From assembly GCA_030295235.1 (NCBI GenBank), contig AP026125.1:1364001-1428000 (forward strand): a stretch of 64,000 bases of DNA, written 5' to 3'. The translations under genes were made by a program, and so were the position numbers. This document shows, piece by piece, positions 1 through 64,000 of this stretch (position 1 is its first letter; each line of letters starts with the position of its first letter). Source of the DNA: Fistulifera solaris (taxonomy: Eukaryota). The notes under the pieces were generated by a model. It made no database searches and was not told the DNA's origin. It worked only from the letters and a program-made list of their open reading frames with translations.

Positions 1-1281
1 TAGTAAAGACACAATATCATCGTAGCCCTTCGCATAGGAAAGCCGCCGCATTAGTCGATCAAATCAGCACATAGCGACACGCAATTGCAGTCTTACCTTA
101 TGAGCCGCGAACGTGAGCGCACTCCAACCTGCTTCGCTGCATAAGCTTGGATTTGCACCATGTCTAAGTAACGCTTCAACAGCTGCACGGTGCCCATTAT
201 TAGCAGCTATCAAGAGTGGAGTTTCTTTCCACTTATTGCAAGCATTTCCATCCGCACCTTCCTCTAGCAAGAGATTGAGCACTTCCATCGAACCATTACT
301 ACTCCCCGACGAACAAGCCGTATGGAGCGGAGTGTAAAGGTCATCTTTGAACTTGCAATTCACGGAAGCTCCGTGCTCTAAGCAAAGCTTCACTGCTTCT
401 ACGTCCCCTTCTTCTACTGCACATTTCAAGTAGAGTTCAGCGTCCTCTTCATCTACACTCACTGATGATGACTTCACCGTTACCGATGCCCTGACGATCA
501 ACGAATCATCTGCAACGAAACCTTCTTGTTGAATCCGATCCGCTGTGATGAACTGCGACCAGCCCCAATCAATAGCTTTAGGGCACAATTTGAACGTCTT
601 ATCAGGATTTCTCTTTGCATAGCATAATGTCGGTCCTTTCGGATGCTCTAGTGTCAGAACATAACTCACGGCCTTTTTCCAGCCGAACGGTAAGTCTTCC
701 GCATCTGCTACCTGCAGAAACAAACTCAAGTGATGATTGCTTGCCCTTCCGTTACCGTTAACGTAGACGATCAACCGCCATCGATTACCGTACTCATCGA
801 CCGTTGTAGGTGAATATTCGGCTTTCTTACAACCGGATTCTCTCTTTGATGCATAATCTCTAATGGTGTATGTGAATTCACAGGTAGAATGAGCATTTTG
901 AGGCAGCCATGGTATAGGTGGATCTTCCGCATGGTCTCCGCCGTCGTCGTCTTCCACTAGATCGCTCTCTGTGGACGCACTCCTTTGATTGTTGTCGTCG
1001 TCAAAATTCCCTGAAACACTATCCGGTAAGTCATTTGAATCATTGCCAATTTCGTACTTTTTCTCTTCTTCATGCGATAACGGCGATTGCAACTGATCAT
1101 CTCGATCATGGTGTAAATGATGATGGGGATCATCGACGGACGAAGACGTGGCCGTTAGAATGTCTGGGTCGTCCGTCTCCAGGTTCGACGCGAGTAGCAT
1201 CCTATTTTGTAATGTAGTTTCGTGAGTCGCCTTATCGTTTGAGTCTGCCGAAGAGCTCTTTTCTACTCCCCAGCGGAGCAT
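1..1281 (-). CDS. MATH (TRAF-like) domain + ankyrin-repeat protein; 3' end runs off the window
   Basis: MATH motifs WRLIVYVNG...HLSLFLQVA...DWGWSQFI, followed by ankyrin repeats (TPLHTAC, TPLLIAANNGH, SALTFAAHK). GT-AG intron 28-96 with GACTAA branch continues the frame as GYDDIVSLL. True start codon uncertain. Confidence 0.85.
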
Positions 1282-2226
1282 TCTTCTTCACCTCTATCGT
1301 CGTTGGTAAATACGGGCTCTGTAAAAGCAGTATTCGAAACCGCACGAGGGGCGACACAAAGAACGGAAAGTCACAATGTGTGAGAGGCACTATTAATTCT
1401 GGCAGTATTTTACAGGCTTCAAAGCAAAAACGCAAAGGATTTCATTTTACTTCATATTTGACCGTTGTTTTTGAAAAGAACAGGTTCTGGAAGTGACAGG
1501 ACTGCGTACTAAATATTCGTAGCTCGCTACGTGCTCAGAATCCAGGAACATGGAACTGGAGCCGTTTCTTTGCATCGACAAAAACTCCCGCCATTGTTCA
1601 TTCGTAGCGTTTGCAGCCGCGAAACACGGCACCTTGGTTCTTTTTAAGTTACATAATTTGAAAAGCAAAACAGCATAGAGCCTTACCTGATGCAGAAGTT
1701 TCATATAAGTCGAGTTCAATTTTAATGGATGCGGAACAGGGTAAAAAATTGCACTTCTCGTCGTCTCCTTGCGTGGAGGGGTTTGATCGCCGTTCGTCTG
1801 ACATCGCTCGAGGTGGCGGAAAATGGGTCCCACAAAAGTACTCGCACCTCTACAGCTGTCGGCATAGTCATGAATTCCTTCGTCGGTCTTGGTTCGTCTT
1901 CTCCTCCAACCGGGACTGAAGTGGACGAATGACCGCGTGACTCTTTGAAAACGCATGACTGACAATCGGAAGACCGAGGTTGAAAAAGTCTCCCCGACCC
2001 CAACCGACGCGACGACGAGCCGAAGAAAGATCAATGATCATCAAACAAACGCTTTGATCAGCACGTGTACTTCTACAGTCTAACAGAGATTTTTAGAATC
2101 ATTGTGAATAAGCTGGAAAGGTCGTGTTAGAGTGGCGGGCTAACGAAAGCAATAAGAAATAGGACTGACTCGCTATCACTACATTTTCCTAAGACCGTCT
2201 ATTGATTACTCCGTACTTTTTTCACC

Positions 2227-3206
2227 ATGAATGACCGATTAGGTGATCTTCCCACATGGGCAGCCGACAGTGACGATGAAGATGAGCCGACAAAGGGTGA
2301 TATTGAAATGGGAGAAACTTCGAAACAAGCAAAACATATGGATCATTTCTTCCGAGAAGTAGAATCGATCAAAAAAGACATTGAAGCAATTACAAAGGCC
2401 ACCAAATCGATCGGCAACATCAATGACAGAGCCTTGCAAGCCACAACTACAGAAGAGGAGAACGAATTGAGTAGGAAGCTTCGCCCGCTCGTAGATCAAA
2501 CCAACAAACAGGCAAAACGGACTAAAACTTTGTTAGGTCTCTTGAAAGAAGAGACACAGAAGCTTCAGGAAAACAAACAAATCAAGCAAAGCGATCTTCG
2601 GTGAGTTCACGCTGTGCGGAGTGCCTCTTGCATCATTAATGCTTTCATCTCAATAAGTCACCTCCACTCCATTTCAGCGTCCGTGAGAATCTGTGTAACA
2701 CACTCACTCGTAAGTTCATTGACGAAATGAAGGCCTACCAGGCAGCGCAACAAAAGTATAAGACAGATATTAAGAAGAAAGTAGCCAGGCAAGTACAGAT
2801 AGTAAAACCCGACGCCACGGACGAGGATATTGATGCAGTGATGCGAAGCGAGGGTGGTCGAGATGCACTTTATCGGGAGCAAATATTGGCAGGCGGAGTG
2901 AACGACCAGGTAAAAACAACCTATGAGAAGGTGGCCGGAAAGTATCAGGATGTTTTGGCTTTGGAGCAAAGTGTTGCGGAACTACACCAGATGTTCTTGG
3001 ATTTTGCCTTACTGACAGAGCAACAAGGAGAATTGTTGGATCAAATTGAGTTCCAAGTGAAACAGGCCGGAGATTACGTGGAAGAGGCGAACGTGGACGT
3101 GTATGAAGCCATTGAATATCAACGAAAAATTCGAAAGAAGCAGTGCTGGATTTTACTCATCGTCGTGGTGGTCATGGTCGTCATTGTGGTATTTGTCCTC
3201 GGTTAG
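2227..3206 (+). CDS. Syntaxin (Qa-SNARE, plasma-membrane type)
   Basis: Habc helices, SNARE motif (LEQSVAELHQMFLDFALLTEQQGELLDQIE) and C-terminal TM anchor. Intron 2601-2677 joins the two ORFs in frame (DLR/VRENLC). Confidence 0.93.
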
Positions 3207-3306
3207 CACATGAGAATAACGTGCAGTGAAGAGACGAGCAAAAAACTTAACGCCATGCTAAAGAATACGACCTTTTGCAACTAATAAATTATTCATTTGC
3301 TTTTTA

Positions 3307-4347
3307 CTAAGAAACCTGCGCAATATTGAAATGATTCGCAAGAATATTTCCATCTTCCGCCTTGTGCTGCGCAAACGATATCCTGCCTTCTTCGTCCCCG
3401 GTTTCCTCTGCTCGTCCCCAATAATCAGCCGCATCCAGAGCTACCAAACAACTTTCACGAACCGCATCAATATCACTTTCGTCGTTGGCAAATCGCTGTA
3501 GAATTTGCTCAACTTCTTCCCATCGTCCATCGATCGCCCCCAAAGCTTCCGCACTTTCGTGTCGCACCATGACGTGCTCGTCGCGTCGTTTCAGTGCTTC
3601 CTCGAGCGCTTCCACCGAAGCGGGATGTTGCATTTGTCCCAAAACGTAAGCGACTTCGTGTCGCAACAGAGGCGAACTGTTGTCTTGGGTGAGTGCGCGG
3701 CACAACTGCAGTACCGATGCTTCTCCTCCGCGATTCCGCAGCGAAAACATGGCCCGATAGCGCTCAAAGAGAGGCAATGTGGCGTCGCAAAGAATATCTC
3801 CCAATTCCTCGAATGATTTATTTTGATGTGCCGGATGCGGTGGTGCAGGATCGACCGTGGAATAGGGATTCAACATGCAGGCACAGACGGCCGGCACATT
3901 CTCCGGATCTTCACCTTCGGCCCGCCATTCCATGATATTGAGTGCGAGCTGACACGTATCCGACAATTCGGGAAGATCGTGATTGGCTTCTTTGACGGCT
4001 CTTAAAATGGGTTCAGATCGGGCTGCTCCGATTGCGCCGAGAGCTTCGGCCGCTTCGTGCCGAACCATCACACAGTCGTTCGCATCCTGTAAGACTTTTT
4101 CCAAGCAATCGCAGCATCGTTCATCGCGCAGTTGTCCCATGACGTACGCAAATTCATGACGCATGAGTGATCCGTGTTGCATCTCATGTAGGCCCTTGGC
4201 GAGGACTCTTACAACATCGTTCTGGAGTTCGACCTCGTTGGTGTGGAGTTGCCGCAAATAGTAAGCAGCTCGCATACGCATGCCGATGGGATTTTGGGGA
4301 TATTCGAGCGACTTTTCAAGGTCGGGGAAAGATGGTATTTCCCACAT
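3307..4347 (-). CDS. DOHH: Deoxyhypusine hydroxylase
   Basis: Four HEAT-repeat His-Glu motifs (RHEFAYVMGQ, RHEAAEALGAI, RHEVAYVLGQ, RHESAEALGAI), plus VDPAPP and RYRAMFSLRN. Confidence 0.93.
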   Translation of the reverse strand: MWEIPSFPDLEKSLEYPQNPIGMRMRAAYYLRQLHTNEVELQNDVVRVLAKGLHEMQHGSLMRHEFAYVMGQLRDERCCDCLEKVLQDANDCVMVRHEAAEALGAIGAARSEPILRAVKEANHDLPELSDTCQLALNIMEWRAEGEDPENVPAVCACMLNPYSTVDPAPPHPAHQNKSFEELGDILCDATLPLFERYRAMFSLRNRGGEASVLQLCRALTQDNSSPLLRHEVAYVLGQMQHPASVEALEEALKRRDEHVMVRHESAEALGAIDGRWEEVEQILQRFANDESDIDAVRESCLVALDAADYWGRAEETGDEEGRISFAQHKAEDGNILANHFNIAQVS

Positions 4348-4688
4348 GTTTATAAATTTTAAGAAATAAATGAATTGTTTTCTTGTTATCTGTTCTTGCT
4401 AATAAAATGAAAGTGGCAAAATTCGAATGCGAGACGGATGGTCGCCGCACATGATGGACCGTCGCGTCGCATCGCCACTCAAACATAATTTCTCTATTTA
4501 TCGTATAGTTAGTCGTCTGTATAGCTGATTTTAGAATAAATCTGACGTCACTTCAAACTGACTGGTCGCCTTCCATTTTTTCGTCCACCTTTTTTCTCGT
4601 CGCGTTCTTTCTGCTTCATTCGATATTCATTCGATCATGACCATCACCATCTATCATTCCACCACGAAAATTTATTACTACCTGCAGC

Positions 4689-5670
4689 ATGTTTGCATCA
4701 ACTATCACTAAGCGCGTTGCCATTGCTCAATCTACATTTTCTGGTCAGAATAGTACGTTACTGGCACGACGATACCTCTCCGCCGAACCCCACAACATAG
4801 AACTGTACAAATATGCGATCTGCCCTTTCTGCAACCGTGTGAAAGCATTTCTAGATTATGCTGGGTTGGAATTTTCACATATAGAAGTGAACCCTCTCAC
4901 AAAAAAGGAAATCAAATGGTGAGTCCATCACCCACCCTCTCGCCACAGACGTCGTTGGTCGAGTGCTCATCGACTTCATCGTTCCACAGGTCCAAAGATT
5001 ACAAAAAGGTACCTATCGTTAAATTAGATGAAAAGCTACTCCTGGGATCTGATGCCATCGTTGAAGCTCTGTTGCAACAAGCATTTGTTCAGGAAAATCT
5101 GGAAAGGAAATGGAAAGGATCCAACATGAACATGGAAGAATTTGCAACGTCGGAGTTGAGTCAAAGATGGACGAAATTCGCTACCGATGAACTCGCATCC
5201 TTACTCTATCCGAATATTTGTCGTACGCTCAGCGACTCCTATCGCGCATTTGCGTATGTTGAAACAACGGACAGCTTCCGTACCTTGGAAAAATTATTAA
5301 TTCGTGGCTTGGGGTCTCTGGCCATGTACATGGCAGCCAGTCGTGTGAAAAGTGAGTCTTCATGAGTTGACTTTCATGCGTTGTGCGTTTGTTCTTGTAA
5401 CTAATGTCATCTCTTTCAGAAAAACGAAACATTACAGATGAACGTGCTGCGCTTCATCAAGCCCTGGTCCAATTGGAACAGGATGGTCTGCAGGATTACG
5501 ATTTCGTGTCGGGTGACGACAAGCCCAATTTGGGTGATATAACACTTTTTGGTACGTTGCGTTCCATCGAAGGCTTACCCGCTCACAAGGAGGTTATAGA
5601 AACACGCGATGGACCGCTCCGGGCGTGGTATGAACGAATGAGTGCCGAAGTAGTTCCCTTAAAGAAGTAA
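4689..5670 (+). CDS. PTGES2: Prostaglandin E synthase 2-like GST/glutaredoxin-fold protein, possible mitochondrial presequence
   Basis: YAICPFCNRVKAFLDY...EVNP, YKKVPIV, YPNICRT, PNLGDITLFGTLRSIEG. Introns 4919-4989 and 5352-5419 join three ORFs. Confidence 0.82.
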
Positions 5671-5745
5671 TAATAATCATAGTCTAGCTATGTCGCAACC
5701 AAATACAATGCCATGTAGATAATTTTATCAAGCATTTAAATCAAT

Positions 5746-6477
5746 TCAAAGCGCCCCACCTTCACCAAATTCGGCAATTAATTCATTGAGTCGATGTTGC
5801 ACCTTGCTTCGTCCCTCTTCGTCCAGTCGATCAATGTACACGGTTCCATCCAAATGATCGTATTCGTGTTGGAAAATTCTGGCCTCCCAATCGGTGAATT
5901 TCCGTTTAAACTTTTTGCCTTTCATATTCATGGCTTCTACTTTGATCCACTTGGATCGCTCCACTGGCCCATCCATTCCAGGAAAACTAAGACACCCTTC
6001 GGTCTCCACGTTGCGCGCTTCACTGAATTCCACAATGGTCGGATTCACCATAATAACTTCATCGAGCCACTTTTTCGGGTCTCCCGACTGATTGTATACC
6101 ATTAAGCGCTTATTGACGCCAACTTGGGGCGCTGCCAAACCCACTCCGGCCGCCGCGTACATGACCATGAACATTTCTTTCGCAAGCTTGGCAATCGATC
6201 CATCTTTCAACTCTTCGACTGTAACTAATTCATTCGGTTTGCGTAATGCGGGATGCGGGTATTTAACAATTCGCAATTCCGTTCCTTCTACAATTCCTGG
6301 GTCGACTTCTTCTTGCAATGAGGCGAGCAGGGAGGGAGAAGGTTCGACTCTTTGAAATGCGGTTCGGCTCAATCGTGTCAAGTAGCCCGCCCTTTGAAAC
6401 GCCATCGTTGAATCAGTAAGAACAAGAAAGGCAAAAATCAATAAGAAATATGGTTTAACGAATGAAGGCGTTGCCAT
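5746..6477 (-). CDS. PDF: Organellar (probably plastid) peptide deformylase
   Basis: All three PDF motifs: GVGLAAPQVG, EGCLS, QHEYDHLDG. ATG at 6477 gives a signal peptide plus 'MAFQ'. The longer ORF-track start lies inside the repeat array. Confidence 0.93.
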   Translation of the reverse strand: MATPSFVKPYFLLIFAFLVLTDSTMAFQRAGYLTRLSRTAFQRVEPSPSLLASLQEEVDPGIVEGTELRIVKYPHPALRKPNELVTVEELKDGSIAKLAKEMFMVMYAAAGVGLAAPQVGVNKRLMVYNQSGDPKKWLDEVIMVNPTIVEFSEARNVETEGCLSFPGMDGPVERSKWIKVEAMNMKGKKFKRKFTDWEARIFQHEYDHLDGTVYIDRLDEEGRSKVQHRLNELIAEFGEGGAL

Positions 6478-6581
6478 GGTAGAAACACAACATTGGTAGT
6501 CGTATGAAATGCAAAGAAAATATGTCATGTGCCTCGTCGAACGCCACAAAAAACGACAATAAGCGCTTGGGCAAAACGATT

Positions 6582-8812
6582 GGGAAATGCACGTACGTTC
6601 CACGTAGGCCCCCGTAGGGAAATTTATCGACAGAGGGGGCACCCGGATATTCGGTAATCATTATGCCACTACTTATTCTCGGGTCAATTTTGCACCACTG
6701 TCTCGTTTACTTTTTCCAAAATGCGTTATGCAAGCGATAGATCATAATCGGCACCAATACTTTGAACTCATTGCGCAATGAGGATGAAAGATGCAATGCT
6801 TCGAATGTCTACTTCATTCTCACGTAGCCGCCGTAAGAAATTTATCTCTGCAGGGAGACCCGGAAGTGCTGAATTCCTTTCACACCATTTTCCGGGTCAA
6901 TTGTACAACAATGTCTGGTTTACTTTCACCAACATGCATTAGTCATGTCAAGTAAACACAGTCGACGACAACTGGAAACAAGAACACAGTAGAAGGATGA
7001 AAGACGCAACGCTTGGGAAATGCACGTAGATTCCACGTAGGCCCCCGTAGGGAAAATTTATCGACAGAGGGGGCACCCGGATATTCGGTAATCATTATGC
7101 CACTACTTATTCTCGGGTCAATTTTGCACCACTGTCTCGTTTACTTTTTCCAAAATGCGTTATGCAAGCGATCGATCAATAATCGATGACAATACTTGAA
7201 ATCATTGCAAAAGAGGATGAAAGATGCAACGCTCCGAATCTCTACGTCATTCTCACGTAGCCGCCGTAAGAAATTTATCTCTGCAGGGGAGACCCGGAAG
7301 TGCTGAATTCCTTTCACACCATTTTCCGGGTCAATTGTACAACAATGTCTGGCTTACTTTCACCAACATGCATTAATCATGTCAAGTAAACACAGTCGAC
7401 GACAACTGGAAACAAGAACACAGTAGAAGGATGAAAGACGCAACGCTTGGGAAATGCACGTAGATTCCACGTAGGCCCCCGTAGGGAAATTTATCGACAG
7501 AGGGGGCACCCGGATATTCGGTAATCATTATGCCACTACTTATTCTCGGGTCAATTTTGCACCACTGTCTCGTTTACTTTTTCCAAAATGCGTTATGCAA
7601 GCGATAGATCAATAATCGGCACCAATACTTTGAACTCATTGCGCAATGAGGATGAAAGATGCAATGCTTCGAATGTCTACTTCATTCTCACGTAGCCGCC
7701 GTAAGAAATTTATCTCTGCAGGGAGACCCGGAAGTGCTGAATTCCTTTCACACCATTTTCCGGGTCAATTGTACAACAATGTCTGGTTTACTTTCACCAA
7801 CATGCATTAGGCATGTCAAGTAAATACAGTCGACGACAATTGAAACAAGAACAGAGTAGAAGGATGAAAGACGCAACGCTTGGGAAATGCACGTAGGTTC
7901 CACGTAGGCCCCCGTAGGGAAATTTATCGACAGAGGGGGCACCCGGATATTCGGTAATCATTATGCCACTACTTATTCTCGGGTCAATTTTGCACCACTG
8001 TCTCGTTTACTTTTTCCAAAATGCGTTATGCAAGCGATCGATCAATAATCGATGACAATACTTGAAATCATTGCAAAAGAGGATGAAAGATGCAACGCTC
8101 CGAATCTCTACGTCATTCTCACGTAGCCGCCGTAAGAAATTTATCTCTGCAGGGAGACCCGGAAGTGCTGAATTCCTTTCACACCATTTTCCGGGTCAAT
8201 TGTACAACAATGTCTGGCTTACTTTCACCAACATGCATTAATCATGTCAAGTAAACACAGTCGACGACAACTGGAAACAAGAACACAGTAGAAGGATGAA
8301 AGACGCAACGCTTGGGAAATGCACGTAGATTCCACGTAGGCCCCCGTAGGGAAATTTATCGACAGAGGGGGCACCCGGATATTCGGTAATCATTATGCCA
8401 CTACTTATTCTCGGGTCAATTTTGCACCACTGTCTCGTTTACTTTTTCCAAAATGCGTTATGCAAGCGATCGATCAATAATCGATGACAATACTTGAAAT
8501 CATTGCAAAAGAGGATGAAAGATGCAACGCTCCGAATCTCTACGTCATTCTCACGTAGCCGCCGTAGGAAATTTATCTCTGCAGGGAGACCCGGAAGTGC
8601 TGAATTCCTTTCACACCATTTTCCGGGTCAATTGTACAACAATGTCTGGCTTACTTTCACCAACATGCATTAATCATGTCAAGTAAACACAGTCGACGAC
8701 AACTTGAAACAAGAACACAGTAGAAGGATGAAAGACGCAACGCTTCGGAAATGCACGTAGGTTCCACGTAGGCCCCCGTAAGGAAATTTATCAACAGAGG
8801 GGGCACCCGGAG
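6582..8812. repeat. Tandem array of about 5.2 copies of a 432-434 bp unit; each unit is a dimer of related ~216 bp A and B subunits
   Basis: GGGAAATGCACGTA recurs at 6582, 7015, 7449, 7882, 8314 and (variant) 8746. A core is CACGTAGGCCCCCGTAGGGAAATTTATCGACAGAGGGGGCACCCGGA. B core is CACGTAGCCGCCGTAAGAAATTTATCTCTGCAGGGAGACCCGGA. Confidence 0.97.
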
Positions 8813-8963
8813 ATTGCTCAAGAATGGCCACACTGTTGGCACTTTGATCTTTGATGCCTTGCAATATTTCATTGGCAACAAAAGCGTTTTGTTCTCCACG
8901 CCGATCCATTTTTAACATCCCTCACCACTTGTAAATTAGAAAGGCCGGCAAACTCGGCAGACA

Positions 8964-9767
8964 ATGACGAAACGGGACGTCCAAGCGAAATCGCATTATG
9001 AAGGTCACAGCTCTACTTCATACGAAAACGCCTTTTTCTACGAACCCGGTGTGTATCAAGAGTATTTGCGAGACAGGGTCCGAGCCAGTCTTCGTCTTAC
9101 TTCCGAGTCGAAGCATATATTAATTGATATAGGTGGTGGAACGGGAAATTTCACTAGGGCTATCATTGATGGGACCCAAGTGACAGCTATTGTGGTTGAC
9201 CCGTTCTTGGAGGATTCGTCGGACGACAGCAACTCGCAGTCGGTGCAATTTGTCAAAGCCGCAGCAGAAGCTTACAAACAACCACCCGGTACAGATAGAT
9301 GGAGAAATGGATACAGTCAAGTATTATTAAAAGAAGTAATTCATCACATTGCAACAACGGACAGGGTTGCCGTTCTTCGCGGCATCCGGGAAGGGATGTC
9401 GAGCAGTTCTGAGATAAAGCCGGCTATTCTCATCATCACCCGTCCACAACGTGATATTGATTATCCGCTCTGGAGCGATGCAAGAGAAGTATGGGCTCAA
9501 AATCAGCCATCATTGGGAGAATTGGTCGACGATTTGAAGAAAGCTGGTTTTCGAAATGTTGAGCATACCGTCGAGGCGTACAAGTGCCAAATCCCAATTG
9601 CACGGTGGAAAGATATGGTGAAAGCTCGTTTCTGGAGTACTTTTTCGAGCTTCTCCGACAGTGAGCTGGAAAAGGCGTGTGACGTGATCGAGCAAAATGA
9701 AGCAGGGCGCACGGTGAATGGTGTTATTTCCTTTGAGGATAGATTGCTCTTCATCAAAGCCGACTAG
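8964..9767 (+). CDS. Class I SAM-dependent methyltransferase
   Basis: Motif I LIDIGGGTGNF, post-I VVDP, LKEVIHH; intact 267-aa ORF. Confidence 0.85.
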   Translation: MTKRDVQAKSHYEGHSSTSYENAFFYEPGVYQEYLRDRVRASLRLTSESKHILIDIGGGTGNFTRAIIDGTQVTAIVVDPFLEDSSDDSNSQSVQFVKAAAEAYKQPPGTDRWRNGYSQVLLKEVIHHIATTDRVAVLRGIREGMSSSSEIKPAILIITRPQRDIDYPLWSDAREVWAQNQPSLGELVDDLKKAGFRNVEHTVEAYKCQIPIARWKDMVKARFWSTFSSFSDSELEKACDVIEQNEAGRTVNGVISFEDRLLFIKAD

Positions 9768-11644
9768 GCCCTTTCGATGTTGCTGGCATTCTCGCGACGT
9801 GCGATACAATCGAATGACTTATCCCAGCTACAGCATGTTCGGAAGTGAGGGTTTGCGTGAGATTGGAGGCACTGGAAAACGTGGTCGTGGTAAGCACCAC
9901 AACCTTCGGACAGGATATCTTTCAGCATGAGATGGAAACTAGAACAGCAGTTGCCCAACGTGAATCGCGGATAGAGTTGTAACCTCAAGGATGCCATTGC
10001 GGATAAAATAGCTTTATCTGTACCGTTGTCGTATGTGTTTTCGTTTGGGAAAGGCTTGAAGTATCCAGTATCCTGTGTGACATCAAGATGGTTGACCACG
10101 AGTGCTGACACAAATTCTGTAGCGTTTGTCCGCTTGAGTAATTGCATTTCGTCTTTGATCTTCTGGGACTCTGTAGTAACAATAATAAAGGGTTGCTGGC
10201 TCTGAGGATGGTGAAACGTTTGCCAAGATTCTTGCGCTGCATCTAAATGATTCGCAAATGACATGCACTCCATCTCAACATTGCATTTATCAGACGCTTT
10301 CGACAATTAGTAGCGAATCAGAATGATAATGTTTAATGACAATTGGCAAACTTCACAAGAAACTTACCTCGAATGGGGAGCCCGATACTATTGCCTGAAT
10401 CAAAAGAGGGCGGAAGCACCGCCGTCACAATTTCATTCATCCGACGCAACGCGCGTGGATTTGGTCGCAAAGCATACAGCAGTAGTCCATGGAACAGTGG
10501 TGAGTCCATCCCGTAATAAGTGAAGGACTCATTTTTGGTATCGTGTCATCCTTTCGGAGTTGATCGGTTGCTTGCAACAACGTCTGTTGGAGTTCAGGAT
10601 CGTTCGTCATACGGTGAATCAAAGGCAAAATGTCTGTGTAAATTTTGTCTCTCAAATTTGGCGGAACGCGCTGCGCTCGGAACGGAAGCTGCAAGAGTAG
10701 CACACGGTCATCCTGTCGATTGTCTGGAAGAGTTCCCGTCCGAAACAATTGACGCCTTTCGTTCTTTTGCAAGGAATACGCCTCTTCTATTTCATGATGC
10801 GTCAAAACACACGGACTCGACGGCAAAAGAAACACTGAGCATCGCGACGTTCACAGGTGACTTGCGACCACGGCTGTTGCAAAAACGGTGGACCCACCGG
10901 AGCCTGATTGAGGAACAGCACCACGCGGTCCGTGGCGAGACCCGCCATCAAAGCGGGGACCGCCGCATACCTCATGTTGGCTCCAATGCCGTTGTTGTAG
11001 AATCGCACGACCAGGAATTTGGCGTTCGCACATTCAAAATCAAAGGGTCCGATACCAGCTTCGTGGCGTTCGCGTATACACTGCGAATCCAGGTTCTGTA
11101 CTTCGGTAAACGCGTGTCGGTGCTGATGATAATGAACAAACAGGTAAACGAGCCGAACGACCCAAAGCCGCAATTCCGATTCGTTGGTAGGCTGCACAAA
11201 TTTCGAGTTCGGCTCGCAAATGCTATGCTGTAAAAGTAAAGGTAGATTGTCGTTGCTCCAGTGCACGGAGGATAGGATCAAGCTTTTCCCCAACGAATCG
11301 TCCATTCCAAACGAATGATTGGCATTGCCGAGGCGAGGACCACGTAGCCAAGCATCCGAGTTGAAACGCAAGCAACTTTTGCGGGGAGTAGCCGCAGCGG
11401 AACCATCATTGGGAATAGATTTGCCCTGCCGAGGTGAATCCTTTGGGGCGAAGGATGCCCTTGCGAAGACAGTAGCAATGATCTCATTGCGATCATTCTC
11501 GCGATGATGATTCAGCGCCCATGCGTTGGATATCGCCAGCCAAATCGAGTACAAGATGGGTATTAAGATAGTTAGAATACGAACTTTTTGTAAAAGAAAG
11601 ATCTTCTCTTTTCTCTTTTCCTTCACTATCGTCGTCATTGTCAT
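9764..11644 (-). CDS. Type II membrane protein, putative glycosyltransferase (fucosyltransferase/GT-B-like); two apparent 1-nt frameshifts
   Basis: N-terminal TM, then NNGIGANMR...DRVVLF. Intron 10297-10367 reconstitutes GLPIRASDKC, reminiscent of the GxHIRxGDK fucosyltransferase motif, followed by IIVTTES. Adding one base at runs 10825-10828 and 10532-10536 restores the frame. Confidence 0.6.
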
Positions 11645-12151
11645 TTTTTTGGAATAAAAGGAGACGCGAGGACGACAAAAATCGTTTCTGCCCCGTGACT
11701 GAAATATGCAGTCGTGAAAAAAGTAATATACATTATGAGTGCATAGTAAATAACGGAGAATGATTTACTTCGCATTTCAACTTAATGAATCGACTCCGCA
11801 TTGCAATTACCATTCAAGGTTGCTAATTTTGCAAGTTAGGACATTTTAACTTACAAACTTGCAGAACTTACGGGCTTTCGGTAGCAGCGTGGCTCGAAAA
11901 CAATTAATTCATGACTGAACTCATGCAGTCGTGGCTAAATTCCCTCTGTACACTTTACCATAGACTGAAGACGGAGTCCCGCTTGAGATAGTTCCAGAAT
12001 GAATAATACGTCATCAATGGCGAACATCGTTTTTCCGTGCACCGCCGTGCACACGACAATGATGATGACGACAATGAGAATAAGCCTGCCAGAGTACAAC
12101 AGTTTTAAGGCGAACGCGGATCTCAAACGGTGAAAAGATTACTTTCATTCG

Positions 12152-13234
12152 ATGAGAACATCTGTATATTTTATCAGCTTGGCGACTGTGTTTCCCGCCA
12201 TCATCGGTTTCTCTCCCCTTGTCAAGACTGATCGATCGCAGCATCATGGCCATCGTACCGTTGTAGCTGCTACTAGCGAGCCCACTATTACCGCAACTGT
12301 TACGCCCCTCGGTTCCAATGTTGATTCTACGCTTCAATCCGATGATCTGACAAAACAACGTCGTCGTGTTTCCGTTCTCCTTTGTCCAGCCCAATTTTGC
12401 GTTCCCGATGATTATTCCGACTTTTTCGATCGCTTGTCACTCTTATCGCAGACGGATCCTTCCATGGCCGAAATCGGAACCTGTCGTGTAGCACCATTAC
12501 CGCGGACCGAATGGATCAAGGTGGCCAAGCAGTTACCGACAACCGAGTTCTTTGAGGCGCGGCTCAATGTACCCAAAACGTTGGATTGGTACTTTCAAGC
12601 GATTGAAAAAGGATTGGCGGAAATTTTTGCCCAAGAGGGACCGGATGCGAATATTTGCTTTGTCGGGCATTCCATCGGAGGCTGGGTGGCCCGTGCGTAT
12701 TTGGGAGGAATGAGTGAATCGTCCTCGTCCGTGACCCGTCTGGTGCAGCAGCGGTGCACGTCCTTGATCACCTTGGGAACACCGCACGTGGCCCCCGAAA
12801 CAGCACTGGTGGATCAAACTCGCGGTTTGATTCGATCCATTGATAGTCGACCAGAATGTAGTTCGCCAGCACTGGCCGATCGAGGGATTGCTGTGACATG
12901 TGTCTGTTCGTCCAGCATGAAGGCAAACTTTTTCTCGGTGGACGTGGAAGATATTGTGGCGGCGTCATCGTATCTGCCATTGTTGGGTCGCTTGGATGAG
13001 TCGGTTCGAGGAGATGGGATTGTTCCTTTGGATTTGGCGTTCCTGGAAGAACCAGCTCGACGAGTGATTATTGACCAGTGTCCTTTGACGAACGAGAAAG
13101 TACGACATTCCCATGTCGTTCCCACGCCGTGGAACCTTTGGGATGGTTATGCTTCTTCGATACAATTACCTTCATCGTTTCCATCCTACACATCAGATGG
13201 AGTCGTGTCAATGTGGGCTAAATATATAATATAA
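12152..13234 (+). CDS. Alpha/beta hydrolase (PGAP1-like/lipase), probable plastid targeting
   Basis: GHSIGG nucleophile elbow, LITLGTPH, GDGIVP; signal peptide followed by 'GFSP'. Confidence 0.82.
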   Translation: MRTSVYFISLATVFPAIIGFSPLVKTDRSQHHGHRTVVAATSEPTITATVTPLGSNVDSTLQSDDLTKQRRRVSVLLCPAQFCVPDDYSDFFDRLSLLSQTDPSMAEIGTCRVAPLPRTEWIKVAKQLPTTEFFEARLNVPKTLDWYFQAIEKGLAEIFAQEGPDANICFVGHSIGGWVARAYLGGMSESSSSVTRLVQQRCTSLITLGTPHVAPETALVDQTRGLIRSIDSRPECSSPALADRGIAVTCVCSSSMKANFFSVDVEDIVAASSYLPLLGRLDESVRGDGIVPLDLAFLEEPARRVIIDQCPLTNEKVRHSHVVPTPWNLWDGYASSIQLPSSFPSYTSDGVVSMWAKYII

Positions 13235-13365
13235 GCTCCCGAAATCGAATTGACTCGGTTCCAAACTACGTGTGGTTCGTTGCGTTTTCGTGTTTGGCAT
13301 TATGTTGTACTCGGCATATCTCAGAAATCGGATGGATGGAAAACATATGTTAATAGTTTAGATGA

Positions 13366-14866
13366 TCAATATTCAATGCCAGCTTCCTTTAGTTTCTCTT
13401 CCAAATACTGAATTCGTTCATTTGCTTCGGCCAAACTCTTTTGAGTCTTATCCAGATCTTCCTGAGCTGTCTCCAGACTCTTGGTCTTTTCATCCAAATC
13501 TTTTTGTGCCCCTTCCAATTCTTTCTGTACGGCCGCCGCCGGTTTGAATGTTTTGGTGGGCTTGGAGACGGCGGCCGCGGTCTTGCCTCCATCCTTGGGG
13601 TCCAGCGACATTTTGACCGGCTCCTTGGACGATCCCTCCAGCCACTCCGCGAATGAATGTGATGGCACCGCGGCGGCCGTATCGGGGAAGATATCGTCTT
13701 GGAAGGCGTCCGACTTGCGCGGGACGGTGAAGCTGAGCGGATGCACACCGGTGCTATTCGTTACCTTCAAAATACGCGTTGTTTCACAGTTCATGATTTT
13801 CAATCCACGTTTCGGCACCATGCAATATCCCTTACCCGGAATGTTGGAGCGGAATCCATCGTTTAGCTTGAAAATGAAAGGACTCTTGTCTTCGTATTCA
13901 TACAGACGAACGATACCATCTCCCTTACCGCAAAGGTACAGAACGTTGGTGTCTCCGTCCCAGAGAGGAATCATGGCACCCGCGGCCGTGTCCACAGGTT
14001 CCGTGTGAATCGGCTTGTCAAAGTTTCGGATATCAAAGACTTTGATCTCTCGTGTAGATTGTTTCGACGCACCAAACGAGAAAAGTTTTCCCGAGTCGTT
14101 CGCATACACCACTTTGACACTTTTCGCTCCGTCATGCCCCAACGTCTCGGCGGCCGTTTCCGCCGATCGTGGATCGACGAGTCGAATTTGCTTGTCTTTG
14201 CACGTGACCGCAAACATGTCACCCGTGTAATCCCACACAATGTCGTGAATGATATTGTCACACCCGGAATACTTGCGTGCTTCCGCGCCGGTCTCAACGT
14301 CCCAAATGCGGACCGTGTAGTCGCCACTGCTGCTCATGAGTGAGTTGGCCGCCGTGGGATGGAATCGCAGCAACGTGACCTTTTTTCGGTGGCCGACAAG
14401 ATCGACGACGCTTTCACTGAGTCCTTGTCCGGCTTTCTGTACACCATTCTCGTCGGTGGGTTCCCAAGTCTCCGGAATTTGCCAAATTTTAATTTTGGTG
14501 TCTTCACTGCCGGTGGCCATCATGCTGTCATCAAAGGGATTCCAATCAAAGTCATTGACCGCACCTTCGTGTCCGTGAACATAGGGACCATCGGCGACAT
14601 CGAAACGACCGGGACGGTCGAGTCGATTGACGTAGACAGGGCCACCTCCGCCGGCCATGCCGACGGCAAAGTATTTGGCGGACGCCTTGATATACTGTTG
14701 ATCACCCGTGACGGTCGAGAGACGGAACTCTGTGAATGTTTCCTATAAAGAGTGTGTCAGCGATCGTTCGATAACAAGAAAAAGCTCCATTTCCAGGTGT
14801 ACTCACTTCTACTTTCGGCTGATCGCAGAAAACATGACGATATTTGGACGTGCGGATTTTAAACAT
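13366..14866 (-). CDS. CORO: Coronin (WD40 actin-binding protein)
   Basis: N-terminus MFKIRTSKYRHVF, intron 14743-14806, WD40 repeats, GKGDGIVRLYE, VPRKSDAFQDDIFPDT and a C-terminal coiled coil. Confidence 0.95.
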
Positions 14867-15473
14867 GATGTGAAGATGGGTAAATCAATGAGACACAAGA
14901 AGTTTCTACGTTGTATTCTTCCTTGAATGAATGAATTGCCGAAGTGACTTGTGACTTCGAATGACACGAAACAAGATGGATACTCTGTATCATGAATGTC
15001 TTGTCTCGTTTAGTTCAAAGGACAGCCAAATGGGACGAGATGCCGTTTTTGGAGGGAGTCGGTCATTGTCATGTTGACGAAAATGACCCGTTGGCGTTAC
15101 CTACACTGTTGGATGGAGAGTGAAGCCAAATAAGTATCATCTGTCCGCCGTACGTTCTTTGTTTTAGAACGGACAACGGACTGTCGAATGAGCCGTTGAG
15201 CGAGGCGAGTGCCGTCTTCTTACCTGATCGTATGTCAGAACGGTATTCGATGTACGATGTGGCAATTATGACGTCTGCAAAGAGCGGACGCACAAAACAA
15301 CAGCACAACGACAACAACAAAATTTCGTCCATCACCATCGTCGATTGAGAGGATGATGAAGGCATTTGTTTTCCGACCGTCATCGTATTGTCACCAAATC
15401 TATTTACGTCGTACTCATTGAACGTTAAAACAAAAAGGAGAAAGAGTATTGTTTTCTACCTTCTTTGACAGCA

Positions 15474-16536
15474 ATGAGGCTACAGCTGATAGTATGTGCG
15501 GCCCTGGCTGCGTTCTTTTCGGTCGATGCACTCTCGACGACACATCGTCCGCAAAGACTTTCGACCCAACAAACCTTTCATACGCGCCAATCTCCTCTGT
15601 TTTCGGCAGCCGCGGCGGTAGGATCGGAGGATGTTTCAATCAAAGAAAGCAAATGGGACCGCGTCCGAAGGGAAGGAGGAATCTTTTCGATCCACACCAA
15701 ATACGGTGGTTTGAATCCGTTCGGACTCTGGTACGGTGTCGTGGCGGTCACCCTCGGTATCCCGTGGTACATTGCCATGACAATCTGTCAAATCTTTACA
15801 AATTGACCGGAGAGCGCTTCGATCGACTGCGACGCATTCCAATTTTTATTACACAAATTTGGGGGACGTTGTTGTTGCGATTGACCCATTGTTATCCGAA
15901 GATGGAAGGTTTGGATATTTTACGAAAATTCTACAAAGAGTACGTATTTTTGCTTATAACCTTGCTAGACTGGAGCGAGCGTCTCATGGTGTCTTTCTCA
16001 GGGGTCGTTGTGCCATGTTTGTGGCGAATCACAGCTCATGGATGGACATTCCCTATCTGGGGGCGACCATCGGTTGGAGAAATTACAAGCTCATTAGCAA
16101 AAAGGAACTACAACGCGTCCCCATTCTCGGTAAGGCCATCAAGGTGGGTGGTAATATTCTAGTAGATCGACAGGATCGCAAGTCACAGCTCCTGACGTTG
16201 AAGAAGGGCATTCAATACTTACAAGACGGTGTCCATTTGTGCACGTATCCCGAGGGAACACGCACGCGTACGGGACGACTCATGCCCTTTAAGAATGGTG
16301 CTTTCAAAATGGCACACAAGGCGGGTGCACCGGTCATTCCCATTTCCATTGTTGGTGCCGACAAATCCATGCCCATTCACTGGATGTTCCCTTACCGACC
16401 CGGTCACCCCGTATCACGTGTGGTCGTTCATGAACCCATTGAATCCAAAGGAAAGACGGAAGAGGAGCTGGCGGAGGCGGTTCGTAGTGCTATGATTAGT
16501 GGATTGGACGATTACCAAAAACCACTTGACAAGTAA
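15474..16536 (+). CDS. 1-acyl-sn-glycerol-3-phosphate acyltransferase (LPAAT, plastid type); one apparent frameshift
   Basis: NHSSWMD and YPEGTR acyltransferase motifs, signal peptide, intron 15940-16001. One extra T at 15795-15797 restores the frame. Confidence 0.88.
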
Positions 16537-16696
16537 GACGCATCATTGTCATTCAAGGAGTCTATGAGCAACAACATAATATCGTAGAATTCGCTAAGTC
16601 CTAAAAATAACAGCAGTAGGTTACATAAGAACAATAGTATGGTGCTAGAATGGATTCGTGTGAGCCCGGTTGATTTCTCAAAAACTTCATTGCTAT

Positions 16697-18438
16697 TCAA
16701 GACAAACCACCGTTCACGATATTTGTAATCGAAACGATTACGGTGTATGCCACTGAACCAAAAAGAATACATAAAAAGACGGTACCAATTATGGCACTTC
16801 CGGAATAGGGCATTTTAGATAGCTCTTCGAGCTCTTTTCGTCCATGAGGAAGCAACCCGACAAACAAAATGGGTGAAATTTGAATCAGCGTTGTGAGAAT
16901 TGTGAGATTAAACATGCCATTCAGGTCTCCTTCCTCCAGACGATCTTTGCTAACGTCCCAAATTCCGAGAAGTGAAGAAGAGAGAGCGGGAGCTATCATT
17001 TGCGCGACATTGAATACAGTCCTAAAGCAAGGAATCGCCGGAATCCGTGTGAGGGAACATCAAAGGTTGAAACCAATAAAGAAGCAAGCTTTACAAATAC
17101 GCACGTAAACATGGCATAACTTGCTCCCTCAGAACCCGTAGGACAGAGACTGACCATGACGATCATGGTCGGAAGAAATTGAATTCCCACGATGAATTCG
17201 GCAAAAGCATCATCGCCTAGAGAAAACCAGTAGGGAGGAATACCAAACGTCTTTTGACGGATCAGTAATAATTGCAAACTGCTCAATATGCAGTTGATAC
17301 CAATCGAAACTTGATACAGGCGTCGCCAACTCAAGTGCAAGAAACAGCATTTGTAAGTCAGCGATCCAATGTATAAAAATATGTACGACACAACCAAAAG
17401 AACGTTGAGTTGCGAGGCTCCGAACGACAATCTCGTCGAAAGAAACTGACGCCACGCCGCGTTTGACACCTGAAATAGATTGAATATGTAAATGAATGCC
17501 ATCGGCTGCCAAACGGATCTCCGACAGACCGTTCTCCAGATTTCATTGCATTGTTCTCGGATATGTGGCTGGACCGAAGTGTCTTCGTCCATCAGAGCGA
17601 TCAGCGGAAGCAATAATAGAGGGACCACCATGAGAATTCTCAAAATAGACGCAGGACCGTATGCATTGTACATATAGGTGGAAGTAGTTGCCGCGACCAT
17701 GAGTCCAAAGAAACGGATGACATAGCACGTGGATTGTAATCTTCCGCGCTGCTCCTCCGATTCTATCTTTGCTTTTTGTACAACGACCGAGTCGACCATA
17801 ACATCAGCGCACCACAATCCGGCGCCATAAAGAACAAAAGTAACTCCCAAAAAAGTAAGTGGCGGTTTGTCCTTTTCCGTAGGAGACTGATTTAGGTGAT
17901 AATCGCCCGTTAGATGATAGTCATGAAGAAGCCGAGCCACTACATAAGAGCAAAGTAACCAGCCGAGCACCATGTAAGGTTTCCTTCGAAAACCTGCAAT
18001 CGGAACGTTATCACTCCAAAATCCAAAGACAATTTTGCAGGCTGCCGGCAGCGTCGCGATCTGAGCCAAAGTCGTCTGCTGAGCTTCGGTAGCACCCAAG
18101 TCGAGCGGCCATACGTTCATTAAAGGACGTAACATTCCCTGTAATATCCCCACCACCAAGTAACTTGCAGGGATTGCAATATTCTCGTAGCGGAACAGTT
18201 GTAGGGCTCGAGGAGTATTCAGTGGGAACCAGTAATTTCGCCAGTAGAACAGGAAAACAGGGACGAAACCCTTGGAGGTGGGCGACATCTCACCCTTTTC
18301 ATAACAATCGAAATCCGCTCCATGAGTAACGGGATTTTTCTCTAGTTCGCTGCTATATGTTGAAGAACGTTGAAAGTCCTGTGTTTCCTTTGTCAGATGA
18401 AGAGGCTGTAACTCCCTCGTTCTTGTTTCCAAAGTCAA
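16697..18438 (-). CDS. Folate-biopterin transporter family (BT1, MFS)
   Basis: About 12 TM segments; KIVFGFWSDNVPIAGFRRKPYM, ADVMVDSVVV, RGRLQS, LCPTGSEGASYAMFT; intron 17022-17104. Start codon uncertain. Confidence 0.88.
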
Positions 18439-18877
18439 CCATCATTATTTGATTGCAGAATCTTTGGCGGCCTGTTCGGTTCTTTTATGATGGGTTTCTT
18501 ATCCGTCCTCGGTCTCGCGACTTCAGAACAAATTAAATGATAAGGTAATAGGATGATTGTTGGCACATAAAAATGGTGATGGGTTTACAAGCAGGAGGAG
18601 AGGTAACGTCGAATGAAGTAAATGCGATCGAGTGTCTTCACGGCAACGCATCGAAATAAAGCTTCCTCGGCCACTATAGCCTCAAAGTGTTGGTTCACGG
18701 AGACCACGACTGGACTTTAGTCACGATCAAAATAATAATAGCAGAGGGCAACGCGGATATCGCTTGAATCTTTTACACCATTCATTTTTGTGTATAGGAG
18801 TCCTTTTCTTGAGCCCACTTACTACTTTCTTATCTCAAATTTGAAATGCGGCATCGTTTTCAGCGAACGTTTTGCTT

Positions 18878-18982
18878 AGCTGCCATCTCACCCAGCTGGC
18901 ATCTGACGTAGCTGCCATCTCACCCAGCTGGCATCTGACGTAGCTGCCATCTCACGCAGCTGCCATCTGACGAAGCTGCCAT
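18878..18982. repeat. Minisatellite, 16-bp monomer x6.5 arranged as a 32-bp dimer
   Basis: AGCTGCCATCTCACCC and AGCTGGCATCTGACGT alternate. Confidence 0.92.
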
Positions 18983-19084
18983 AGCTCGTAACCGCCCTCC
19001 TTCAAACCACCGATAATGGAGTATATTTTTTGAAAATAAAAAAAACAGTCTATGTTCGACTGTCTTTGAAAAGATCAGTGATAC

Positions 19085-19140
19085 AACGCTTCCCATGTCT
19101 ACGCGAATTCACGTAGGCCCCGTAGGAATTTTTTCGATAG
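19085..19140. repeat. Degenerate solo copy of the A/B repeat core
   Basis: CAACGCTTCCCATGTCTACGCGAATTCACGTAGGCCCCGTAGGAATTTTTTCGATAG matches the A core of the 6.6-8.8 kb array, including the CTACG...CGTAG hairpin. Confidence 0.75.
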
Positions 19141-19397
19141 GCAAGTAAGCGCACAGTATAGCCAAAGAGTGGTGTGGGTTGTCTTACAGAGACCCAAATG
19201 ACGGATGGATGAACAGACAACGCTGCAATGATTTTTTGCATCACCGATCACCGCAGCCACCACCGACGAGAGGACGACGGAGCGCTTCCGATCACTATGA
19301 TCATTCATTTATCGAGTAATCCATCATTGAAGTCATTTCTCTTCTAAAACAACTACTTCTTTACTGAAAAGCTCATTGTTGTAAGATCTGTGAGAGC

Positions 19398-22300
19398 ATG
19401 ACATCCATCCAAAGCCAGTTCGCGGCGCAGTTGGCGGACTTTTGGAAAGATGACTTTGCTCCCCTGGAAGCGGCCGGCAAAGCCGTTTTGAATTGTCTTC
19501 GTGAAGACGAAGCTGCTCCGGATGCCGATTTGTATCGTCGTATCTCCAACTCTTCTACCGGCGCTCATGCGTACTTTGACGACGATTCTTCGAAAATTGC
19601 GCTGCAGTGGAAACACGTGCAATCCGATCCGCTGCCCGCATTGCTGTCGCAGCAACTGTCGACGGTACAAAGTCACTCGTTGATGGGATTGTTGGCTCCG
19701 GCATCACTGGCGTGGATGAGTGTTGATCACAAACTGTATTTGTGGTCGTTTCAGAGAAATTTGCAAAACGAGTCGTTGCTGTGCTTTGAAATCCCGAGTC
19801 AACAGTGTGTGGTTAGTGTCGGTTTGGTGAAACCCAAAAAAGGTGCGTACGCGAAATCGAATGAATCATTGAAATCTATCGAAGCGATTAGGCGCTCATG
19901 TTCTATTTGCAACCAAAGGTGTCTTTAAGGATGATGTGAAATGGGGAGTCGTAGTCACAACACCCGAAGAGATTTTCTTTTGTGCATTAGTTCAGTGTGA
20001 CGCATCGAACCCCGACGGCGTGGCGTGGCGATTGGTCCCCACCAGCTTTACTTTGCCGACGGATGGAGTGCGCATCTTATCCATTGCGGGTACAGCGTCG
20101 GGTCGCATCTTTTTGGGGGGAGATGATGGGTGTGTGTACGAAATGTCCTATGAAGGGCGGATTCCCGACAAAAACCAATCCAGTGCTCGTGATCTCGAAA
20201 TTTATCTAAATCAGTTTTATGAAAATGGCGAGAAATTACCCAATGTAATTATTACAGACGCGGACGACAGGGTGATTCAAGAGAATGAGGCGAAGCCGCT
20301 CGCTTTTGGGAAACGCGCTTGGAGTGCGATATCCGGTGAAGATGAAGCTTATGAGGAGCAACCACGAAAGGTCCGAAAACTCAATCGCACGTCCGATTCC
20401 TTTCTGCGAGCTATACTTCCTGATTTTATCAGTAATCAAGCGGCGGCTTTGTTCGGCGGGAAGAATGCTACGGGTGGTGGAGGCATTGTGCAGATTGCGG
20501 TGGATGAGGAGCGACAAACGCTCTACACTTTGGGGGTCAAGGGATGGATTTGTGCTTTTGATCTACGATCTCAGTCTTCCAGTGGCGACATTCGGTTGGC
20601 TTCGGTAATGGACACCGTAAAAACGTCTCGATTATATTTGGAAGCGGTGTCACGGGGGCAAGTCGTCCCACCGAATACGTTACATTCTTCTGTGCTGGGG
20701 GCGTTGGTTTTCCCCGGGGGTAGCCAAGCAGCACAAAGCGGTGTAGGAGGTATGGACGGAGCGCGCAATATTTTGAAAATCGCTAATTCTCCAGTGGATA
20801 GGTCCAGTGCAAGTTCATTTGTTGGTGAGAATGTTTTGAAGCCTGTATCCATACAAGTGGTTGCACCATCCGAAAGCTGTCGTGTTACTCTTGTCGCTAT
20901 CACACAAGGGGGCTTGCGACTCTACATATCTTCGTTAGCCCCCAGTGTGTTTAATCACGGAACTGCGTCTGCTTTACAAAGTAATGGAACTGGCAGGACT
21001 ATGTCGAACATACTAGCGCCTCACAGCCGGTTGACTGTTTGCCACATGCGGGCACCGCCTTTGAAAAGCTCCGAAAAAGGAGTTTTGGATACATCTAGTC
21101 CAGTAGAAGGAGCTATTCTGCCACGTTATTCATCGCCTCTCAAAATCAACGCTGCTTGGTATGAAAAGGGAAACTTTGTCGCTGCTGTGGAAGAAAACTA
21201 CTCGGCTTTGAACGGCCAAACGGACCAAAACCCATCGAACAAGCCACAAAGAGGCGACATTATTGTTGCGACTTCTCCTGATGCTTCACGCCATCTCGCT
21301 GCGTCGTCCCGTTTATCCGGTGAGAATGGCACCAAGGAGAATATCGACGATAAAGAGCGTTTTTTAGGCGTCGGCGGAATTAGCGAGGCTGTTTCGTTTC
21401 CGATGTCCATGGCTTTCGGAATTCGAGATAGGGATTCAGTGACACCCGGGGGAGCAATATGGCAAATTGCTTCACTACACGAAGGGCGCTCACCATTATT
21501 CGACTTGCTGCTTCATTCCATGACACCCTCCGAATCGGAGCTTGGTGTAGGACCGCCCCCGCTTTCTATCCGTCTGCAAGGACGGGCAAAACAGGGAACG
21601 ACCCAAATCAGTCTAGTCAGAACTCTTCGACTGATCTTATTGATTCAAAACTTTCGACAACAGCCCTTTCTGTTGTTGGTAGCGTTCTGGCTAAGCTACT
21701 ACTTGCGAGGCCAATTTCGATGAACGGCATGCCAGCCCAAATTGCGTCTACTTCGACCGGCGAAAATGGCATCTCACGAAGAAAACAAAAATGCTATAGA
21801 ATCTCCTCGCATGATGCTTCTAATGGCTTCAGTTCAACTGCAGAAGAAAAATCTGGTGCTGTGAGCAACATTGCAAAGACTGCAGGTAGCCAGTCTCCTC
21901 TTAAATCAGCTAGGTTGCGACCGGGTTTACTTAAACCTCCTCCAGCGGCCTTAAACTTATTCTCGACGCAACATCTGGATTATCGTCCAAGGGAAATTGT
22001 CGCTGTCAATGCTGGCGGACTGCATTACTTTCAATTAGAGGGACATCTACACCAACTTGCCAATGCTATTCTATCTGCTAGAGAGCGAGTGAGGGATGAT
22101 GCTACCGTTTCGAGATTCTTTTCAGGGTTTGGCTACAAGGAAGGTTGTGCCATGTGTATCACCTTGGCGATTGGATGTGTTGAAGTGAGTAATGCGGATT
22201 TAAGGCGTCTTGCGATGGATGCTGCTTTCGCAAGGGCGTTGGCGCCGAGACTCATTCCATCAGAGGAGTTCAATACAAGTAATGGTTCCAGCCGAAGTGT

Positions 22301-24965
22301 TGTTTCAACGGGAACATCCGATCCCATGGTTCCTAAAGGCTTCGAATTTAAACCATCTGCCCTTTGCGAGTCACTGTATTCAACGCTTTCCCGTCTTGTT
22401 CGTCCAGTTTGGAACAAGCCAGTCGTTGTAGTAACGGAGGGGCCTTTAATCAAACGTCAATGGTCGAAGGTGGCTTTGCAGGCTCCGGCTAAAGTCGAAA
22501 TACTGCTCAATGAAACAACACTTGACGAAATCAGTCGTCCTCTTCGAAATTTTCAGTCTGAAGTGCGATCCAGGCTGTCTCGGGCTGTGTCCTCTGTTCC
22601 TGGAAGCGCCCAGCCAAATTCAATGGAAATCGATGCGATGGACGGGTGGTCGGATGACAGCCAATTTTTAACAAGGGCATTACAATACCAGAACCAGTCC
22701 CGCACCATTCAAAATGGGACGGTAACGAACCTTTCTATCGAAGAAGCTGAGAGTATTGCACGGCTAATTGAAGAGAAGAATATCCATTCGTTGTACCGAT
22801 TACTTTCTCGCGTGGTTCAGTTATTAAATCTTCTCAATCTGCTTCGCCGTGCTCAGGTATCGGCTGAACTTCATGAAGTCGATTGGGGTATGCTGCATGG
22901 ATTGACTTTCTGGCAACTTGTTGGCACGTTGGAAGGCCAAGATCGTCTGGAATCTTTGCTCAATGCACTTGTAACTCACTCCGCAGCGGATGATTCAGGC
23001 ACGAAGAGCTTAACTGCTAAAGCTGATGATTTGGTTGATAAGCTAGGATATCAATGCTATCTTTTCTTTTCACCTGGATCGCGATTTGCATACTCTGGGC
23101 TCAGAAAGGCAGCTCAAGCTCTCAACTGCCACCCCGAGTCCGCACTTCGTCGCGAGCTCAAGCAAGCTGCAAAACTCAAATTAAAGCAGGCTGCTCAACA
23201 TTGGCGAAGTGCAACCCTCGTCACAGGTCACGCAATTCATACGAAAGAGAAAGAGAGCTACAAAGAGATTGCCCAACGTGCTATACAGTACGGCAGTCCT
23301 CTTGCTATGGCCGTTGCCAAACTTATACAATTGGATGATGTCGACACAGCCGTCGATGTGTGTCTTAGTGTTGCTTCGAATTTTCGTAGAATGAGTGGAG
23401 GCAGAGATACGACTGGTTTTGAACTTCATTCACAAACGACTGATCAACTTGGTTGGGAACACAATCTTTACCATAAGCGACCTGATCAAGTCGAGAGCGG
23501 CGTGGGCCAAAGCACTAGCTTTAAAGGAGCTCGTCATACCGCTGCTTATGGAACAGATGTCAGCTCTGAAGATGTTGTGGCGACGTGCTATGCCTTAATT
23601 TTCTACCACCTATCATTTCTTTTGAAATCGCCGCAACAGCTGCTGTCTCGTTCAATGCTTGAGGTGTGCTCCTCGTCTACAGATAGCAATTTTTTGGAGG
23701 CTTTCTACTCATACATGTTGGAAAGTGGCAATGAAGATACTCTGCTAAGAATTATTAGCCCGCATCTGGAAGAGTGGCTTAGAAAGAAGGAGGATCAGGA
23801 TTTGCTCTGGCGCTACTTCAGTATCCAAGGGCGGCAACTTGAGGCAGGTCAAGAATTATTCTTAAGAGGATGCGCTAAAGACACGAAAATTCCCTTGAGC
23901 ACCAGGATCGAGTATCTATCAAAAGCCTTAAGTGCGTTACGCATAGCGATGAAGGACGCCCATGGAGTGGGCGAGATTGGTCACAAGGTAGATGAAGTCG
24001 ACGAATCTCTTCAAGTCGCACGCATTCAGAGTCAAATCTTACAGGCCATCGAGTCGAATACGAGTGATTGGCGTTCCGAGATATCAGAGGAGAAAATTGA
24101 CGCGCTAAAATTCAGCCTGGTAAATGTCTCAGATCTTTACAATGACTACGCGGTAGCGTTGGAGCTCTATGAAAGCTGTTTGCAGATCCGTCACATTTGC
24201 CGACACGATGACCCCGACGCTACTCGCTTTTTGTGGAAGCACATTATATGTAAAGAGTTTCTCCCGTGTGCCACGCGTAGTGACGACAACTGTCAATTCC
24301 TCAAGGGCTGGGTGGCGGAAATCGGGCGAGATGCTGAGGTTGTCCCTCTCTCAATTGTGAATAACGGCGGCGGGACCAGCTTTTGTGTATTTGAAAATGG
24401 TGATTGGATCAAGTCAGTCGAAGACAAAGTTGTTGCCTTAGGACAACAGCTATACGGAAAAGGAAGAGACTATGTCGCTCCGCCGAAATTACTCTTGTCG
24501 TACTTGGATGGTAGGTAATATTCATCTTCCTTCATATCGCTTTTCCAAACAACTGGCACTCACTTTCTCTCCGAAACAGAACTGTGCGGTGCGTTACCCG
24601 GTATTCTTCGTCCGGAATGGCCCCTAATTATTTTGGCTCGAATTGGAGTCCCTTATCTAAGTATCTTGGACACCTTCGAAACATTGAACCGTTATGAAAT
24701 TCACGGTTTTGTAAGGGAGCAGGATGACGAGAGATGGAAAAGAGAAATGCACGCTATCATCGAGCTTTTGCGACATTGGGTTGCTTCCGCGCGTTCATCA
24801 GCGAGAGACAGCAAAGCTTGGCAAGAACTTTCCCGTTCCGTGACCTCTGGGAAGCTCATGCCCAAAATTGACGACCTCCGGGTCCAACTTGAAACCCATT
24901 CCAACACAGCCGCTCTGCAAGAAAGTATCCGTGTTATTATGCACGAAATCCAAAGTATAGCGTAA
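19398..24965 (+). CDS. NUP155: Nucleoporin Nup155/Nup170; one apparent frameshift
   Basis: WMSVDHKLYLW, VGLVKPKKGVF, GRIFLGGDDGCVYEMSY, IAVDEERQTLYTL, LSTRIEYLSKA, SDLYNDYA. Introns 19843-19918 and 24511-24579. Frameshift at C-run 21556-21560. Confidence 0.92.
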
Positions 24966-25784
24966 AAGTTTGACGACTAGCCTTATGCTTTTTTCTCTTC
25001 TTAGTTTTGTGGATATTTGTCGAGTGCATCGAAGTTCCTTTGCTTCTTCCTCTTCGCACAACAAGAGGCACGCCTTACAACGAATAGTGTCTTGTCATGT
25101 AAGAAAAACCAAACACTTATACGAAGCTCTTATCTTTTCATTACCTGGTACATCATGTAGTTGCCGTGACTGCTGGATCGGTCGATGAGTTGATTGACTT
25201 CAATTGAAACTCGAGTAAACGCATGCGAAAACGTGGATGAAAAGGGCCTCAAGGTTTCGACTAGTCCGTCCTTGGGCCACAAAACGGGATGGAATGCAGC
25301 ATAGTCGTCGTAGGTTGGAAATGCAAGTAGTCTCGTAAAGTCGGGTTGAGGTCCGAGTTTAGGTGTGATGCTAGCTTGCGCTCGTGCGCCAAATGCGCTC
25401 TTAAGCAAGCAGCATCGGTAGCGCATCTCCATTAGTCAGCCTCGTCGTGAACAATTCGTTTCAAATACCGGATTTCGCCAAGCGTCTGAATTTCACAATA
25501 GTGGGTGCCGCGGCACAATTGGAACAACTTCCCCCGTTTTGATACGTTCCGTGGCTCTCTGGGACCTCGTGGACGGAGTTAATGACGGATGGAAAAGATC
25601 GCATCATCGGCAGCAGTGCAAATCCATTTCAAGAATCGATGAACGACAATATCCAGAAATTCATTGAAATCTTATCACAATACTCAAATGGTAACTGTCG
25701 CTATTAGCATAGAACAGGCTTGTTATATTATAGCGGGAGAGAAAACACATCCCATGGTCAACGACGTTTGCTGTATTCTAAAAC

Positions 25785-26352
25785 GACGATCACAGAATTT
25801 CTGTATGATCTGGACCAAACGCACAGAATTTCGGTATGCGATTGCAAACACAAATGGTCCAGAATTTCTGGACCAAACACACAGCATTTCTGTATGATCG
25901 CAAACACGTCCAGAATTTATGGACCAAACACACAGAATTTCTGTATGATTGCGAACACCAATGGTCCAGAATTTCAGGACGAAACACACAGAATTTCGAT
26001 ATGACTGCAAACACCAATGGTCCAGAATTTCTGGAACAAACACACACGGAATTTCTGTATCTTCGCAAACACGAGTGGTCCAGAATTTCTGGAACAAACA
26101 CACCGAATTTCTGTATGACGGCAAGCACCAATGGTCCAAACACACAGAACTTCTGTATGATTGCAAACACCAATGGTCCTGAATTTCTGGACCAAACACA
26201 CCGAATTTCTGTATGATCGCAAACACCAATGGTCCAAGAATTTCTGGACCAAACACACGGAATTTCTGTACCAGTACCAGTTATGCTTGATCGCAAACAC
26301 CAGAAATTCTGGAACGACAACAACAGAATTTCTGTGTGATCGCAAACACCGA
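25785..26352. repeat. Minisatellite, ~56-bp unit x ~10, doubly palindromic
   Basis: Consensus ATGATCGCAAACACCAATGGTCCAGAATTTCTGGACCAAACACACAGAATTTCTGT. The ATGGTCC-type anchor occurs at 25854, 25961, 26017, 26075, 26131, 26173 and 26229. Confidence 0.95.
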
Positions 26353-26521
26353 TGACTTCCAGAAAATAATTTTTTGTTGGTGGGACGGAAAGACGAAGCC
26401 GAGAACCAAGAGCCAAGAGAACCAAGAAGAGGAAACGGAGTTTTCGTGACGACGATGATGAATAATAAGTAGTAGGTGTTCCTCATTCCTCACCCGATTG
26501 TGAATTACACAAATAAAGACA

Positions 26522-29500
26522 ATGAAGATTGAAGAAGACTGTGTTAATAATCAAAGCACAGAAACCGACAACCTCATTCTTGAATGCGGAACGAGTTTCG
26601 CGGAGCGCGAACACCGTGCGGAGAGCGAAAGTGGCAAAAACGACCGCAGTTCGTTCGAGTCGATTGAGGAACTCCGCGCTCATGTTGCAAATGATGTCGT
26701 AACTTCCCAACAGCGGTACACGACCTTTGCTTCTCCGTTTGAAGTGGTTCGGGATCCTGCAGCGCCGGAGAGCCGCAGATTCTTGGAAGTCCCTCTCGTG
26801 TACGCCGATCAGACCGCTTCCAATCGTCCTCTGCAAAGCATCGAGAATTACATCCAACAAACTTGCCTACCACTTTACGGAAACACACATACAAACACAA
26901 GCATCACTGGAAGTCAAAGTACTGCTTTTGTCGCAGAAGCTCGCCAAATTGTTGCCGAAGAAACGAACGCCAAGGTGACAGGAAAAGCGAGTCTCGATGT
27001 TGTTCTTTTCGCGTAAGTGCAGTCGGTTTTGTCTCGCCGTCCGTTCCGATCCGTGTATCTTATATTCAGTTGAATCTTATACAGAGGGAACGGAGCAACT
27101 GCAACCGTCGAATTATTAATTGACTGTTTGGGCCTTCGGCATGCTTGTCAGGAACAGTCCACGCGTCCTGTCGTTTTTATTGGCCCGTACGAGCATCATT
27201 CAAATCTTGTTCCGTGGCGTGAAACTGGATGCGAAATTGTCATGGTTCCGGAGTGCTCGGATGCTACTGATATCGACTTTGATGCTCTCGACCGTCTACT
27301 CGCTAGACCGGAATACAATGGACGCTTCAAAATGGGAACCTTTTCCGCGGCGTCGAACATAACCGGTAAGATCAGCGATGTTGACCGCATTGCCGCTACG
27401 CTTCACAAACACGGGGCATTGGCGTTCTTTGACTACGCCACGGGTGCTTCCTATATGAAGATGGACATGAATCCACCGCCATCGGAAAAATACCCACTAC
27501 CTGGCTCTACTGCCAAAGACGCGATTTTTATTAGTCCACACAAAATGATAGGAGGAATCGGTACTCCAGGTGTTTTGATCATTAAGAAGCACCTTGTCAA
27601 CCAAAGTAATGCACCGCATAGGTCAGGAGGTGGAACGGTTTTCTATGTCACTAGCGAGCATCACCGCTTCCTTGGCAACAGAATTGAGCGTTATGAAGGC
27701 GGTACTCCAAACGTATCTGGAATCATTCGGACAGGACTCACTTTTTGACGAAACGAAAGATTGAGAAGGAGTACGAACGTTTGGTTTCGCAAAATGTCAA
27801 TTTACCCCGTACAGTTGAAGACCTCGACTGTGCTGAATACGAACGCATTTCGACGTTTTTAGCCCAGAAGGCGCCGAATCTTGTGTTGTTGGGGAAAGGC
27901 ACCGGTTCGCGACATCTCCCTATCTTCTCGTTTCTTATTCGCTTCCAAGGTAGATTTCTGCACTTCAATTATGTCTGTGCGATATTGAATGACGTTTTTG
28001 GAATTCAGACCAGAGGTGGATGCATGTGTTCGGGACCTTTCGCACAAAGTTTGCTTGGTTTGACTTACAAGAATGCAGACGGAGTCGATTCTCCCAACGA
28101 ATTCAACAAAGAGATTGAAGATGCGTTGATCAAGCATAAAGAACGTGCCGAACTTCTTCGTCCCGGTTTCACTCGACTGAGCCTTCCATTCAAAGGACTC
28201 CTCGATTTTGAAGTTGAATACATCTTGCATGCTTTGGTTTGGGTGGCTAAACATGGTTGGGCGTTGATGTGCCAGTATCGGTGCAACCACCGCACAGGAG
28301 AGGTACGATTTACTCATCTTGACGTTCTGACTCCTCGTTTCTATTTACTCACAAACAAATGATGGTTTGTAGTGGCGTCACTCTAATCGTCAGGGGAAAC
28401 CACTTGGACGAGAAGAAAGAAAATGGTTGAGTCATTTCGACTTAAAAGGCGACAAAGAAGTTCGTTCGATTAAAGATAACACGGAAGAGTATACCACTTT
28501 GTTGAGATCTACGTTGGCAAATGCCAACACCTTGCTCGATGTTGCAATGACAGATCAGCGGAGCATATCGCAGGCATTGAAAATGATGGATTCCGAAATT
28601 ATGGGGAAGGACGATAACATGAAGCTAGAGAGTCTGCGATGGTACGCTTATCCTAAGGAATGCGCAATGCTTCTATCATCTCACAGATATGACGAAGCCG
28701 TCCAACTGGAAATGCCTTTGCTGGGTGCCATGAAGCCAAATTACATGAACAAACGGAGGCTGTCGGCAAAGCGAGATATTGAGGCTAGTTTTGATCCTGT
28801 GAGCGACTCTACCTCTGATCCTGATTTAAGCGCTAAGAAGCAAAAAGTAGTAAATATTCCAGATCCTTCTGCTACGGAAGTAAACAATGCGAAAGCCAAA
28901 GTGAAGAAAGCCCCGAGAGATTGTTCCACATGGGGCAAAGGAGAAGTGGTACCTGTCCTCGCAAACTCACAAGAACAGACATGTACTTCTACGTCTCTGT
29001 GTATTGGCAAAGAGTCATCCGTTGGGAACAAAAGTTTCAGCACATCAAACCTCCTGCCAAGATGATGCGGCTGATTAATCAAGCGATTGTTCAATGGGAC
29101 ATGATAAAAGAAGGAGACAAGCTTCTTCTCGGTTTATCGGGAGGAAAGGATTCGCTCAGTCTCTTACACGCATTACTTGAAGTCAGGAGAAAGCACCCGG
29201 TGAAGTTTGAACTTGAAGTTTGCACTATCGATCCAATGACTCCCTCTTTCGATCCATCGTCGCTCATTCCGTATGTTGAGTCCCTAGGGCTGAAGTACCA
29301 TTATATTCGCGACGACATCGTCTCCAGGGCTGGCTCGTCTGGAAAGGACGGCAAGATGGTATGTATTGCTTCATGCTGAATGCTTAACTCGTCTACAATT
29401 GCTTTGCTTATGTTCGTTATTTAGGTATCTTCGCTATGCGCATACTGTGCAAGGATGAAAAGGGGCAATCTCTACTCGTGTGCTCGAAAGAACAATTGCA

Positions 29501-30138
29501 ACAAGCTGGTTTTAGCCCAGCACCTCGATGATTGTGCTGAGTCATTTATGATGAGTGTAATGCACAATGGTTTTTTGAGAACAATGAAAGCAAATTACAA
29601 AATCAACTCTGGGGATCTTTCGGTTATACGTCCTATGGTCTACTGTCGTGAGAGTCTAATGACAGAATTTGCGAAATCCGTTAATCTCCCCGTCATCAAC
29701 GAGAATTGTCCAGCTTGCTTTGAAGAACCAAAAGAGCGGGCGCGCATTAAGAAGTTGCTGAGCCGAGAGGAAAATCTTTATCCTAATTTTTATGACAACA
29801 TACGGCGGTCCCTCCTTCCCTTGATGCATGATGACGCAACGTCTATACTGCGGTGTTATACTGATGAAGTTGTTTCGAAAAGTCGGAAGAATGCTAAGGT
29901 TTCTACCCGCGTTGTAGACAATGAAGATACAAAAATTTCAACTGACTCTTTAACGAAAATATCAGAAGACGAGCTCATCAAAGAGCTGGCAAGGAGGAAA
30001 GCTGATCGTTTCCGGCTTTCTGGTTCAATGAAACGAGCTGACGACAGCGACATGTCGGGAATTCCTGATCCAACTGGTCAGATGTGTTCTTTAAATGGAG
30101 GGAACGGCACCATTCCATGCACAGAGCTCATGGAGTAA
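26522..30138 (+). CDS. ttcA: Aminotransferase class V (cysteine desulfurase-like) fused to TtcA-type PP-loop tRNA thiolase
   Basis: N-half: YADQTAS, YGNTHT, EHHSN, FDYA, SPHK (PLP lysine), YEGGTP, RGGCMCSG (catalytic Cys). C-half: SGGKDS, CAYC, QHLDD, IRPM, NCPAC. Introns 27013-27084, 28303-28372 and 29359-29424. Frame breaks at 27742-27746 and about 29030-29033. Confidence 0.85.
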
Positions 30139-30156
30139 CTCATGTAACGCGAATAT

Positions 30157-33100
30157 TTAGTCAAATCTATCCACTTCACCTCGTCTTGCAAGAGACTCCA
30201 CCTCTTCATCTAAATGTTCCGTTTCCCGAGCGGCTTCGAGTAGTTTTTGAGTCTGAGAGCGCGATTCCATCAGTTTTTCCCGCTGCCTTTGCGCCCATTC
30301 GTCGGCATCTCTACTCATTAACGCTATCCTTTCTTCGGGGAGTAGATCTTTCATATCCCGGCTTAGTTGAAGTAGCTTGTTTGTCATGTCTCCAAGGACG
30401 TTAGCCCCAGCAAAATTACCCCGTACGCTATCACCAAGAGATCCGACGATGTTGTCGACAACCTGTACGAACGGCCGAACGTCCAGTGAAGGCATCACAT
30501 CAATCAACTGCTTTAGAAGTAGTCTCCTCTCCACAGCGGTTTCCATCCGTAAAACATACCCTATGTGGTCAATGTACCTGTTTATACCTCGGGCCAATTC
30601 AGCATAAACACCTTGCTGCACAATTTTCAGCACAAACAACCACTGATTGTGCTCGGGATCATCGAGAAGTCCAGCGCGAGCAAGTTTTGCTTCCTCTTCG
30701 GCAACTGCGTATTTCAAATACGCGACAAACGAATCATCAAACAACGGTCTCATTTCTCTCACACCGTCAGTCAAAGCTTGTGCTGTCTCTTCTTCTGTGT
30801 CGTGTTTGGGGTCCATAGCTATCTTGCATATCGATCTAATGACTTCCAATTGTTGTGTCTCTAACTGCGCCCCAAGAGCCCGTGCTTCTTTTAGAAGAAG
30901 CTGAGCAGCAACAACTAATCCTCCAAGAAGCTGACGCTCTCGCGAACTAGTTTTTTCGGTGGCATCGTCGCCTCGGCGCATAGCTTCCAGGTCACGATCA
31001 GCCATCATGGTGAGTCTCTCTTTCACAAGTGTCACAAAATTGTCAGAGAGCAACAAATCTTTGTAGTTGGAAGTAATTTCAGTATGCCTCTCCTCCGGTT
31101 GATCCCATAGCTCATCTATAAGCATCTGTAGTTGCGAAGATTCTTTCATCTTTATCAAAGGATTGTCAATGAGTCCGATATCCACTGCTTCAACCATAAG
31201 CGTTCGCATATTTTGCACTTGCTTGTCAGTTAATTGCCGATTCCCAACAAAATAAGTCGTCACGCTGTTCCCGTCAAGCGATTCCTCTTTGACTTCTTTC
31301 ATTTTCTGGAGTACTTCCGATGCGAATTGCGCTTGTCTCAAAGCTTCGTCTAATTCCTTTGGCAGCCTTATCGTGCCTGTTCCTGGTGAGGCCCCAGGCC
31401 AGTTCACTGCGGTCTCGGGATCCACATTCGGATTGTAGACTTCTGGGCCGGAGAAAATGTCAAAGAGCGGTGCCTTCGCAGGGCCATCCAATTCTTCATC
31501 GGGAGACTTGTTGATGCGAACCTCAAGTTCCGCTAACTCGTCATCTAATATACGGGCATGACTTGATATCGAGTTTTCTAGTGCAATGAGATTATCCACC
31601 TCGTTCTTATTTTCCATCATCTCTTCCTCGCTATAAGCCCCGGACGTTTCAATTTTACTAAGACGACCGTCTGCAATGTTTTCTCCAGCCTCAAACATGC
31701 GCCGAAGCTCTTCTTCAATTGTCATTGTCTTAATATTTATTGTTTCAGCAGTTCTCGTCCTCACCTCTGCGGCAGCTTTATCGGCCACATCGTACATGAG
31801 ACGATCTTCGCGCCTCTGGCGTTGTTCCCGAAGTAGATCTTTTGCCTTCTCGAAAGCCCCACTAACAAATCCAGCGCCTACTGTACTTTCATTGTCCTGC
31901 ACCTCGCCAAATTTCATCACCTGATTTAACAATTCCTCTGGTGTGAGTTCTTCGCCTTGTTCTGACATCTCCAACAACGCGTCCTGAGCTGCTTTGATCA
32001 TTTCCCTTTGCTTCGGATCGGTAATATCACTTGGGTCATTTACCAGGTCCCGATCGGAAAGAACAGCATCACCGCCCGCATCCTGGCGAATATTCAGATT
32101 GATGTTTCGTGCTATCGGTGGATTGGGTATTACTGACGACGTTGCCTGATCCTTTAAATAGTCGGCCGGCCTTGAAATCGTTTGCATGAATGCTCGCGGC
32201 TTTCCAGTTGCAGAGCGATCTAAACTTGCAGGTCTACAAGACAACATATCCATCCTTATTGGCGAAGCCTTGTCGCCGTCAAGTCTTTCTGATTGGTTGT
32301 CCTCCTCCTCCGGAATTCGAGTGACTTTTGTATTCCCGGGTAAGCTCGTACTTCTGACGTTCTTTTTCCGCATTTTCTCAGCAGCTCTTTTGGCTGCATC
32401 CACTGCGAAATTCCCACTAGTAGTTCGTTTGGCATTACGCTCAGCGGCCAACTTGGCTTGCTGTACAGCGAAATCGAGTCCAGGCGGATTCGCTCGATTG
32501 TTTGTGGATGACGAAGACGACGCCGTACTTTTCTTCACTTCAAAAGTCCGTTGAGCGTTAGCTTCTTCTCGTGACAATTCAGAAGTAGATTGCCGTTTCG
32601 AAACAATTTCAGCGTCTGTAAAGCCTGGTTTGGGAGTCGACTCTTGTTGTAATTGGTCATCATCATTGCCCAGTATTTCCGCTAGAATCGATTCCCGACC
32701 TTCCAAGTACGAGTTCGACTTTGTTGCTCCAAATGATATCTTTCCCGACATGTATTTTTCTAACCCACGATCCAGAGCTTTCAAAATCTGTTTCTCCGAG
32801 TCTTCAAAGAGGTTCCGTAAGAACGGAGGTAACGACTTTCCCGTTTGTGGTCGCTTCCCGACAACGACCATGGCCAAGTTGGTAGTCGTTGATTGATCTT
32901 CCGGAAAGACAGCGACTACTTGAACTTCCAAACACGTCTGATCCGATGACGGCGAAAGGGACGAGTCCCACTGAACAACACTTTTTGAGTCTTTAATCGT
33001 CTTCGCCTCGTATACCATGGGAAGCCGAGGAGGAAGTTGAAAATGATCTTGTAGGTATTCGACCAGCGTACTCAGAAAAAGATGCGAACTGATGTTTGAA

Positions 33101-33315
33101 GGTGCTCTGACAATCTTCTGATACATCACAGACAAGTCTTCCGTTCTGTACGTTCCATCCGAGGCTTGGTATTGGAGGGCGATTGATCTATCAGAATGAA
33201 ACGAAGGAAGAGTCACAGAACGCAACACTACGCTTCTCCCCGTTGACGACGGAACAAAGCCACAGCTCCGAGTTATAAACAGAAGTGTAGTAAATATGAA
33301 TTTAGATGACATCAT
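30157..33315 (-). CDS. Large uncharacterised protein with bipartite plastid-type presequence and helical C-terminus
   Basis: Uninterrupted ORF of more than 1000 codons. N-terminus MMSSKFIFTTLLFITRSCG-FVPS resembles a signal peptide plus ASAFAP-type motif. Confidence 0.8.
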   Translation of the reverse strand: MMSSKFIFTTLLFITRSCGFVPSSTGRSVVLRSVTLPSFHSDRSIALQYQASDGTYRTEDLSVMYQKIVRAPSNISSHLFLSTLVEYLQDHFQLPPRLPMVYEAKTIKDSKSVVQWDSSLSPSSDQTCLEVQVVAVFPEDQSTTTNLAMVVVGKRPQTGKSLPPFLRNLFEDSEKQILKALDRGLEKYMSGKISFGATKSNSYLEGRESILAEILGNDDDQLQQESTPKPGFTDAEIVSKRQSTSELSREEANAQRTFEVKKSTASSSSSTNNRANPPGLDFAVQQAKLAAERNAKRTTSGNFAVDAAKRAAEKMRKKNVRSTSLPGNTKVTRIPEEEDNQSERLDGDKASPIRMDMLSCRPASLDRSATGKPRAFMQTISRPADYLKDQATSSVIPNPPIARNINLNIRQDAGGDAVLSDRDLVNDPSDITDPKQREMIKAAQDALLEMSEQGEELTPEELLNQVMKFGEVQDNESTVGAGFVSGAFEKAKDLLREQRQRREDRLMYDVADKAAAEVRTRTAETINIKTMTIEEELRRMFEAGENIADGRLSKIETSGAYSEEEMMENKNEVDNLIALENSISSHARILDDELAELEVRINKSPDEELDGPAKAPLFDIFSGPEVYNPNVDPETAVNWPGASPGTGTIRLPKELDEALRQAQFASEVLQKMKEVKEESLDGNSVTTYFVGNRQLTDKQVQNMRTLMVEAVDIGLIDNPLIKMKESSQLQMLIDELWDQPEERHTEITSNYKDLLLSDNFVTLVKERLTMMADRDLEAMRRGDDATEKTSSRERQLLGGLVVAAQLLLKEARALGAQLETQQLEVIRSICKIAMDPKHDTEEETAQALTDGVREMRPLFDDSFVAYLKYAVAEEEAKLARAGLLDDPEHNQWLFVLKIVQQGVYAELARGINRYIDHIGYVLRMETAVERRLLLKQLIDVMPSLDVRPFVQVVDNIVGSLGDSVRGNFAGANVLGDMTNKLLQLSRDMKDLLPEERIALMSRDADEWAQRQREKLMESRSQTQKLLEAARETEHLDEEVESLARRGEVDRFD

Positions 33316-33974
33316 GAAAATTTGTTGAAAGGTATGGAGTGGTTTTGACAATGATGTTTTTGAGTTTCGACGAAGAATAAGAACGAAAACAAAAATGCGA
33401 CCTTAGTCGCAAGCGAAGGTTCGATGGTGTAGGTTATGACGACGGTTGATGACAAGACGGATAGTCCTAACCTTACGACATCCTGTTCATAATCCATCAT
33501 TTTCGCCTCTCTAGTTTGCTATAACAAATAATTAATGCCTTCAATAGCAATGATAAAAGAATTGCGAAGTGTTTTGTCTGTTTCAGCGTGCAATGTTTAC
33601 AACACAGGCGGAAGTTGGCGAGCATCGACGACTCCTCAAACGGCTTAAGAAATGAATTCATGACTGAAATGCAGTCGTGGCTAAGTTGAAAAACAATTTA
33701 GGCTGTAGTGGTAGGTCTTGTAGAACCGTTCCGCTTTGAGGATGTTTTGTGAATAGAAACGGGGGGAGCTTTGTTTTTCTCGTTGTTTTGTGCGTGTTCG
33801 GTAACGGCTGATGGCAAAGATGCCTTCCAACATACCACCACAAGAGAGAACAAAGGGAGAACACCAATTATTTTCTCACAATGAGAAGTATTGCAGAGGA
33901 TAAAAGGGATCTTAGGCGGCTTGCTGAAGAGCGGAAAAATCCCCCCTGTACGATTAGTAACATCGTCTGGTTCC

Positions 33975-35859
33975 ATGACTTTACGAAGGCGGAGATCTGA
34001 CAATGATGTCAAATCATGTTGGGAGGTAGAGGCGACAACTCCAATGACTTCAAGACCGCATTTCTCGTCACCGCGCAGTAGCTCACCTCGGTATGAGCAT
34101 TCTGGGCTGAAAAAGCCGAGGGCTGTTTCATTGGGGTCAGCCCTGGAACAAGAACGCCTCCTTGACACGACAACATTTTCAGGATACTTGAGCGTCCCAT
34201 CTTATTCCCAATACCAGTCTAGAGCAGACCGAGCAGAAGAGGAGACGGCAACGGAAGTTCCTCAGATTCTGCGTTTCCCGGAAAGAACATATTCTCAACT
34301 AATTATCGAAACGTCAGAGGAGAGCCCATTTCTGGCCGTTGACGATGAGTACACTGAAGAGTTTAAGTGCAATTCGCTTGCGGATGCGACGAACTGGTTC
34401 GAAAACTTCGGTATTAACGTACTGTACGGCATGATCAACGCCACAATTGTTCTACCGGTTCTCCTTTCGTTCGCATCTATCATTTACCAGGACGCTTTCT
34501 TTTCGCCCTTTATGCCTGTCCTCGTCAAACTCACTCTGTCATCTGGTATCATTCATCAAATCTGCTTTTCATCATTCTCTTCACTTCCCTTTGCTGTGGG
34601 CCAGGTTCAAGATGCCGGGCTGATCTTTCTACACTCAATGGCGTCTTACATCGTTATTTATTGCCGGCAGAACGTCCCAAATTGCGATGATGAAACGCTC
34701 TTGACTACAGTGACAATTCTGCTTGCTTTATGTACGGCATCCTTGGGTTGCGGCTTGATTTTGATAGGGCGATGGAAACTCGCACAATACGTCCAAATGC
34801 TACCGACGGCTGTGATGGGAGGATATTTGGCGTTCATTGGATATTTCTGCGGTCTAGCCGGATTAAAATTAATGGCAGGATCGCCGCCTGAGTTCACGCT
34901 TCAAACCATTCTGGACAAATGGCCCTTTTACTTCCCGGAGTTGTAGGAGGCTTATTCATCTACGTCTCGGTTCGGAGACTGAGACACATGGCCGTTCTAC
35001 CGTCTTGCATTCTTCTCTTGCTGTGCCTTTTCTACACCGCGTTAATAATCAGTGGCACGACAGTTGAAGAGGCAACTAGAATGGGATGGATTCGATCGAT
35101 GGAACGTCCACCTTCCTGGTACCACACATGGGATTATTTCCGGTTCGACAAGGTTGTCTGGTCTGTGTTTCCTAGACTCTTTCCGACGCTATTGGGAATG
35201 ATCTTCGTTGTAGCGCTGTCAAGTTCTCTGGATGTCGCAGCAATCGAGCTAGAGCTGAAGCGTCCGCTGGATTACAATAAAGAGCTTCGAATGGTTGGGA
35301 TCAGCAACTTAGTTTCTGGCCTAACAGGTATGTCGAAATGCTGCTAAATGCTGTTTTTTATTTACTATGCCTCACCTTGCTACCGCTATCGCCAACACAA
35401 AAAGGTGGATACACAGGAAGTTACATTTTTAGTCAAACGATTTTCTCCCTCCGCGCTGGCATTCGGTCGCCGATAGCTGGATTTGCACTAGCAGCGTTTC
35501 AGGGAGTTGTTTTCACCTTACCTTTTCCTGTCCTGTCTTACATCCCGAACTTCTTCTTTGGCTCTTTGCTGGTCATGATATGTGTCGATCTCATGAATGA
35601 ATGGCTTTGGGAAGTTCGGAATCGCGTAAAGCCCGCCGAATATTACGTTTGTATATTCACCTTTGTGTGTTGCCTATTTCTGGCCGTGGAGACGGGCATT
35701 TGTTGTGGGGTCGCTGTGTTCATTGGATGCAAGAGATTTGGTGTTGACGTCGGAGAAAATCAGGAGCACGCTGACGGGCACTCGATTAAAGAAACGGGTC
35801 ACTCAAATGCAGTTGAACATGTAATTACGAAGCCCTCCGAAAACGGTTCTCGACTATAA
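33975..35859 (+). CDS. SulP/SLC26 anion transporter, apparently lacking the STAS domain; one apparent frameshift
   Basis: SSLPFAVGQVQDAGLIFL, LSSSLDVAAIE, DYNKELRMVGISNLVSGLTGGYTGSYIFSQT (via intron 35328-35404). Frameshift at 34923-34929. Start uncertain. Confidence 0.85.
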
Positions 35860-36296
35860 TCCGGGCTCGTGAAGGATCACAACCGTGTTAAAACATAAAA
35901 GAAATATAGATCAACTAGAATAAAGCTTAACAAGCAATCGACCAGGGAACGGAAAGGTTTTATAATTTGGAACGTCTCTGAAACAAATAGCGACCTTTTA
36001 TGAAGCGAATAGACGAATATCAGAACATCCGATGGGTGGAGGGGCAGTTATATAGCTTGTGGTCTTGTGCAAGACTCAGGAAATCAGTCGTGAGGTCTAC
36101 GTCGTACAGACTGTACGACGTCCGTACCACAATCGACCATCGCCGCATAAAAAAATCTTGTTGTTGCTCTTGTTCTTGTTAGACTTTCTACCTGGTATCG
36201 CATTTTGTCGATAACCATCTTTCAAGAAGGGAATTCAGGTTACATTGCACACGTAGCTTGACACGATTTCAAGAAAAATCACCGTAGCATTCCATA

Positions 36297-37013
36297 ATGT
36301 TCAAAAAGTTTGATCCGACTACGGATGTTTCGACGAGCACGCAAGTGAAAGCTTCCGTACAGCGCGCGCTGAAGAGTCAATTACTCGACAAACACCCGTT
36401 GCTAACAGAAGACATTCTCGATGCTTTCATTCCGAAAAAGTCTCCTCTTGTTCAGTACAAAATTGGTCCTCATCTCATGCTGTACTGTCGCAAGATAGAT
36501 CATGTGAACAAAAGTCCGACGCAAGAACCAATCCTCTTTCAACACAGGGACGGACCCATCATGCCGACCCTTCGTCTCGTTCACCAATATCCCACGCTAG
36601 AGTTCACAAAAGTAACCGTAGACAAAGGAGCTATTCCGTTTCTTCTAGGTGGAGCGAACGTAATGTGCCCTGGTCTAACGAACCCGGGGGGTGAAATGCC
36701 ACCAGACGGAGCCGAACAGGATGCGAACGGATTTGACAAACCTGGTTTAGAAAAAGGTGACGGCGTTGTCATCTACGCTGAAGGCAAGGAATTTGCTTTG
36801 GCAATTGGTGTCATGTTGATGAGCAGTGCGGATGTGTAAGTTTGTTTCTCTTTCACCAAAACCATTTTTGATGAGTTTGTTGTGTCCATATTCTAATTCA
36901 TCTGTGATTCTCTATCTTGACATCTTAATTAAAGTCGATCGAAAAACAAGGGTATCGCAATTGAGCTATTACATTATTTGGGTGATGGTTTGTTTCAATC
37001 GGATGAAATATAG
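36297..37013 (+). CDS. MCTS1: MCT-1/Tma20 PUA-domain translation reinitiation factor
   Basis: MFKKFD...VKASVQR, PTLRLVHQYP, VDKGAIPFLLGGANVMCPGLT. Intron 36836-36934 adds NKGIAIELLHYLGDGLF. Confidence 0.93.
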
Positions 37014-37054
37014 CCAGAGAGAACAAAAACAAGCTTGTTTTAGCCCCGCGTATC

Positions 37055-37396
37055 TTATTTCTTTTTTGTCTTTTGTCGATCAAGATATTGTGATAAGTAA
37101 TACAGCGTACTAGCTCGGCCTTTGCTGTCCTCCTTGTCATTACGATCGTAGCAATCTTCCAAGTCTTTCACATATTTCCAAAGGGGTCGGATATCGTAGT
37201 CGGCTGCTTCCATAGCGTTTGTGATTCGCTCTATTTCCGTGTAGCAGGGATTCACTTTTTTCGAAGCGCTCTTAAAGCGGAAAATGGAGGGTAAGAAACG
37301 GGCGTTTTGCGTTAGAAAGCATGAGGTTTGTGAGCAACTTACCCTGGCTGCCATTCGGAGTTGATCAAGCGTAATTCTGTATTTGATTGGAGGCAT
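37055..37396 (-). CDS. Hypothetical small protein (113 aa)
   Basis: ATG-initiated ORF with protein-like composition; no recognised motif. Confidence 0.3.
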   Translation of the reverse strand: MPPIKYRITLDQLRMAARVSCSQTSCFLTQNARFLPSIFRFKSASKKVNPCYTEIERITNAMEAADYDIRPLWKYVKDLEDCYDRNDKEDSKGRASTLYYLSQYLDRQKTKKK

Positions 37397-37637
37397 GGCA
37401 AGAACTCTGATTCGTGCTGAGTGACGAACGGAAATCAGGCAGTATGAGAAGAGTTGTTATAGTGCTTACTTCAGACGAAAAAAGGGACCGCAGAGAAGAG
37501 CAGAGACAGCAATCACCATGGTGTATTTGCGGTTATTTTTCATTTCATTCTTTATTATTATCGTCCTCGTCTTCTTACTACGCTACGTACCTGCTGGCGA
37601 TGTACAGACGAAATAAAAATGTGGCGTTTGTTGTTCT

Positions 37638-38036
37638 GTTCATGACTACTGTACAATCCAGTCTTGGCTGGCGTAAACCTACACTCCGTTCTATAGTGGA
37701 AAATCAAGGTGTCGAACCTCGGATTTTCGACGTGAAAATAAAAGAAACTCTTCACACATAATTCAGAATCATCATTGATGCAACTTGACTTACCATAATT
37801 ATAACCGGATGCGAGAGGCGCAAAACGGAGGTGTCGATCCTCGGATTTTCGACGTGAAAATGAAAGAAACTCTTCACAAGTAGTTCAGAAAATCATTGTT
37901 GCATTTTGGGTTACCGTAATTATAACGGATGCGAGAGACGCAGAACGGAACCCTTTGTTTTTCGGTTCATGACTAGTGTACGATCCAGTCTTGGCTGGCG
38001 TAAACCAACACTCCGTGTCATAGTGAAATTTCAAGG
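37638..38036. repeat. Imperfect direct repeats in X-Y-Y-X arrangement (X ~72 bp, Y ~122 bp)
   Basis: X (GTTCATGACTA..TCCAGTCTTGGCTGGCGTAAACC..TCAAGG) at 37638 and 37965. Y (GGTGTCGA.CCTCGGATTTTCGACGTGAAAAT..GGATGCGAGA) at 37708 and 37830. Confidence 0.88.
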
Positions 38037-38324
38037 CTTCACGAAAAATAGCTCGCACGCTTTTTGTGGTTTACCAGTAGCGTCATCATAATTTTTGCGC
38101 AAGACGATGACGGGGAAATGCCAATGAATTATTCATCATTATTTACGGTATCCGTTCTTTCTTTTATCTTAAAGTAGACCGATCAAGAGATGAATGCTTT
38201 ATATATTTTTTTGCTAATCATGCTTTCGGCGGCACTAGCTGATCTGAGTTGTGCGTTCGTAGCAGCACCAGCACATCCGCAGCTCACCCGCAATGCTGAC
38301 CGCCGCCTTGCGATCTTGTCACAA

Positions 38325-38623
38325 TGTGGTTATTGGTTATTATTTCACGTGTCCCGAAAATGTGGGCGTGTGGTTTTTCACGTCTCCAGAAAATGTGGGG
38401 GTGTGGTTATTTCACTTGCCCAGAAAATGTGGGCGTGTGGTTATTTCACGTGCCCAGAAAATGTGGGAGTGTGGTTATTTCACGTGTCCCGAAAATGTGG
38501 GCATGTGGTTATTTCACGTATGTCCCGAAAATGTGGGCGTGTGGTAATTTCACGTCTCCAGAAAATGTGGGCGTGTGGTAATTTCACGTGTCCAGAAAAT
38601 ATGGAAGTGTGGTAATATTTCAC
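38325..38623. repeat. Minisatellite, 34-bp unit x ~8.5
   Basis: Unit TGTGGTTATTTCACGTGTCCCGAAAATGTGGGCG. The AAAAT anchor occurs at 38357, 38390, 38424, 38458, 38492, 38528, 38562 and 38596. Confidence 0.95.
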
Positions 38624-38827
38624 TGGGGAGTGTCGTATTTTTCGACCTCACATGAGAAAATGAGGATGAGTGCATTGCAGTGATAGGATAAAAAACATCA
38701 AAATAGCAGAACGAACGGAATTCAACAGTATAGTCTCTAGCGAGTAAAATCATTTGAGCGGAAAGGAACGCGGAGGAGCAAAAGATTGATTATTGATTAC
38801 GGAGTATGTATTTTTCTTGGAGCGGCC

Positions 38828-40057
38828 ATGAAAGACTCTAAGAAGCAAAAAGCGGTTTATTTGTTAGGCCGGACGAGACTAATAATAGCTGGTATTTTGC
38901 TTGCACTGGCAATTGACCATGCGAAAGCAATTAGCTCAGCGTCGTTTACCAGGTCTGACTTGATACAGAACCTACAAACATGCCACACCGCTGAAGACCT
39001 TCTCGAGCGCGTCGGCGAGCACCTTACTAAACAGGTCGATCCTGACGGGAGTATTGCTAGCCCCGTTTTAGTACGCATGGGAAAAATCCTCATGAACAAG
39101 GATAACGAAAGGAGGGAGCAACAGCTGGAAATGCCTCTACTTCGCAACCGTCACCAAAATGCATTGTTGTCCGTGGTGAACTGTCTTTGCAGCATCAACG
39201 AACGCACTGATATAGAGTCCTCAGTCGAAGGAACGAAAGCATGTGCCTCGATTTCGCGTATAGCCAATAAGGAACTCTCGGGTGGCGTGATTGCTGCCAT
39301 GAATGATTTTTGGACTGTGAACAGCGACAATTTACTGTTTGATTCAAAACTAGAAGCACATCATCTTTCTGGGTTATTGTGGTCTTTTGAAACGTACGAC
39401 TATGTAAAGAGTCGATGCGCGGGCGAAATAGTGCTTCCCCTGAACTTGAAACGAGCATATGACGACTTGAAACTACCATTCCGCATATTACCGGGGCTTT
39501 GCGATCACGTTGAGGAGCTTTCCGTTCCAGATCTGGCGTCCCAAGTTAATTTTCGAATCGACAGCGTGTATACATCATCACAGGAGATAGTCAAAGAACG
39601 TCGCCAAACGGCTTGGGAAGGAGACGAAGGGGTCGAGTCATTCAAATATTCCGGCAAGTCTATGCCGAGAGATGCATTCTCCCCTACCGTTAAAAGAGTC
39701 CGAGATTTGCTCGACGAACGGATGGATCAATATTTTGACTGTTGTCTTTTGAACTTGTACCCAGACGGCAAAAGTGCTATGCGATATCACATTGACCCCG
39801 ATCAAGGCTCGTTATGGGACTTCGACACGGTCGTTGTTAGTGTGGGTGCCTCGCGAAGATTTAGCTTTCGACGCAACAACGCTGAAAGCGAAAGGCCTCA
39901 TACCTTTGTTGTCATGCACGGCGATGTAACGCACATGTACGGTGACTGCCAAGATACTTTTCAGCATGCAGTGAAGAAGGCTGACATAAAATCGGAGCAA
40001 TGTGCTCGAGCTAGCTTGGTGTTCAAGCGCAGTTGGGGGTTGAACCAAAAAAATTGA
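38828..40057 (+). CDS. AlkB-like 2OG-Fe(II) dioxygenase
   Basis: FKYSG, CLLNLYPDG...MRYHID (HxD), VSVGASRRFSF, FQHAV (distal His), RASLVFK. Confidence 0.87.
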   Translation: MKDSKKQKAVYLLGRTRLIIAGILLALAIDHAKAISSASFTRSDLIQNLQTCHTAEDLLERVGEHLTKQVDPDGSIASPVLVRMGKILMNKDNERREQQLEMPLLRNRHQNALLSVVNCLCSINERTDIESSVEGTKACASISRIANKELSGGVIAAMNDFWTVNSDNLLFDSKLEAHHLSGLLWSFETYDYVKSRCAGEIVLPLNLKRAYDDLKLPFRILPGLCDHVEELSVPDLASQVNFRIDSVYTSSQEIVKERRQTAWEGDEGVESFKYSGKSMPRDAFSPTVKRVRDLLDERMDQYFDCCLLNLYPDGKSAMRYHIDPDQGSLWDFDTVVVSVGASRRFSFRRNNAESERPHTFVVMHGDVTHMYGDCQDTFQHAVKKADIKSEQCARASLVFKRSWGLNQKN

Positions 40058-43000
40058 TAAGACACTGCTGGTCGTCAACGTCAAGAGAGGCCGTCTGACG
40101 AGTTTAATTAATCTCAGCACTTCGCAGTCAACGTGATATTTGTGCTGAGAAACACGTTCTTCATAGCAATCATTCGGACGATTCCTCCTAATGCAGTTGC
40201 AACGAATCCGTGCATGAACCATTTTATGCATATTTTTTGTAGACAATACAATACCACTGCCATTCCCGAAATAATGCAACGTATGGGTGGCGCGTTGCGC
40301 ATTGAAAATGTCTACAATCTCAACAAAGTCAACCCCGATTCGTGGCCACGAGTCATGAAGCGTCTATACAACTAGCTCCCTTCAGAAACGTGAAGGTCGT
40401 CTCTTGAATAATGTTTGCTTCTTTTGCCTATTGGCGAGACCGACTAGAAGAGAACTTAAACGGAGCAAAGATGTTGAACACGATAGATAGAAGAGCCTTG
40501 AGAACTTCGAAAGATTTGGCTTTACTTTCTTTGTATGTACTCCCCTAATAAGCGGTCCTATTGCTTTAAAGGTACAGTACTAGACAGGAATCGTCAATCG
40601 AAACCAGCATCTTGCACGTATCTCATTCTATGATTATTGTATAATCTGTTTTTACGTTCTATCAAACGAAATAGCTCATCGATCACTCACGTTGCAATCA
40701 TTTTTTTGTCTCATACATGGTAGCGTATTCTCCCGTTTTTGAGTGTTGGTGAGCATATTGGTCCTCAGTACATGCTTCCGAGGTTAAAAGTGAATCTTTC
40801 ATTGCTGATGCAATTTGTGTTCATGGGTCGTCATGTTTCATGTTGTATCAGTTTACCGACTGATAACTGATAACCCAATCATATCTAATCATGACTTTGC
40901 AAGAAAAACGGATCGTTGCGCATTTCTTCGTTTAGCGCATAATCCTGACGCGTACCTACGGCCTCATCTTTTCCAGACGGAATACGGCAAAGCGAAACAC
41001 CATGCGAATCCAGATCGAAGAAGTCTCAGCTATGAGAACATAGCCTAATGCGAAACCTACATTTGTGATTCATCAAACTCCATTTGTCATTGCAGAGAAA
41101 TAAAAGATCCCGTAGTGCGATATGCGGTTGAAGTCTGGAGTGCATTGGGACGAGAATCCAAGACCTCGTCATCGCCGCCATCGATGCGTCAAGAAGACAT
41201 AATTCAGTAACATGGTAGTAAACAAGGGATACTTCGACATGCTCCCACATGACCAAGGAGTCCTTCAGCATTGTGAATTGGAAATGCGAGCGGTTGATTA
41301 TTGTAAAATGTGCCATGACCTAACAGATCAGTCAATGAGAATAGTCGACGCCTCGTCACAAAAATAGGAAGAAACGGGGGCGCCGAACGACCTGTGCGTC
41401 ATTTTCCGTGCCCTCCATGTGTCTCATACTATGGTTAATAGATAGGCATCCATAATTCGCCATAAAATTGGAAAGGTATCAAATCAAAGATCATCGAATG
41501 AGTGAAAGAGGCAAAGAAATGAGCCAACAGTTTTTCATAGGCTACCCATCAGCATTTTTTGGCCTAAAAGCACGGTTTGAACACAGTAGGGATACAAAGT
41601 AGAGGGTAAGACAGAGTGGGCTCGTCAAGTAGAGGTGACTTCGGAGCGGTACTCATGTTTTTGGTGATGTCGCAGTGTGTTTATAAAATGTCGCTGAGGG
41701 TGCACGGACAGACTGGACCCTCTTAAAGGATTCGTGACTAAATATTCAGATCTTAGCTTTCATGACTCACGTATAATTAGTACGTTTTCTACGTTGCGTC
41801 GCATAGGCTTTATTGTCTGCTCTTTCGAATTAAGAAAAACGTCTTCTACTTTCACAATAAAAAAATAAGTAGATTACCTTTTTGCGTGAATAGAGAACAA
41901 GTAGACCCTTTTAGACTACTTGTACTAGAGTCTAAGCTTACAATTTTTCCAAGAAATTCCGATCTCACGTGTTTTTGCCAGCGCAACATGACACACATGC
42001 GCCAAGCACACATTCGCAATGCGCATGATGTAATGAACGCTCTGATGATGCTCACTAGTTCTACAACAAGTTGCAGTTTTTCACAATAAGAAGTCAGTTA
42101 AAGACAGTTGAGCGTCCTCGAAAGGATTCCAAAAAGGATGTTACAGGCATGGTCAAGGTTCACTCGTGAACAACGAAGGCCGTGGAATTTTGTTCTTGGT
42201 GCGTTGGCAGTAGGCACTGTAGTCAAGGTGAGAGTGATCAACGTGGCTTTCCACTGATTTATACCTCCAAAAATACTCATACGGCTCAAATCAAGGTCGC
42301 GTACTTTACGGTGTCGCGAAGATGATGGTCCGCGATGCGGAGCGAATTCACAAGGAAGGGATGGAACATTTGCGCGAAGCTCGTGAATTCGCTGAATGGA
42401 GCCAGAAAGACCGAGACGCGCGTTTGCCAAAGTTGACCGAAGAGCAGCATCGGCAAATGCAAGAGTACTTGCAACTGGTTGGAAAACACGGACTGAGCAA
42501 AACGCTGACAGAAGATGGAGCTAAGGAATGTCTTGACTGCCCAATTATGACACGGGTGAAGCAAGTTGTCGGTGGACCTTTCAGTGCTGCTGCCGGGCGA
42601 TGAGTTTCCCTTGCTTGGTAGAGCGCACTTGGGTGATATTGTTCATATTGTATCATAAAATAAAGACTTTCATTCTTGCAAAGAGTTGCCGTCTTACCGC
42701 GGCCACAGTCTTTTGGATATTCTACAAACAATTTCCTTTCCTAATTAAGCATAAAAACGGCAAGGACTTCGTCCCTTGCTCTTACGAACTAGCAAGATTG
42801 GTTGTAAGGCAAGTCGGCGTGCGATCGGCGACCGACTTTGTTTGGCAATGTTTGGGTATATGCAGGAATAAATCCTTTTCAACAGTAGGTTTGTGCAACG
42901 AGCACGAAAAATGCTCTTTGGGTTTGTCTATTGTGACGAGATGCAATGGAGGTCCAGGTGTAGAGCCTCTCTAGACTATAAAGAGCATTGTTTTACCACG

Positions 43001-43193
43001 ACCGATTTTAGTCATGAGTTAGGCATTTCGCATTATTTTTGTTTATTATCGTCGCGATTCTAAGTCCATTGTTTGATCGTTGTCCTTCCGACCTTGGCAA
43101 CAACAAGTCTAACATCTAGTTTAATGACCTTTGTCGTTGACGTGATACTGCAGAGATATCCGATACAAAAGGCTGACGAGAATTCCGTCCAGA

Positions 43194-44997
43194 ATGAAGC
43201 CACAACTCGCTTTCTCAAAAATCCTCCACATTGCTTTTATCGTCCAATCGATGGAAGTCTATTCGTTTCTTCCGACAGGAATAAAAGTACCATCATGGGA
43301 GACAAGGCCACAATTCGACCCCTCGTCTCTTTGGTCGGCGGCAAAGGCGGAATTCGAAAGCAATCGACCATTTCCGATGATGCCATCGCAACTCTTTCAA
43401 CAATTAACGCTCTCCCAGTTGGAATTTCTAGCTAGCTCACTTACAACGACAGAAGGGAAACAAAAGATTAAATCAATGGCATTGTATCTTCCACAAGAAA
43501 ATCCACGATCCGGACAACTCGAATTCATGCCAGCTGTTATCTTTCCTCATCCTAGCAGCGATCGCATTTTCATCGCCAATCAGGCTGAGTCGGGGGTCGC
43601 CCCAAGACTTCCAACAACCTTGACGACATTACCCGGGTTCGCACACGCTACTTCCTTGCTTCCCGACTACCCAATGGTCGCAGGTTCGACCGATGTAGGA
43701 ATCGGTGTCGTTGAAGAAGTCTTATGTGACGTCGGAGGAGGTGGAGCGGCGCTATCGGTTCCACTCTTTGCAGGTTCGCAGACCGTCGGTGTGTTGCTGG
43801 TGTCACCCGCTGTTCGACCGATACCGGGTAGCAATAGCGTGTGGACATCCCATGACCGCGAACAAGTCTCCCGGGCAGCTCAGAGCCTTTCTATAGCGCT
43901 CTCTATGGACGCGGAAAAGTCTGTTCTCCAAATGAAAAACAAAGAGGTACAAAAAGCTTTATCGGATAGCTTGCATCAAGTGAAAAACCCGCTACAGGCG
44001 CTACGAACATTCGGAAAGCTGTTGCAGCAACGGATCGCTGAAAGCGAATCCGTAGGACAAACTTCAGGCCCGCAACTTCTGGAGCTTGTCGACCTATTAA
44101 TGGTTCAAAGCGATCGACTGATCGATCGCTTGAAACCGGTGGATGGCATTGTAGACACCATGGCGGGCGAACCTTTGCTGCTCCCGTTCGCCAGCACTCC
44201 TTCACCTTCTGGTGCGCTCGTACCTTTCAAGATTCCTCTTGTGACAGACCAGAAAGATGAAGTGATTGAAATTGACAAGAGCGTACTGGAATTCGGGACA
44301 AGTAGAGCCCGGCGAAATGGTTTCGGTCGAGCATCGACTATAAGTTACGCCGAGGATGACAGGGATGGCAACGCTCTCTTTTCCCATTGACTTACCCGAG
44401 TTCCAGTAACAACGAAATGATTGCTGAGGGCAGAGATAGCGTTGAAACACTCACCTTCAAAACGAGAATAGAGCTCGAGATGGCCTTTATTGACGATGTC
44501 CTCGAACCTGTACTTAGCGCCTTTTCTGTACTTGCCACAGAAAATAGCATCGATTTTCATGTTGATAGCTCCGATGATTTGCCTGGAACACTCGTTGCCC
44601 CTGACGCTTTACAGGAAGCCGTTACCAATCTGCTTGATAATGCGTTCAAGTATGTTCTGATCCCAAAGAAAGATGCGGATGAAAAGATGAACCCTTCTCC
44701 CAAAGTACGAGTTCGGTTACTTTCGAATCGAGATGCTTTCAAACAAGGTGTGACGATACTCATTGAGGACAACGGTCCCGGTATTCCAGAAGAAGAGCGG
44801 GATTCCATTTTGACCGAGGCGTACGCGGGCAAGTAACGAAGCGAATAGAGGGCTCTGGCATCGGCCTGAGCATCGCTAGAACACTTATACAGCAAATGGG
44901 TGGTACACTGGAAGTCGCCGACAAAGGGAACTACAGGGGAGCACTAGACGGCACTGTGATGGAAATACAAGTTTTTCGAAACCCCGTGATTGGTTAG
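43194..44997 (+). CDS. CSK: Chloroplast sensor kinase-like histidine kinase (GAF-HisKA-HATPase); two apparent frameshifts
   Basis: Presequence 'VYS-FLP'; H-box LHQVKNPLQALRTFGKLL; N-box NLLDNAFKY; G1 EDNGPGI; G2 GSGIGLSIAR once the frame is restored at 44808-44811. The other break is at 44379-44385. Confidence 0.85.
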
Positions 44998-45005
44998 CAT
45001 CTTAT

Positions 45006-46241
45006 CTATCCGCTTTTGGGTTTTTGCACATGGCCAGCTGCGGTATTTGATCGCAGTGAAATGGGAAAGATTACTTCCTTCCAGTTTTCAATGAAGCCAC
45101 GATTGTAAATATTTTTGGGCTCAGGACCGGGATGCTCAACTACGTTCGCTGATTTAGTTGTTTCTCTATCACCTTTGTCATCTGTCTCCAAATCTGGAAC
45201 GGATGAAGCCGACGTGCAGGTAACATCCTTCTCGCGAAGTTGTGGCTTTGCCTGATGCCGTGAGTCGGACACCGGGCGACCTTGTTTGACGGCTTCATTG
45301 TATTGATTGAGCTCAAAGTTATACCACTTTCGAACATCGTCCCATTTATACGATTCGTTTGTTGTCATCCCTCGACTGGTGAGCCAAATGTGGTACCCGA
45401 GGAACAATCCCAAAGCTATTGACATGACGCCCATAAGAATCGCCACAGCACATTGTAGAGTAAATCGATCAAACAGGTACTGAAACAATAGATACTTTGT
45501 CGCCTGTATTTCTTGGCCGGTGAAACGATCGACAAAGACGGCTTGTAAGAGATTCCTTTGTAACAAATGTCCATAAAAAAGCGCTGTTATGATCGCAGCC
45601 CCGTAGCCACACGCCACCGCATGCATCAAAAGGAAGAGAAGAAAGAAACGATAATTTTCTTCTCCAATGGTATTGTACACCCATCCACAGAAGTGATCGA
45701 ACCGGGGGACGTTGCCATTGTATCGGTGTCGGTCGAACTTGCTGCGGGCAGGTCGAAGGATCGACGTCGTTTTACATGTTTGCGGCACAAACAACACGTT
45801 GTCGTAAGGAAAATGATTGTAGCGGTGTATATTGCTGGCAGTGATGATGCCCGGACTGGTCGAGGAGGCGTAGCGCCAAGAAATCATGCATGCTGCAAAG
45901 AAAAACATGCCAATCGCCTTGTGATACGAACCCACGTAATCTTGTTGATCGACCATGGGATAAACGAAGAACCATACGACACTCCATCCTCCATAGAACA
46001 ATGCCAGATAGAACATCATGAGAAATCGATCAACAAAGAATTGTATAGTATACAACACATTTTGTGGTAATAGTCGATCTAACAGTCCCCAAGTTTTCTG
46101 CGGAAGCGTTTCCGTGACAAAGAAGGCCAACTTGGATTTATTCGGATCCGCAAAGAAGAAGACGTAAATAAAGAGGACCAGACAGAATGCGTAGATGCCT
46201 ACAACTGCGGTAAATGCAGCTGTTGAAAGGGAAAATGCCAT
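45006..46241 (-). CDS. DHHC-family palmitoyltransferase-like protein (DHFC variant, Swf1/ZDHHC4-like)
   Basis: TM segments; RPARSK...RFDHFCGWVYNTIGEENYRFF; GMTTNESYKW (TTxE motif); NIYNRGFIENWKEV. Confidence 0.87.
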   Translation of the reverse strand: MAFSLSTAAFTAVVGIYAFCLVLFIYVFFFADPNKSKLAFFVTETLPQKTWGLLDRLLPQNVLYTIQFFVDRFLMMFYLALFYGGWSVVWFFVYPMVDQQDYVGSYHKAIGMFFFAACMISWRYASSTSPGIITASNIHRYNHFPYDNVLFVPQTCKTTSILRPARSKFDRHRYNGNVPRFDHFCGWVYNTIGEENYRFFLLFLLMHAVACGYGAAIITALFYGHLLQRNLLQAVFVDRFTGQEIQATKYLLFQYLFDRFTLQCAVAILMGVMSIALGLFLGYHIWLTSRGMTTNESYKWDDVRKWYNFELNQYNEAVKQGRPVSDSRHQAKPQLREKDVTCTSASSVPDLETDDKGDRETTKSANVVEHPGPEPKNIYNRGFIENWKEVIFPISLRSNTAAGHVQKPKSG

Positions 46242-46409
46242 GGTAAATAAATGCGTATGCGATAAAGCAGATATGATGATTGAAACTTCGCCCGCCATGG
46301 TCAATGGGATGGTCGAATGTCGACTGAATCTATCTTGAGACAAACAGAGTCAGAATTTCCGTCTGACGACTAACTCAAAGTAACAACAACTGCATCTACT
46401 ATAGCCAAA

Positions 46410-46925
46410 AGTGTTGATGGCGAATTGTTCAATATCCGGGTACCCCTGCAGAGATAAATTTCCTACGACGGCTACGTGAAATTCGCGTATACACTGGAAG
46501 CGTTGTTTCTTTTTGTTATCATGTTTCAGTGATATATCAAAGTTGATTATTGCTTAATGACATGCATTAGCGATGATGGACATAGTATCGTTGACATTGG
46601 TGTCCGAAAGACGCGAATAATGGTGCGATCGAAGTTACGCAATATCCGGGTTGTCCTCTGTCGATAAATTTCCCTACGAGAGCTACGTGAAATTACGTAA
46701 TTATTCGAAGCGCTGCGCCAATCGTTCCATGAACGTTTTAATTTCAAGTCGATGGCGATTATTGCTTACCGATACGAATACAATACATTGCGCATGAAAA
46801 ACGTTGATATCTGGGCACTGTAAATATGAGAATTCGATGATGGCGAGATGTTCAATATCCGGGTACCCCTGCAGAGATAAATTTCCTACGACGGCTACGT
46901 GAAATTCGCGTAGACACTGAAAAGA
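46410..46925. repeat. B-A-B copy of the A/B repeat family, inverted relative to the 6.6-8.8 kb array
   Basis: Cores CCGGG...GATAAATTTCC...CTACGTG start at 46436 (B), 46646 (A) and 46859 (B). Confidence 0.93.
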
Positions 46926-47171
46926 GTTTTAAAAATATCCTGATCCTTGCGAGCTCCATGAGGAATAAAAAAGAGAAGAACTTTCGCGCCTGCTCGAGCG
47001 CGCCCATCTCGCATTCATTTTTTCGTCCATCATCATCGTCGCCTTTTTCTCATCTTTCAACAAGAACTTGAACAAGAGTGGAAGGTTCTGCGAAACGAGA
47101 ACATAAACTGGTTCATCCAAGATCTAAACCTTGAGAAGAATTCTGAGAACGCTGCGTAGCACTGAATTGAA

Positions 47172-50006
47172 ATGAATAATCGCGGAGAACAGCGACCCTT
47201 ACTAGCACATCGAGAGGTGAATGATGAATCTGAATCTTCTGGATGGGAATCACTCCATCATGAATCACAATGCTCTTCTGCAATAATACACAGCCTGAGA
47301 GGATCATGGAATAAGCCTCATGTAAGGGCTCGTATAGGGCCTGCCGCTCATCTGGTACGTGATGCGGCGATGGACTTGGATGCCGAGAATCCATCGGAAG
47401 GAGCTTACGATCCGTACCATGCTCGACACAAAAATGATACATGGCGCAACGTTGTGTCCCTGCTATGTCATCGAGTGTGTGCATATCCGCCTGTTGTCAA
47501 ACTATTTAATTTGGTAGCGTGGGCCATGCTTTTTCTGACATTCATTGAACCTCCCTATTGGTGTCTGGCGAATGATGATTATCCAGAGAGATCATGCGCC
47601 AGACTATTGTCAGCACGAGGGATACCCGCGGGTGCCGAGGAAGACGAGTTTGTGAGTGAGGTAGAATACTATCCGAATGCACACGCTATGCTTCTAGATG
47701 AAGCCATGTCTCGCAAAATCGAATCCGTTTTTGTTGCCATTCTTTTCGGTGTGGTACTTTTACGGATTGGTCGCGATGGGCTCAGCTTGAAACGATACTT
47801 ACGCAAAGGCCCAGCTCGATGGAACCGCATAGCACAGTTGGTGTCTTTAAGTTTCATTGCCTATGGACTTTGGACGGATCACTCCAGTTACTGTCCCTAT
47901 GCGCGCTTGGCAATAGTCATGTCACTGGATAATTTTAATTTTCAGCGCGAACTGCGGGATCTAGTGGAAGTACTTCCGCGTGTTTTTCAGATTTTGGCAT
48001 TGCTCAGCTTGCTAATACTCTTTTATGGTTGGTTTGGTACTCTCCTCTTTGCGAACACAATTGAAGGGAAGACTTCGTTCTCCAACATAGTCGAAGCCAT
48101 TGTAAGAAACTTGCGATCTGCGCTTCTAAACGTAAAGAATTATCAAATTGCTCATCTTTGCTCTTTTTTGCAGTGGACGCTATGGATGTGTGTCACAACA
48201 GGTATGTGTTTCGCGGTGATTTACAGTTTCCATCAAAGGTCACTAAACGCTGTAAAACCTTTCGTTTAAAGTCAATTATCCGGACGTCATGATGCCAGCG
48301 TATAATAAGAATCGCTGGGTGGCATTATATTTCATTTCCTTCATGGCGATTGCTTTTTTCTTTTTAATGAACCTTATTTTGGCCGTGATTGTCAATCAGT
48401 ACAACGAAGCCGCTACGCAGCGATCGAAAGAGCACCGTGTGCTAGCAAAGGATTGCTTAACAAAAGCTTACAAACTTCTTGATCCACATGAAGTCGGCTG
48501 GATCGATCGGAGAACCGTCATGGAACTATTTCGCATTTTAAAAGAAGACTTTCCAGAATTTCGACATCTCTCGGAGGAACAAGGGAACATTATTTTCGGC
48601 TTGCTGGCGAGAAGCCATCCGTCCAAGGTTTCAAAAGACGAGTTCATGAAGCTATCCAACCTTTTGCTTCTTGAATTCGTTCGCGAAAGTGACTACTCGA
48701 CCTGGGTTGAGCGCCGCTACCCAGAGTACTTTCAAAGTAGCCAACATCAAGAATTTTGTAACCTTGTCAAATCGGATTACTTCGAGTATGCCATCGATCT
48801 GGTTTTGCTGATGAACGCTATGGTAGCCGCCATGCAATCGTATCCTGAATTGTCAGGAAGCGCCGCCTCAGGTGAGTTCCTCTCAATTAGTTTTACATCC
48901 TCCTACGCTGCCTGAAATTTTTTCCTGCTCGTCTAGACCCTCTGTATATTGGTGGTCCTATCGACACCACTGAAGAGATTGTTGGTACATTCTTTACCGC
49001 CCTTTATGCGGTGGAAGTCTTTACCAAGATAGCTGTGTATGGTCGGAAATCATATTTTGAGGATCAAAGAAATGTCTTTGATTTCACGATGACAATGCTG
49101 GCTTTCGTACGGGTCGCGCTGATGTTTTCTCCAGAAAGCGTACTTTTCGATATTCAATTGATTCGTCTGATTGTGATGCTCCGTGTGCTTCGTATAATCC
49201 GCTTTCTTCCTGGAATCAACGTACTCCAGTTGCTTTTTCGCAAGGAAGCGAAAATATTGAAGTACGCAGTCAGCATTCTGCTGCTGCTGTTCTTTGTTTT
49301 CTTTCTGTTCAGCTCGGTAAGCCTGGTCACAATTGAACAAATCTTGTTTATCGAAGCCTAACAACCGTTTTATGAATGCGCCGTCCACTCGATCAGTTCG
49401 GTGTTTATCACTACGGTGGACTAATTTCACGAGATCCATCCAATCGAGTTTCCGACCTCGTTCTGAACACTGTCTTTTCTGAGAGCGATTACTGGGCCAA
49501 CAACTTCAATGACATGATCAGTGGCATGAATGTAAGTAACGCATTATCCTTTCGTGCGATATTCCTTACTAACGAATCACACTATTGCAAAGGTCCTGTT
49601 CAACTTGCTCGTTACAAATAATTGGGATGAATGCGAGATAGGGTTCGAAGCAGTTACTGAAGCGAAGTGGGTCAGATGGTTCTTCCTTTTCTTCCACTTG
49701 ACAGCTGTGGTTTTGGTCAACAATCTTGTTGTGGCATTTGTCATTGAAGCGTTTCTTGAGCAGCTATACTTATCAAATAACCAACAAAAGGAAGAAGCCG
49801 AAAGGTACGGGGAAACTATTTTGAATGGCGGACACGTAGTTCTGAAGACCGCCATTTTTGGGAGCAAGGAAGCCACCTTCACTGGGCCTTACCGCGTGCG
49901 GCTACGTTATGCGGGCGGCGACATTACAGGCAGTAAAAGAGATCATCAAGATCTCGAAGAAAATCTGACAAAGTTGTTGTCCCTGCCTGTGAGCCCCTAT
50001 TTGTGA
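47172..50006 (+). CDS. TPC1: Two-pore cation channel (TPC) with EF-hand-like linker
   Basis: LTFIEPPYWC. Pore I TTVNYPDVMMPAY is assembled through a 28-nt exon (48174-48201). Also MNLILAVI, EF-like LDPHEVGWID, S4 LRVLRIIR, YWANNFNDM and pore II LLVTNNW. About five GT-AG introns. Confidence 0.9.
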
Positions 50007-50249
50007 ATGAGACTGGTAGATTACTCCCCGTTTCATCCACCAACGATACCCCTCAACAAGCCCCATTTGAAAGAATAAGATTCTAAAAGATTCAGACGCC
50101 CGACCGGTCAGCTGTTATGCGTTCTTGGTCAAGACTGTAACCCGCTTCCGTACTAAGTGCAGGCGCATCAGATGAACTTCTTTCATGGAACTGAAATATC
50201 CTTGCTGCATAGAATGAAGTAATGGTGAAGTGTTTTTCTCGAGGCGATT

Positions 50250-51823
50250 CTAAGTACGACTGCTATCGCCCCACAATTTCCCGCCAGCTATATGCTCTCG
50301 CAAAGATTCTTCCCCGGTGACTCCTTTCTTCTTGCGGCTGGCTCGTTTCCTTTTTCCTGCACGGTACTCCAGAGACTCTGAACCATTGTCATCGTCTTCC
50401 GTAACTTTCTCCAGATCCTGATCATTCAACTGCCCACTCTGCATAATGCCCCTGGCAATTGGCAGTTGCCACCCATACGCTAGAACTGTAGTTGTACCTT
50501 TGCGACCTGCTCGAGCCGTACGTCCTACACGTCGAATATATTCCGCAGGATCCTTCGGAAAGTCGAATATGACCACATGATCGACAGGCGAAGCAGCAAA
50601 ATCCACGCCACGGGCAGCGCGATCGGTGCATATCAATACAGAATCAATATCCTGTTCTTGCCGGACAAACTCCGCTAGGTTTTCGCGTCGTACTTCGGGA
50701 GTCATAGCGCCATGATAAGTGTAAATCTTATTGACGCGTTCGCTTCTATCTTTTCTTTTCAACAAGTTTTCCACCTGTCGACAGCTTTCTACTGTATTGC
50801 AAAGATGAGTGTGCGTCGGCACCGGTTCTTACGAAGCGCCGTCATTAGTTCTTTCGCCTTGACCTCAAAGCAATATTTAGCATCCCGATTATACTGAGGT
50901 GGCACTGACACATCAACCAAACGTTCCTCTACAGTCATTGCGACGCGGTGTAGGCCTGGTCCTTTCACAACTTGCACATCTGGGAACTCTCTTTGCACAG
51001 TTTTGATAACGGAATTGGGCAAAGTCGCCGCAACAAACACGAACTGCGGACTGGTCTGCAAAGCTGCACCCAGTGTCCGAAGCTGAGGTCCAAACGTTTC
51101 ATCCACTAGCAGAATATCCACTTCGTCCAGCACGACAGCCTGTACGCGACTTAAGTCGAGTCCTGCTTGTCGTGTCCTTAAAATAGTTGCTATACGTCCA
51201 GGAGTCGAAATCAGCACATCATAGCTTTTCTTCTGCTGCAGCATTCGAATCTGATCCCGAATATTTGTTGCATACTGACCCGTTGCCGTTAAAACTGCCG
51301 ACGATACCGTCAGCTTGTCACACACTGCCTTAATTTGATCCGCTAGTTCGGCCGTCGGGGCGAGAACAATGATAGCCGGTGATGCTTTGCTTTTGAAGGA
51401 TCGGTTCAGTAACGGCAAAAGGTATGCTAACGTTTTTCCACTGCCTGTTTGATCGGCGATAATCGCATTCTTCCCCTGAAACAAAATGGGCCAAGCGAGA
51501 TTCTGTATTTTGGATGGTCGCGTAATTCCAGCGTCGCGACACAGTTTTCGAAATAGCGGTTTATCTGCTGCGAAGGACGCCAAAGAATTGCGACTGAAAA
51601 AGTGCGATGGAGCGTCGTGCGTGTATCCATTGTCACCCTTATCAAATGCCTGTTCTGTTGGAGACTTGTTGTAGAATATATCATCATCGTCTGTATCTTG
51701 AAATGACTGATGGATTGCTGTCGGACGAGTCAGGCGCGACGAACATTCTGTTTCGATGTTCGTCTGAAAGGCCTTCACGAACGGAAGCAGCCACAAGCAA
51801 CAGATACTCAAAGACGACTTCAT
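50250..51823 (-). CDS. DEAD-box RNA helicase, probable plastid targeting; one apparent frameshift
   Basis: Q motif [46 protein letters not shown]; presequence 'VKA-FQ'. One extra base at 50801-50803 restores LIFCNT. Confidence 0.9.
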
Positions 51824-52289
51824 ATTGCGCAATAATACAGGCAGCAAAAGTTTCGGCAATTCAGGATGAAAATATGGATAATTATAATGGGTCAAAGGTT
51901 AATGTGGTCGTTATTCAAGTTTCGAGTCAGTGAATGGTGTGTGTGAATGATGCAAAAACTTAAGACCAAAGTCGTACAGGTACTACGGTACTACTATACT
52001 CTATTACAAGACGAGTATAAGTCAACTGTTGGTGGGTATACTGGATAATAGTGTAAAGAAAAGAGTATTTGTAATACAGACGCGCGCAAAAACTCGTCCG
52101 CGCGGCATAGCCAACGAAATTCAAAGTCGGAAGACGAATGCAAAGATCACGAAACAAAACATGAGAACGTTATCACTTATCACCAACATCTGTCCCTCAT
52201 TCACGCTACTAGCTTCGTCGTTACACATTTCCTACCTCTTTCCTGAAATACTAAAAGAGGAAAGCACTCGGAAGCCGCAAAGAAAGAGA

Positions 52290-54025
52290 ATGGCGACGAC
52301 TGTAATTTTAAATAACACAAACATGGAACCGCAGTGTCGTGCTTGTCATTCGACGGCTCTCTATACCGACTGGTCGCAAGGCGACCGTATCTGTACATCA
52401 TGCGGGGTCGTTGACGAAGAACATATTATGGATAGAGGACCCGAATGGCGAGACTATCAAGACGACCCGGACTCGACCGCACAACGGAGCGGTATGGTCC
52501 CCGTCAACGAGGATTTATATTTAGGAGGCTTACAACCAACACTCGTGTCAAGTTATACGTTCGGTGATCGCAATCCATCCATACGGAACCGATTGGCGTC
52601 AGCAAATCATAAGATTGATTATTTGATGCAAAAACAGCACGCCAAAGCGTTGTCGTCGGCGCATTTGTCGCATAAGATCAAGAGAAAACACAACACCGAA
52701 TTGTCGCACCAAGACGTGCGACCCGAACTGGAGCAGCTCATTGTAAAAGAAGAAGACGATGGCAACCGATTGCGTACTGCCATGTACGCTGAAAAGTGGT
52801 CACTGCAACGTGCTATTCGATGGCACGAAGGACACGAGGATGAACAAGCGGATAAAGTTCTACAGAAGGCTGCTCACGATCTTTATGCAGCGTACTCGAT
52901 GCTTTTGGAAAGCGCGGAGGCCTTGGATCTAAACGAAAGAGTGAAACAAGAGGCATCAAATTTGTTATGTAAATATGCTACTCTGCGGGACGGCTTGCTG
53001 GTGCGTGGAATAGCCATTGCGAGACGGAAAAGTGCTACGGAGCTTGTCCACGAACCGAATGCTCTTAAGAAATGGCGGCTGGTACCAGCGCAACGGCAAC
53101 GTGTATTAGAACAGGCAGCAAAAGATTCACTCAATGACTACAACAAAGTGAAACAACATGGAGCTCTTTGTGCCGCAATTCTCTTTTGACGGCCCGAAAT
53201 TTGAAACAACCTCGGTCGCTCGCAGATGTCTGTAACAGCATACAACCACCAAAAACGATGGCCGACACAAACTCGTATTTGTTAAATGAAGATACATTCA
53301 TCAAGAAAAGACACTGCTCTCGGGCTTTTAACGAGATCAAAGAGACGTTTCCTGAATTTGCACAAGCGGCGTCATCAGCAGACGGTATCACAACAATGGA
53401 AGATCCGACTGGTGAAGATGCTATTCATAACCTGATAGAGCATACGCTTCGCAAGCTGCACCTACCTCCTGTGGCTGAGACATGTGTGCAATTTTTGATG
53501 CAATTGTTAGACGGATCGAAGGAGGCGAAGATTAACATTGCTGCTATCACACTCTTTGTGTGTCATGCTGGCAGCACGATGCAGCGTCTCGCACAGCAGT
53601 CACGGCAACAAAGCCGCAGCTTACCGTTTAGTAAGAAACGGACGTTTAGCCATACCGAAAAAACGACCGATGAAGCGGAAAGTGGTCTTGATTTCAATCA
53701 ACTGGAAGAAGAACAACGAACGTACCTGATGCAACGGATGTGGGACGCATGGAACGAACAGACGGAGTGGGCGCGTAGTCTCATCGAAATTGAGAATTGC
53801 TGCGGGGTGTCCAGCAAGCTTATTTCGGAATTCTACCAGACGAATCTCTATCCGAAGAGACATGAGCTGCTGCTGTCGCTTCAGGATGCAGTAAAGATAG
53901 ATGGACAGAGCGATTTCGTCTTTGGTGGCACACCGCAACGCCTTACCGAAACGCCTCAATCCTCAATTCTTTTGACGCGTTTGACCGCAGCAAGCCCACT
54001 CATGAAACCCTCGTCAAAGTTGTAA
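52290..54025 (+). CDS. TFIIB-related factor (Zn ribbon + B-reader, divergent cyclin folds); one apparent frameshift
   Basis: CRAC...DWSQGDRICTSCGVV...DRGPEWRDY. ALCAAILF/LTARNLKQPRSLADV resembles TFIIB repeat 1. Frameshift at 53184-53187. Confidence 0.72.
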
Positions 54026-54966
54026 CATAGTGTAACGGCGAGTTTGACCACTCTTCTCAGGGTCAATCTCGGCGCCCGAAGAGGCACTTCCGTTGCTAGA
54101 TTGCACTAGGCTGCTTTCCGTGTCGTTGGCAGATCGACGTCAAATTTTGTGACGCAGAGAATGATCATGGTGCGTAAGCATAACCCCATTCGTCAACCAC
54201 GATTGAATGCGATTGATGATTGATCGTAGTGCTTGGTGCTTGATCTTGAATCTTGTTTTTGCTGGTGCCGTTTAGGGCCTTAATTCAAGTCTCAAATTAA
54301 CAAAATTTTATTAATAAACGACAAACGACAAACGACCACTTCTTGGCCTTCTTTGGTGACCTGCCGCGACCTAGTGAAATTAAGAATTATTTTAGATTGA
54401 CTCCGTTTCTCGTTTCCAAGCCCGTTTCTCGGTCCTTTCCCCTTAGTTTTTATTCTCCCGTAACCGCCCCATATGACCCGTGACGCATAAGTTATTGTCC
54501 ATGACTAGCTAGTCCAATAGTGTTTTGTATATATCTATTAAACCTATGACCTGTGGTACATTCGAGTATCGAAATAGCTAAACTAGGTCTACTCTAGGCA
54601 TATATACAATCTGTCAAAGTTTTGTCCGTGCATCATGAACGGCCAATCAGGTCGATCTATTTCCCTTTCCGTGTTTACCGGAAGTACTTGTTGTATCTTT
54701 GATATTTGTAAATGTCTTTGACGTCAAACGCTTTTCGGAAGTTCGAAAAACCAATTGCCCATCGCAATAGCCTACAGCGAACTCAGTACATAATCTACGT
54801 GGGGGAAAGAATAATTTCATTCTCGCTCACACGGTCAAATTCGGAGATGAGATCTTGCCGAATTTCAGACGAAAACACCTTCTCACCTCGAACAAAAGAA
54901 CCCAACGCAGCGTCGATCGTCGATACAATATTCTATTCATAGTGCGCTGAGAAACGAATAGCAAGG

Positions 54967-55218
54967 ATGTCGTCGTCTAACATTAATTGCGCACGCGCGA
55001 GGTCGCTTCCTGACCGCCAGCCTTTACATGCCATTCTTCGACGTGCGTCTCCGGCGTTGCAGCCATTCTCCCGGTCCGACTACGTTCATCAGGATCGTCA
55101 TACCGCGAACAATGACTTTCTGCGCTCCATTCTCGAGCAAGCTCTTGCTATTACAGCATCCATTCCAATGGAAGACTGGGAATCTGGCAAGTCGTCCCCT
55201 GAAAAGAGACCGCAGTGA
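54967..55218 (+). CDS. Hypothetical small protein (83 aa)
   Basis: ATG ORF in an otherwise empty interval; contains an amphipathic helix DFLRSILEQALAIT. Confidence 0.4.
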   Translation: MSSSNINCARARSLPDRQPLHAILRRASPALQPFSRSDYVHQDRHTANNDFLRSILEQALAITASIPMEDWESGKSSPEKRPQ

Positions 55219-55450
55219 TTGCATCCGCACCAGAATTGCAGGAGATTGCTGACATTTGAGTTGAATTATCTTCGAAGAAGATCGACGGATACAGGAAAAG
55301 GCGATATATCAACAATTTTATATACTTTTTCATTTTAGTAGGAAAATTTTATACCCTAGCTTCCTCCCTCGTGTGCACGCCATAAGCATTCCGTCATGTA
55401 ATGATAAGTAGTGTTGTGCTCTCCATCCGCAGCTACGTCGGGCTATGAAC

Positions 55451-56860
55451 TTAAAGAGGAATCAAATTCGGAAAGTCTGCATAGAGATCTTCATTGGTGA
55501 TACGGTCTCCAGGCACTTCGGGTGACCAGAGGACCTCTCCTGACAGTAAGCATAAGCCCACCTGACTATCAGCCGCGATCTGTGACAGCGCACGAAGCAG
55601 ATCTTCACGAGAGCGTACTTCCGTTGACGCCAAAGATTTGCCTTCAATAGACAAATTAATCGAAACAACAGCCATAGTGGGATCGGAATCTTCCTCCGAC
55701 AGGTTGCTCGCTGGGGTCTCATCAATAAGCAGCTTGTCGCCAAACTTGTTTACTATCAACGATGAGGTAAACAGGCCAAGAATAAGACACAAGTATGGTG
55801 TTTTCGTGAAGCTGACAGTGCGTTCAAAAGAAAAGACTTACCAACTTCGCTGTCAAACTTGCTCCTGCTTCGAACGGACTGTGAGCGAAATTGCCGCTCG
55901 GCAAACTCTGGATTGTGGAAATGCTTTGCCTTTGCGGAAGCCGATATAATACTTTTTCCTGGCGAAGTAACTCAAGCGACACTGATGGAGAAAGTTTAGC
56001 AAATATTTTGAGGCCGTCACACTCTCATACAGAAGCTTACCTTCGGAAATGAGATCTTGTACACCTTTTCGATTCGAAGTATCCGCAGCTAAGGAAAGCT
56101 TCCGTAATCGTTTCATGATCGAATTAGGATCTCTTCGGTCGGGGACATTCATTGCTATTGTAAGTGTAACCATTGTCGCGCCAGCACCCAAGGGACCGGT
56201 CATCATTTCTCGTTTGCTGTTATTTATAACGCCTTGAATCAGAATCGCAATTACCGTCACCAGAACTGTCATTTCCGCTATCGTCGTAGTTCTGCGAGCC
56301 GCAACAGCACCGGCTGAACCGTAATGCCAACCTGTTGCGCCATGCACGATAAAGCGAGGACTGCCGAGAAGTGTGCCGTGGGGTTGCCGGCTATAGTTCC
56401 AAGTCCCCGACGATCGACAAGGTGTCGATATCGAGGTTCGGTGAGAGGCTGACTTGAACGACCCTCCCGCCCGACCACTACTTGGTGCAGCCCCAGCCAT
56501 TTGAAGAGGAGCGAACATGATGGCGAGTGCGAGACACGCCGCAAATAACTTTTTCCAAATCGGAGTCAAACTTTCTTTCACTTTTCGAAACATCGACGTC
56601 AACTTCGGTTGAATAATATTCAGTGTTTGTTGGAAGTCGAAAGGGCGCAAGTAACGTCTAGAGGCAGAATATTTCGAATCATATAACAAGTAACGCGGAT
56701 GCGAAGCAGGGAGCTTTACAAAAGCAATTTTGAACTTGTTTCTTTCGAATGAAGACAGTAAGGGACTCGGAAGTGAGCGCCTTTGAGCCCCTTGAAAGGC
56801 TTCACTAGTCGCCAATAAAACAAATAGCAGCGCCACACATCGTTTTCCCGATTTCTCCAT
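55451..56860 (-). CDS. DUF1517 / FLAP1-like plastid membrane protein
   Basis: Presequence 'SEA-FQ', GRAGGSF, one TM, ADTSNRKGVQDLISEVSLELLRQ, MAVVSINLSIEG, EVLWSP...ADFPNLIPL. Introns 55982-56040 and 55753-55841. Confidence 0.82.
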
Positions 56861-57328
56861 TTGTGTCGGTGTGATTGTTTGAATAATAAAAGGACAGTTA
56901 TCAATGTTTTGTATTCGAAGAATATTGAGAAGCAATAACACATCATTCAAAAATATTGCTGACGGTGAAGATGAATGGCATAATCTCGTTCAAACATTGC
57001 TATAGCGTTATTGTGTACTTCTACGACACGAGATACGAATGAATTCTGAGTGAGACGCGGATGGTTTTACTATGGGACAGAAGAGTAGTAGATTGTGATT
57101 GAAGAGTCGACATCATCAAGATGACTTGTTGCGCTGCAACAGAGATCGTAAGATTCAGAGTTTGTGATGAGAGTTAGTTAGGATTGATATTGTTATTCGA
57201 TATTGATCTAGTTGTTGCGGATATTGCTGGATATTCGCGTGAGAATCTCGTTTATTATCGCTCTGACAAAAATAAAATAATAAGTTTTGTTTGGTTCTTG
57301 TATGTACGAAATCTTCTGCAGCTGTATG

Positions 57329-57401
57329 TCTCCCATAGTGTAGTGGTTTAGCACCCCACACTTTGAATGTGGTAACCTGAGTTCGACTCTCAGTGGGAGA
57401 A
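57329..57401 (+). tRNA. trnQ-UUG: tRNA-Gln, anticodon TTG
   Basis: Full cloverleaf: acceptor TCTCCCA/TGGGAGA, D stem GTGT/GCAC, anticodon stem CCACA/TGTGG with loop CT-TTG-AA, T stem CTGAG/CTCAG with loop TTCGACT. Confidence 0.95.
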
Positions 57402-57402
57402 A

Positions 57403-57407
57403 TTTTT
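57403..57407 (+). terminator. Pol III oligo-T terminator
   Basis: TTTTT begins 2 nt after the tRNA discriminator. Confidence 0.7.
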
Positions 57408-57563
57408 AGATTAGGGTTAGGGATAATTCCTTTTTTCCGATATTTTTGCGCCTCCATAGTCTAGATTAGATTGGTTTACTCGATGCTCAATCACCAATCA
57501 ACTTTTTATTTTATCTTTAGAAAGATCTATAAGAAGAGTTGAAATCGGATTCTATTAAAAGGA

Positions 57564-58571
57564 CTACTCAAAGATAGCACGCTGGGCAAACGCCGGCAAA
57601 ACGAACGACGCCGAATGCATATCCGCCGAGTAGTATTGCAGTGCTTTTTGGGTTTCTTCGCCCGGTTGGCGAGCAGCTGTCTTGCAAGAACCACGGTCTT
57701 TCGTAGCTAGAATCAAACCAATCTGTCCCGACGGGTAAGAAGGAATACATGTATACGCAAATTCTACCGAGCTGTACTTTTCTTTGATGGAGTTGACCAA
57801 TGGTTTGATCACATCCAACAACAACCAGACGCATTCTCCTTGCGTACAAACAATACCTCCTTTGCGAAGACTACTGTACATGGAATTGTAGAAGGGAGTT
57901 TCGAAAAGGACCGAGTTCGGTCCAATTGGATCGGATGAATCGGTAATGATCACGTCGAAACTCTCTTGATTCTCCTCCATGAATTTGGAGCCATCTCGGA
58001 TATGGACCGTGACACGGGGATCGTCGTAGCCCTTCGCTAGACCAGGTAAGTACTTTTTGGAAACTTCAATGACATCCTTATCAATCTCACAAATGGAAAT
58101 CTCTTCCACTCCCGGGTGTCGTGCCACTTCACGAAGGACACCACCATCTCCGCCTCCAATGACTAAAACCTTTTTCGGATCGGGATGCGCATACAACGGC
58201 AGGTGAGCAATCATTTCTTGATAAGCAAATTCGTCTCGTTCTGTCACTTGAATGATGCCATCGAGGACCAAGACATTTCCGAAAGATTCCGATTTGAACA
58301 CCAAGATGTCTTGGTATTCGGAACGCTGATTGTAAAGAATTTCCTCCACTTTGAGCGAAAACGCTTGACCGGGCCACAAAGTACCACGCTCATGAAACCA
58401 TCCGTCAATGATAAGATCTTCGCATCTGTGTTGTAAAGTAATTAAGCAACATTATTGTGCATTTGTCAATGAATGTTTTGCGGATGATTTTCGAAAAACG
58501 GCTTCGACTTACTTGATCGGCGCAGGATCGCTCTCGTCCGTCTTGGGCTTTTTGTTTTCTGGTTCGGACAT
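57564..58571 (-). CDS. SRM: Spermidine synthase
   Basis: WPGQAFSLKV, LDGIIQVTERDEFAYQEM, VIGGGDGGVLRE, DVIITDSSDPIGP, IPSYPSGQIG; intron 58426-58512. Confidence 0.95.
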
Positions 58572-58967
58572 GGTGATATGATAAAAATGCTCTGTATATC
58601 TAAAAAGCGTGAAGTTATAAGCTTTATGATGTGTATCGGAATGCGAATGGATGTCGATCGGGCGATGGGTCGATTGGATAATAATGAATGGATGTTGTGA
58701 GTTGTGGGTTATCCCGTCTACTTTTCAGTCCTTAGTCAACGATCGAATCTTTTTTCGATAACCTTACTCTTTCCTTGCTCTTTCAGTGACTCTTCGTACT
58801 CGCTACGACATCTTTCGCGCCACATCACAAGAGCTTATTATTTCCCTCCAAGAAAAGCCGCGCACGATGACGATGACAAAACGACAAAAACAGATTTTGC
58901 GGGCGCGTTCATTATTATAATATTCACTGACAACGAGAACCCACACAAGACACAAGTCATTATCGTG

Positions 58968-60032
58968 ATGCGAAGATTAGCTTTCATTCCGACTCTTTCC
59001 ATCCTTTTTGTTATACGCAGTTATGCTTTTGTGGCGACAACACCGTTTGTAAGCGCCTTACCGTCGTTCAAATCATTATGCCTGTCACAGCAACAAGTCG
59101 CCGACGTCGAGACAGCGCATTTTGATTTATCGACTGGAGTGTCGATGCTAATTGAATCCTCGAAACCAAAGAAATGGACGAATAAACCGCCTATTCTCTT
59201 TTTGCACGGTTCCTTTCATGGAAGCTGGTGTTGGTCGGAACGTTTCTTTCCGTTTTTCGTCGAACGAGGCTTTCCAGTGGTTGCACTCAATTGGCGAGGG
59301 ACGGGAGGAACCAAAGCCGGCGACGGCGTCACAAAAGTGAAAATCACGGAACATGTGGCGGATTTGAATTCGTTTTTAGAAGACGTTCTCCCTCAACTGG
59401 GTTACGCCGACGTCAAACCCACTGTCGTGTGTCACTCATTTGGTGGACTTGCTGTAATGAAGTACTTGGAACAAAACCCAGCATCCAAGTTCAGTGGTAT
59501 CGTCATGATGTGTTCTGTTCCACCCAGTGGGAACGGTAAAATGACCATGCGTTACCTGAAACGATCACTCATAGATAGCTGGAAAATTACGGCGGGCTTT
59601 GCCATGAAGCGCGTTCTGACAAATGATGTTTTGTGTCGAGAGCTATTTTTTGGGGGTATGATAAAAGCACGAGAAGATGGATCCGTTGAAGATTATGGCA
59701 TCCCCGATGCTGACGTTCATCGCTATCAAGCTTATTTCGCTCGAGATTCAGCTGCTACCATTGATCTTCTTGATTTAGCCAAGCAGCTACCTTCTTCGGC
59801 TACTACCTCCGATGGCAGAGCATCGTTCGTCGCGCAACTGCCTCCATGTCTGGTCATGGGTGCGACAGATGATATGGTGGTAGATCGAGAAGGCATTGAC
59901 GAAACGGCCAAATACTTTGGGCTAGATGACTACAAAATGATCGATTCTCCTCATGATGTCATGCTTGGGGCGAAATGGCAGAATGCAGCCACAGCTTTAC
60001 ACCAATGGATTGAGGACAAAGTACTGTTATAG
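58968..60032 (+). CDS. Alpha/beta hydrolase, probable plastid targeting
   Basis: FLHGSFHGSWCW, CHSFGG elbow, GATDDMVVD (acid), PHDVML (His); presequence 'SYA-FVA'. Confidence 0.87.
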   Translation: MRRLAFIPTLSILFVIRSYAFVATTPFVSALPSFKSLCLSQQQVADVETAHFDLSTGVSMLIESSKPKKWTNKPPILFLHGSFHGSWCWSERFFPFFVERGFPVVALNWRGTGGTKAGDGVTKVKITEHVADLNSFLEDVLPQLGYADVKPTVVCHSFGGLAVMKYLEQNPASKFSGIVMMCSVPPSGNGKMTMRYLKRSLIDSWKITAGFAMKRVLTNDVLCRELFFGGMIKAREDGSVEDYGIPDADVHRYQAYFARDSAATIDLLDLAKQLPSSATTSDGRASFVAQLPPCLVMGATDDMVVDREGIDETAKYFGLDDYKMIDSPHDVMLGAKWQNAATALHQWIEDKVLL

Positions 60033-60274
60033 CACCGTTCAAGGGCATGCTTGACTATCATAGACTGCTACAATTTGGGGGCATATTCAAGTTCACGAGA
60101 TTGGCAACAGGGAATAGCTTCATAACACTAGGCTAGGTAAAAGATACGAGTAGTAGAATCGATATAAAGGGTATTTTAGAGCGTGTGTAGTGGAAGACCA
60201 CTAAGAGGTAAATCGCCATGAGAACACTTTTGCTAAGAATCAGGGAGCCTTCAAATGAGGGAAAGCCACAGAAG

Positions 60275-60785
60275 GTTGACATCTCCGGGTCCCCCTGCAG
60301 AGATAAATTCCCTACCAGGTACGGCCGCTACGTAGATTACGCGTAGACATTGGAAGCGTCGTATCTTTCTACTGTTTCATGTTTCACTGTCAATCCAATG
60401 TCGATTCTTGTTTCATGGCTTGCATAAGCGATGTTGGTCATTGTTTTGTACATTGGTGTTCAAATGACGCGAAAAATGGTGTGTTCGAAATGGGACAATA
60501 TCCGGGTTGTCCTCTGTCGATAAATTTCCCTACGAGAGCTACGTGATATCACGTAGACATTCGAAGCGCTGCATCATTCGTTCCATCGACATTTTGTTTT
60601 CGAATCAATGGCGGTTGTTGCTTTTACATACAAACCCGACACGGTAAACAAGGAAATGTTGACATCTGGGCACTTATAATCCAAGAATTGAATGACGACG
60701 AAAAAACCAAATCCGGGTTCCTCTGCAGAGATAAATTTCCTACGGCGGCTACGTAGATTACGCGTAGACAAAGGGAAGCGTTCAT
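60275..60785. repeat. B-A-B copy of the A/B repeat family
   Basis: Cores start at 60285 (B), 60502 (A) and 60713 (B). The linkers align with the 46.4-46.9 kb copy. Confidence 0.93.
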
Positions 60786-60970
60786 ATATAATTTTTGTCA
60801 GACAGACGGAATTTCTGTATCTTTGTTGTTTACGGAGTACTCCGTATAGTTTTGTTGTTGGTTGCATTCAAAAATACTTTCGGTGCATTCTGTTTATTAT
60901 ATTTAAGTGTTTTTTTCTTAAAACTTCGCACATTACATCGCTATCAAGACGCTTCCTCGGCAAATTTAAC

Positions 60971-62635
60971 ATGGCCTCAAGAGATGACCAAAACCAGCAG
61001 AGAGAGACCGGCGGCCTCGGAAGCCCACTCGTCAAGCTTCCGGCCGCACCTGTCATTACAGGCGCTCGTCCGGTAGCAATGCAACAGAGCTTAGCGCCCC
61101 CACCGTCTGCTAAATCAATTATTGATCATCCACTGGCCGATATTCGTGCGGGTACGGTCGTGTCGGTGCCTCCCAGTACTGCCCCGTCACCTCGATCTTC
61201 GACGACACCGGCTGCTGCAGACATCTCACGCACAGGGCTTGCATTAACGCAAAAGCAGACAACACCGCCCGTACAAACAATGGTTGCACCGTCGCATTAC
61301 ATATCTATGAATCTTGATGAAATGGCGGATAGTTTCTTGTCGGTTGCTTCTCCTCGAACGGAGAAGGGATTGCAGCCGCTGTTGCAGCCAGAGCCTCTGC
61401 CGACGGATTTGTCCGATTTGGAACGCTTAAAGTGCTTCGTAAAAAGAAGGTCATGGGGTGATGCGTCTCTTTTGACGGAAAAGCTACTCAGGGGCCAGAG
61501 CAGTCATTACTCTCCCATTTACAATGCACTGATCACAAACTCATTCGACCAGAAGCTGCCCATCTTAGATTCTCAGCAAGACGAAATGGTACAGATCATG
61601 ATGATCCAATGCGAGGCGTGGATTAAACTGAGTCGATACGCAGAGTTAGGTCTAGAGATCGAGCGTTGGTCGTTTTGTCATCACAACGACAATACCGCCC
61701 CTTCGTGGATTCCTTGGCGGCTTCACATCATGGCTGCGTCCAGTCTTCTTTACACGTCCGACGATCCCAGTGGAAAAGAGGCAATAGATGCACTTTGGAA
61801 AATACGTCAAGATATTCCAGCTGAAAATTTCCTTTCCCAGCTTCAAGTCGAACATGCACTATCAAATTCATTCTTACGGTTAAAAGATTGGCGTATGGCA
61901 CTTTCCTGTCAAGAACGAATGCTTGACTTACTTCCTAATGCGTGTCAACAACAAGTCCAACTATCCGCGGAAACGACGAATCCTTTGGCGGAGAAAGCTG
62001 CTGCTGCTTTGCAGGGCGCTTATCGATGCGAAATCCTTTCTCAGCAAGGGAGAGTATTCTTACAGTTAGGTGCCACAAATGAGGCACGACAAATATTTGA
62101 CATGGCAAGAGACGCGGCGACTCATGGCTCTGTTGCGGAAGAGACCATGCAAGTAATGCGGCACTCTCTTGTTCCGTTCGTCCCAGCGCATATGTCTCTT
62201 AATGATGGCTTGCTAAAATTCTCCGAAGGTCAATACAACGAAGCCCTGGAATGCTTTCGGCATTGTGTCGACTTGATAAGGCAAAGGATTGAAATGAAGT
62301 CGGCGGTTGCGTCTTCCAACAGTTTTGATATGAAAGCCTTGATACCCATGCCCACAGGAGCAGCGCCGGAAGATGCTCTTTATAGTGAGGCAATCAATAA
62401 CATGTCTTTGTGTGCGCTATACACGTGTAACTTGCATGAAGCCATTTTATTGATGGAATCTTTGATTCGAGAAGACCCCATTAAATTTTTGACCGAGCGC
62501 GTTTGTCTCAACCTTTGCATATTGTACGAGCTGAGTAATGAGACATCCATGGCTGCCAAGAAGAAAAAGGTTTTGCAATTGATTGCGAAACGTTTCATGC
62601 TTCATGATATCGGGCCATCTAGCTTTCGACTCTAG
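60971..62635 (+). CDS. TRAPPC12: TRAPP complex subunit 12 (TTC15)-like TPR protein
   Basis: IPWRLHIMAA, QGRVFLQLG, NNMSLCALYTCNLHEAI, NLCILYEL...KKKVL. First plausible ATG downstream of the repeat. Confidence 0.75.
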   Translation: MASRDDQNQQRETGGLGSPLVKLPAAPVITGARPVAMQQSLAPPPSAKSIIDHPLADIRAGTVVSVPPSTAPSPRSSTTPAAADISRTGLALTQKQTTPPVQTMVAPSHYISMNLDEMADSFLSVASPRTEKGLQPLLQPEPLPTDLSDLERLKCFVKRRSWGDASLLTEKLLRGQSSHYSPIYNALITNSFDQKLPILDSQQDEMVQIMMIQCEAWIKLSRYAELGLEIERWSFCHHNDNTAPSWIPWRLHIMAASSLLYTSDDPSGKEAIDALWKIRQDIPAENFLSQLQVEHALSNSFLRLKDWRMALSCQERMLDLLPNACQQQVQLSAETTNPLAEKAAAALQGAYRCEILSQQGRVFLQLGATNEARQIFDMARDAATHGSVAEETMQVMRHSLVPFVPAHMSLNDGLLKFSEGQYNEALECFRHCVDLIRQRIEMKSAVASSNSFDMKALIPMPTGAAPEDALYSEAINNMSLCALYTCNLHEAILLMESLIREDPIKFLTERVCLNLCILYELSNETSMAAKKKKVLQLIAKRFMLHDIGPSSFRL

Positions 62636-62737
62636 GTTTTCATCTTAATTACATAGTGATATTGACACAGGTAAACAATTATTAAAATGATCTGAGCAAT
62701 TAGTCTAACTTCCCCACAGCGATGATTCAACTACAAT

Positions 62738-63554
62738 TTATTGCACGTGGCAAGCAGCCAACGCGAGATCCGCATCCGATGCACACATCTTCATATTCGT
62801 TCCATGTGAAGGCATTACCGCATCACCATGATCCAAAGCATGCTTTCGCTTTATCACTGCCTTCCACATATCCGCAGGATCGGGTCGCAAGGGACCTCCT
62901 TTGTTACCCGGCTGGTCACAGGCATGCGTCCATTCAAAGACCGGGGCAGCCTCGTGGTGCCCATAGCATACAATGCCTGGCATCACAATTCCATTCGGGT
63001 ACGCGCCGGCTTCGACTAAATCGCTCACTCCCGCTTCTTCCGGAGACATGATTTTCAAGTGCTCCAGGACAACGTCGTCAATCAAGTAATTCGCCAATGC
63101 ATTGGAGCTATCGCCCACGACTTCCGAGAAACCGCATTCTTTCGTCAGGCCCCACTGTTCATCGGCTTTCTTAGCGCCAGCCTCGCCTTCGCTGGTCCAC
63201 GCAATCAACAAGCATTTCTCGTCTTCTTTTTGTTGTGCTTTGAGGAAGCTTCCGAGGCGTTGAAGATAGTATTTGTCGTACTTACACCAAGAACCACGGA
63301 AGAGGACTAAACAAAGAATATCCGGCTCGGTGGCTTTTTCAATGATCCACTGTAATTTATAGTTCGGGCGACGAATGAAAAGAGCAGCGTTAGATGATGA
63401 AATAAATAAAAATAAAGTTTCGGTAATTCTTCAGTCGTTTACGGAAAATCAACTGTGCTCTGAGCAACGGGAAACGAAGAATATCTCGAAGGGTGACGAA
63501 AAACATTAAGTTCCTTACCTTTTCCGGGTCGGATACAAACGTAGCTTCAGACAT
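62738..63554 (-). CDS. Thioredoxin-fold AhpC/redoxin-like protein with CxxD motif
   Basis: Exon 1 (63519-63554) encodes MSEATFVSDPEK, then GT-AG intron 63350-63518, then ...LVLFRGSWCKYD...LIAWTSE...GDSSNALA...VMPGIV...RPDPAD. Confidence 0.7.
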
Positions 63555-64000
63555 GTTTTACGCGTGATTTGCAATGACAAAGCTGTCTTTCTTGTTGATT
63601 CAATTGTGTTGATTGCGTTGCAATTGCACAGCAAGGTGGCCATTAAAATCAAAGGCGGTGCGTTTTGCGGGGCTTCGATCTTTTTTATAGCATCGAGCGC
63701 GGTGATATCCGCGAGAGAAGGCCGAAATAAGCCGCAAGCCGCAAAGGACTGTGTCTTTAATGTAGTTGTTTTCTGATACAAAAAGTAAGGAGAAACGTGT
63801 TACACGGATCTTGAAAGGAAACGAAAGAATTTAAGCGATACACAGTATCCGAGCGCGACTCACCGTCGTCGGCCGGACGAGTGATGAAATCAAACACAAA
63901 AACACACGTGAACGTCTTCTTGAATGCTATTCATTCGAATTCAATGTCTCTTTAGTGAGCGTTTCTTATTAGTTTTTTAATCAATAAAAATGAAAGCATA

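Follow-up and report, generated by a model that had tools for sequence, protein, structure and literature searches.

A single gene on the forward strand of the Fistulifera solaris DNA analysed here (a stretch of 64,000 nucleotides, hereafter the window, to which all coordinates refer) encodes a class-V PLP domain of the SufS-like kind, followed by a spacer and then by a PP-loop domain resembling TtcA. The reading frame opens at 26504 and its earliest ATG lies at 26522, which is where homologues from transcriptomes also begin (…LECGTSLAE.EH). All of the motifs that a preliminary description had placed in one locus, namely SPHK, RGGCMCSG, SGGKDS, CAYC, HLDD and CPAC, are read in the sequence. 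The features are as follows.

26522-30138, + strand: whole gene, SufS-like class-V PLP domain, spacer and TtcA-like PP-loop domain; start ATG at 26522, stop TAA at 30136-30138
26522..27012, + strand: exon 1, with the start codon, an acidic N-terminus and the beginning of the PLP domain (…YGNTHTNTSITGSQST…DVVLF); GT donor at 27013
27013..27084, + strand: intron 1, 72 nt, GT..AG; spliced contigs of X2, X3 and X4
27085..28302, + strand: exon 2, SufS-like PLP core with the Aminotran_5 and SufS matches; motifs HHSN, SAASNITG, DYATGA, SPHK, RGGCMCSGP and LLRPGFTRLS, and the start of the extension (…NHRTGE)
28303..28372, + strand: intron 2, 70 nt, GT..AG; spliced contigs of X3 and X4
28373..29358, + strand: exon 3, the rest of the PLP extension (WRH…RKWLSHFD…DQRSISQALKMM…LRWYAYPKE), then the variable spacer, then the first half of the TtcA-like domain
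29359..29424, + strand: intron 3, 66 nt, GT..AG; spliced contigs of X2, X3 and X4
29425..30138, + strand: exon 4, second half of the TtcA-like domain, then a spacer, then a dicysteine tail and the stop at 30136-30138; motifs CAYC (29437-29448), QHLDD and CPAC (29707-29718)
27742..27746, + strand: run of five Ts, one T short in the window; the frame meets TGA at 27746, after ...GLTF
29030..29033, + strand: run of four As, one A short in the window; the spacer frame leaves the TtcA frame

Gene model and reading frame

Read without correction, the window might be taken to hold a pseudogene or two adjacent genes, since its frame is broken twice, at the TGA at 27746 and again between 28949 and 29065, where the spacer frame stops (29063-29065) and overlaps an in-frame ATG (29062) of the TtcA frame. 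This reading is contradicted by the public runs, and we give it virtually no credence. All contigs that span either frame break have the added base, with an extra T behind 27741 (depth 51.2/51.2 in X1 and 8.87/8.87 in X3) and an extra A behind 29029 (18.6/18.6 in X1 and 19.1/19.1 in X3), and X1 record 5 is otherwise the same as the window, with 0 other letters and 1 gap. Homologues are also colinear with the corrected frame: they are gapless over the T run (GLTFLLKRK), and with five As the spacer frame continues directly into the TtcA frame (…SSVGNKKFQHIKPPAKMM…), across which P0001 is colinear (…RNRKFKHIKPPPKMM…, ...RNRKFKHIKPP). Moreover, where two sequence versions of the last exon were compared, 16 of the 21 differences listed sit at third codon positions. 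The frame breaks in the window are two homopolymer errors of the assembly.

With one T and one A restored as in the contigs, the gene has four exons and three introns in one frame of 1136 codons, and an intron at 28900-29100 is therefore unnecessary. The earlier description of an intron-containing locus holds for the three introns found in spliced contigs but not for a joint in that interval, where the contigs run through; a fourth intron at 28949-29040 (GT..AG, 92 nt, in the right phase) was considered and rejected, as the contigs read through it and the extra A gives the same frame change. The joint of intron 1 is carried by contigs of X2, X3 and X4 whose shorter flank measures 107-134 nt, and the region of exon 3 from 28178 to 29228 is tiled by X4 record 24, X3 record 18 and X4 record 25. 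We take X2-X4 to contain RNA solely because their contigs are spliced, the run type on record being a guess. The locus is a single nuclear gene and it is expressed, and the single polypeptide proposed from the genomic letters is thus what one obtains after two base corrections, with spliced contigs tiling its frame. Exon 4 is 87% identical to P0001.

The PLP domain resembles type-II cysteine desulfurases

Profile searches found both of the domains expected from the preliminary description, Aminotran_5 and ATP_bind_3. The former matches 27074-27748 in Pfam (E 6.5e-23), with the PLP-binding Lys of SPHK encoded at 27542-27544, RGGCMCSGP at 28012-28038 and the Cys equivalent to that of SufS at 28027-28029. 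The NCBIfam SufS subfamily gives 79.3 bits on the exon and 96.5-126.2 bits on intact eukaryotic and bacterial homologues, so that neither the exon nor the intact homologues reach its cut-off (TIGR01979, 475 bits). A profile of the fused proteins matches solved SufS structures with an E-value of 1.4e-37, aligning GIQsRgGCqCaGP on GVAVRAGHHCAQP and SgHK on SGHK, and in this alignment the second Cys of RGGCxC falls on the catalytic Cys of SufS, which is the Cys of RAGHHC. The Lys, the Arg, both Cys and the C-terminal Arg of the PLP half are invariant in 16/16 fused proteins. Additional support comes through a bacterial stand-alone homologue (L005, not the window protein), whose predicted structure (pLDDT 90.8, pTM 0.90) has Foldseek neighbours that, as far as they were listed, are all of the SufS, CsdB or Nfs2 type (TM 0.84-0.89, target-normalised), with the top structural neighbours listed all being type-II cysteine desulfurases or selenocysteine lyases.

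These observations suggest that a type-II (SufS/CsdA-fold) PLP enzyme, bearing a C-terminal extension of its own, makes up the N-terminal ~570 residues, and that it probably acts as a desulfurase. Similar to SufS and CsdA, it has the common fold, the PLP Lys, the position of the active-site Cys and the substrate-binding Arg. However, the loop reads RGGCxC(A/S)GP where SufS has RxGHHC, and unlike SufS and CsdA it carries a structured C-terminal extension of ~100-150 residues, which it shares with the bacterial stand-alone homologues; these match up to about query residue 676, extension included. Whereas SufS and CsdA work with SufE, SufU or CsdE, no separate acceptor is known for the fused enzyme, nor is one of the SufE/SufU type evident for the fused protein.

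The PP-loop domain belongs with TtcA

The PP-loop motif SGGKDS (29137-29154) is invariant in 16/16 fused proteins, and the Pfam family ATP_bind_3 matches 29425-30135 (3.3e-08). Among the NCBIfam PP-loop families the best match is TtcA (NF007972), with 77.7 bits on 29041-29358 and 108.7 bits on exon 4, and with 189.4-216.8 bits on intact homologues, which leaves the equivalog cut-off of 272 bits unreached although TtcA stays far ahead of the other families. TtuA gives at most 46.6 bits on intact homologues (cut-off 450) and NcsA (NF047749) gives 21.5 bits on the exon and at most 30.6 on intact homologues (cut-off 500), and TtcA outscores TtuA, NcsA and TilS by >140 bits. The HMM scores (190-217 against ≤46.6 and ≤30.6) thereby bear out the view that the C-terminal half is of the TtcA type and not of the Ncs6/CTU1 or TtuA type. 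As the family cut-offs are missed by both domains, either could have drifted in specificity. Among bacteria, the closest relatives found for the TtcA half are gammaproteobacterial TtcA-like proteins of the Thiotrichales type, with 47-53% identity.

In E. coli TtcA the ligands of the [4Fe-4S] cluster are C122, C125 and C222 (PMC4081106). Among their equivalents in the fused proteins, C1028 never varies, while C1025 and C1118 show conservation of 90% or more; in the diatom gene they correspond, by motif and HMM position and not by structure, to CAYC and the second Cys of CPAC. No extra conserved CxxC of the TtuA/Ncs6 zinc finger type was found in the TtcA part of the fused-protein alignment. The C-terminal core of ~260 residues is accordingly best described as a TtcA-like PP-loop ATPase with three Cys for a predicted [4Fe-4S] cluster. 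With bacterial TtcA it has in common the PP-loop, the three Cys ligands and the lack of flanking zinc fingers, and in E. coli the sulfur of TtcA likewise comes from a cysteine desulfurase; however, the E. coli enzyme has IscS as a separate partner, whereas here the desulfurase-like domain is covalently attached and is of the SufS and not the IscS type. In P0182, a member from a beetle, the CPAC motif is gone and so is one of the CxxC cysteines; the TtcA half is therefore not uniformly constrained.

Spacer and termini

The long spacer between the halves is poorly conserved and its length varies by hundreds of residues among members. No Pfam or NCBIfam family was found in the spacer exon, for which an Atlas feature search gave values of ≤0.85, at lead level only. 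At the other end of the TtcA-like domain the protein closes with a dicysteine tail (…CSLNGGNGTIPCTELME), whose Cys codons lie at 30085-30087 and 30118-30120. The tail motif is present in 67 of the 120 relatives listed, occurring in diatom and other ochrophyte members and being absent from animals; other members have C-terminal modules such as thioredoxin (P0233) or rhodanese (P0254). The N-terminus is acidic and by eye lacks a hydrophobic leader, which agrees with the earlier remark that no targeting peptide is evident.

Distribution and origin of the fusion

PF00266 and PF01171 occur together in 69 of the 120 relatives listed and in 29 of 43 sampled diverse representatives, and diatom transcriptomes contain complete ORFs of 1203-1334 aa with both Pfam domains. 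Outside diatoms the fusion is found in bolidophytes, other ochrophytes, dinoflagellates, Syndiniales, a choanoflagellate, molluscs, crustaceans and insects, with members in Triparma, Chrysoparadoxa, Amoebophrya, Choanoeca, Octopus, Penaeus and Cimex, and full-length alignment was achieved with those of Octopus, Cimex and Penaeus. The preliminary description had suggested a look at other stramenopiles for the same domain order, and there it is indeed found (diatoms, bolidophytes and ochrophytes), but the fusion is not peculiar to this lineage. It is widespread in eukaryotes and already present in databases, and the diatom gene joins a recently recognised family.

In trees whose bacterial sampling consisted of pattern-matched loci and whose rows did not include the Aplysia protein, 27 eukaryotic rows of the TtcA half form one clade (SH-aLRT 80), and for the PLP half a branch with 100% support separates the eukaryotes from 29 bacteria. 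Among distant eukaryotes each of the two domains appears to go back to a single origin, and the TtcA and SufS types are, judged by sequence, of bacterial ancestry. We found no sign of an origin in a bacterial operon, as none of 59 PLP loci holds TtcA and none of 20 TtcA-like loci holds the PLP gene within about 6 kb; the sole locus with both genes (L001) is an intron-broken eukaryotic contig. Among 47 flanking ORFs at 12 bacterial PLP loci no partner recurs. At L005 the stand-alone PLP gene is directly followed by a gene for a MOSC-domain protein. Stand-alone copies of the PLP family also occur in animals (Branchiostoma and Capitella), and such copies in bacteria and animals mean that the domain has uses independent of TtcA.

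On the TtcA side, the canonical proteins of Enhygromyxa score 356-360 bits against NF007972, compared with 213 for Thiofilum and 202 for Thermithiobacillus, and in the tree a very long branch separates these canonical proteins from the group of eukaryotes and gammaproteobacteria. No second TtcA candidate was found in the Thiofilum genome, and the Thiofilum-type subfamily is therefore probably its TtcA.

Discussion

We think it rather probable that the diatom gene encodes a cytosolic bifunctional enzyme in which the protein's own desulfurase feeds its own TtcA domain for the synthesis of s2C32, a proposal in which activity, hand-over, tRNA target and location are all inferred. In such an enzyme the PLP domain would transfer sulfur from L-cysteine to the Cys of the RGGCxC loop as a persulfide, from where it would pass to the free iron site of the TtcA-like [4Fe-4S] cluster, either directly or through the C-terminal dicysteine tail. 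In a subset of cytosolic tRNAs the PP-loop domain would adenylate cytidine 32 at C2, and the cluster-bound sulfide would then displace AMP to give 2-thiocytidine.

A literature search for 'IscS-TtcA' returned one match, a preprint on the sea slug Aplysia (bioRxiv 10.64898/2026.09.27.754811), which bears closely on this proposal. It reports that Aplysia tRNA-Lys(UUU) carries s2C32 on a tRNA that also bears mcm5s2U, a cytosolic-type modification, and it names the fusion as the candidate enzyme and as the only TtcA homologue in Aplysia, with the link from gene to s2C32 being one of co-occurrence only. The presence of s2C in eukaryotic cytosolic tRNA, which had been predicted from the diatom locus, has thus been met with in Aplysia, with an orthologous fusion as its named candidate. 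In the preprint, the Aplysia californica 'IscS-TtcA' (LOC101861551, 1177 aa) is of similar length and has the same order of a COG0520-type PLP domain, a variable spacer and a TtcA-like domain, and likewise conserves the PLP Lys, the Cys-x-Cys loop, SGGKDS, C..C and CPAC. The Octopus protein P0175, another molluscan member, can be aligned over its whole length with the diatom proteins and groups with them in one eukaryotic clade, while the dicysteine tail sets the diatom and other ochrophyte members apart from those of animals. The preprint left the catalytic Cys unplaced, whereas we could align it with that of SufS. Its main text is without the words diatom, protist, alga or choanoflagellate, and our literature search found no report of s2C from a diatom, the listed matches to TtcA and diatom being primer-sequence noise.

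Other functions can be imagined for either half. The PLP domain might be there to assemble or repair the [4Fe-4S] cluster of the TtcA domain to which it is fused, or to serve other acceptors, with the sulfur of the tRNA coming from free sulfide or from an NFS1-derived relay. TtcA does need the cluster, and E. coli requires both IscS and IscU (PMC4081106); the stand-alone PLP copies, with TtcA within 6 kb in 0/59 bacterial loci and with examples in Branchiostoma and Capitella, point the same way. We nevertheless regard this as unlikely, considering that E. coli TtcA in vitro draws its sulfur from the cysteine/IscS system (PMC4081106) and that a conserved covalent fusion with thioredoxin and rhodanese variants better fits a dedicated relay, and in any case the two roles are mutually compatible. 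It also seems improbable to us that the TtcA-like domain has a product different from s2C32, be it another thionucleoside or position, a seleno-nucleoside (with the PLP domain as a selenocysteine lyase) or a product on a substrate that is not tRNA. What makes one consider it is that the domain stays below 272 bits, as do its closest relatives in bacteria, those of Thiofilum and Thermithiobacillus, where Enhygromyxa does not, that the canonical Enhygromyxa proteins sit on a very long branch of the tree, and that SufS-type enzymes also act on selenocysteine, with selenocysteine lyase among the PDB titles of the structural neighbours; yet TtcA remains the best family by the margin given above, Thiofilum offers no other candidate for its TtcA, and Aplysia, according to the preprint, has s2C32 and this homologue only.

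Two further readings concern where and in what form the protein works. An action in plastid or mitochondrion on organellar tRNAs would suit the bacterial ancestry of the TtcA and SufS types, but it is very unlikely in view of the acidic N-terminus, which shows no signal peptide or presequence by eye, of the same fusion in plastid-less animals and a choanoflagellate, and of the cytosolic-type mcm5s2U on the s2C32-bearing tRNA of Aplysia, as reported in the preprint. Alternatively, fusion could serve co-expression only, with the variable spacer being cut after translation to release two separate enzymes, a possibility also raised in the preprint (bioRxiv 10.64898/2026.09.27.754811) and one that the poor conservation and uneven length of the spacer would allow. 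Considering that eukaryotic genes do not require fusion for co-regulation, that the architecture is retained over very distant lineages and that no cleavage motif was seen in the fused protein, we find this quite improbable, and we continue to prefer the bifunctional enzyme.

If so, diatoms would carry s2C32 in cytosolic tRNA, and the protein would be the first tRNA thiolase known with its own cysteine desulfurase, providing a compact model of persulfide hand-over to a [4Fe-4S] cluster. Diatoms are major marine primary producers in which CRISPR genetics works. They would be far more tractable than a sea slug for proving the link from gene to modification. The observations also bear on questions left open in the preprint, through the apparent single origin, the Cys at the SufS position and the lineage-specific C-terminal tails and modules.

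At present we can only speculate on a broader reading that joins two claims, that s2C32 is widespread in eukaryotic cytosolic tRNA and that the tail is a swinging arm; that both hold is possible but on balance doubtful. The first part would have s2C32 overlooked in diatoms, other ochrophytes, alveolates, choanoflagellates and invertebrates, made by one ancient enzyme of single origin and bacterial ancestry that supplies its own sulfur and so bypasses NFS1/ISC export and the URM1 relay. In the second, the conserved stramenopile tail, C-x(2-11)-C-x-E-L/M/I…, might shuttle between the SufS-like site and the [4Fe-4S] cluster, taking persulfide or reducing equivalents from the former to the latter, and would stand in for acceptors of the SufE/SufU type as well as for the thioredoxin or rhodanese modules fused at this end in other lineages.

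The logic of such an enzyme has parallels elsewhere. In MOCOS/ABA3 a NifS-like domain is fused to a sulfur-accepting domain of the MOSC type, so that a desulfurase-like domain is similarly joined to one that uses persulfide, but there the sulfur goes to a cofactor-binding domain rather than to a PP-loop enzyme of tRNA, and the desulfurase-like domain is of another PLP subfamily. In Bacillus subtilis a private desulfurase feeds one tRNA thiolase without a long relay in the YrvO-MnmA and NifZ-ThiI pairs; unlike the diatom fusion, however, these are two separate proteins each, with Fe-S-independent thiolases that make s2U34 and s4U8.

Gene structure, expression and frame

The gene at 26522-30138 (+), whose pieces lie spread over six stop-free stretches, encodes in order an acidic N-terminus, a class-V PLP domain, a spacer and a PP-loop domain. 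Every motif named in the preliminary description could be read directly in the sequence, and the two families it expected were both matched in Pfam (Aminotran_5, E 6.5e-23; the PP-loop family ATP_bind_3, E 3.3e-08).

Features of the gene
27013-27084 (+), intron 1, GT..AG, 72 nt skipped in contigs
27542-27544 (+), Lys codon of SPHK
27742-27746 (+), T5 run at frame break 1, after which a TGA is reached; homologues are colinear here as GLTFLLKRK
28012-28038 (+), RGGCMCSGP
28303-28372 (+), intron 2, GT..AG, 70 nt skipped in contigs
between 28949 and 29065 (+), frame break 2, with an extra A in contigs at the A-run 29030-29033
29137-29154 (+), SGGKDS
29359-29424 (+), intron 3, GT..AG, 66 nt skipped in contigs
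29437-29448 (+), CAYC
between CAYC and CPAC (+), QHLDD
29707-29718 (+), CPAC
30085-30135 (+), dicysteine tail (…CSLNGGNGTIPCTELME), conserved C-terminal end

Among the public sequencing runs whose contigs were aligned to the locus (X1-X4), we found that those of X2-X4 omit exactly 72, 70 and 66 nt at the predicted introns, so these runs contain spliced RNA even though their records do not state it, while X1 contigs retain the introns. Three contigs (X4 record 24, X3 record 18 and X4 record 25) together span the path from the PLP domain through the spacer into the PP-loop region. The gene is real and expressed.

Two frame changes in the window have no intron to account for them. Every covering contig carries an extra T at the T-run (X1 51.2/51.2, X3 8.87/8.87) and an extra A at the A-run (X1 18.6/18.6, X3 19.1/19.1), and one X1 contig with the extra A equals the window in all other letters. 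With T6 and A5 the frame is continuous, giving a coding sequence of 491+1219+987+714 = 3411 nt, or 1136 codons plus stop. At both homopolymer runs the window is one base shorter than all the public contigs aligned there, probably through assembly errors that break the frame. A provisional 92-nt intron at 28949-29040 is unneeded after the A5 correction, and the contigs pass through it. The same kind of homopolymer error may affect other genes of the assembly.

Over 26400-30300, X1-X4 also contain a second sequence version that differs by several per cent (a few to about 8%; for example X1 records 3 and 4, or 6 and 7). Most of the differences are synonymous, with 16 of the 21 listed for the last exon at third codon positions, and a spacer indel is 3 nt and in frame; this third-position bias and the in-frame indel suggest coding constraint on both versions. 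Divergent alleles or a pair of subgenomes could account for them.

The PLP half is related to, and distinct from, SufS

The top NCBIfam match of the PLP exon was the SufS subfamily (79.3 bits), and a profile built from 16 fused proteins (alignment A1), when compared with solved structures, matched type-II cysteine desulfurases (best 8d8s_A, E 1.4e-37). In this comparison SgHK aligns with SGHK, eHHsN with EHHAN, GIQsRgGCqCaGP with GVAVRAGHHCAQP and tRlSl with the C-terminal SRISM, the Lys, the Arg and both Cys of the loop and the C-terminal Arg being invariant in 16/16 fused proteins, and the third of these alignments places the second loop Cys at the site of the SufS persulfide-forming Cys. 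Scores against the SufS model nevertheless reach only 79-126 bits versus a cut-off of 475, and the family is distinct from SufS proper.

Stand-alone bacterial relatives of ~560-600 aa (Myxococcota, Actinomycetota, Gemmatimonadota, Chloroflexota and others) share 35-42% identity and cover the query to residue ~676. Part of what the preliminary description took for a linker is consequently a family-specific C-terminal extension. One such homologue has a confidently predicted fold, extension included (pLDDT 90.8, pTM 0.90), and its listed structural neighbours are all SufS/CsdB/Nfs2-type enzymes. At one of 12 loci examined (L005, an Acidimicrobiia MAG), a MOSC-domain gene (7584-8045) directly follows the PLP gene, an order that echoes the MOCOS architecture.

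The PP-loop half belongs to a TtcA subfamily

For the two PP-loop exons the top NCBIfam match was TtcA (NF007972; 77.7 and 108.7 bits), with TilS, TtuA and NcsA far below. On the TtcA equivalog model, whose cut-off is 272, intact homologues reach 189-217 bits, versus ≤46.6 for TtuA and ≤30.6 for NcsA, which bears out a TtcA-type rather than Ncs6-like C-half. The closest bacterial proteins found, TtcA-like and from Thiotrichales and other Gammaproteobacteria (47-53% identity), likewise reach only 201-213 bits, among them those of Thiofilum (213) and Thermithiobacillus (202), one of which has no rival TtcA candidate in the same genome. These two proteins and the eukaryotic domains make up a distinct TtcA subfamily. 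E. coli TtcA holds its [4Fe-4S] cluster through C122, C125 and C222 and in vitro takes sulfur from cysteine/IscS (PMC4081106); counterparts of these cluster cysteines are conserved here.

Distribution and origin of the fusion

A last-exon search among longer proteins gave 425 matches, and among the 120 listed PF00266 and PF01171 occur together in 69 by precomputed domain assignment and in 78 by our own domain HMMs, the rest consisting largely of short gene predictions from small contigs. Diatom genera represented include Thalassiosira, Skeletonema, Pseudo-nitzschia, Nitzschia, Ditylum, Mayamaea and Cylindrotheca; several of the diatom proteins are complete ORFs (1203-1334 aa) in MMETSP transcriptomes. 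With the PLP small-domain exon as query, the full library gave 1774 relatives at E ≤ 0.001, and 29 of the 43 long representatives scanned carry both domains. Cluster members extend to Triparma, Chrysoparadoxa, the dinoflagellate Biecheleria and Amoebophrya, and to the choanoflagellate Choanoeca and animals (Octopus, Penaeus, Cimex, Temnothorax, Diorhabda).

The Diorhabda protein (P0182) has lost CPAC, the first CxxC Cys and part of the PLP GGGT motif while keeping the overall architecture; it may have degenerated or taken on a new role. In a complete MMETSP-transcript ORF (P0129) a domain of the same PLP family is fused to a response-regulator receiver domain, and the PP-loop is lacking. A 'Verrucomicrobiota' MAG contig (L001, 6001-9629) holds the whole fusion, its TtcA part 72% identical to a diatom protein; the coding region is broken up into short ORFs in the way introns would do, and the contig is probably of eukaryotic origin and was assigned to a bacterial bin.

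A quick maximum-likelihood analysis of the TtcA part groups all 27 eukaryotic rows in a single clade (SH-aLRT 80) that adjoins Thermithiobacillus (94) inside a gammaproteobacterial TtcA-like group. In the PLP tree a fully supported branch splits 29 bacterial rows from all eukaryotic rows, and stand-alone animal paralogues (Branchiostoma, Capitella, Argonauta) branch from within the fused forms. No bacterial locus with both genes together was found among the pattern-matched loci. These patterns would fit either one fusion event at an early stage of eukaryote evolution or its spread among eukaryotes, followed by losses and duplications; as bacterial sampling consisted of pattern-matched loci and roots were not fixed, we keep this scenario as an inference.

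Prior work and functional reading

Our literature search on 'IscS-TtcA' returned a single preprint (bioRxiv 10.64898/2026.09.27.754811), on s2C32 in Aplysia californica tRNA-Lys. According to its main text, the candidate enzyme is a 1177-aa 'IscS-TtcA' fusion with homologues in molluscs, insects and birds, the catalytic Cys is not placed, and one versus several fusion origins is left undecided; that main text has no mention of diatom, protist, alga, choanoflagellate, knock or SufS. The gene studied here is a diatom member of this fusion family recognised in 2026.

Its structure and the nature of its two domains are established. Family knowledge and the co-occurrence in Aplysia suggest that the PLP domain would be an active desulfurase, that it may supply its own thiolase, and that the product would be s2C32 on cytosolic tRNA. 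The self-contained thiolation enzyme originally envisaged is supported as a hypothesis. The only tRNA gene of the window, tRNA-Gln(UUG) at 57329-57401, has C at 32 and A at 38 and is a conceivable substrate type, although this does not count as evidence.

The dicysteine tail and the gene's surroundings

The ochrophyte dicysteine tail is a feature without earlier description. Its diatom form, …CSLNGG.G.IPC.ELME, occurs in 67 of the 120 listed relatives and shorter forms in Triparma, Chrysoparadoxa and two further relatives, with none in the animal and bacterial relatives inspected. It occupies the place taken in other lineages by a thioredoxin (P0233, a dinoflagellate protein) or a rhodanese (P0254), each C-terminal to the TtcA domain, and one may speculate that it acts as a sulfur or redox shuttle.

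The convergent neighbour at 30157-33402 (-) is an open frame of 1081 codons that matches no Pfam family at E ≤ 0.001. A tandem array at 25809-26270, which lies ~250 nt ahead of the gene's start codon, comprises 5.9 copies of a ~56-nt unit at 81% match; its higher-order periods are 98, 156 and 212.
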